The notes under the pieces: generated by a model
What the model saw: only the letters and a program-made list of their open reading frames with translations
Told to the model about the DNA's origin: nothing
The model's database searches: none
Virus record (IMG/VR): IMGVR_UViG_3300045988_032262
Length of the DNA: 34,146 nucleotides
Reading direction: 5' to 3' (one strand)
DNA from: a virus
Made by a program: the position numbers and the translations under genes
Shown: positions 1 through 34,146 of the stretch, piece by piece
How the letters are laid out: each line of letters starts with the position of its first letter
Position numbering within the stretch: the stretch's first letter is position 1

Positions 1-119
1 CTTAAAATCTGAACACTACTCAATAATAGATATAAGAGAACATAGCATAGACCCTGATACTTTACAGTTAACAGCGGTCTTTTTTGTTGCTTTCGATAGA
101 TTTATTTAACAAAAAAAAG
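1..119. repeat. Left copy of a 119-bp terminal redundancy, identical to 34028..34146. It carries the 3' end of the gene at 33765..34136.
   Basis: Base-by-base comparison of the two window ends: both read cttaaaatctgaacactactc...tttatttaacaaaaaaaag. Confidence 0.95.
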
Positions 120-131
120 GAGAAAATATAT

Positions 132-740
132 ATGGCAATTGTAGGTTTGAAATTAGTGAAACTTGCTTTGGTTGACCCAAAAACTCAACAAATTATTAAA
201 GGTGTAGAAGGCCTTTCAACTGACGGTGTAATCGAAATCGATTCTAAAATGCTTGGTACTCGTACCGCTAACATCTCAAACTTGGAAGGACAAGCTACTA
301 AAGTCCCAGGAAACAACGAAGTACAGGATGTTATGATTGGACCCGGTTCACCAACGGTTGCTTTTGAATTTAACAACCTTGATTTTGATATCAAACAAAA
401 AATCCTTGGATTCAAATCGGATAAAAAAGGTGGATATGTGTACCAAGGTGAAAAACCACACGTTGCAGTATTGATTGAGTCACAAACGCTTGACCGTAAA
501 AACTCAGTTTACTTTGGGTTTGCTAATGGGATCTTCCAAGAGTCAACACAGAACGTAGCTACAGATACAGACACCGCTCAAACCCGTCAAAACGACCACT
601 TGACATATAACGCATTGTCAGCGACTGCATTTGGCGGTGAGCCAATCAAGAAATACTTCACGGGTTCATCAACTTTCGATAAAGCTAATATGTACAAAGA
701 AGTTTTCGGTGGTTACACACTAACTTCTACAGCAGTTTAA
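132..740 (+). CDS. Major tail protein (202 aa)
   Basis: ATG at 132 lies 9 nt after AAGGAG (117..122); the 84 start in the ORF track has no RBS. It sits immediately upstream of the chaperone and tape measure genes. Size and sequence (MAIVGLKLVKLALVDP...) match my recall of Sfi21-type major tail proteins. A strong terminator follows. Confidence 0.8.
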   Translation: MAIVGLKLVKLALVDPKTQQIIKGVEGLSTDGVIEIDSKMLGTRTANISNLEGQATKVPGNNEVQDVMIGPGSPTVAFEFNNLDFDIKQKILGFKSDKKGGYVYQGEKPHVAVLIESQTLDRKNSVYFGFANGIFQESTQNVATDTDTAQTRQNDHLTYNALSATAFGGEPIKKYFTGSSTFDKANMYKEVFGGYTLTSTAV

Positions 741-758
741 CACATCATAATTCGCAAA

Positions 759-793
759 GAGGTCAGGCTTATGGCCTGGCCTCTATTTTTTTT
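759..793 (+). terminator. Rho-independent terminator after the major tail gene
   Basis: Stem gaggtcaggc (759..768) pairs with gcctggcctc (774..783) with one G-U pair. Loop is ttatg, followed by tatttttttt. Confidence 0.7.
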
Positions 794-812
794 AAAAAGG
801 AGTAAGACCATA

Positions 813-1166
813 ATGGAAATCAGAACTATTAAAATCCCAGAAATCAGTAAAAAACCATTCACAGTAACTACAAGCAACCGCAATGTATTGCGTATGCATG
901 AGTATCAGTTAGCAGTACTTAAAATCAGTGACACAATTGAAGATGGCGACACACAAGAGCAGGCTCAAGGTAGTTACTCAATCCTTAAAGAAATGCTTGG
1001 CTTTATCCGTGCTGTTCTTAACTTGAATGATGAAGATTATGACAAGTTACTCGATTTGGAAAATAAACGTACACAAGAGATTGCTGAGAAATTAGTGGGC
1101 TATATGTATGGTTTGACAGATGAGCAACTTGAAAATGCAACTGGTGAAACTGACCCAAAAGAATAA
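813..1166 (+). CDS. Tail assembly chaperone, gpG-like
   Basis: ATG at 813 is preceded by AAAGGAG (797..803). It sits between the major tail and tape measure genes, encodes an acidic C-terminus, and has a slippery site just before its stop codon. Confidence 0.75.
   Translation: MEIRTIKIPEISKKPFTVTTSNRNVLRMHEYQLAVLKISDTIEDGDTQEQAQGSYSILKEMLGFIRAVLNLNDEDYDKLLDLENKRTQEIAEKLVGYMYGLTDEQLENATGETDPKE
1154..1160 (+). promoter_or_regulatory. -1 programmed ribosomal frameshift slippery heptamer, C CCA AAA
   Basis: An XXXYYYZ heptamer in the correct phase of the chaperone ORF, 4 nt before its stop. The -1 frame is open from 1154 to 1357. Confidence 0.7.
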
Positions 1167-1357
1167 AATCAAAAGGTGAACAAATTTTTGATTTAGAAAA
1201 TGGCATAGAGAATTTGAAGCTCATCGCTAAGAGATCGATTCAAGGTTTTGGTTGGACGTTGGAACAGTATTACGACACTGATTATTATGAATTGATGAAA
1301 ATCTTGAATGCAAAAGAGGAAGAGAATAGGATGGTAGACCCAACATCCTTACTCTAA
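1154..1357 (+). CDS. -1 frame extension giving a gpGT-like fusion chaperone (813..1160 joined to 1160..1357)
   Basis: The -1 frame reads PKRIKSKGEQIFDLENGIENLKLIAKRSIQGFGWTLEQYYDTDYYELMKILNAKEEENRMVDPTSLL* and has no start codon or RBS of its own. This is the conserved G/GT arrangement found upstream of tape measure genes. Confidence 0.7.
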   Translation, partial: PKRIKSKGEQIFDLENGIENLKLIAKRSIQGFGWTLEQYYDTDYYELMKILNAKEEENRMVDPTSLL

Positions 1358-1384
1358 TTTTTTAAGGAAAGGAGGGAATATAAC

Positions 1385-4300
1385 ATGGCGAAAATACAAG
1401 CTACCATGTCTACTGAAATAGCCTTAGACACGCTTCAGGCTGCTGACTCGATTAAACGATTAACTCAGTTAGTCAATAGTTCTACAAATGCTTGGAAGGC
1501 TCAAGAAAGTCAGATGCGAAGCGCTGGCGACTATTTAGGTGCTGCACAAGCCAAATATGACGGTTTGAGTAACACCATCCAGAACCAACAGCAAAAGATT
1601 GAGAAACTGAAACAAGAACAGTCTCAACTTAAAGGGAGCACCGTCGAAGTCGCCGAACAGTACCTTAAGTACCAACAACAAATCGACCAAGCTACTACAC
1701 GCTTAGCTGCGTTGGAAAATCAACAACGTCAAGCTAAGCAAAGCCTTGATTATCATAAGTCTGGTTTGGCAGAGCTTCAAAAGGAATATAAAGCCCAAAA
1801 CGAGGCATCTGATACCTACATCAAGCGTTTAAAGGCAGAGGGCAAGGAATACGAAGCTAGACAGGAACAGCTCAAGCAATACAAGGGTTCAATCGCTAAC
1901 CTAAACAAGCAGTATGAGACCCAAAAAGAAATGCTTGAGCGTATCGCTACTCAAGCAGGAAAGACTAGCGATGAATACCGTAAGCAAAAGCAACGCTTAG
2001 ATGAGACAGCTACTAGCTTGGCTCATGCTCGTAATGCTGCTGATAGATTGAATGACGAGATTGAACAAAGTCAACGTTCTAGCACGTTCATCGGACACTT
2101 GAAAGAAAGCTTTCACCGTTTGGGGAATGAAGTCGACGATACTGAACAAAAGACCTCACGTTTAAAAGGTATCTTTGGGGCTACGTTTACAGCTAATCTT
2201 ATCAGCAACGGTTTCCAAAATGCGTTGGGAGCTATCAAGGGTAAATTTGACGAAATTGCCCAATCCAGTTCCGAATACGTTAAATACCAACAAACCATGA
2301 ACGCCACTTGGTTGACCTTAACGGGTAATGCTGAAGAAGGTAAGAAGATGGTCGATATGACCAACCAAATGGCACAAGCAGCGGCTAACTCAACCGAAAT
2401 GGTTGATGGTATGAACCAAAAATTCTATGCAGTCACTCACAACATCGACTTAACTAAACAGCAAACACAAGCTATCTTGACTTTGCAAGACGCTTTTGGG
2501 CAAACCGATGCAGCAGTTGAAAACTTTAGTGTGCAATGGTCACAAATGATTGCGAACGGCAAGGTTTCAGGTCAAGACATGTTGTCAATTATCAACGTCT
2601 TCCCAGAAATGAAGCAAGCTATTAAAGACGTTGCAGCTGAACAGCTTGGTATTGCGAACATGACAACTGAACAGTTTGCCAAACTGCAAAGCGAAGGCAA
2701 GATTACGTCAGATATGGCTATCGAGGCTCTGCTTCGAACGAAAGACAAATACAAAGATGCAACCGAGAACTTCGCAGGCACTATCGGCGGTATGGAGCGT
2801 ACCCTCAATAGTCGTATGCCAGCGATTATCGCAGCTTTCCGCGACCCAATTGATAAAATGAAAAACCCATTTTTAGGTAAGGTTAGTGAATGGGTAGCTG
2901 ACAAGAGCACGGAAGACAAGTTTAAAACACTTGGTGAACACAGTGCTAAAGGCTTGGAAAATATCTCCAACGCTTTCGCAAAAGTCTTTAATATGGGCGA
3001 TGGCACAGATAAGCTCAATTCATTCATGGACAAGATGATTGAATGGGTTGATAAAACGAGTGATAAAATTGCTCAAAATGCTCCTAAAATCGCTAGCTTC
3101 TTTACCGAACTCAAAAAAGGTTTGGGTTACATCATAGAAATTGGCAAGGCTTTTGGTGAAGGTGTTTGGGAGGCGACTAAAGGCATTGTTGAAGGTATCG
3201 CTGGAGCTTTTAAAACGCTGAATGGCAACAGTAAGAAATCAAAAGAACCTATCAAGGGCGTTTCGGATGCTTTAGGTGAAATCGCTAAGCACAAAGAGGC
3301 TATCCAGACCATCGGTAAATTATTCGTTGGTTACTTTGCATCAAAAGCAGTTTTAAATACCTCAAAATCACTTTTCGGAACGATAACAGATGGTATTTCA
3401 AACGTCAAAAAAGCTGGTAGTAAGGTCAATGGCGCTTTAAATTGGGTTATGGGCGTTCGTGGAGAAGACGCAGTAAATAATAAACTTGGTGGCATTAAGA
3501 AGATTGGTAGAGGAACTAAATCAGCTTTTAAATGGACTGCTTCTGTAGCAACTAAAACTGCTAAATTAGCTTTAACGGGATTACTAAACACTGCTAAATT
3601 TGTAGGTAACGGTATTAAACTTGCATTTAATTTTTCTAAAGCAAATCCACTGATTTTAATTGCTACAGCTGTAATCGGTATATCTACTGCTCTCTACGAA
3701 CTTTACAAACACAATAAGAAATTCAAGAAATTTGTTGATGATTTAGCAAAGAACGCAAAAAAAGCATTTGACAACATTGTCAAATGGTTTAAGGATATTC
3801 CTAAAAATCTTAGCAAGACTTGGGAAAACATCAAAGACGGCGCTAAAAGCGGCATGAAAAATCTTGGTTCTGCTATCACCGGTAAACTTTCTGACATCGG
3901 TAAAGAGTGGAAGAAAGGCTGGAAGAATTCCAAAGACTATCTATCAGACCGCTGGGATGATATGAAAGGCAATACTAAGGAAAGTATTAAACGTCTTGGG
4001 TCTTCTATCAAAGATAAGCATGATGAAATCCACGACAGATGGTCTAAGACTTGGAACAAATCAAAAGATTTCCTATCAGACCGCTGGGATGACATGAATG
4101 CTGACGCTAAGAAGAAATTCGGCAAGGATTTAAAAGGTTTACTCTTTAGTAATCTAGACGCTATCGGAAGCAAATTTCAAGACATCTGGAATGGTATTCG
4201 CAATGGCTTCAGTGACATGTGGAACGGTTTGAAAGATTTGGCTGGTAACGGTATTAATGCGGTCATCAAAATTCCGAACGATGGTATCGACGGCATCAAC

Positions 4301-6169
4301 GGCTTAATCCACGACTTCGGTGGTCCGAAGAACGCAATCGGTAAAATCCCTAAAGTTAAATTTGCGGATGGTACAGGTCTATTCAGCTCATACCGAAACC
4401 CAATCACTAGACCAACACTTGCTACACTAAACGATGGTAACGATAGCCCTGAGACTAACAACCAAGAGATGGTAATATTGCCAAACGGTAAATCATTCTT
4501 GCCACAAGGTCGCAATGTTGAATACCTCTTGCCAGCTGGTTCGGAAGTTATCAATGCCAGTGAATTGGCTATGCTCATGGGTGTTGAACGTGGAGCTTAT
4601 GCTAAAGGTACTGGTTTTTGGTCTAAAATCTGGGATACAACTACCAATGTAGCTGGCTCAGTTTGGAATGGGCTGAAAAACGGTGTCGACAAATTCAAAA
4701 AAATGATTGATTTTGTCAGAAGTGCTATTACAGACCCTGTTGGTACACTAGCTAAAACATTTAGTCCTAATGCTGATAAATTGGGCGCTATGTTTACCCC
4801 GCTCGGAAATGCGTTGTATAAGAAACCTGTCGGAGAAGCTAAAAATTGGTGGAAAGAACTCTGGTCAATGGCTAATGCTTCAATGGACGAAGGCACTGTA
4901 GCTATAGGCGCTAAAGGCGACGACTATCGCTTCAAAGATAAAGCGAAAGACGCTGGAGTAGACCCATGGGGGTACTACTATCGTGAGTGTGTATCGTTCA
5001 TTGCTAGTCGTTTGGCAAATCTTGGTGTTAACCCTAGTCTATTCAGTCACCTTGGTGATGGTAGGATGTGGGTCTCTGCAAGAGTGCCACACTTAAGTAG
5101 ACCAAAACCTGGTGTAGTATCTGTCTACACAGGAGGGCCAGTTTCAAGTAACCACGTTGACTTTGTAACAGCTGTGCACGGTGATACTTATGATGGTGAA
5201 GATTACAACTATAACGGTGATGGTAAATATCATCAATTTACAGGTCGTCATGTCAAAAATGCTGCTACATTTCTTGATTTCGGTGTTCGAGATTTTGGAA
5301 GCAGTGGCGAAGACGGAAAACCGCTTAAGGATAAAAACAACCCACTTCAAACTTTGATTAAACGTCAAGTTGGTGGTATGTTCGATTGGATTAAGAAAAC
5401 GCTTGGTCCGTTGCTCAGCCCAGCAGGCGGCGGTGAAGACCATCCACAAGGGATTGGGGTTGATCGTTGGCGTGATACGGTAGTTAGAGCGCTTGAAGCT
5501 AACGGTATAGAACCAAACAACTTCCGTGTTTCTAAGATTTTAGCTACCATCCAGAGAGAATCAAATGGCGACCCTAATGCTCAAAATAATTGGGATAGTA
5601 ACGCACTAGCAGGCCATCCATCAATTGGTTTGATGCAAACCATCGGGCCTACTTTTAACGCTTATAAACACAAAGGGCACGACAATATCCGAAACGGTTA
5701 CGATAACTTGCTCGCTGCAATCAACTACATCAAACATCGCTATGGAACGTCAGACGCAGCCTTTAACCGTGTGGCTGCTTATGGTTACGCAAACGGTGGC
5801 CTAGTCCAAAAGAACGGTGTTTATGAGCTCGCTGAGGGTGATATGCCAGAGTATGTTATTCCAACCGATATTGCAAAACGTGGTAGAGCGTGGCAATTGC
5901 TTTCTGAAGCAGTAGCACGCTTTGCTGGAGATGCACCACAAGGAAATTCTGATAATACATCAAACCATAAGCGTGTTTCTGTACTAGAAGACAAGCTAGA
6001 CGTCATGATTGGTTTGCTTAGTCAATTGGTAACTAATGGCTCTAAGCCAATTGAGATTCAAAATATCATCGATGGTAGAAGTGTTTCAAACGGTTTAGCG
6101 CCATTTATGACAAAAGCCACAAACGAATATGAGCGCAGGCAAGCGCTGTTAGGAGGTCAAATTATTTGA
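1385..6169 (+). CDS. Tape measure protein (1594 aa) with internal CHAP peptidase and lytic transglycosylase (SLT) domains
   Basis: It is the largest ORF, has a coiled-coil N-terminus and a TM-like segment (ANPLILIATAVIGISTALY), and carries W-rich repeats. CHAP-like region: ...YYYRECVSF...SSNHVDFV (about 4907..5260). SLT motif: IQRESNGDP...GLMQ...Y (about 5480..5790). Confidence 0.9.
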   Translation: MAKIQATMSTEIALDTLQAADSIKRLTQLVNSSTNAWKAQESQMRSAGDYLGAAQAKYDGLSNTIQNQQQKIEKLKQEQSQLKGSTVEVAEQYLKYQQQIDQATTRLAALENQQRQAKQSLDYHKSGLAELQKEYKAQNEASDTYIKRLKAEGKEYEARQEQLKQYKGSIANLNKQYETQKEMLERIATQAGKTSDEYRKQKQRLDETATSLAHARNAADRLNDEIEQSQRSSTFIGHLKESFHRLGNEVDDTEQKTSRLKGIFGATFTANLISNGFQNALGAIKGKFDEIAQSSSEYVKYQQTMNATWLTLTGNAEEGKKMVDMTNQMAQAAANSTEMVDGMNQKFYAVTHNIDLTKQQTQAILTLQDAFGQTDAAVENFSVQWSQMIANGKVSGQDMLSIINVFPEMKQAIKDVAAEQLGIANMTTEQFAKLQSEGKITSDMAIEALLRTKDKYKDATENFAGTIGGMERTLNSRMPAIIAAFRDPIDKMKNPFLGKVSEWVADKSTEDKFKTLGEHSAKGLENISNAFAKVFNMGDGTDKLNSFMDKMIEWVDKTSDKIAQNAPKIASFFTELKKGLGYIIEIGKAFGEGVWEATKGIVEGIAGAFKTLNGNSKKSKEPIKGVSDALGEIAKHKEAIQTIGKLFVGYFASKAVLNTSKSLFGTITDGISNVKKAGSKVNGALNWVMGVRGEDAVNNKLGGIKKIGRGTKSAFKWTASVATKTAKLALTGLLNTAKFVGNGIKLAFNFSKANPLILIATAVIGISTALYELYKHNKKFKKFVDDLAKNAKKAFDNIVKWFKDIPKNLSKTWENIKDGAKSGMKNLGSAITGKLSDIGKEWKKGWKNSKDYLSDRWDDMKGNTKESIKRLGSSIKDKHDEIHDRWSKTWNKSKDFLSDRWDDMNADAKKKFGKDLKGLLFSNLDAIGSKFQDIWNGIRNGFSDMWNGLKDLAGNGINAVIKIPNDGIDGINGLIHDFGGPKNAIGKIPKVKFADGTGLFSSYRNPITRPTLATLNDGNDSPETNNQEMVILPNGKSFLPQGRNVEYLLPAGSEVINASELAMLMGVERGAYAKGTGFWSKIWDTTTNVAGSVWNGLKNGVDKFKKMIDFVRSAITDPVGTLAKTFSPNADKLGAMFTPLGNALYKKPVGEAKNWWKELWSMANASMDEGTVAIGAKGDDYRFKDKAKDAGVDPWGYYYRECVSFIASRLANLGVNPSLFSHLGDGRMWVSARVPHLSRPKPGVVSVYTGGPVSSNHVDFVTAVHGDTYDGEDYNYNGDGKYHQFTGRHVKNAATFLDFGVRDFGSSGEDGKPLKDKNNPLQTLIKRQVGGMFDWIKKTLGPLLSPAGGGEDHPQGIGVDRWRDTVVRALEANGIEPNNFRVSKILATIQRESNGDPNAQNNWDSNALAGHPSIGLMQTIGPTFNAYKHKGHDNIRNGYDNLLAAINYIKHRYGTSDAAFNRVAAYGYANGGLVQKNGVYELAEGDMPEYVIPTDIAKRGRAWQLLSEAVARFAGDAPQGNSDNTSNHKRVSVLEDKLDVMIGLLSQLVTNGSKPIEIQNIIDGRSVSNGLAPFMTKATNEYERRQALLGGQII

Positions 6170-7725
6170 TAGGAATGTCAGTAACTTATGACGGCAAGAA
6201 CTTAACCGAATTATTCAATGAAGGTCAAGGACGTGCCGTTCCAGTGGATGTCACCAAAAACGTGGCATCAAATTTCAACAACAACTATCAAGACCAAGGG
6301 CACAGGCGTTATGGTCAGCAATTCCTATATAACACCTTATCAGTTAAACAGATTCAAGTATCGTTTACTCTAGTTGGTAACTACGATTACTTTAATAGCG
6401 TAGCTGAAACGCTTGGTGGCTATCTGAATGTAGATAAACCGAAACCATTGATTTTCGGAGATGAACCTAATAAGGTTTGGGAAGCTATCCCGTCTGGTCA
6501 AGCATCGTTAGCAGTTGATAAGAACACCTCACCGATTACCGCAACAGTAACGGTTACATTTGATGTTCCCAAAAGTTACAGCGAAAACAAAGCCGAAGCC
6601 TTGGTAAGTAGCGATGGCGAAACCAAGTTCGGCAGTATTAAAAAGGTATCGACTGGGCATTACAAGGCAACTTTAAAGAACTTTGGTACGGCTGAAACAT
6701 ACCCAGATATTAAGTTAAAATTTAATTCAGATAATGGCTGGGTTGGGATTGTGAAATCTGCTACTGAAAGCTACGAGGTTGGTAATCCTAAAGAATGGGA
6801 TAACCAAACGGTTAAAAAGTCAGAGGTACTGTTTGATTACGCTTCATCAAACGGAGAGCACAGAATCCCTAACGGTTTATCTCAAGGATTGAAAAATGTT
6901 GGTATCTCAAATGATAATATCAACGACACCAAGCCAAACGGAACTCTTTATATCGATAATGCTTGGGGTCGTCCTCACATTGCATTACAGAGCGGTCAAG
7001 TAGCATCGGTTACTTTTGACATACCAAGGGATTCAAGCGGTGAAAAAGGTGCGCTATATGAATACTTTTGGTGGAGACAAATTTTTTGGCTCGGCTCTGC
7101 AAACCAAATGGGATACTTAAAAATCTGTGTAACAGATGCAAGCGGCACTTTCTTGTATGGTGTTGAAACTTTTAAACGTTACAATGGTTTAGGCTGTGAA
7201 TATAATTTTCTAGCTGGTGACGGCAAGGGAGGTTTCCGTATTGTCGACAGGAAGAATTTTTTAGGAACGCACATCGAGCAGCACAACCCATTTAATGAAC
7301 CTAGGGGATGGTCAGATATTATGCGGTTTGATGATGTCGTTCAGTACTACTGGTGGGGTTCATACCCAAGATATTCTATCCCTGAAATAAAGGGTAAAAA
7401 ATCAGACAAAATCCATGTTATCTTTGGAAGGGTTGGTAACGCTCCTCTTGTAACACATATGTATTTGGATGATTTTATTTATCGAAAAGACCACGTCACC
7501 AAAGAGGAAGACATACCTAATCGTTTTCATATGGGTTCTATCCTTGAAATCGATATGTCTAGAGGTAAGACCCTAATTGATAACTTGCCAGCCAATAACG
7601 AGTTAACATACTTATCTGAGCCATTCAGTATCGATACTGGTGAAACAGAAATTGACATCTATACCAATAGTTGGATAAGAAACGATCCAACGATTGAAAT
7701 TTCTTGGAAGGAGCGTTTTGTTTAA
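6166..7725 (+). CDS. Distal tail protein (Dit), extended form (519 aa)
   Basis: It directly follows the tape measure gene and overlaps its stop. TTG at 6166 lies 9 nt after GGAGG; an alternative ATG is at 6175. Its length well exceeds a minimal Dit, which suggests inserted (carbohydrate-binding?) domains. Confidence 0.7.
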   Translation: MIGMSVTYDGKNLTELFNEGQGRAVPVDVTKNVASNFNNNYQDQGHRRYGQQFLYNTLSVKQIQVSFTLVGNYDYFNSVAETLGGYLNVDKPKPLIFGDEPNKVWEAIPSGQASLAVDKNTSPITATVTVTFDVPKSYSENKAEALVSSDGETKFGSIKKVSTGHYKATLKNFGTAETYPDIKLKFNSDNGWVGIVKSATESYEVGNPKEWDNQTVKKSEVLFDYASSNGEHRIPNGLSQGLKNVGISNDNINDTKPNGTLYIDNAWGRPHIALQSGQVASVTFDIPRDSSGEKGALYEYFWWRQIFWLGSANQMGYLKICVTDASGTFLYGVETFKRYNGLGCEYNFLAGDGKGGFRIVDRKNFLGTHIEQHNPFNEPRGWSDIMRFDDVVQYYWWGSYPRYSIPEIKGKKSDKIHVIFGRVGNAPLVTHMYLDDFIYRKDHVTKEEDIPNRFHMGSILEIDMSRGKTLIDNLPANNELTYLSEPFSIDTGETEIDIYTNSWIRNDPTIEISWKERFV

Positions 7726-10445
7726 TGCAGATTTGGATTCATGACAAAAGCATGCGGAAAGTGTGTGCATTGAATAATGAAATTCCCGGAATGTTACCAT
7801 ACTCTAATAGTCAATGGCACCCTTACCTTGAATATTCAACAAGTACATTTGATTTTACAATTCCTAAAATCGTAAACGGTAAGTTACACGATGATATCAA
7901 ATATATCAATGACCAGATGCACGTGTCATTTTACTACGACAATTCCTACCACGTTTTCTATGTTTCTCAACTCGTTGAAAATGATTTTAGTTTTCAAGTG
8001 ACTTGTAATAATACAAACTTGGAACTAGCAGCAGAAATAGAGCGTCCTTTAGCTAGTGTTGACGGTGCTAAAACTCTTGAATGGTATCTTCAAAAACTTG
8101 AGTTACTTGGTTTTGCTGGTCTTGAAGTTGGTTTTAATGAGATTCCTGATAGAACAAGAACGCTTACTTTTGAATCTCAAAGTGGAACTAAACTAGAGCA
8201 ACTTCATAGCTTGATGAATCAATTTGATGCAGAATTTATTTTCCGTACCGAATTAAACCGAGACGGAACTATGAAACGTTTCATCATCGACATCTACCAA
8301 GAAGCAGATAAAAACCATCACGGTATAGGTAAAGCTAGAGGAGATGTCATTCTCTACTATCAAAGCGGATTGAAAGGCGTTCAAGTTACTAGTGATAAAA
8401 CGCAACTTTTCAACGCTGGTAATTTCATTGGACAAGATGGCGTTAACCTAAACGATGTCGAATTTGAGGAAAAGAACGAGCTAGGACAAGTAGAGTTCTA
8501 TTCTCGAAAGGGCACTAGCTTCGTTTTCGCCCCACTGTCAAGGGAACACTACCCATCTACCATGAATCCAGACAGCGCTGATAACTGGACACGTAGGGAT
8601 TTTCAGACAGAATACAAGGACGTTGAATCCTTAAAAGCTTACGCCTTGCGTACTATCAAGCAGTATGCTTATCCACTATTGACTTACACAGTAGATGTTC
8701 AGTCTAGCTTTCTGGATAACTATAAAGACATCAATCTAGGTGACACTGTTAAAATCATCGATAATAATTTTAGAGGTGGTTTAGCCCTCGAAGCGCGTGT
8801 ATCTGAAATGATTATCAGCTTTGACAATCCCACAAACAACTCGGTTGTTTTTACTAATTTCAGAAAATTGGATAATAAACCGTCTAGCGAATTACAACAA
8901 CGTATCGATGAGATTGTTTCTAAGTCATTGCCATATCAAGTTGAGATAAGGACAACGAACGGTACAGTATTTAAAAATGGAGTTGGCCATTCTACTGTTA
9001 AACCCATCTTGAAACAAGGTGATAAAATCGTTAATGCAACCTATCGATTTGTAATTGATGGCTCTATTGTTAGCTCTGGTCTGACCTATACCGTCAAAGC
9101 AAGCGATATCACAAAACCAACTGTAATTACAATTTCAGCGTGGGTAGATAACAAAGAAGTAGCTTCAGAAGAAGTTACTTTTGTAAATGTATCAGATGGT
9201 AAACAAGGACCTAAAGGTGCTGACGGGAAAACACCTTATGTTCACTTTGCTTATGCCGATAGTGCCGATGGTCAAAAGGGTTTCAGTTTAACCCAGACTG
9301 GTACCAAGAGGTATTTAGGTGTGTACACAGATTTCAATCAAGCGGACAGCACTAACCCAGCTGATTATACTTGGAGTGACACGGCTGGCAGCGTTTCGGT
9401 TGGTGGTGATAATTTAATCGTTAACTCAGCTTTTCCAAAAGACCTTGACGGATGGGGTTATTGGGACGAAAACGAGGCGAATAACAATATTCATATAGAT
9501 ACACATGATTTTTATTACAACAATACAAAAAAACTATTTAGACTAGATACTAATTCCGATATTGGAGACCCTGCATCAACAAATCGTTTTCCGGTTAAAC
9601 GAAACACAGACTACTCATTTAACATTATAACGTTTGCTACTGGAAATATTAAGGGTGTTACTATATATTTCCTTGGTCGTAAGGCGAATGAAACTGACAA
9701 GATGTATACCCAAGTTGTAAACATCAAATCATATACAAATTCACCGTCAACCACTCAAGCGGTTAAATGGCATCTAACATTTAACTCTGGAGATAGCGAC
9801 GAAGGGTACATTCGCATTGATAATAGTGGTACTACTGACGGTAAAACATCTAGTCTATTCTTCGCTGAATTAGACTGCTATGAGGGAACCACTGACCGAG
9901 CTTGGCAAGCGTCACCGGAAGACTTAAAGGACGAGATAGACACTAAAGCCGATGATGCATTAACGCAGGCTCAGCTTAATAAATTAAGTGAAATTAATTC
10001 GGTGATGAAAGCAGAGCTCGAAGCAAAAGCATCCCTTGCCACTGTTAATCAATGGATTAAGGCTTATCAAGATTTTGTTAATGCAAACAGCGCAGATCGT
10101 GCGCAGGCTCAAAAGGCTTTGGCAGATGCCAGTGCACGAGTAGTGAAACTAGAAAATAACTTAAACGATATGTCAGAGCGTTGGAATTTTATCGATAACT
10201 ACATGGCAGCATCAAATGATGGTTTGGTTATCGGGAAGAAAGATAACTCCAGCTCTATTATGTTCAATCCAAATGGGCGTATATCAATGTTTTCAGCTGG
10301 TAATGAGGTAATGTATATCTCTCAGGGTGTGATTCACATTGAGAACGGTATTTTTTCTAAGACTATTCAAATTGGACGATTCCGAGAAGAACAAGATTTT
10401 ATTAATCCGGATCGCAACGTCATCCGCTATGCAGGAGGTATTTAA
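7725..10445 (+). CDS. Tail-associated (Tal) / antireceptor-type host-specificity protein
   Basis: ATG at 7725 overlaps the Dit stop (TAATG) and has GGAAGGAG upstream. The N-terminus resembles Tal proteins. It has a collagen-like GKQGPKGADGKT motif followed by YVHFAYA, a jelly-roll/CBM-like segment and a coiled coil. Size and position match my recall of the DT1 orf18-type antireceptor. Confidence 0.7.
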   Translation: MQIWIHDKSMRKVCALNNEIPGMLPYSNSQWHPYLEYSTSTFDFTIPKIVNGKLHDDIKYINDQMHVSFYYDNSYHVFYVSQLVENDFSFQVTCNNTNLELAAEIERPLASVDGAKTLEWYLQKLELLGFAGLEVGFNEIPDRTRTLTFESQSGTKLEQLHSLMNQFDAEFIFRTELNRDGTMKRFIIDIYQEADKNHHGIGKARGDVILYYQSGLKGVQVTSDKTQLFNAGNFIGQDGVNLNDVEFEEKNELGQVEFYSRKGTSFVFAPLSREHYPSTMNPDSADNWTRRDFQTEYKDVESLKAYALRTIKQYAYPLLTYTVDVQSSFLDNYKDINLGDTVKIIDNNFRGGLALEARVSEMIISFDNPTNNSVVFTNFRKLDNKPSSELQQRIDEIVSKSLPYQVEIRTTNGTVFKNGVGHSTVKPILKQGDKIVNATYRFVIDGSIVSSGLTYTVKASDITKPTVITISAWVDNKEVASEEVTFVNVSDGKQGPKGADGKTPYVHFAYADSADGQKGFSLTQTGTKRYLGVYTDFNQADSTNPADYTWSDTAGSVSVGGDNLIVNSAFPKDLDGWGYWDENEANNNIHIDTHDFYYNNTKKLFRLDTNSDIGDPASTNRFPVKRNTDYSFNIITFATGNIKGVTIYFLGRKANETDKMYTQVVNIKSYTNSPSTTQAVKWHLTFNSGDSDEGYIRIDNSGTTDGKTSSLFFAELDCYEGTTDRAWQASPEDLKDEIDTKADDALTQAQLNKLSEINSVMKAELEAKASLATVNQWIKAYQDFVNANSADRAQAQKALADASARVVKLENNLNDMSERWNFIDNYMAASNDGLVIGKKDNSSSIMFNPNGRISMFSAGNEVMYISQGVIHIENGIFSKTIQIGRFREEQDFINPDRNVIRYAGGI

Positions 10446-10447
10446 TA

Positions 10448-12502
10448 ATGGTTGAATTTTGGTCAAACAATGACCGTGGGTATCGCATCAGGCTATGGAT
10501 TGACCAAGTTGGGCAGAATGTTCAAAATAATACGAGCGATGTTCGTATTCGTTTGGCATTGCTTAATCAGTGGTGGACGTTCGCAGGTTATCAATGTTAT
10601 GGCTATGTCGATGGGTTTGGTCAACGGCTTGAATATTCAGGAAGCCCCTCAATGCTTTCCAACAATTCAGAGATACAACTAATTGACCGCACAATTACCG
10701 TTCAACATGCCGATGACGGTACTGGTGTTTTCGTGGTACGTGCTCATTTCAACGGCTCGGGGGGATACAGTCCCGGAAACCTAGACATAGGAAGCCAAAC
10801 CATAACACTGACGACAATTCCAAGAGGGAGCACGGTAAGTGTCTCAGATGGGGTTATCGGAAAACAAGTAGACATTTCTATTGATAGAAAAATAGATGGC
10901 GCTACACATACACTACGCTATTCTTGGTACAACAAACAAGGTAAAATTGCCGACAATGTTGGAACGTCGTATAAATGGACAATCCCAGAAGATTTTGCGG
11001 ACGACATCCCAAACTCAACTAGTGGTTGGGGTACTATATACGTTGATACCTATATTAACGGTAAGTTCATTCAAACACAGTCGACCGTCCTAACGGCAAG
11101 TATTGACACGAACCTCCTAAAACCATATTTCAAAGGGTTTACTTTAGAAGATGCCAACACAGCTACTCAAAGGGTAATTCCAGAAAAAACGCATTTTGTT
11201 TCCATCATGTCGCTCGTAAAGGTGACATTTAACGGAGCGCAAGCTCAACACGGGGCTTCGATTACTGGGTACTATGCTGAAATCGTTGGTGCTAACAACT
11301 CTGTTACTGAGAATGGCGGGGTGTTTCGTGAGGTGTCTGTTAACAAAGACACTGAAATGACCTTAAGAGGAAGGGTCAAAGACAGTCGTGGGGTTTGGTC
11401 TGATTGGGTAGAGACAAAGATAACTTTTCTATTCTATTTCAGCCCAATTCTAAGCTTTGAAGTGAGTAGAAGTGGGTTTAAGTCGGACACACTAACGATT
11501 AAGAGATACGCTAAAATAGCCCCGCTAGTTGTCAATGGCTCTCAAAGGAATATCATGAAACTTACTTTTTCAACTGCGAAAGTTGGCTGGGATAACTTTG
11601 TTATCGACAACGGGCAGGCAGGCGGTGAGTGGTCAAGCATTTCTGAACTTAATGCATCCGATGCGAATTTAGGAAATTCATACCCTGCTGACACTTCTTA
11701 TATTGTCAAAGGAAAACTAGAAGACAGATTTACAAGCACAGAGTTTCAGGGACTAGCCCCGAACGACAAGGTTGTCCTAACTTATGACCAATCAGGGATT
11801 GGAGTTGGTAAATTTAGGGAATGGGGAGCGCTTGACGTCAACGGTGACATTTATGCTAATAACAGCCCCATCCAGCAGTACCAGCTAACTAGTAATAATG
11901 GAGCTGCGAAATGGGCAAACAATGCAAACAAACTTGACGAACCTGGCCAATACTATCTTGATCCATCAGCTCCCGGAAACCCTGTTGGAAATTGGGGGTA
12001 CTTATTCCATCACAGCTCCAATGGGAAAGGTAGCATGTATAAAGAAGCTATTCAGACTTTCTGGAGCAATAGGGGGCAGCTATTTTTCAGGCATCACAGG
12101 TGGTCGAAAATAATCGACGACTGGGAGCCGTGGATTGATTACACGCCTAAAAAACCATCTGTTGTTAAAAGAGAAATACAAATAGGTTGGGGTGTAAGAG
12201 CGAACTTAATTCGTGAATCAAATGTAGTAACTTTGAGTTTAGAACGAGGTATCTATTATCTTCCACCATGTGAAAACCTTATCTTGGATGAAAAAATGCC
12301 TAATGGATTTAAGCCTTGTGTTCAAACGCATATGGTTGCTAATAAAAATGCAGCGAACGTGCATTATGGTAGTGCAGTATGGCATCTTGAAACAAATGGA
12401 GATATGCGGTTTTCAAACCCAAATACAGACACAGTTGATGGTTATGCAGTATACACAGGTACTGTAACATACATCACTGAAGATGAATACCCAAGCAATT
12501 AA
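10448..12502 (+). CDS. Baseplate / receptor-binding-complex structural protein (684 aa)
   Basis: ATG lies 9 nt after AGGAGG. It sits downstream of Tal and resembles the conserved roughly 670-aa structural ORF of Sfi21-type phages (from recall). Confidence 0.6.
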   Translation: MVEFWSNNDRGYRIRLWIDQVGQNVQNNTSDVRIRLALLNQWWTFAGYQCYGYVDGFGQRLEYSGSPSMLSNNSEIQLIDRTITVQHADDGTGVFVVRAHFNGSGGYSPGNLDIGSQTITLTTIPRGSTVSVSDGVIGKQVDISIDRKIDGATHTLRYSWYNKQGKIADNVGTSYKWTIPEDFADDIPNSTSGWGTIYVDTYINGKFIQTQSTVLTASIDTNLLKPYFKGFTLEDANTATQRVIPEKTHFVSIMSLVKVTFNGAQAQHGASITGYYAEIVGANNSVTENGGVFREVSVNKDTEMTLRGRVKDSRGVWSDWVETKITFLFYFSPILSFEVSRSGFKSDTLTIKRYAKIAPLVVNGSQRNIMKLTFSTAKVGWDNFVIDNGQAGGEWSSISELNASDANLGNSYPADTSYIVKGKLEDRFTSTEFQGLAPNDKVVLTYDQSGIGVGKFREWGALDVNGDIYANNSPIQQYQLTSNNGAAKWANNANKLDEPGQYYLDPSAPGNPVGNWGYLFHHSSNGKGSMYKEAIQTFWSNRGQLFFRHHRWSKIIDDWEPWIDYTPKKPSVVKREIQIGWGVRANLIRESNVVTLSLERGIYYLPPCENLILDEKMPNGFKPCVQTHMVANKNAANVHYGSAVWHLETNGDMRFSNPNTDTVDGYAVYTGTVTYITEDEYPSN

Positions 12503-12522
12503 ACATGAAGAAAGGAAAATTC

Positions 12523-12933
12523 ATGAAATTTGAATACGAATCAAAATCAAAAGAATACGATGCAAGCGGCGCAGCGTATTCCACAAAAGTAGTTTTGAAA
12601 AACCGAGATGGTGCTTACGTCCCTGTCTTTTTGCCAGTCGATAAAATCGACTTATCAAACACTGAACTACTGAATGAAGCACTAGAGGTTATCTATCAAG
12701 AAAACTTCCCGCAACGTGCGGAAAATGAAAAATTTAATGAACTTGGCGAGAAAATCAAAGAGTACGAAGCATTAAACAAAAAAGCTACTGATACCATTGC
12801 TAAGATGGAAGAACAAATAAAGAAGCAGCAAGATGCATCAAACACCGCACAAGAAACATTGATGAGTATTATTGAAAAACTTAATGAGAAAAAATTGTTG
12901 AGTGATGAAGACTTGACTGATAATAAAGAATAA
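12523..12933 (+). CDS. Hypothetical coiled-coil protein conserved between the tail-fibre and lysis genes
   Basis: ATG at 12523 lies 6 nt after AAAGGA (12511..12516), which I prefer to the 12505 start. The C-terminal half is E/K-rich. Confidence 0.6.
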   Translation: MKFEYESKSKEYDASGAAYSTKVVLKNRDGAYVPVFLPVDKIDLSNTELLNEALEVIYQENFPQRAENEKFNELGEKIKEYEALNKKATDTIAKMEEQIKKQQDASNTAQETLMSIIEKLNEKKLLSDEDLTDNKE

Positions 12934-12952
12934 AGAGAAAGGATAAAAAGAT

Positions 12953-13099
12953 ATGTTTGCTAAACTATTCGCAATTAATATCGTTAATAATAACTACAAA
13001 TTTAAACGAGTTCCAAAAGTATTAAAACCAAAAGTAAAAGAACTAATCGCAGCTATGGTTGAGGACGAGGAGCTATTGGCAAAGCTTACACAAGAATAA
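12953..13099 (+). CDS. Small hypothetical protein (48 aa), absent from the ORF track
   Basis: GAAAGGA lies upstream of the ATG at 12953. Translation: MFAKLFAINIVNNNYKFKRVPKVLKPKVKELIAAMVEDEELLAKLTQE*. It fills the gap before the holin genes; small ORFs often occupy this position in Gram-positive phages. Confidence 0.5.
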   Translation: MFAKLFAINIVNNNYKFKRVPKVLKPKVKELIAAMVEDEELLAKLTQE

Positions 13100-13113
13100 C
13101 TAGGAGGTACAAT

Positions 13114-13437
13114 ATGGTAAATCAAACAGAGCCAGATTTGATGAACTGGCTTATTACCGTTATTCTTCCTATTTCTATTTCAAGTGCGAGTTTTTATTTT
13201 TCAAGCCAGACACGTGCCTCTAGATTAGAACATCGAATCACTAAATTAGAGGTCGTTGACCATGAAATCGAGAAAATTATTAAAAACCATAATGATCGTC
13301 TTGACAAATATCAAGAAGAACAAAAAATAATTCTAGCTCTTGTCCAAAGGATGGACCATCTTAATGAGAACGTTGTTGAGCTAAAAGGAAATATTGAAGA
13401 AGTTAAAAAATTAGTAGATCGAAACTTGAGAGGATAA
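13114..13437 (+). CDS. Membrane protein, putative holin or lysis accessory protein (107 aa)
   Basis: AGGAGG RBS. There is a single N-terminal TM segment (LMNWLITVILPISISSASFYF) followed by a coiled coil. It lies directly upstream of the holin and lysin genes. Confidence 0.5.
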   Translation: MVNQTEPDLMNWLITVILPISISSASFYFSSQTRASRLEHRITKLEVVDHEIEKIIKNHNDRLDKYQEEQKIILALVQRMDHLNENVVELKGNIEEVKKLVDRNLRG

Positions 13438-13444
13438 TAATAAA

Positions 13445-13687
13445 ATGATTAATTTTAAATTACGACTAAAAAATAAAACTACACTAGTAGCTCTTATCTC
13501 AGCAGTATTCCTTATGTTGCAACAGTTCGGGCTTCACATTCCGACCAACATTCAAGAGGGATTAAATACTTTTGTGGGAATTTTGGTTATTCTTGGAATC
13601 GTGACAGACCCTACCACTAAAGGAATTGCTGACAGTGAACGAGCATTGAACTATGATGTACCACTAAACGATAAAAAGGAGAAATAA
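13445..13687 (+). CDS. Holin (80 aa)
   Basis: Two hydrophobic segments (TLVALISAVFLMLQQFG and TFVGILVILGIV) and a charged C-terminus. It ends 1 nt before the endolysin start. Confidence 0.75.
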   Translation: MINFKLRLKNKTTLVALISAVFLMLQQFGLHIPTNIQEGLNTFVGILVILGIVTDPTTKGIADSERALNYDVPLNDKKEK

Positions 13688-13688
13688 A

Positions 13689-14534
13689 ATGAGCGTACCA
13701 CAATCTATTGTAAATTGGTTTGTTAACCATCGAGGCAAATTGACCTATTCAATGTATGGGTCACGCAACGGAGCAGACGGTACAGCTGACTGCTCTGGTT
13801 CGATTTCGCAAGCCTTAAAAGAAGCTGGTATTGGTATTCAAGGACTACCATCAACAGTAACCCTTGGTCAACAACTTGCCAAAAATGGATTCTATCGAGT
13901 AAGTATTAATCAAGATTGGGATGCTTTGACAGGTGATATTGTGTTAATGTCATGGGGTGCTGATATGTCCACATCTGGCGGAGCTGGAGGGCACGTTGGT
14001 GTCATGATGGATAGTGTAAACTTCATTAGTTGTGATTATTCAACTCAAGGAGCACCAGGAAAAGCCATCAATACTTACCCGTGGAATGACTACTATGCAG
14101 CGAACAAGCCTTCCTATATCGAGGTTTGGCGTTATTCTGATTCAGCACCACAGACGAATAACCAAGCAAATACAGCAGTAGCACCACAACAAAAGGCTTA
14201 CTATGAAGCTAATGAAGTCAAATATGTTAACGGTATTTTCCAAATTAAATGTGATTATTTATGTCCAATCGGGTTTAATTATTTTCAAAACGGAATCCCT
14301 GTGGCAATGGTTAACTGGGTTGATAAAGATGGTAATGACTTGCCTGACGGTGCTGACCAAGAATTCAAGGCAGGCATGTTCTTTAGTTTTGCCGGTGATG
14401 AAAACAACATTACAGACACAGGAGAAGGCGGCTATTATGGTGGCTATTACTACCGACGTTTCGAGTTTGGTCAGTTTGGTACGGTTTGGCTTTCTTGTTG
14501 GAATAAAGATGATTTGGTAAACTATTACCAATAG
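13689..14534 (+). CDS. Endolysin: N-terminal Amidase_5/CHAP-like domain plus a C-terminal cell-wall-binding domain
   Basis: The N-terminus, KLTYSMYGSRNGADGTADCSGSISQALKEAG...GHVGV, is typical of streptococcal phage lysins. The C-terminus is Y/G/W-rich. The reading frame is uninterrupted. Confidence 0.9.
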   Translation: MSVPQSIVNWFVNHRGKLTYSMYGSRNGADGTADCSGSISQALKEAGIGIQGLPSTVTLGQQLAKNGFYRVSINQDWDALTGDIVLMSWGADMSTSGGAGGHVGVMMDSVNFISCDYSTQGAPGKAINTYPWNDYYAANKPSYIEVWRYSDSAPQTNNQANTAVAPQQKAYYEANEVKYVNGIFQIKCDYLCPIGFNYFQNGIPVAMVNWVDKDGNDLPDGADQEFKAGMFFSFAGDENNITDTGEGGYYGGYYYRRFEFGQFGTVWLSCWNKDDLVNYYQ

Positions 14535-14615
14535 ACCACGCAAACTAAAAAATAAAAAAGGAGTATATCACCTCACCTCACACTGCAGTAGGGATACCAT
14601 GGCAGTAGTGGTCGA

Positions 14616-14647
14616 AGCCTCAGCATTATGCTGGGGCTTTTTTGTTT
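14616..14647 (+). terminator. Rho-independent terminator after the lysin gene
   Basis: Stem agcctcagc (14616..14624) pairs with gctggggct (14630..14638) with one G-U pair. Loop is attat, followed by a T-run. Confidence 0.75.
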
Positions 14648-14720
14648 GCTTTTTTTAAAATAAATGCTACTATATTAATGAATACAGTTAAAAGCTGAGT
14701 CTTCGATAAACTCTCTCTCA

Positions 14721-14752
14721 CCCTGACTTGAATTAGTCAGGGTTTTTGTTTT
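14721..14752 (+). terminator. Second rho-independent terminator
   Basis: Stem ccctgact (14721..14728) pairs with agtcaggg (14735..14742). Loop is tgaatt, followed by tttttgtttt. Confidence 0.65.
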
Positions 14753-14931
14753 GCAAAAAAAATATATATTTTTTTATAAAAACAGTTTCCGTCTGGTCAC
14801 CAAAATAGACTAGAATGGATTGAGAGCAACTTGGAAAACATTCGATAAAAAATAAAAAAACGAGGTAAAAACAATGGATACATACAAAGAACAATATATA
14901 GTATGTTTTACTAATTTTCAAGATGTTTAAT

Positions 14932-14975
14932 AAAAAAATCAAGAAAACTTGAAAAAAAATCAAGAAAACTGTTGA
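14932..14975 (+). promoter_or_regulatory. Two 18-bp direct repeats (AAAAAAATCAAGAAAACT) containing the palindrome TCAAGAAAACTTGA; putative operators
   Basis: The repeats are at 14932..14949 and 14953..14970, a 21-bp period. The palindrome is at 14939..14952. A second, partial copy, TCAAGAAAACTGTTGA (14960..14975), overlaps the -35 box. Confidence 0.5.
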
Positions 14976-15000
14976 CATTGAATTTTGTTTAAGCTATAAT
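14972..15000 (+). promoter_or_regulatory. Consensus sigma-A early promoter
   Basis: TTGACA (14972..14977), a 17-nt spacer, then TATAAT (14995..15000). It lies 34 nt upstream of the cro-like gene, which has an AGGAAGGAGG RBS. Confidence 0.75.
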
Positions 15001-15033
15001 ATGTTTGTAAGTTAGTTAGGAAGGAGGAACAAA

Positions 15034-15237
15034 ATGACAGAAGTAGTTCCAAAAATTACAATCAAAGAACTCCGAGCACGTCACGATTTGACACAAGAGG
15101 AGTTTGCTAAAAGCGTTGGTACTACACCTCAAACGGTGAGTGCATGGGAGAAGAATGTACTTTCTATTTCTCCTAAGAATATGGCAAATATTTGTAATAA
15201 ATACCACCTTCAAGCGTCTGATTTGTATGGCTTTTGA
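15034..15237 (+). CDS. Cro-like XRE-family HTH regulator (67 aa)
   Basis: HTH_3 signature: ELRARHDLTQEEFAKSVGTTPQTVSAWEKN. It is the first gene after the consensus promoter. Confidence 0.8.
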   Translation: MTEVVPKITIKELRARHDLTQEEFAKSVGTTPQTVSAWEKNVLSISPKNMANICNKYHLQASDLYGF

Positions 15238-15243
15238 TTTTAA

Positions 15244-15264
15244 AACTTGAATTTAATTCAAGTT
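15244..15264. promoter_or_regulatory. Perfect 9-bp-arm palindrome AACTTGAAT-tta-ATTCAAGTT
   Basis: Arms at 15244..15252 and 15256..15264. It contains the same CTTGA/TCAAG half-sites as the promoter-proximal palindrome. It lies between the cro-like stop codon and the next RBS, and no T-run follows it. Confidence 0.5.
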
Positions 15265-15277
15265 AGAAAGGAACAAG

Positions 15278-15646
15278 ATGAACGAAATAGCAACAAATGA
15301 TTTCGACTACTCTTTGCTCGATGCAAAGACGAAAGAATTCTTAGAAGAACGTGCCAATATCATTTATGGTATTCAAAGCAAGAGTGCTTATGAAATCGGA
15401 AAACAACTTGCTAAAGCTCAAAAAGAGCTTTCGACTAGAGGGTACGGATGTTTCGAAGAGTGGTATAGGAGTTTGGGATTTAAAACAACAAAAGCATACG
15501 AATATATCAATCACTTCAAATTCGTTTCTTCGCAAAACGAAGAAACAAAAATAAATTTTTTCGAAAGTTTGCCTAAAACGTTACAAGCTCAAGTATCTAA
15601 ACCATCTGCCAATCCAGAGGTTAATCAAGCAGTATTTAGCAGTTAA
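15278..15646 (+). CDS. Hypothetical early protein, DUF3102-like (122 aa)
   Basis: GAAAGGA RBS. The segment AYEIGKQLAKAQKEL...GFEEWYRSLGF..TKAYEYIN resembles the DUF3102 family from recall. An open frame continues downstream in the +1 frame (see findings). Confidence 0.55.
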   Translation: MNEIATNDFDYSLLDAKTKEFLEERANIIYGIQSKSAYEIGKQLAKAQKELSTRGYGCFEEWYRSLGFKTTKAYEYINHFKFVSSQNEETKINFFESLPKTLQAQVSKPSANPEVNQAVFSS

Positions 15647-15789
15647 GTTCTTGGAAAGTCTATCTTATGACGATTTCACACCGTTTGAAATCCGTGAGAC
15701 ACCAAAACAAAAAGAGATTATAGCTCTTGAAAAAATGAGTGACTGAAAGCATTATAACGGTTTATTTTCAATAAAAGATAAAAAACTTT

Positions 15790-15838
15790 AAAAAAATCGA
15801 GAAAAAATATTGACAAATAAAAATATATAGTTTAAAAT
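15790..15838 (+). promoter_or_regulatory. Second early promoter, with an upstream AAAAAAATCGAGAAAA motif
   Basis: TTGACA (15810..15815), a 17-nt spacer, then TAAAAT (15833..15838). The A-tract/ATCGAG motif (15790..15807) resembles the repeats upstream of the 14972 promoter. Confidence 0.6.
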
Positions 15839-15868
15839 AAAAACATAAAGTTAAGAAAGGAGAACTTA

Positions 15869-16078
15869 ATGAATTATGACTATTCTAAATTGAAAGGACG
15901 TATCATAGAAAAATACGATTCTCAAAGAAGTTTTGCTGAAGCTATTGGCAAAACGCAAACCACAACGTCTTTCAAAATAAATGGGAAAGCGTCGTGGAAT
16001 CAAGATGAAATTGTAAAAGCCATTGAAGTATTAGGTCTCTCAAAAGATGATATTGTAGAATACTTCTTTAACTATTAA
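15869..16078 (+). CDS. Small HTH DNA-binding protein (69 aa)
   Basis: AAGGAG RBS. The segment SQRSFAEAIGKTQTTTSFKINGK resembles an HTH core. Confidence 0.7.
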   Translation: MNYDYSKLKGRIIEKYDSQRSFAEAIGKTQTTTSFKINGKASWNQDEIVKAIEVLGLSKDDIVEYFFNY

Positions 16079-16094
16079 TAGAAAGGTATTTAAA

Positions 16095-16217
16095 ATGAAA
16101 AACTTATTTAAATGGATTTTAGCTAAAGATGAGAAAGAACAAAAACCAGTATGGACACCATACGAAGAAAACGAAAAGAAATATGAAGAAATTCATAAAC
16201 AACTATCAATGAAATAA
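16095..16217 (+). CDS. Small hypothetical protein (40 aa), absent from the ORF track
   Basis: GAAAGG (16081..16086) lies 8 nt before the ATG. Translation: MKNLFKWILAKDEKEQKPVWTPYEENEKKYEEIHKQLSMK*. Confidence 0.45.
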   Translation: MKNLFKWILAKDEKEQKPVWTPYEENEKKYEEIHKQLSMK

Positions 16218-16406
16218 AATAGCTAAACCGTTCTTCAATCCGTAGCCACACCTCGGTGTGCGGAGTGCAACTAAATACCCCAAAAATTAAATAAACCACA
16301 AAAAACTACCTTATTAAAAAAATAAATAAAATTGAAGCACATCGGGGGCTGGGTGCGGATTGAAGCACTAAAAAAGCACAGGTATCTTAATGCGAAAGTA
16401 TCAACT

Positions 16407-16721
16407 ATGGAAAGCGAGGGCTTACGATTGAGAATTTATGTTAATAAACGCAAAAAATTGATTTTAGCACCAGAAGTTTTTGAAAAATATGGTGGTGTCA
16501 GTAACGAAACGATTCAAATTAAAAACGGTGAATTTTCAAAGGAAATTGAAAAAGAAGTCAACGAAGCTATGCAAGAGATTATTGATCGCTGGCAACCAAT
16601 TTTCGATAACATTCCAATGGAAGCACTGTTTGCTGAAAGACAAAGGCAAGTTAAAAACTTTATTGATTTTGAAACAGTACTAACTGATTTAGTTGAAAAG
16701 GAGTTTAGCAGCGATGAGTGA
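16407..16721 (+). CDS. Hypothetical replication-module protein (104 aa from ATG 16407; the ORF track gives a TTG at 16332)
   Basis: The frame is open from 16332. The TTG at 16332 has no RBS and lies inside a repeat element. ATG 16407 has a weak GAAAG 8 nt upstream. The start is uncertain. Confidence 0.5.
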   Translation: MESEGLRLRIYVNKRKKLILAPEVFEKYGGVSNETIQIKNGEFSKEIEKEVNEAMQEIIDRWQPIFDNIPMEALFAERQRQVKNFIDFETVLTDLVEKEFSSDE

Positions 16722-17265
16722 AGAATGGCGTGACGTTGTCGGATATGAAGGATTGTACCAAGTGAGCAGCGAGGGACGCGTTAAGAGTTTAGAGAGAGTT
16801 GTTAAACGAAAGGATGGTCGCAGACGACTTCAAAAAGGGCGTTTTTTAAAACCGTCACGCGACCACTGTGGTTATAAGAAAATTTGTTTAACAGATGCAA
16901 ATAGTAAACAAAAAAGCTTTCTCGTCCATCGCATCGTTTGTCAGGCGTTTCATGAGAATCCATGGAACAAGTCAGAAGTTAACCATATAAACGAAGATAA
17001 ATCAGACAATCGATCTTGCAATCTTGAGTGGTGTACACGAAAAGAAAACTGTAACCACGGGACAAGGAACGTAAGAATGGCGAAAAAGATCGCCGAGATT
17101 AAAAGTAAACCGATTGCCCAATACACCCTTGATGGTAAGCTCGTTAAAGTTTGGCCATCGCCTACGGAAGTCCACAGACAGTTAGGAATCAACCAAGGTA
17201 ATATTAGTGCAGTAGCTCGGGGCGAGCGTAACAAAGCCAGCGGTTTCATTTGGAAATATGTCTAA
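16714..17265 (+). CDS. NUMOD4 + HNH homing-type endonuclease with a C-terminal IENR1-like HTH
   Basis: ATG at 16714 lies 10 nt after AAAAGGAG. NUMOD4 motif: EEWRDVVGYEGLYQVSSEGRVKS. HNH_3 motif: VHRIVCQAF...EVNHINEDKSDNRSCNLEW. C-terminal segment: GINQGNISAVARGERNKASGFIWKY. Confidence 0.85.
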   Translation: MSEEWRDVVGYEGLYQVSSEGRVKSLERVVKRKDGRRRLQKGRFLKPSRDHCGYKKICLTDANSKQKSFLVHRIVCQAFHENPWNKSEVNHINEDKSDNRSCNLEWCTRKENCNHGTRNVRMAKKIAEIKSKPIAQYTLDGKLVKVWPSPTEVHRQLGINQGNISAVARGERNKASGFIWKYV

Positions 17266-17284
17266 AGAAAGGAAGAAATAACGG

Positions 17285-17986
17285 ATGAAAATTATAAATG
17301 GGTCGAATATTGAACGAACAGAGAATTGGCGCGTACTGTTATACGGAAAGCCTGGGATTGGTAAAACAAGTGTCATTAAGCAATTAAAAGGGCGGGTGTT
17401 GGTGTTGTCGCTTGATAATAGCTATCGCGTGTTGTCGCACAGCGAAAATATAGATGTGATCGAATTTGACCGCGAGCACCCTACTGAAGCGATTACCGAC
17501 TTCTTGAATGACGTTGATGATGTCTTGGGCGACTACGATAATTTAGTAATTGACAATGTCTCGAGCCTACAAAGCGACTGGTTCGTGCAAATGGCAAGAG
17601 AAAGCGCCAGCGGGCTTCAAAATGAACTTCAACATTTTAGCCGCTGGACGAACTTCTTCCTGCGCGTGCTAACGGCAATTTACAGCAAACCAATTAATAT
17701 TTACGTGACTGCGTGGGAAGATGTACGAGACCTGAACCTTGAAACAGGCCAAATAATTTCCCAATACATTCCACAAATCAGAACAAGTGTTCTAAGCCAG
17801 TTGTTAGGCCTCACAGATGTGGTCGGAAGAGTTGTTGTCAACGAAAAGACAGGCAACCGTGGGTGCATTCTAGAAGGTAGCGAAGGTACCTACGCTAAGA
17901 ATCGCCTCGATAATCGAACAGCTTGCAAGATTGAAGACCTCTTTAAATTTGGTGATTTAGATGGAACTAAGGAATTACCAGAGTGA
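17285..17986 (+). CDS. AAA_24 / Sak4-like RecA-fold ATPase (233 aa)
   Basis: Walker A motif LLYGKPGIGKTS and a Walker B-like LVIDNVS. Its 233-aa size and position match the conserved S. thermophilus phage replication module (from recall). Confidence 0.8.
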   Translation: MKIINGSNIERTENWRVLLYGKPGIGKTSVIKQLKGRVLVLSLDNSYRVLSHSENIDVIEFDREHPTEAITDFLNDVDDVLGDYDNLVIDNVSSLQSDWFVQMARESASGLQNELQHFSRWTNFFLRVLTAIYSKPINIYVTAWEDVRDLNLETGQIISQYIPQIRTSVLSQLLGLTDVVGRVVVNEKTGNRGCILEGSEGTYAKNRLDNRTACKIEDLFKFGDLDGTKELPE

Positions 17987-19292
17987 TCTTGTCAATGGTA
18001 TTAAGCAATCAATATTAAGAGGTAATAAGCGTATCATGGTGCAGTCACCACCTAGGAGCGGTAAAACCGTGGTAATGGCTCATATCGCAAAAGGTGCAAC
18101 AGATAAAGGTAACACTGTTCTATTCTTTAGTCATCGAAAGGAAATTAATGAGCAGGTAGTCAATACATTCAAAAGAAATGACGTTGACATGAACCTTGTA
18201 ACCATTGATAGCGTGACTAAGGTATCACGAAACCTAGATAGGATATCAGAGCCATCGATCATATTAATCGACGAAGCTCATCATGTTAAGGCTAAAACCT
18301 ATTTAAAAATTATAGAACACTTTTCTAATAGCGTAGTCCTAATGTTTACTGGTACACCAGCTAGACTTGATGGCAGTGGGTTTGATGATATCGCAGACGA
18401 CATTGTTCTCGGAAAGTCGGTTAAATGGCTACAGGATAACGGGAACATCGCACCATTTAAATATTATGCCCCTTCTTTAATCGACACTACAAACCTAAAA
18501 AAGCGTGGTGGAGAGTTTACTAAGAAATCCGTAGATGACACAATGAAACGTGTGATTTACGGTGATGTTATAAGACACTATGAGAAGTTAGCCAAAGGCA
18601 AACAAGCCATAGTATACACACATAGCGTAGAAGCTTCTGAGAGCGTTTCTAACACGTTTAACGATCAAGGTTATACTTCTATCGCGATCAGTGGTAAAAC
18701 GCCACCAGAGGTTCGAGAGAGGGCAATGCAAGCCTTTAGAGACGGAGAACTTACAATTATGGTTAATTGTGAGTTATTCACTGAAGGAATTGACCTGCCA
18801 AACGTTGATGTTTGCATCATGTTAAGACCAACTCAATCATTATCACTCTATTTGCAGTTTGCCATGAGGGCTTTAAATCCAAGAGACGGTAAAACAGCTA
18901 TTATAATCGACCATGTTGGAAATGTTGATAGGCATGGATTACCAAACGCCGACCGTGAATGGTCACTAAATGGTGTAATTAAGAAGAAACAGAAAGCAAA
19001 ACTCGGTGAACCTACCACACGGACGTGTGATGAATGCTACGCTACGTTTTGGAGTGCTGAACGTATCTGTCCACTGTGTGGCCATGAGAATCAGCCTACA
19101 AAAGAAGAAATTGAAATAATTCGAGAAATAGAACTCGAAGAAAGACGGCAAGAGGTTGCTAGTAAAGTTGAAACATTCGTTACTAGTGACCAATGCCAAA
19201 CAGTAGAAGAACTCAAAGAGTTCGCTAAACAACACGGATATAAACCCGGTTGGGTTTATTACCAACAGAAAAAAAATAATATATGGAGATAA
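17961..19292 (+). CDS. DEAD/DEAH-box (SF2) helicase with a C-terminal Zn ribbon (443 aa)
   Basis: Motif I SPPRSGKT and motif II IDEAHH. C-terminal CDECYATF...CPLCGHEN. Confidence 0.85.
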   Translation: MELRNYQSDLVNGIKQSILRGNKRIMVQSPPRSGKTVVMAHIAKGATDKGNTVLFFSHRKEINEQVVNTFKRNDVDMNLVTIDSVTKVSRNLDRISEPSIILIDEAHHVKAKTYLKIIEHFSNSVVLMFTGTPARLDGSGFDDIADDIVLGKSVKWLQDNGNIAPFKYYAPSLIDTTNLKKRGGEFTKKSVDDTMKRVIYGDVIRHYEKLAKGKQAIVYTHSVEASESVSNTFNDQGYTSIAISGKTPPEVRERAMQAFRDGELTIMVNCELFTEGIDLPNVDVCIMLRPTQSLSLYLQFAMRALNPRDGKTAIIIDHVGNVDRHGLPNADREWSLNGVIKKKQKAKLGEPTTRTCDECYATFWSAERICPLCGHENQPTKEEIEIIREIELEERRQEVASKVETFVTSDQCQTVEELKEFAKQHGYKPGWVYYQQKKNNIWR

Positions 19293-19298
19293 AAAACT

Positions 19299-19754
19299 AT
19301 GTTTACAATTGATTACTCACAAGCAAAAGAATTCGGATCTATCAAAGACGGTACTTACGAAGTTACTATTGATTTAGCAAAACAAGATGCTACTCAAGGA
19401 GGAGCTGACTACCTTGACATCCGTTTTCGTATTCGCAAGGACTTCCAACAAGAATTCCAAAATAACATTATTTTCTATCGTATCTTTGCTAAAAAAGAAG
19501 ACGGAAAATATCCAGTAGCTTCTATCATGAACCTTGCTAAAGCTGCAGGAATTCCTGATGGTACTAAATTTAGTAGCTTGGAAGATTATCTCAACCAGTT
19601 GGAAGGAAAAGCTCTTAAAGTTACCGTTAAAAACGAAAAATCTGAGTGGCAAGGTAAAACCTACGAAAATCTAAACGTTAAACGTTTGGAAGTTACCGAT
19701 ATCCCACTTCCAGAAGTTAATACTGAGATTTCAGAAATTGACCTTCCGTTCTAA
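19299..19754 (+). CDS. DUF669-type putative ssDNA-binding protein (151 aa)
   Basis: It lies between the helicase and primase genes. The C-terminus, EISEIDLPF, resembles the acidic SSB tail. Confidence 0.6.
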   Translation: MFTIDYSQAKEFGSIKDGTYEVTIDLAKQDATQGGADYLDIRFRIRKDFQQEFQNNIIFYRIFAKKEDGKYPVASIMNLAKAAGIPDGTKFSSLEDYLNQLEGKALKVTVKNEKSEWQGKTYENLNVKRLEVTDIPLPEVNTEISEIDLPF

Positions 19755-19756
19755 TT

Positions 19757-20563
19757 ATGAAGATGGTTGATTACGCAATCAACTATCAACGCATGGGCTA
19801 TTCTGTTATCCCTATCTCAAAGAATGGCAAAACCCCTCTTATTTCTTTCGCTGACAAACCACCAATGACTGAAAACGACATTCGGAGGGTGTGGCGAGAT
19901 AATCCAGATGCTAACATTGCACTTAAAACCGATACATTCTTTGTCATTGACGTGGACATGCATGGCGATGTTGACGGTTTAACTAATTTAAGAAATTGGG
20001 AACATGCAAGACTCATACCCAAAACCTTGCAAGCTATAACCCCCAGCGGTGGGAGACATATCTACTTAAAAAAAGACCCCAACCATCCTATATCGCAAAA
20101 TATTGGGATGATTGAGGGAGTAGATATCAAGGCACACGTTAATAACTATATATTAGTTCCACCGTCCAATAATTCCAAAGGATACTATGAATGGGATACA
20201 GTGCATTCGCCAAAAGATGGAAGCATAACAGAAGCACCTCTTGCGTTGATAAAAGTATTGCAGAAAATGAAACCAAACTATGAAGTCTCATCGTTTGCTA
20301 GTGACAGTGTTAGAAGTACAAAAACCACAAAGTTATTCGAGAGCATCTTACTAGGTTTTGGAGACAAAGGCGGACGAAACAATGCACTTGCCGAGTTTGT
20401 CGGTGGACTGCTACTTAGAGGCGTTGACCCAGAAATCACTTATCATCTTGCAAAGATGGCAAACAACAACACCAAAGAGCCTTTGGGCGATAAGGAATTT
20501 GAAAGGACATTTAAGAGCATGTTAAACAAAGAAATAAGGAGGATTGGACTTGACAACGATTGA
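19757..20563 (+). CDS. Bifunctional primase/polymerase (PrimPol) N-terminal domain protein (268 aa)
   Basis: Motifs include YSVIPI..NGKTPL, FFVIDVDMHGD (DxD) and PSGGRHIY. Confidence 0.75.
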   Translation: MKMVDYAINYQRMGYSVIPISKNGKTPLISFADKPPMTENDIRRVWRDNPDANIALKTDTFFVIDVDMHGDVDGLTNLRNWEHARLIPKTLQAITPSGGRHIYLKKDPNHPISQNIGMIEGVDIKAHVNNYILVPPSNNSKGYYEWDTVHSPKDGSITEAPLALIKVLQKMKPNYEVSSFASDSVRSTKTTKLFESILLGFGDKGGRNNALAEFVGGLLLRGVDPEITYHLAKMANNNTKEPLGDKEFERTFKSMLNKEIRRIGLDND

Positions 20564-22055
20564 TTTCGATTATTACAGAGAACAATTTAGTCTATTACCA
20601 AGTAAACCGAGCAGCAGAGAGGGAATTAAGAATAAGCTTAAAGCCTACCGAAACGACTGGTTTGAAAAATTCAAGGAAGAAAATCCAGATAGCAAAGAAC
20701 CAAAGGCATTGCCAGAATTAGCAGTAGCTAAAGGTTTAAATAAATGCACTCATGTTATCACCCTCGAAAATGGGAAAGTAGCTATATATGATCCAGATCG
20801 GGGATACTACCAAAAAGATTACAGATATGCCTACCAGCTTATCTATATCTTAGAACCTACATTCAATGAAACAAAATGCCGAAATGTTCTATTCTTGCTA
20901 TCAAACATGAGCAGGGAATATGAATATAATAACATGTATATGGATTTTGAACCAGAATATCGAGATGTAAGGCGTTTTATTCTCGTTAAAAATGGCATCT
21001 ACGATAAACGAAAGAAGAAGCTGCTATCGTTTGACCATAAGTTTATTAACTTCAGTACAATTGAAACAGAATTAGTTGAGAACGCCCCTAAACCAACAAT
21101 AAATGGTTGGGATGTCGATAGTTGGTTGTTAGATCTCATGAGTGGCGACAGTGAGCTTGTAGAATTACTATGGCAAGTGATTGCAGCGTCACTTAATGGT
21201 AACCATTCTTATCGAAAATCGATTTGGTTCGTTGGTAACGGTAACGATGGTAAGGGTACGTTTCAACAGTTAATTAGCAATCTTGTTGGATTAAAAAACG
21301 TAGCACCATTAAAACTTAATCAATTTTCTGAACGTTTCGGTCTTGCCATTATCGAAGGGAAGACAGTTATCATTGGTGACGATGTCCAAGCTGGTATATA
21401 TGTAGATGAATCTTCCAATTTTAACTCAGTCGTTACTGGTGAACCAGTTTCAATTGAGAAAAAAGGAGAAAATCCTTACTTAGCGCAATTTAAGAAAACG
21501 GTTATCCAGTCTACCAACGCTATGCCAGTGTTTAAAAACAAATCAAACGGGACATATCGACGTATCGTGATTATCCCATTCAAAAAAACATTTGGCATCA
21601 ATGATGACAATTGGGCAATTAAGGATGATTACATCAATCGTAAAGAAGTTTTGGAATATGTTCTTTGGAAAGCAATTAATTTAGATTTTGACAAATTCAG
21701 TGAACCAAAAGCGACACAAGAACGTATGCAAGAGTTCAAGGAAGAAAATAACACAGTTTATAAATTCCTTAATGAATACTTGTCAGATGTCGTTTCCACT
21801 CGAATTCCAGTTAGGTTCTTGTGGGATGTATACCGCTCATGGTGTCACGAGGGAAATCATACTATACCTAAAAAATCTAACTTTGAAAAAGAGTTGGCAC
21901 AGAATTTACCAGTTGGTTGGATAAAAGATAGACAAAAACCTCTTGATTTTTTCAATCCAACTAAAGATAAGCCAGATTATTGGCATGATTTCAATTTTAA
22001 ATGGGACGAAAACAAAGCTAAGAAAGCAGCAGTAGTGGTTATGGTTACTCAGTAA
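20550..22055 (+). CDS. P4/D5-family primase-helicase (about 501 aa)
   Basis: Walker A motif GNGNDGKGT followed by IIGDD. TTG at 20550 lies 7 nt after AAGGAGG (20536..20542). The TTG at 20544 in the ORF track is only 1 nt from the RBS. Confidence 0.8.
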   Translation: MTTIDFDYYREQFSLLPSKPSSREGIKNKLKAYRNDWFEKFKEENPDSKEPKALPELAVAKGLNKCTHVITLENGKVAIYDPDRGYYQKDYRYAYQLIYILEPTFNETKCRNVLFLLSNMSREYEYNNMYMDFEPEYRDVRRFILVKNGIYDKRKKKLLSFDHKFINFSTIETELVENAPKPTINGWDVDSWLLDLMSGDSELVELLWQVIAASLNGNHSYRKSIWFVGNGNDGKGTFQQLISNLVGLKNVAPLKLNQFSERFGLAIIEGKTVIIGDDVQAGIYVDESSNFNSVVTGEPVSIEKKGENPYLAQFKKTVIQSTNAMPVFKNKSNGTYRRIVIIPFKKTFGINDDNWAIKDDYINRKEVLEYVLWKAINLDFDKFSEPKATQERMQEFKEENNTVYKFLNEYLSDVVSTRIPVRFLWDVYRSWCHEGNHTIPKKSNFEKELAQNLPVGWIKDRQKPLDFFNPTKDKPDYWHDFNFKWDENKAKKAAVVVMVTQ

Positions 22056-22308
22056 CCGCAGGTTACTGCAACATGTAACCGTCAAACACCTTGATACATA
22101 AGGGTTTTCGGTTGCTTTAGTTACTTAGTTACTACTTTTATATATATTTAAATAAATAAATAAATAAATAAATATATATATATATATATATAGAGAGAGA
22201 GTCAAAAAAACGTGTAACTAAGTAACTAAAGTGGCCAGAAACCTTGATATATAAGGGGTTTGCGGCGGTTACGAGTAAAAGTAACTGTTACTGTAATAGA
22301 GTAACAAA
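22043..22308. other. Putative origin of replication (non-coding, repeat-rich)
   Basis: At least a dozen GTTAC/GTAAC motifs. An 18-bp perfect inverted repeat (22115..22132 and 22214..22231) flanks an AT-rich microsatellite core. Direct repeats ACCTTGATA(c/t)ATAAGGG are at 22085..22111 and 22238..22265. It lies immediately downstream of the primase gene, where the Sfi21-type ori has been mapped (from recall). Confidence 0.65.
22149..22200. repeat. Compound microsatellite (TAAA)6-(TA)10-(GA)4
   Basis: Counted directly: TAAA x6 at 22149..22172, TA x10 at 22173..22192, GA x4 at 22193..22200. A (TA)4 run precedes it at 22139..22146. Confidence 0.95.
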
Positions 22309-22641
22309 ATGAGATATATGACCACAGAATCACTAATTCAAAATCAAATTCGAGTGGAATTATCAAAAGCTGGCTACATGGTATTTAGAATTAACGTTGG
22401 AAAAGTCAGAATGGCTGATGGACGTTGGTTTGATACTGGAGCACCAAAAGGTTTTTGTGACCTGTTTGGATTTAGACCAGATGGACAGATATTTTTCATC
22501 GAAGTTAAAAATGAAAAAGGTCGTGTGAGAGACGACCAAAAGAAATTTATGGAAGCTATGAAAAAACGAGGAGCACTCGTAGGAGTGGCAAGAAGCGTTA
22601 AGGATGCAATGAGGATAGTTGATGGTAAAACGGTGGAATGA
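22309..22641 (+). CDS. VRR-NUC domain nuclease (110 aa)
   Basis: PD-(D/E)XK signature: GFCDLFGF...IFFIEVKNEKG...DQKKF. Confidence 0.8.
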   Translation: MRYMTTESLIQNQIRVELSKAGYMVFRINVGKVRMADGRWFDTGAPKGFCDLFGFRPDGQIFFIEVKNEKGRVRDDQKKFMEAMKKRGALVGVARSVKDAMRIVDGKTVE

Positions 22642-22645
22642 CCAT

Positions 22646-22870
22646 ATGGCTGGCATTAAATATGCACCAAGACCATATGAAGAGCATATAACTGTGTTAG
22701 AGCGTGTAGAATATTTCAATCATTGGTTTTATGCTACCCATCAAAAGAAAGGTGCGGTGGCAATTAAACTAGGGATTAGTACCAATAAATTAAACCGCAT
22801 ATTAACATTGGAACAGTTACCAGATGAGAAATTATTGAAAGAGATGGTAGAACTATGCAATATAAAGTAA
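22646..22870 (+). CDS. Hypothetical protein, possibly HTH (74 aa)
   Basis: ATG at 22646 comes just after the VRR-NUC stop, with GGTGGA upstream. The segment AVAIKLGISTNKLNRIL looks HTH-like. Confidence 0.5.
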   Translation: MAGIKYAPRPYEEHITVLERVEYFNHWFYATHQKKGAVAIKLGISTNKLNRILTLEQLPDEKLLKEMVELCNIK

Positions 22871-23010
22871 TAACATATTTTGACAACATGGAAGACGATG
22901 TAGAAATTTATGATAGCAAGGATGAAGCTATCAAAAGATTGCATCATTTGAGAGGTGTTAAATACAGAAATTTAAAATTATATAAAGTGGAAATGGTTGA
23001 GGTTGAATAA
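22855..23010 (+). CDS. Small hypothetical protein (51 aa), absent from the ORF track
   Basis: ATG at 22855 overlaps the end of the previous ORF, and the stop abuts the GTG at 23011. Translation: MQYKVITYFDNMEDDVEIYDSKDEAIKRLHHLRGVKYRNLKLYKVEMVEVE*. Confidence 0.45.
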   Translation: MQYKVITYFDNMEDDVEIYDSKDEAIKRLHHLRGVKYRNLKLYKVEMVEVE

Positions 23011-23508
23011 GTGAATAGACTTAAAGAATTAAGAGAATTACGGAAAATTACAAGAGTTGAGTTAGCCGAAAAAATTGGGGTTACAAAATTAACCATTCTT
23101 AATTGGGAACATGGCACCCATGAAATCAAAGGAAGTAATGCTAAGAAGCTAGCTGAATACTTCAACGTATCAATCCCATACTTGCTAGGTTATGATACAT
23201 TAACTGACCTAGTTGCCAAGATTAACGAGTGGGCTATCAGTCACGGACTGGATAAAGGAAATCCTAAAATCGAGTGGATGAAGGTTACTGAAGAGGTTGG
23301 AGAAATTAGAGACGTGTTTCTAAAACCTAACGATTTTGATGACCCAGAAATGGCTCTAAAAGACGCTATAGGCGATTCTATTGTTACCCTAGTGGTATTA
23401 TGCCTACAACTCGGTTACGACGTTGAGGAGTGCCTTAAAATCACTTATAACAACATTAAGGACAGGAAAGGAGTAATGATTGATGACAACTTTGTCAAAA
23501 CGAGATAA
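23011..23508 (+). CDS. Fusion protein: N-terminal XRE-type HTH plus C-terminal MazG-like all-alpha NTP pyrophosphohydrolase (165 aa)
   Basis: GTG start after GAGGTTGA. Residues 1..62, LRELRKITRVELAEKIGVTKLTILNWEHG...IPYLLGY, form an HTH_3 domain. The C-terminus, KVTEEVGEIRDVF...LKDAIGDSIVTLVVLCLQLGYD...NNIKDRKG, carries MazG-type acidic motifs. It is one continuous frame. Confidence 0.75.
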   Translation: MNRLKELRELRKITRVELAEKIGVTKLTILNWEHGTHEIKGSNAKKLAEYFNVSIPYLLGYDTLTDLVAKINEWAISHGLDKGNPKIEWMKVTEEVGEIRDVFLKPNDFDDPEMALKDAIGDSIVTLVVLCLQLGYDVEECLKITYNNIKDRKGVMIDDNFVKTR

Positions 23509-23761
23509 CCAGCTAAGGATTCTACTACTAATTTCAATAGTAATCAATGTGACTACTATCATACGAGTGGTTAACAGACCTATCGAGACTGTAGTAATCC
23601 ATACTGTATTGCATGGTAAAATCACAGGTAAGCAGATGATAGGGAAGCTCTACACGATTGATTGTGGAGCGTATGGTAAGTTTCTAGTCACCAAGGAACA
23701 ATACGATAGTGTGCAGGTAGGAGATGATGTTCCAAGCTATTTGAAAGGGAGGGGACAATGA
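23483..23761 (+). CDS. Small membrane-anchored protein (92 aa; DUF1372-like from recall)
   Basis: ATG at 23483 lies 9 nt after GGAAAGGAG. N-terminal TM segment: LRILLLISIVINVTTIIRVV. Confidence 0.6.
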   Translation: MTTLSKRDNQLRILLLISIVINVTTIIRVVNRPIETVVIHTVLHGKITGKQMIGKLYTIDCGAYGKFLVTKEQYDSVQVGDDVPSYLKGRGQ

Positions 23762-24465
23762 AGCGCTTCGAGTACGCTGGACTGACTAAAGAGTTACATC
23801 AAAGGTTAACTCTAGAGTTTGATACATTGAGGGAAGAACATCGCAGAACACTCACTAAATATATAATGGAAACAAAGAAGTGCGACCGATTGCAAGCTAG
23901 GAAATATTTTCAAAGGTTTGATAATGTAACCAAAGAGCGATCTAGGATGTCACTCGTTACATTGAATGATATGCGTGAATATCTTACGGATGGTCTCGCG
24001 AACGACATAGAAGAGTATCTGTCAAAACACTGTTTTAGTAGCTCCGTAAAGTGTCGGCCAGATACCGACAAGAGAAATGCTGGACTGCCTGAGGAACTCT
24101 TTAAACAGTATTGCGAGGAAATCAAATCATTAAAAGCTAAATACCCAAACAGATTCACCGCTTACATCATGGATGTTAAAGGATGCAAATATCAAAAAGC
24201 CAATAGCATACGGACAGCGATAAATACACTCTATACAGAGCTTGGAATTCTAACACCTAGAAAGGTAATCCAGTTAGAGGGTCTTCTGTCTAGAGAGCTA
24301 TTCGGTAAGATAGCTAAGTACGTCTTTAATAAGTATGAGTGGCCAGAAAGCCTAGATAAAGAGGTTGATAGAATCTATTTAGAATATCGCACTAAAGGTG
24401 ATATAGGGCTTAATAAAGAAAGTGTTAAACGCACACTATATAAAGCGATTTCTATGGGCTTATAG
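23758..24465 (+). CDS. Hypothetical early protein with an internal tandem duplication (235 aa)
   Basis: ATG overlaps the upstream stop (ATGA). The two halves align, for example LTKELHQRL...LTKYIMETKKCDRLQARKYF against LPEELFKQY...FTAYIMDVKGCKYQKANSIR. Confidence 0.65.
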   Translation: MKRFEYAGLTKELHQRLTLEFDTLREEHRRTLTKYIMETKKCDRLQARKYFQRFDNVTKERSRMSLVTLNDMREYLTDGLANDIEEYLSKHCFSSSVKCRPDTDKRNAGLPEELFKQYCEEIKSLKAKYPNRFTAYIMDVKGCKYQKANSIRTAINTLYTELGILTPRKVIQLEGLLSRELFGKIAKYVFNKYEWPESLDKEVDRIYLEYRTKGDIGLNKESVKRTLYKAISMGL

Positions 24466-24600
24466 TGGTTCGAATCCACTATGAGTTGTTAGTCTGTCGT
24501 GACTAGGTAACTTTTTCGACACTCGTATCGCTGACAGACCGATACACAAACCCAGTAAATATTTTATAGAAATGAGGATCCAATACATACTTTTTTTACT

Positions 24601-24630
24601 CCAGTCTTGCATTGCTGGTAGCAAGACTGG
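24601..24630 (+). other. Perfect 10-bp-stem hairpin (ccagtcttgc / gcaagactgg) in a non-coding region
   Basis: Arms at 24601..24610 and 24621..24630 with a 10-nt loop. It is followed by aatttaaaat, a weak U-tract, so its role as a terminator is uncertain. Confidence 0.4.
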
Positions 24631-24732
24631 AATTTAAAATAAAGGGGGTGGTAAATAAAAAAAAGCCCAAGGCAAAGCTTGCCGAGAACTATTTGACAAC
24701 ATTATTATACCATGAAAAAGGAAAGACAATTT

Positions 24733-25131
24733 ATGAGAACAGTTGAGCGGTTACAAAGAATCAAAGCACTTGATAGATACATCGACAGTCAGATAGAGCA
24801 AATTAAGAGACTGGAATCACAAGCACTTAAAGTGACATCTGGTTCAATGCATACTGACATGGTTCAGGGTGGAAAGCGTAAGGGCAAAGATGATATTTAT
24901 GTGGAACTTATAACGGCTAAGGAAGAATTAGAACGCTTCACAGCTGAAGCTATCAAACAGAAGCTAGAGTTTCGTAGACAGATAGCAAATATTGAGGATA
25001 TAGATGCTAGGTCTTTGCTTCAAATGGTATACATTGACCAACTTGGTATCTGGCAGATATGTGACAAGTTAGGGATTAGTAGAGCTACGTACTACGTTAA
25101 ACTAAGACAAGCTGAGAAACATCTAGATTAA
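24733..25131 (+). CDS. Putative late-gene transcriptional activator with a sigma-70 region-4-like C-terminal HTH (DUF1492/ArpU/RinA-type position)
   Basis: ATG at 24733 lies 7 nt after AAAAAGGAAAG; the ORF track gives 24712. C-terminus: IWQICDKLGISRATYYVKLRQAEKHL. It is the last early gene before the packaging module. Confidence 0.5.
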   Translation: MRTVERLQRIKALDRYIDSQIEQIKRLESQALKVTSGSMHTDMVQGGKRKGKDDIYVELITAKEELERFTAEAIKQKLEFRRQIANIEDIDARSLLQMVYIDQLGIWQICDKLGISRATYYVKLRQAEKHLD

Positions 25132-25190
25132 TCTATACCAATTAATACGGCATAATACTTTAGGCGTGGTAATATAGTATTATCGAATCA

Positions 25191-25222
25191 GAAGGACACA
25201 TCAGTGTTCTTCTTTTATTTTA
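25191..25222 (+). terminator. Rho-independent terminator
   Basis: Stem gaaggacac (25191..25199) pairs with gtgttcttc (25204..25212) with one G-U pair. Loop is atca, followed by ttttatttta. Confidence 0.65.
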
Positions 25223-25240
25223 TCTAAAGGAGGCATGCCA

Positions 25241-25750
25241 ATGCCAATGGTCAGACGATGCAAGGCAGACGGATGCCGCACTTTAGTAGAGAGACCAGCA
25301 CACTACTGTACTGCACATAAAGACATGGAAGCACAAGAGAGACAGAGATACTCACGCACTAGATACAACACACGAGTGAGGAACCGAGACGATGAGACTA
25401 AAGAGCGCTATGCATTCTATCGGTCAAGGGTTTGGTCTTCTATTCGGAAGGTAGCTTTGGAACGTGACAACTATCTGTGTCAGTACTGCTTGGCTTTGGG
25501 TGTGACCACACCAGACGCACGTATAGGTGACCACGTCACACCTGTTGAGATAGCACCAGAACTTAAAACTGACGTATCTAACATCGTGGCGACTTGTAGA
25601 AGTTGTGACAACACGAAGAGGACTCTAGAACAAGAAATCTATGGTACTGGTCAAAATAGAACCAAGCAAAACACTGACCTACGACTTTCCGTGGCAGCGT
25701 GGGCGGGTTTAATAGCCCGTAAAAAGGCGGACGTCGTTAAACCCCTCTAA
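25241..25750 (+). CDS. HNH endonuclease associated with the packaging module
   Basis: Motifs: CQYC...GDHVTPVE...N...CRSCDNTKR. There are three in-frame ATGs (25235, 25241, 25247). The one at 25241 has the best spacing, 7 nt, from AAAGGAGG (25226..25233). It lies directly upstream of cos/terS, as in HNH-dependent cos phages. Confidence 0.85.
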   Translation: MPMVRRCKADGCRTLVERPAHYCTAHKDMEAQERQRYSRTRYNTRVRNRDDETKERYAFYRSRVWSSIRKVALERDNYLCQYCLALGVTTPDARIGDHVTPVEIAPELKTDVSNIVATCRSCDNTKRTLEQEIYGTGQNRTKQNTDLRLSVAAWAGLIARKKADVVKPL

Positions 25751-25930
25751 AACGCCCGTAGCGCGATTTTAAATAAGGGGTGGTATGTTTACCCTATATG
25801 ATGTCTAAAATTGACCCCCGCCCCCTATATCGAGCCTAGGAGAGCCACGACAAGGTGTCTTCTCTTGTCACGCGCAACTTTTGAGGATTTTTAAAGGGTG
25901 TCTATACCAAACGGAGAGGAGTAATGATGA
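25751..25930. other. Candidate cos region / terminase recognition region
   Basis: A non-coding segment between HNH and terS. It has a locally GC-rich core, GACCCCCGCCCCC (25813..25825). CCCTATAT occurs twice (25792..25799 and 25823..25830), as does GGTGTCT (25854..25860 and 25897..25903). There is a hairpin gacaag/cttgtc (25849..25869). The exact cleavage site cannot be determined from sequence. Confidence 0.45.
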
Positions 25931-26392
25931 GTGGTTAAGAATCCGTATTATCAGCAGAACAATGGGCGGTTACCAAGCGACCCTCCGAATTATTTAGGAA
26001 CAGTGGCAAGGGAAGTTTGGCGCAAAATCATTCCGTTTTTAGAAAACACAAATAAAATTCAACGCATTGATACGTTCTTGGTTGAAACTTACTGTACGAA
26101 TTATGAAATTTACAAGCTTGCTTATGAAGATATAAAAGAGAATGGTATTCAGCAAGAAATCAGGAAGCCTATCCAAGCGCAAGGCAGTGGTGAAATTCTC
26201 GGTGAGCAATCGCTTGGTTTTAAAAAGAATCCAGCAGTCGCCACAATGAAAGACGCCGTTGACACCTTGAATAGAATTGGTGTTCAGCTTGGTTTGACCC
26301 CTAAGGGACGTGCGGAATTGCTAACAATTGCAGGAAGCACCAAGCCTGAAAAGTCAACAACTGAAATGATGAAAGAATTTTTGAACAGTTAA
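25931..26392 (+). CDS. terS: Terminase small subunit (P27-family-like, 153 aa)
   Basis: GTG at 25931 lies 9 nt after GGAGAGGAG. Its size and position between HNH and terL fit. The C-terminus, LGLTPKGRAEL, is typical of P27-type small terminases (from recall). Confidence 0.75.
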   Translation: MVKNPYYQQNNGRLPSDPPNYLGTVAREVWRKIIPFLENTNKIQRIDTFLVETYCTNYEIYKLAYEDIKENGIQQEIRKPIQAQGSGEILGEQSLGFKKNPAVATMKDAVDTLNRIGVQLGLTPKGRAELLTIAGSTKPEKSTTEMMKEFLNS

Positions 26393-26409
26393 AAAAAGAG
26401 GTGAGGTTT

Positions 26410-26550
26410 TTATTTCCCCATCTCTTTTAGTTGTTTTTCGATAGCTTTTTGAACTATCTTAGCTTGCGGTATCATTGTTTCTTCTGATGTCTCTTTTAGT
26501 TTATCCAACAGCTCTTCATCAAGCGTGAACGTCATACGTTTTTTTGCCAT
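26410..26550 (-). CDS. Ribbon-helix-helix (CopG/Arc-like) DNA-binding protein (46 aa), absent from the ORF track
   Basis: Minus-strand ATG at 26550..26548 lies 5 nt after GGAGG. Translation: MAKKRMTFTLDEELLDKLKETSEETMIPQAKIVQKAIEKQLKEMGK*. The pattern is the classic beta strand (RMTFTLD), helix, helix. Confidence 0.7.
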   Translation of the reverse strand: MAKKRMTFTLDEELLDKLKETSEETMIPQAKIVQKAIEKQLKEMGK

Positions 26551-26570
26551 GTCAACCTCCTTTTTTTAAT

Positions 26571-26615
26571 ATAATACAATAAAAGTATTGCATTGTAAAG
26601 AGGATATGTTATAAT
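26571..26615. promoter_or_regulatory. Back-to-back divergent promoters
   Basis: Plus strand: TTGCAT (26588..26593), a 16-nt spacer, then TGTTATAAT, an extended -10 (26607..26615). Minus strand: TTTACA (complement of 26594..26599), a 17-nt spacer, then TATTAT (complement of 26571..26576). Confidence 0.55.
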
Positions 26616-26664
26616 TACATTGTAAAGTTAAGTAAATACAATATAATATAATGAAAGGGCAAAA

Positions 26665-27573
26665 ATGACAAGTGGCATTAGAAGAACCAGCGAAATGTTT
26701 TTAAGCGAAATATATGATAAATATGGTTCGGAATATACTGTATTGAGCGAATATAAAAAAGCTCACGAAAAAGTTTTAGTTAGGCACGAGAAGTGCGGTT
26801 GCGAGTGGGAGATAGAAGCTAATAGTTTACTAAGAAAAGCTCGTTGTCCAATGTGCAACGGCGGTGTTTCTTTTAGTGAAAGCGAGTTTAAAAGAAGACT
26901 TTTTAAAAAGTACGGTGATGGTTATATCTTGATTGATAGATATACCAATGCTCGTAAAAAAGTTACGTTTTTATGTAACAAATGTCGCTATTGTTTTAAT
27001 ATGACCCCAGATAATATATTAAGAGGGCATGGTTGCCCTCGTTGTTTCAGGAGTAGAATTTCAGAGCGGTATTCCAAGAGTGACAAAGATTTCAAAAATG
27101 AGGTAAAAAATCTTGTTGGAAATGAGTATATATTTTTAGATAAATATTCTACAGGAAGAAAGAAAATGAGGTGCAAGCATGTTAGATGTGGAAATGTTTA
27201 CATGGTTACACCAAACAATTTTTTGAGCGGTAAACGTTGTCCGTTTTGTAAATCTAGTCGTGGTGAAGCAGAAGTTAGAATGTACTTATTGGAAAAAGGT
27301 GTATTTTTCGAGGAGCAGGTCAGATTTGATGATTGCCGATACAAAAAGCCTTTACCTTTTGATTTTTATTTGCCAACAATGAACACGTTAATTGAGTTCG
27401 ATGGCGAACAACACTTCCAACCTATTGAACATTGGGGCGGAGAAAGGAGCTTCTTAGAAATACAAAAGAGAGATAAAATAAAAACTGATTTTTGTTTATC
27501 TAACAACATAAAACTCATTCGTATCAGCTATATGGATGATGTAAAGGAGGTGCTTGAAAATCAGATTGAATAA
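26665..27573 (+). CDS. Putative free-standing homing-type endonuclease: three Zn-ribbon repeats plus a C-terminal Vsr/DUF559-like PD-(D/E)XK nuclease domain (302 aa)
   Basis: GAAAGGG RBS. There are three roughly 60-aa repeats, each with the pattern F...YG.EY.hL..Y.....K...C..C......P...L....CP.C. C-terminus: GEAEVRMYL...LPFDFYLP..NTLIEFDGEQHF...QKRDKIK...IKLIRISY. Its 3' end overlaps the terL start and contains the terL RBS. Confidence 0.7.
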   Translation: MTSGIRRTSEMFLSEIYDKYGSEYTVLSEYKKAHEKVLVRHEKCGCEWEIEANSLLRKARCPMCNGGVSFSESEFKRRLFKKYGDGYILIDRYTNARKKVTFLCNKCRYCFNMTPDNILRGHGCPRCFRSRISERYSKSDKDFKNEVKNLVGNEYIFLDKYSTGRKKMRCKHVRCGNVYMVTPNNFLSGKRCPFCKSSRGEAEVRMYLLEKGVFFEEQVRFDDCRYKKPLPFDFYLPTMNTLIEFDGEQHFQPIEHWGGERSFLEIQKRDKIKTDFCLSNNIKLIRISYMDDVKEVLENQIE

Positions 27574-29428
27574 CTCACATGATGTTATCAGTGCTTATAA
27601 AAACGCTGATTTTTCATTTATCCGCAAGAAATATCAAGATCCAGGTACTAAATACGCTTTTTCCGTGCTAGACGGCGATGTTATCGCTGGCTATTATATC
27701 AAGTTAGCTTGTTATAGGCATTTACGAGACTTGCAAAGGCAAGGAGACAACGATTTCCCATTCATCTACTCGTTGACTGAATTTAACAAGTTTTTGAAAT
27801 TTGTTAGGCTTGTTCCTAACGTGGATAACCTCAACGAGAAGTTAGAATTAATGGATTGGCAATATTTTATCTTCAGCCAAATGTTCGGCTGGTTTGGTCT
27901 TGACGGATTGCCAAGGTTTACTAATATCGTCTTGTCGATGGCACGTAGTCAGGGGAAAACAATGATAGCTGGGATTTCCATGAACTACTCTTTTCTCATT
28001 GAGACTATTGGGCTATCCAATCAGGACTACCTTATTAGTTCGCTAAACCACGACCAAACCATGAAGCTATATACTTATGTTAAGTCGATGATGGCTAAAA
28101 TTGTGGAGAATGAGCCGTTCAAGTCTTTGGCGGAAGAGATGGGGTTGAAACTTTATTCGAGAGAGATCAAAGCTCTAACTGATAGCAATTCTATTTGGAC
28201 TATCAGTTTTGAAAGTGGGAAATTTGACTCAAAACACTTTCGTCTTGCTGTTGCTGATGAGGTAGGCGAGTTAAGGAATGACGAGGGGATTTCTAAAATC
28301 ACCTCAGGGCAGGTAAACACAGACGGTTCACGTTTCATTGAAATCTCTACCGCATATACAGTGCCAAATGTTCCTTTTCACCAAGAACAGAAAAAGCTGA
28401 TTGAAATTATGGAAAATGACGATGACAGAGCTGGAGATGACCAACTCTGTTTAATTTGGTGTCAAGATGACTTAGAAGAAACTTTCGAGCCAGAAACCTG
28501 GGCTAAAAGCAATCCACTTTTAAATCACCCAGAATTAAAAGACAGCCTTATGAAAGGCTTACTTTCTGAACGTGATAAGAAAATGCTTATGGGTAAGCTA
28601 GCAGATTTCCAAGTTAAAAACATGAATTGTTGGCTACTTGCTGACAGTAATAGTTTTCTTGACTTAAAAGATATTGAGAATGCAGTCATTGATGATTTTG
28701 ATATACGTGGCAGGCGTGTGTACGTTGGGCTTGACGCGTCAATGTTTAGTGATAACACAGCAATCGGGTTTGTATATCCGTATTTAGGTGAAGACGGGAG
28801 CCAAAAGTGGCATATAGAACAGCATAGCTTTATCCCTTGGCAACAAGCAGGAAGCATTGAAGCCAAAGAGAAGCAAGACGGGGTCAATTATCGAGACTTG
28901 GAAGCCAAGGGTTTTTGTACGATTACAAGCCATCCGCAAGGGCTTATCAATCCAGAGGAAGTTTACCGCTGGTTTATTGATTATGTTGAAGACAACGCGC
29001 TTGATGTCGTTTTCTTCGGCTATGACGCTATGGGAATGTCTAAGATTATCAAAGCATTGGAATCTAATACAAGTTTCCCACTCATGCCAATCAGACAGCG
29101 TACAAGTGAATTGAAAGACCCTACAAAATTCCTACAAACACTGTTCATTGAGGGTAATATCACTCGACTAGATGATGAAATAATGCGAAAAGCCTTGATA
29201 AATGCAGTTATTAAAGAGGACAACATCGGTATTCAAGTAGATAAAATGAAATCCACTTACAAGATTGACGTGGTGGATGCTCTTGTTGATGCTTTTTACG
29301 ATGGCATGTATGCGTTTGAGGACTATGCAATAACCAATAATCCAACATGGAAAGTCGAACATATGAGCCAAGAGGCAGTTTTAGCATGGCTAAAAAACCC
29401 AGAAAGTGGGCTATTAGAGGAGTATTAA
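27554..29428 (+). CDS. terL: Terminase large subunit (624 aa)
   Basis: TTG start lies 4 nt after AAAGGAGG (27542..27549). Walker A-like MARSQGKT and Walker B-like LAVADEVGE are present, with a C-terminal nuclease region. It sits upstream of the portal gene. Confidence 0.9.
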   Translation: MKIRLNNSHDVISAYKNADFSFIRKKYQDPGTKYAFSVLDGDVIAGYYIKLACYRHLRDLQRQGDNDFPFIYSLTEFNKFLKFVRLVPNVDNLNEKLELMDWQYFIFSQMFGWFGLDGLPRFTNIVLSMARSQGKTMIAGISMNYSFLIETIGLSNQDYLISSLNHDQTMKLYTYVKSMMAKIVENEPFKSLAEEMGLKLYSREIKALTDSNSIWTISFESGKFDSKHFRLAVADEVGELRNDEGISKITSGQVNTDGSRFIEISTAYTVPNVPFHQEQKKLIEIMENDDDRAGDDQLCLIWCQDDLEETFEPETWAKSNPLLNHPELKDSLMKGLLSERDKKMLMGKLADFQVKNMNCWLLADSNSFLDLKDIENAVIDDFDIRGRRVYVGLDASMFSDNTAIGFVYPYLGEDGSQKWHIEQHSFIPWQQAGSIEAKEKQDGVNYRDLEAKGFCTITSHPQGLINPEEVYRWFIDYVEDNALDVVFFGYDAMGMSKIIKALESNTSFPLMPIRQRTSELKDPTKFLQTLFIEGNITRLDDEIMRKALINAVIKEDNIGIQVDKMKSTYKIDVVDALVDAFYDGMYAFEDYAITNNPTWKVEHMSQEAVLAWLKNPESGLLEEY

Positions 29429-29431
29429 TAT

Positions 29432-29611
29432 ATGATTTTGAAGTTTTTTAAGGCAATTTGGGCTATTTTCGACATTTTAATGTTCATTTTAGCTGCAATT
29501 TCACTTAATATAACCACTTACCACCTTGGCTATGTATGGTTTGGCATTAGCATGACAATCACGTTCATACTAGCAGGGTTGGTTAGTGAACTAGCCGCCA
29601 AAAAAGGCTAG
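29432..29611 (+). CDS. Small two-TM membrane protein (59 aa), absent from the ORF track
   Basis: AGAGGAG lies 9 nt upstream. Translation: MILKFFKAIWAIFDILMFILAAISLNITTYHLGYVWFGISMTITFILAGLVSELAAKKG*. Confidence 0.55.
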   Translation: MILKFFKAIWAIFDILMFILAAISLNITTYHLGYVWFGISMTITFILAGLVSELAAKKG

Positions 29612-29628
29612 AAAGGAGGTGATAACAA

Positions 29629-30789
29629 TTGCCAATATTTAATATAACGAATCTTGCAACAGAGAGTCCACCTAGTAATCAAGGTGTCTTTTTTGATATT
29701 ACTGATCCAGAGTTTTTAGCTACTATTCAGGGTAGTGAGTGGGTATCAGCTGAAACTGCTCTCAGAAACTCAGACTTATTTTCTATTATTAATCAACTCT
29801 CAAACGACCTTGCAACCGTTAAACTGACAGCCAGTCGGAAACAATTACAGGGAATCATTGATAACCCGTCAAACAATGCTAACCGCTTTAATTTCTATCA
29901 ATCTATCTTTGCTCAAATGCTACTTGGTGGGGAAGCCTTTGCTTATCGATGGCGAAATGAAAATGGGCGGGATATGAAGTGGGAATATTTGCGACCGTCT
30001 CAAGTATCATTCAATCGCTTGGATAATAAAGATGGAATTTACTATAACATCACTTTTGACGACCCACGCATTCCACCAAAACAGCACGTCCCACAAGGTG
30101 ACGTCTTACACTTTAAATTGCTATCTGTGGATGGTGGTTTGACAAGTGTAAGCCCGTTGATGGCTCTTAGTAGGGAGTTGAATATACAGAAAGCCAGCGA
30201 TAAGCTGACGCTTAACTCTCTCAAAAACGCCTTAAATGCCAATGGTATTTTGAAGATTAAAGGCGGTGGCTTGCTTGATTTTAAAACTAAACTCTCACGC
30301 TCACGGCAAGCGATGAAGCAAATGCAAGGCGGTCCGTTAGTGCTGGATGATTTAGAGGACTTCACACCGCTTGAAATTAAGTCGAACGTGTCTCAACTGC
30401 TTAAGCAAGCGGACTGGACAACTGGACAGTTTGCTAAGGTCTACGGTATCCCAGAGAATGTAGTTGGAGGTCAAGGAGACCAACAATCATCGCTGGAAAT
30501 GAGTTTAGATCTCTATAACAAAGCAGTCTCACGCTATCTAAGACCGTTTATTAGTGAATTATCTCAAAAACTATCCTGCGATGTGGATGCAGATATTTTG
30601 CCGGCTGTTGACCCTACTGGCTCTAATAGTGTCAGTCGGATTAATAGCATGGTTAAAAGTGGCACACTCGCACAGAATCAAGGCTTGTATATTTTGCAAC
30701 AAGCTGAAATTTTACCTAAAGAGTTGCCAGAAGGGGAAAACCCTAATAAGACCACATTGAAAGGAGGTGAGATAAATGGGGAAGATTGA
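29629..30789 (+). CDS. Portal protein (HK97-type, 386 aa)
   Basis: TTG start after AAAGGAGGTG. Its position between terL and the prohead protease, and its size, fit a portal. Confidence 0.85.
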   Translation: MPIFNITNLATESPPSNQGVFFDITDPEFLATIQGSEWVSAETALRNSDLFSIINQLSNDLATVKLTASRKQLQGIIDNPSNNANRFNFYQSIFAQMLLGGEAFAYRWRNENGRDMKWEYLRPSQVSFNRLDNKDGIYYNITFDDPRIPPKQHVPQGDVLHFKLLSVDGGLTSVSPLMALSRELNIQKASDKLTLNSLKNALNANGILKIKGGGLLDFKTKLSRSRQAMKQMQGGPLVLDDLEDFTPLEIKSNVSQLLKQADWTTGQFAKVYGIPENVVGGQGDQQSSLEMSLDLYNKAVSRYLRPFISELSQKLSCDVDADILPAVDPTGSNSVSRINSMVKSGTLAQNQGLYILQQAEILPKELPEGENPNKTTLKGGEINGED

Positions 30790-31444
30790 CATTAAAGGCT
30801 ATATAGTAAGCAATGACGATAGGGAATTCTATGATTTCTATGGCATGACCAGTACCTATCCCAAGATGGTACAAGATGCCATTGCTAACGATGAAGATGA
30901 AGAAATTACGCTTAATATTGCTTCAAACGGCGGTGATGTGTTCGCAGCTAGTGAAATCTATACTATGCTTCGAGACAGTGGCAAGCGTATTGTAGTTAAT
31001 ATACAAGGCTTAGCAGCGTCTGCTGCTTCCGTCATATCAATGGCAGGCAATACCGTTCGCATTAGTCCAACGGCGCATATCATGATTCATAAAGCATCTA
31101 GCGGTTTCGTTGGGAACAGCGATGACATGGAACATCAATCAGTAGTATTGAATAGCATTGACGAGTCTATCGCTTTGGCTTACGAGATGAAAACTGGTCT
31201 TAAACAATCAGAATTATTAGAGCTTATGGCAAAAGAAACATGGCTTAATGCCAAAACTGCTGTTGATAAAGGCTTTGCAGATGAAATTATGTTCTTTGGT
31301 GACGATGAAGAACAAATCATGGTTACTAACGCTGTACATCAGATGCCAAGCAAATCAGCAATCAATAAATTTAAAAATATGATTGCTAAACCTAAAACCA
31401 ATTCTTTGCGTGAGCAAAAATTGAAAATTTTACTTGAAAAATGA
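30776..31444 (+). CDS. ClpP-like prohead maturation protease (222 aa)
   Basis: Motif: LNIASNGGDVFAASEIYTMLR...GLAASAASVISMAG...IMIHKAS (serine protease S14 type). Confidence 0.85.
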   Translation: MGKIDIKGYIVSNDDREFYDFYGMTSTYPKMVQDAIANDEDEEITLNIASNGGDVFAASEIYTMLRDSGKRIVVNIQGLAASAASVISMAGNTVRISPTAHIMIHKASSGFVGNSDDMEHQSVVLNSIDESIALAYEMKTGLKQSELLELMAKETWLNAKTAVDKGFADEIMFFGDDEEQIMVTNAVHQMPSKSAINKFKNMIAKPKTNSLREQKLKILLEK

Positions 31445-31458
31445 AAGGAAAATAATTA

Positions 31459-32652
31459 ATGAAAACATCAAACGAATTGCATGACCTTTGGGTTGCTCAA
31501 GGCGACAAGGTCGAAAACTTGAATGAGAAACTTAACGTAGCTATGCTTGACGATTCAGTTACTGCTGAAGAGTTGCAAAAAATCAAAAATGAACGTGACA
31601 CTGCCAAAATGAAACGTGATATGTTCAAAGAACAGTATACAGAGGCTCGTGCTAATGAAGTAGTTAATATGTCCGAAGAAGATAAAAAACCTTTGACTGA
31701 AAATGAAGAAGAAGTTAAAGCTAATTTTGTTAAAGACTTCAAAAACCTAGTCCGTGGTCGCTACCAAAACTTGCTTGACTCTAAAACAGACCATTCTGGT
31801 TCTGATGCAGGTTTGACTATTCCTCAAGATATTCGCACAGCTATCAATACATTGGTTCGTCAATACGATTCATTGCAAGAGTATGTAAATGTTGAGAACG
31901 TAACTACTCTTACTGGTTCACGTGTTTATGAAAAATGGACTGATATTACAGGTCTTGCTAATATTGATGATGAAGCAGGTAAAATTGCTGATATTGATGA
32001 TCCAAAACTTTCTCTTATCAAATACACTATCAAGCGCTATGCTGGTATCTCAACAGTTACTAACAGCTTGCTTGCTGACTCTGCTGAAAATATCCTTGCA
32101 TGGTTGTCTGGTTGGATTGCTAAAAAAGTTGTGGTTACTCGTAACAAGGCAATCTTGGGTGTTGTTGACAAACTCCCAACTAAACCAACATTGACTAAAT
32201 GGGACGATATTATTGACCTTGAAGCTAAAGTTGACCCAGCAATCAAACAAACTTCATTCTTCTTGACTAACACTTCAGGCTTTACAGCTCTTAAAAAAGT
32301 CAAAAATGCTTTGGGTGACTACCTCATGGAACGTGATGTAAAATCACCAACTGGATATTCAATCAATGGTTTTGCAGTTAAAGAAATTTCTGACCGCTGG
32401 CTTCCTAACGCTTCATCAGGAGTTATGCCGCTTTACTTTGGTGACTTGAAACAAGCGGTAACATTGTTTGACCGTCAACAAATGTCATTGCTATCTACCA
32501 ATATTGGTGGTGGTGCGTTTGAAACTGACACTACTAAAGTACGTGTTATTGACCGTTTTGATGTAGTAGCAACTGATACAGAAGCATTTGTGCCAGCATC
32601 ATTTAAAGCTATTGCTGACCAAAAAGGTAACATTGGTTCAACAGCAGTCTAA
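31459..32652 (+). CDS. Major capsid protein, HK97 fold (397 aa)
   Basis: It follows the protease gene and has an N-terminal coiled-coil delta-like region. Its size matches Sfi21-type capsid proteins (from recall). Confidence 0.85.
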   Translation: MKTSNELHDLWVAQGDKVENLNEKLNVAMLDDSVTAEELQKIKNERDTAKMKRDMFKEQYTEARANEVVNMSEEDKKPLTENEEEVKANFVKDFKNLVRGRYQNLLDSKTDHSGSDAGLTIPQDIRTAINTLVRQYDSLQEYVNVENVTTLTGSRVYEKWTDITGLANIDDEAGKIADIDDPKLSLIKYTIKRYAGISTVTNSLLADSAENILAWLSGWIAKKVVVTRNKAILGVVDKLPTKPTLTKWDDIIDLEAKVDPAIKQTSFFLTNTSGFTALKKVKNALGDYLMERDVKSPTGYSINGFAVKEISDRWLPNASSGVMPLYFGDLKQAVTLFDRQQMSLLSTNIGGGAFETDTTKVRVIDRFDVVATDTEAFVPASFKAIADQKGNIGSTAV

Positions 32653-32666
32653 TTAGGAGGTAAGCT

Positions 32667-32981
32667 ATGAGTGTATCTAAGGAAACTATCATGCAGACTC
32701 TGAATCTGGATGAGACAGACGACACGGCACTCATCCCAGCTTACATTGAATCAGCTCGACAGTACGTCGTTAATTCAGTCGGGGATGATCCAAAATTTTA
32801 CAACCTCGACAGTGTGAGAGCTTTGTTTGATACGGCTGTAATAGCCCTAACAAGCTCATATTTCACGTATAGAGTGGCATTGACAGATACGGAAACATAT
32901 CCTGTTAATCTAACGCTAAACAGCATAATCGGGCAGTTAAGGGGGCTGTACGCAACTTATAGCGAGGAAAGAGGTGACTAA
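32667..32981 (+). CDS. Head-tail connector (gp6-like)
   Basis: AGGAGG RBS, and the position immediately after the capsid gene. Confidence 0.6.
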   Translation: MSVSKETIMQTLNLDETDDTALIPAYIESARQYVVNSVGDDPKFYNLDSVRALFDTAVIALTSSYFTYRVALTDTETYPVNLTLNSIIGQLRGLYATYSEERGD

Positions 32982-33331
32982 TGGCTAGAGTTAGATATTT
33001 ACCCTCAGACTTTCGTTATAAAGCAGATTTTGGGACATATCAAAGCGCACCCAACAAATTCACTGGAGTGAGTGTGCCAAAGTTCGTGAAACAATTTACG
33101 CTTCATTACAAGCCACACACTAGAACGCTCAATCAAGAGTATTTGGCTCAACAAAATGGCGAAAGTGATACAATAGTTATCGTCATCCGCCACAATGCAA
33201 AAGTATTAGAAGGTCAAGTTGTCACTTTAAACGGCACTCAATATGACATCGTGCGTATCAGTGCAGACGAAAACTTTGGTTTTAACCACTACGACTTTCT
33301 GACACTTAGAAAGCACAAGAAAGTTGGGTGA
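32981..33331 (+). CDS. Head closure / head-tail adaptor protein
   Basis: ATG overlaps the upstream stop (TAATG). The call rests on conserved order. Confidence 0.55.
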   Translation: MARVRYLPSDFRYKADFGTYQSAPNKFTGVSVPKFVKQFTLHYKPHTRTLNQEYLAQQNGESDTIVIVIRHNAKVLEGQVVTLNGTQYDIVRISADENFGFNHYDFLTLRKHKKVG

Positions 33332-33337
33332 TAGCTT

Positions 33338-33760
33338 ATGACAGGTCTTGACGAAGCGTTAGAGGGTTGGCTTAAAACAGTGGCTAGTATTGGTGATTTA
33401 ACACCAGCGGAACAAGCAAAGATTACAACCGCTGGTGCTAAGGTGTTTAAAGAAGAGTTGGCAGAAGTTACTCGTCAGAAACACTACTCAAACAAGAAAC
33501 ATTTGAAGTATGGGCACATGGCTGACGGTTTATCTGTCCAATCCACAAACGTGGATGGTAGAAAAAATGGTGTGTCAACTGTGGGGTGGGTGAATAGGTA
33601 CCACGCCCAAAACGCTAGACGATTAAATGACGGCACTAAGAAATATCGTGCTGATCATTTCGTCACTAATGTACAAAACGATAGCGCTGTCCAAACTAAG
33701 GTGCTATTGGCAGAAAAAGAGGAATATGAGAAACTTATCCGCAAGAAGGGAGGGGAGTAA
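33338..33760 (+). CDS. HK97 gp10-family neck/tail-completion protein
   Basis: Conserved order, and the segment KHYSNKKHLKYGHMADGL resembles the gp10 family (from recall). Confidence 0.5.
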   Translation: MTGLDEALEGWLKTVASIGDLTPAEQAKITTAGAKVFKEELAEVTRQKHYSNKKHLKYGHMADGLSVQSTNVDGRKNGVSTVGWVNRYHAQNARRLNDGTKKYRADHFVTNVQNDSAVQTKVLLAEKEEYEKLIRKKGGE

Positions 33761-33764
33761 TTAA

Positions 33765-34136
33765 GTGTTAGCAACCGTAAAATTAAAAGAGTTAATTGAG
33801 GGTAAAGGATTTGGTGAAATAAGCGAAGTATATGCAAACAACTTACCTAAAGAGCTCGAAGATAACACCGATAAGACAATCGTGTTGCTCACCGAAAGCA
33901 ACCCATCACTTGATTTAAGCGGAAATAATACCTTTTTCAAAAAAATAGATAGAGTAGAAGTACAGATTTTTTATAAACTCGATATTGATTTTGATATTGA
34001 AGCTTTCGAGATGGAATTGATAAAATTCTTAAAATCTGAACACTACTCAATAATAGATATAAGAGAACATAGCATAGACCCTGATACTTTACAGTTAACA
34101 GCGGTCTTTTTTGTTGCTTTCGATAGATTTATTTAA
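33765..34136 (+). CDS. Tail terminator / tail-completion protein
   Basis: GTG start after GGGAGGGGAG. It is the last gene before the major tail protein once the window is circularised. Its 3' end is duplicated at 1..107. Confidence 0.5.
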   Translation: MLATVKLKELIEGKGFGEISEVYANNLPKELEDNTDKTIVLLTESNPSLDLSGNNTFFKKIDRVEVQIFYKLDIDFDIEAFEMELIKFLKSEHYSIIDIREHSIDPDTLQLTAVFFVAFDRFI

Positions 34137-34146
34137 CAAAAAAAAG
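34028..34146. repeat. Right copy of the 119-bp terminal redundancy
   Basis: Identical to 1..119. Confidence 0.95.

Follow-up and report, generated by a model that had tools for sequence, protein, structure and literature searches.

The small and large terminase genes (terS and terL) of the phage studied here are split by a ribbon-helix-helix (RHH) gene and a nuclease gene, and these two genes probably form a mobile cassette in which a free-standing gene of the homing endonuclease type is combined with a dedicated autorepressor. The cassette is a regulated form of a common selfish element and not a new kind of system. The split had been described in an earlier note on this DNA, and every part which it listed was found. 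The window, i.e., the whole stretch of 34,146 nucleotides which was analysed, comes from a cos-type dairy phage of Streptococcus thermophilus (Moineauvirus) and shares about 99% identity with P7151 and phage 53.

Much of the mosaicism of phage genomes is driven by homing endonuclease genes. How the free-standing ones are prevented from damaging the phage that carries them is poorly understood; the known controls are host or phage promoters, RNA structure, and self-repression by the enzyme. If our reading is true, the pair of RHH protein and nuclease would be a simple, portable circuit by which a selfish nuclease is controlled. Experiments are feasible, because the phages of S. thermophilus concerned are lytic and many relatives, with or without the cassette, have been sequenced. 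For the evolution and typing of dairy phages it matters that the first kilobase of the essential terL gene moves with the cassette and that the translation start of terL has been rewired.

Position and borders of the cassette

The left neighbour of the cassette is terS (25931–26392, plus strand), recognised by Terminase_4 (1e-21) and phrog_83 (3e-42). To the right, terL begins at 27554 or 27566 and extends to 29428 on the plus strand, with TerL_ATPase and TerL_nuclease domains. The conserved packaging HNH gene (25235–25750) is present in all close relatives. The GC content of the cassette (31–36%) is lower than that of its flanks (38–47%). A size of 1.16 kb had been given; the insert does consist of two genes, and when measured against empty sites of the SW21 type it comes to about 1.15 kb, from 26407 to approximately 27553. 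The RHH gene had also been taken for the only convincing minus-strand gene. This agrees with the annotation of P7151, where one of 47 coding sequences lies on the minus strand, but a minus-strand reading frame of the window at 14733–14978 matches phrog_25718. The latter frame sits in AT-rich DNA of low complexity. A search of positions 24500 to 30000 with Rfam yielded no RNA family at E ≤ 1, and therefore no intron or riboswitch is indicated in or around the cassette.

The left junction (26394–26428) contains the sequence AAAAGAGGTGAGG at 26394–26406, a relic of the Shine-Dalgarno sequence which serves terL in empty sites; homology to the empty sites of SW21 and SWK5 ends at 26406. This relic and the 3' terminus of the RHH gene (26416–26428) pair to form a hairpin, which is followed by U-runs on both strands and has folding energies of −13.0 kcal/mol on the plus strand (z −3.0) and −11.8 kcal/mol on the minus strand (z −3.1). 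The hairpin might terminate transcription from both sides, terS and the RHH gene being convergent. An imperfect direct repeat resembling a Shine-Dalgarno sequence flanks the insert, with AAAGAGGTG at 26395–26403 and AAAGGAGGTG at 27543–27552.

The translation initiation region of terL (27543–27568, plus strand) is located inside the last codons of the nuclease and comprises the Shine-Dalgarno sequence AAAGGAGG (27543–27550) and two candidate TTG starts at 27554 and 27566. With either start the Shine-Dalgarno sequence lies inside the nuclease frame, as had been proposed. The reported overlap of 20 nucleotides between nuclease and terL is correct for the TTG at 27554, the equivalent of which is used in P9854, P7573, and P7154, but shrinks to 8 nucleotides for the TTG at 27566, the equivalent of which is used in the RefSeq annotation of P7151. 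The insert has taken over translation initiation of terL, the old Shine-Dalgarno sequence being stranded in the hairpin of the left junction and the new one being provided, together with the start, by the end of the nuclease gene.

The nuclease and its family

The nuclease reading frame (26665–27573, plus strand, stop codon at 27571–27573) encodes 302 amino acids and matches phrog_559 (4e-96). The label "HNH endonuclease" of this family was dropped, as the protein contains neither an HNH motif nor a Pfam HNH match and the true HNH gene is the one upstream of terS. Three tandem zinc modules at 26686–26862 (residues 8–66), 26875–27051 (residues 71–129), and 27079–27255 (residues 139–197) are followed by a Vsr-like PD-(D/E)XK domain at 27256–27570 with the residues E201, D233, E244, D246, H250, D270, and K273. 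In an alignment of 40 homologues, the ligands of each module (H/C-x2-C...C-x2-C) were invariant or nearly so, the conserved ones being C44, C61, C64, C107, C124, C127, H172, C175, C192, and C195. Pfam gave matches to DUF4379 "treble clef" (6e-9) and CapR (9.5e-7) and none to a nuclease domain of the T5orf172/GIY-YIG type; DUF2726 was matched by 12 of 16 family members and DUF559 by four of them. The aspartate, glutamate, and lysine residues expected of a catalytic centre are not missing: E201, D233, E244, H250, D270, and K273, each invariant in the family or conserved to at least 90%, are all kept in the protein of the window.

The AF2 model of the whole nuclease had a pLDDT of 87.9. A whole-chain Foldseek search against the PDB was diluted by the flexible multidomain model, which made a model of the C-terminal domain by itself necessary (pLDDT 92.5, pTM 0.83). 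The best PDB folds for this domain were the Vsr structures 1vsr and 1cw0, with a probability of 0.99 and a TMq of 0.50–0.56 at weak E-values of 7e-3 to 5e-2, followed by PvuRts1I, AbaSI, TnsA, and RAP/R2 nucleases. As judged from the model, the C-terminal domain has the alpha/beta fold of the Vsr type. A weak hhalign alignment tentatively matched E201 with Vsr E25, D233 with D51, and D246 with H64; H250 was matched with H69 and D270 with D97 by manual extension of it. Sequence searches of PDB chains with the single sequence and with a C-terminal profile gave nothing meaningful. Three tandem zinc modules joined to a DUF559/Vsr-type PD-(D/E)XK domain, as predicted from the letters, are thus borne out by Pfam, alignment, AF2, and fold searches.

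The family to which the nuclease belongs is already known and widespread, and its phage members often go by the label of homing endonuclease or group I intron protein. It has 1869 homologues and 467 phage records, often with several copies per genome, which lie among structural genes. Neighbours in BFVD carry the names homing endonuclease, group I intron protein, DUF2726, or DUF559, and in a Klebsiella phage a gene annotated as "homing endonuclease EDxHD" shows similarity to the catalytic region in its DNA sequence. NCBIfam yielded no family.

The repeated zinc-finger array fused to a nuclease resembles the CapR/DUF723/DUF4379 zinc-finger homing endonucleases (ICP1, T5-like T5orf172; PMC10448857, PMC8096241). 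CapR-type zinc fingers have been shown experimentally to be DNA-binding modules of phage homing endonucleases (PMC8096241), and nuclease genes mark recombination boundaries and cluster close to terminase genes (PMC10448857). Further common features are the position amid essential genes near the terminase, the location at the edge of a recombination tract, and the swapping of domains between relatives (PMC10448857, PMC8096241). In contrast to these enzymes, the cassette nuclease has a Vsr-like PD-(D/E)XK domain in place of T5orf172/GIY-YIG, and it has a divergent RHH partner, which is undescribed in both papers. With the EDxHD family of I-Bth0305I (Taylor et al. 2011, PMC3239194), which is phage-borne and includes free-standing members, it shares the C-terminal Vsr-like catalytic domain and the N-terminal modular DNA-binding repeats. 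Where Vsr has E25, D51, H69, and D97, acidic or histidine residues are found, and a composite E-D-x-H-D is present. The nuclease differs from I-Bth0305I in that it uses zinc fingers instead of NUMOD/HTH and is not intron-encoded; the structure of I-Bth0305I (3R3P) gave no HMMER match in a PDB-sequence profile search and was absent from the top 50 Foldseek folds.

A nuclease inside a packaging module by cos, to the frame of which the translation of terL is physically tied, might also be one which has been domesticated and no longer homes. It would then assist the phage in packaging or in the processing of cos, or attack competitors, resident prophages, or satellites (as ICP1 Odn), with the RHH protein responsible for timing. 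There are precedents: homing endonuclease-like nucleases by terminase genes can be co-opted, e.g., the HNH protein of HK97 (PMC10448857), and CapR itself is a domesticated domain of a homing endonuclease (PMC8096241). The abundance of the cassette in public data (256 member sequences in the P0001 cluster) would also suit such a role. We nevertheless consider domestication unlikely, since most close relatives package their DNA without the cassette while the packaging HNH gene is present in all of them. The nuclease of YMC-2011 is split into pieces of 292 and 63 amino acids, which fits the decay of a selfish gene, and the PADLOC defence-system models matched neither the nuclease nor the RHH protein at E ≤ 1.

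The RHH gene and the control region

The RHH gene (26410–26550, minus strand) encodes a putative repressor of 46 amino acids, which is matched by RHH_3 (3e-14) and by phrog_3180 "Arc-like repressor" (1.3e-21), the name it also bears in RefSeq. The RHH_3 match spans residues 3–43 and leaves no extra tail. A strong Shine-Dalgarno sequence, GGAGG (complement of 26556–26560), lies 5 nucleotides ahead of the ATG. The protein is 100% identical in SW2 and 96% identical in YMC-2011, in each case beside a different nuclease. Homology between the window and SW2 covers 25229–26646 and then 27258–27495, i.e., the RHH gene and the control region are the same and the zinc arrays of the nuclease are swapped. 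A tblastn search with the 46 amino acids yielded near-identical copies only, the query being too short. In SW5 and P7631 an unrelated RHH protein of 43 amino acids (DUF6364/RHH_1) is encoded in the same position relative to the nuclease, and in an unrelated phage (L035) a divergent RHH_3 gene lies beside a family nuclease, adjoining lysis genes. Among 80 surveyed family loci, five had an RHH-like reading frame near the nuclease, and two of these are confirmed divergent pairs; most family nucleases have no RHH neighbour. The pairing had been called unusual, and it is indeed real and rare in the family, recurring with two unrelated RHH families at one site and in L035. From these sequences, two unrelated RHH families seem to have entered into the arrangement of repressor and nuclease, which recurs in an unrelated phage. 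In the literature searched, no published description of the terS-terL cassette was found.

RHH proteins are common antitoxins, and the protein of the window has weak CopG-antitoxin and RelB-like matches. The two genes could therefore be read as a pair of the toxin-antitoxin or addiction type, in which the RHH protein neutralises the nuclease, or loss of the RHH protein unleashes it, resulting in stability of the cassette or superinfection exclusion. Two unrelated viral contigs (L094 and L099) even show the classic antitoxin-toxin layout, in which an RHH-like reading frame immediately precedes a family nuclease in the same orientation and overlaps its start, although the frames of L099 were not confirmed as RHH. 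For the cassette this reading is very unlikely: its genes are divergent and do not form an operon, its RHH protein is a bare domain without a toxin-binding tail, one RHH protein serves nucleases which are only about 38% identical overall, and the majority of family nucleases are partnerless. A type II toxin-antitoxin assignment was dropped for the terS-terL locus because its two genes diverge and its RHH protein is minimal.

The divergent control region (26551–26664) was characterised by a consensus scan, by its repeats, and by conservation in SW2, YMC-2011, and P7601. The candidate promoter of the RHH gene, on the minus strand, consists of the −35 box TTTACA (complement of 26594–26599) and the −10 box TATTAT (complement of 26571–26576). 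On the plus strand there are two candidate nuclease promoters, a distal one with TTGCAT (26588–26593), a spacer of 16 nucleotides, and the extended −10 box TGTTATAAT (26607–26615), and a proximal one with TTGTAA (26620–26625), again a spacer of 16 nucleotides, and TATAAT (26642–26647). Two exact CATTGTAAAG repeats (26591–26600 and 26618–26627) overlap the −35 boxes, and inverted TACAAT copies flank them at 26575 and 26637. This 10-mer occurs twice in the 34 kb, both times in the control region of the cassette and 27 bp apart; the short motif TTGTAAA is not enriched across the genome, and only the exact 10-mer is cassette-specific. As to the back-to-back promoters embedded in repeats which had been postulated, the repeats are present and the promoter candidates are kept in four cassette variants, but the promoters are consensus matches only, with 10 such matches in this AT-rich DNA as compared to 6.1 ± 2.4 in shuffles. 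The type of RHH protein co-varies with the type of repeat across cassettes: in SW5/P7631 a perfect palindrome, CACGTATATACGTG, abuts the −10 box of the gene for the 43-amino acid RHH protein, and L035 also has TTGTAAA-type repeats. We infer that the repeats act as operators of the RHH proteins.

Since terL lies directly downstream of the candidate RHH-controlled promoters and a terminator-like hairpin splits terS from the cassette, the RHH protein might alternatively regulate the late or packaging operon of the phage, e.g., by gating terL from an internal promoter. The adjacency of the nuclease would then be due to chance in a recombination hotspot, and insertions do concentrate in the terS-terL spacer, where at least three different junctions are seen. 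This is a very improbable explanation, because among the matches listed no phage was found with the RHH gene alone or a window-type nuclease alone at this site, and the two RHH families which take the same position relative to the nuclease are unrelated. Furthermore, the pair recurs outside the packaging context in L035, and cassette-free phages express terL without such a regulator.

Dedicated autorepression of the nuclease, the preferred reading, has parallels elsewhere. I-TevI, which is discussed in PMC10448857, represses its own gene itself, and the C proteins of restriction-modification systems are helix-turn-helix activators or repressors which share a transcript with the nuclease and occur together with a methylase. 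In the cassette, too, a potentially self-damaging, site-specific nuclease would be held down by a small DNA-binding function at its own promoter, with the difference that the candidate repressor is a separate divergent RHH gene and that there is no methylase. As with Arc, Mnt, and CopG, a minimal RHH domain of approximately 45 amino acids is encoded next to a putative promoter region which contains short repeats or palindromes; unlike in these systems, the partner of the RHH protein, itself a putative DNA binder, is a homing-type nuclease.

Distribution, block transfer, and proposed homing

Empty terS-terL sites were found in SW21, SWK5, SW6, SWK1, P7132, and D4276. In SW21 and SWK5, 34 nucleotides replace positions 26407–27580 of the window, and in the other four phages the gap between terS and terL measures 21–40 nucleotides. 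Filled sites occur in about 19 phages among the matches listed; also among the matches listed, the family nuclease is present in 40 Streptococcus records as compared to 213 which match the HNH-terS-terL module (about 19%). With six empty-site relatives the cassette is not universal and syntenic; the empty sites, the sporadic distribution, and the clean junctions agree with the self-contained insertion which had been suggested. Status as a core packaging gene was dropped, as most relatives are without the cassette. Across the cassettes there are four or more nuclease variants and two RHH families which are unrelated to each other and have operator-like repeats of their own. In comparison to SW6, which has the same terL allele (93% identity), the SW2-type cassette is cleanly inserted; the left junction of SW2 has the terS tail and the Shine-Dalgarno relic of the window type, yet an SW6-type site.

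The window-type cassette is part of a larger co-transferred block, which reaches from 26326 or 26375 to 28596 and contains the last codons of terS (the final 20 to 65 nucleotides or so, from the boundaries in mismatch maps), the cassette, and the 5' part of terL. In mismatch maps against P9854, P7573, and P7154 this block is at least 99.5% identical and has sharp ends, whereas the flanks and backbones are only 78–91% identical. Against P7151 the block extends from 26306 to 29205, and overall three left and two right ends are seen. The first 1.04 kb or so of terL (to 28596) is a divergent allele which is seen only with the window-type cassette among the matches listed. For its 827 bp 5' portion, identity is 99% or more across 11 records (6 phages) and does not exceed 72% in any other phage listed; the best outside match, at 72%, is a prophage of S. 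gallolyticus. Six further contigs from IMG/VR and metagenomes with the divergent allele all carry the cassette, which brings the linkage to 12 of 12 (six phages and six contigs) among the matches listed. An isogenic empty site for the window-type cassette was not among the matches listed, where this cassette always comes with its own terL allele. The allele looks like an old foreign lineage brought in by a module swap and not like a locally mutated immunity allele. This linkage would fit a target within terL, or a relation of cargo, as well as it fits a target at the junction. The six phages with the window-type cassette are too similar for testing selection on the nuclease.

Taken as a homing element with its own repressor, the cassette would work as follows. 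The three zinc-finger modules would recognise a long DNA site, the Vsr-like domain would cut cassette-free relatives at the terS-terL junction or in the 5' part of terL, and repair off a co-infecting cassette-bearing genome would copy in the cassette together with flanking DNA. Because flanking DNA would be copied too, the cassette would always be tied to the divergent, presumably uncuttable terL 5' allele. The RHH protein, made from a promoter back-to-back with those of the nuclease, would bind the CATTGTAAAG/TACAAT repeats over the −35 boxes and repress its own gene as well as the nuclease promoters. The nuclease would be made from the host-type promoters of the cassette in a short pulse or at a low level, and otherwise by late read-through transcription. 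A more specific version is possible but doubtful, namely, a self-timed "homing island" in which the RHH protein limits the nuclease to a brief pulse on entry and in which nuclease, RHH protein, and a terL 5' immunity segment move together. Cleavage of the terS-terL junction and marker exclusion, which had been put forward before, are proposals, as are the target, homing, repression, and timing. Block transfer and a distribution incongruent with the backbones are consistent with homing but not specific to it; the genomes of Moineauvirus are mosaic throughout, and the block transfer could be ordinary homologous recombination which is not driven by the nuclease.

Free-standing homing endonucleases with co-conversion are known from T4, such as SegG, MobE, and the MobA/gene 60 cassette (cited in PMC12724721 and PMC5009743); they are of the GIY-YIG or HNH type and lack a separate repressor. 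The cassette resembles them in the position of the nuclease beside an essential gene which is thought to be targeted, in inheritance as a block, and in presumed immunity by sequence difference in the neighbouring gene; it differs by its separate RHH gene and the Vsr-like nuclease, and its target is putative. In SW2, P7601, and SW5, a 10-nucleotide insert in terL which needs translational bypass follows the sister cassette at a distance of about 0.7 kb. The link of this insert to the cassette is loose, VA460 having a cassette and an intact terL (171-nucleotide span) and many phages with the insert, including SW6, SWK1, and DT1, being without a cassette. By analogy, the cassettes near the bypassed insert would be a miniature parallel to MobA and gene 60 of T4.

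Insertion of the cassette and the linked terL allele

The window covers, in permuted order, nearly the whole genome of a Streptococcus thermophilus phage of the cos type (Aliceevansviridae, Moineauvirus). From 25845 to 28800 it shares 96-99.4% identity with phages P7151, 53, P7573, P7154, P8922 and P9854. A DUF1492 late regulator (24712-25131) is followed by the packaging HNH gene (25235-25750), the cos region, terS (25931-26392), the two-gene cassette, terL (27554/27566-29428) and the portal gene. All elements listed in the earlier note were found, and its description of the cassette is confirmed: a ribbon-helix-helix (RHH) gene and a nuclease gene, with the Shine-Dalgarno (SD) sequence of terL within the nuclease ORF. 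The cos-adjacent spacer is variable in length, since P7151, P7573 and P7154 have about 200-480 extra bases at window position 25901/25902. Small ORFs are annotated within this extra DNA in P7151 and P7132, and a 66-nt element (window 25730-25795) is repeated in the spacer inserts at 77-79% identity.

Alignment of the cassette-free phages SW21 and SWK5 to the window runs to 26406 and resumes at 27581, with 34 nt between. The left junction retains AAAAGAGGTGAGG, the terL SD of the empty site, and the right end carries an SD-like near-repeat, AAAGGAGGTG (27543-27552). In SW6, SWK1, P7132 and D4276 the distance from terS to terL is 21-40 nt. Sister cassettes occupy the same spot with a nuclease of 378 amino acids in SW2, P7601, D1024, CHPC873, CHPC1005, 140 and P3681, and of 310-329 amino acids in SW5, P7631, P7632, VA460 and Javan288. 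Relative to SW6, which has the same terL allele (93% identity), the cassette of SW2 is cleanly inserted, and that of P7601 lies in the same spacer a few nucleotides away. The left end of SW2 has a terS tail and SD relic of the window type, and flanking DNA has therefore moved with the cassette. In the Streptococcus salivarius prophage YMC-2011 (4462-5599 of the locus compared) the nuclease is split into ORFs of 292 and 63 amino acids; its RHH gene (96% amino acid identity) is intact, as is the control region, a pattern that fits nuclease decay after fixation. The alternative of a universally present core gene pair, considered in the earlier note, fails on these empty-site relatives and on the occurrence of the family nuclease in 40 Streptococcus records versus 213 with a matching packaging module, GenBank/RefSeq duplicates being included in both counts.

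Mismatch maps against P9854, P7573 and P7154 gave about 12 differences from 26326/26375 to 28596 and dense divergence (78-91% identity) directly outside; against P7151 the identical block is 26306-29205. Parts of the portal-capsid region of the cassette-free phages SW21 and SW6 match the window at 100%, while the first kilobase of their terL has 66% and about 50% identity, respectively, and the terS end of SW21 73%. The first 827 bp of terL are matched at 99% or more solely in six cassette phages and at no more than 72% elsewhere, the best outside match being a Streptococcus gallolyticus prophage. An exact 29-mer of this allele was found in six further IMG/VR/metagenome contigs, all six with the cassette. 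From the block identity and this exclusive linkage it follows that the moving unit is the cassette together with about 1 kb of foreign terL allele. The cassette lies at the left edge of the transferred tract, matching the described location of nuclease genes at genetic-exchange boundaries and in clusters beside terminase genes (PMC10448857). Such a tract would be the expected outcome of homing with asymmetric co-conversion, and could also arise by ordinary recombination, given how mosaic these genomes are.

The nuclease and its family

The nuclease ORF (26665-27573, 302 amino acids) consists of three tandem modules of about 60 residues and a C-terminal domain. The H/C-x2-C...C-x2-C ligands of the modules are invariant or nearly so in 40 homologues, and the modules match Pfam DUF4379 ('treble clef') and the CapR homology domain. 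The AF2 model of the whole protein was confident (pLDDT 87.9), and the C-terminal 113 residues modelled alone reached a pLDDT of 92.5 and a pTM of 0.83. The top PDB matches of this domain were Vsr (1vsr, 1cw0; probability 0.99, TMq 0.50-0.56), followed by the Vsr-like or restriction-fold PvuRts1I, AbaSI, TnsA, RAP and R2 endonuclease domains. DUF2726 was matched in 12 of 16 family members; DUF5889, DUF7255 and DUF559 were also matched. All nine family-invariant residues (G200, E201, D233, E244, G247, Q249, H250, D270 and K273) are present in the window protein. A weak profile alignment to Vsr placed E201 on E25, D233 on D51 and D246 on H64, and its manual extension placed H250 at H69 and D270 at D97. 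Because of this Vsr-like fold and the invariant residues, the objection that catalytic residues might be missing does not hold.

Homologues number 1869 at E ≤ 1e-3. By tblastn the family was detected in 467 phage records (Staphylococcus 197, Enterococcus 40, Streptococcus 40, Bacillus 37, Lactococcus 21, plus others), with up to 11 copies in one genome. BFVD contained 320 structural relatives, some from giant viruses, with names including homing endonuclease, group I intron protein, DUF2726, DUF559 and restriction enzyme. Family members have from three to at least five Zn modules. Compared with the window, SW2 has a replaced Zn array and a homologous control region and catalytic domain; similar domain swapping has been described for T5orf172 homing endonuclease genes (PMC10448857), and CapR-type Zn fingers bind DNA and lose binding in cysteine mutants (PMC8096241). 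Spread, names, domain swapping and DNA-binding fingers thus assign the nuclease, on sequence and predicted fold, to a known homing-type family that is biochemically uncharacterised. The family phrog_559 is thus mislabelled as 'HNH'.

The cassette would work like the free-standing Zn-finger-array homing endonuclease genes of phages, which however have a T5orf172 or GIY-YIG nuclease domain instead of a Vsr-like one. In fold class and composite motif the catalytic domain is similar to that of I-Bth0305I, an EDxHD enzyme (PMC3239194). The nuclease was kept out of the EDxHD family because homology to I-Bth0305I could not be shown and the DNA-binding modules differ.

The RHH partner and the shared control region

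The unusual part of the cassette is the RHH partner, encoded on the minus strand at 26410-26550 (46 amino acids; RHH_3 3e-14 over residues 3-43; phrog_3180 'Arc-like repressor' 1.3e-21). Another minus-strand ORF (14733-14978, 81 amino acids) matches phrog_25718 (3.5e-47, unknown function) in an AT-rich, low-complexity spacer 3' of the lysis genes where the P7151 annotation shows no gene; it could belong to a family of miscalled ORFs or be a genuine second gene on the minus strand.

An identical or nearly identical RHH protein and 114-bp control region accompany the nucleases of the window, SW2, YMC-2011 and P7601. In SW5 and P7631 the place of this RHH protein is taken, in the same orientation, by an unrelated 43-residue protein (DUF6364 8.9e-10, RHH_1 0.0018), and the intergenic region differs, with a perfect 14-bp palindrome, CACGTATATACGTG, abutting TATAAT. 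Two exact copies of the 10-mer CATTGTAAAG lie 27 bp apart in the control region of the window, and the rest of the 34 kb has none. They overlap the -35 boxes of a candidate RHH promoter (TTTACA-17-TATTAT) and of two candidate nuclease-side promoters (TTGCAT-16-TGTTATAAT and TTGTAA-16-TATAAT), and inverted TACAAT copies lie on either side of the repeats.

Among 80 IMG/VR loci with a family nuclease, a divergent RHH gene was confirmed at two, a streptococcal contig (L028) and an unrelated one (L035). In the latter the RHH gene (RHH_3 5.3e-12) and a five-module nuclease adjoin holin and endolysin genes, and their spacer has four TTGTAAA-type copies. Small RHH-like ORFs were near the nuclease at three more loci, detected in L094 and L095 by a model built from the cassette RHHs and chosen by eye in L099, where Pfam gave no RHH confirmation. 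In L094 (2086-3331; E 3.7e-4 with the model) and L099 (2250-3511) a co-oriented ORF of 47-57 amino acids overlaps the nuclease start, a layout like an antitoxin-toxin or C-protein operon, whereas that of the window is divergent; a further RHH-like ORF of L099 is encoded on the opposite strand. In L095 the ORF lies about 1.1 kb upstream. Three sampled family nucleases sited between tail, baseplate or sheath genes had no RHH neighbour.

The pairing, as judged from these loci, is rare yet recurrent, and the RHH type co-varies with the repeat type, which points to a functional link, the simplest being that the RHH protein represses the shared control region. A classical antitoxin role is unlikely at the window cassette, as the 46-residue protein has no toxin-binding tail and the genes are divergent. 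A literature search found no separate, divergently transcribed repressor in any described homing endonuclease; in function, I-TevI autorepression and the C-protein controllers of restriction-modification systems come closest. The 'regulated selfish module' proposed in the earlier note gains from the insertion, the nuclease architecture and the recurrent RHH pairing; it is the best-supported interpretation and a fairly probable one, which in part we still infer.

Expression signals and inserts of terL

The initiation signals of terL lie inside the nuclease ORF: its SD (27543-27550) is made up of nuclease codons, and the nuclease stop (27571-27573) is 3' of both candidate TTG starts, 27554 and 27566, between which RefSeq records differ. 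The old terL SD and the 3' end of the RHH gene together form a predicted hairpin with -13.0 kcal/mol on one strand and -11.8 kcal/mol on the other (z about -3), and U-runs follow it on either side. Lying where the convergent terS and RHH genes meet, this hairpin is a candidate for a bidirectional terminator.

In SW21-type empty-site phages (1259-1300 of the SW21 locus, compared with window 27543-27580) the conserved TerL N-terminus follows an upstream stop without an in-frame ATG, GTG or TTG; only ATA, GTT and ATT are on offer, and a start 80 codons downstream, as annotated, would cut off conserved sequence. With TTG in the window, the terL start codons of this group appear non-canonical or weak.

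The terL of the window is intact; in many Moineauvirus phages, DT1 among them, the gene is annotated as two CDS. Inserts were seen in SW6 (2210-2260), YMC-2011 and loci L007, L002, L004, L010 and L009, with P7132 (1745-1790) and D4276 as intact comparators. Intact P7132 reads TTT CAT TTT ACA ACG GCT ATT TTT GAT GAA. SW6-type genes have a 10-nt insert directly 5' of Walker B (TTT CAT TTT ACT TGA ATG A ACA ACG...), all surrounding bases being identical to P7132, and in YMC-2011 the insert at this codon is 5 nt long (ACT TG ACC AAT). In both a Thr codon is followed by TGA, with a matching Thr codon 7 or 2 nt downstream, and joining the two across the insert restores the exact intact TerL protein. 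A literature search found no description of this; it looks like short programmed translational bypassing, resembling that of T4 gene 60 and of Streptomyces phage terL genes (PMC10732093).

The P7151 endolysin (22355-23459 of its locus) is annotated in two parts about 270 nt apart, at a site of known group I introns in lysin genes of S. thermophilus phages. The window equivalent (13689-14534) is a single ORF of 281 amino acids and appears to be without this intervening sequence.
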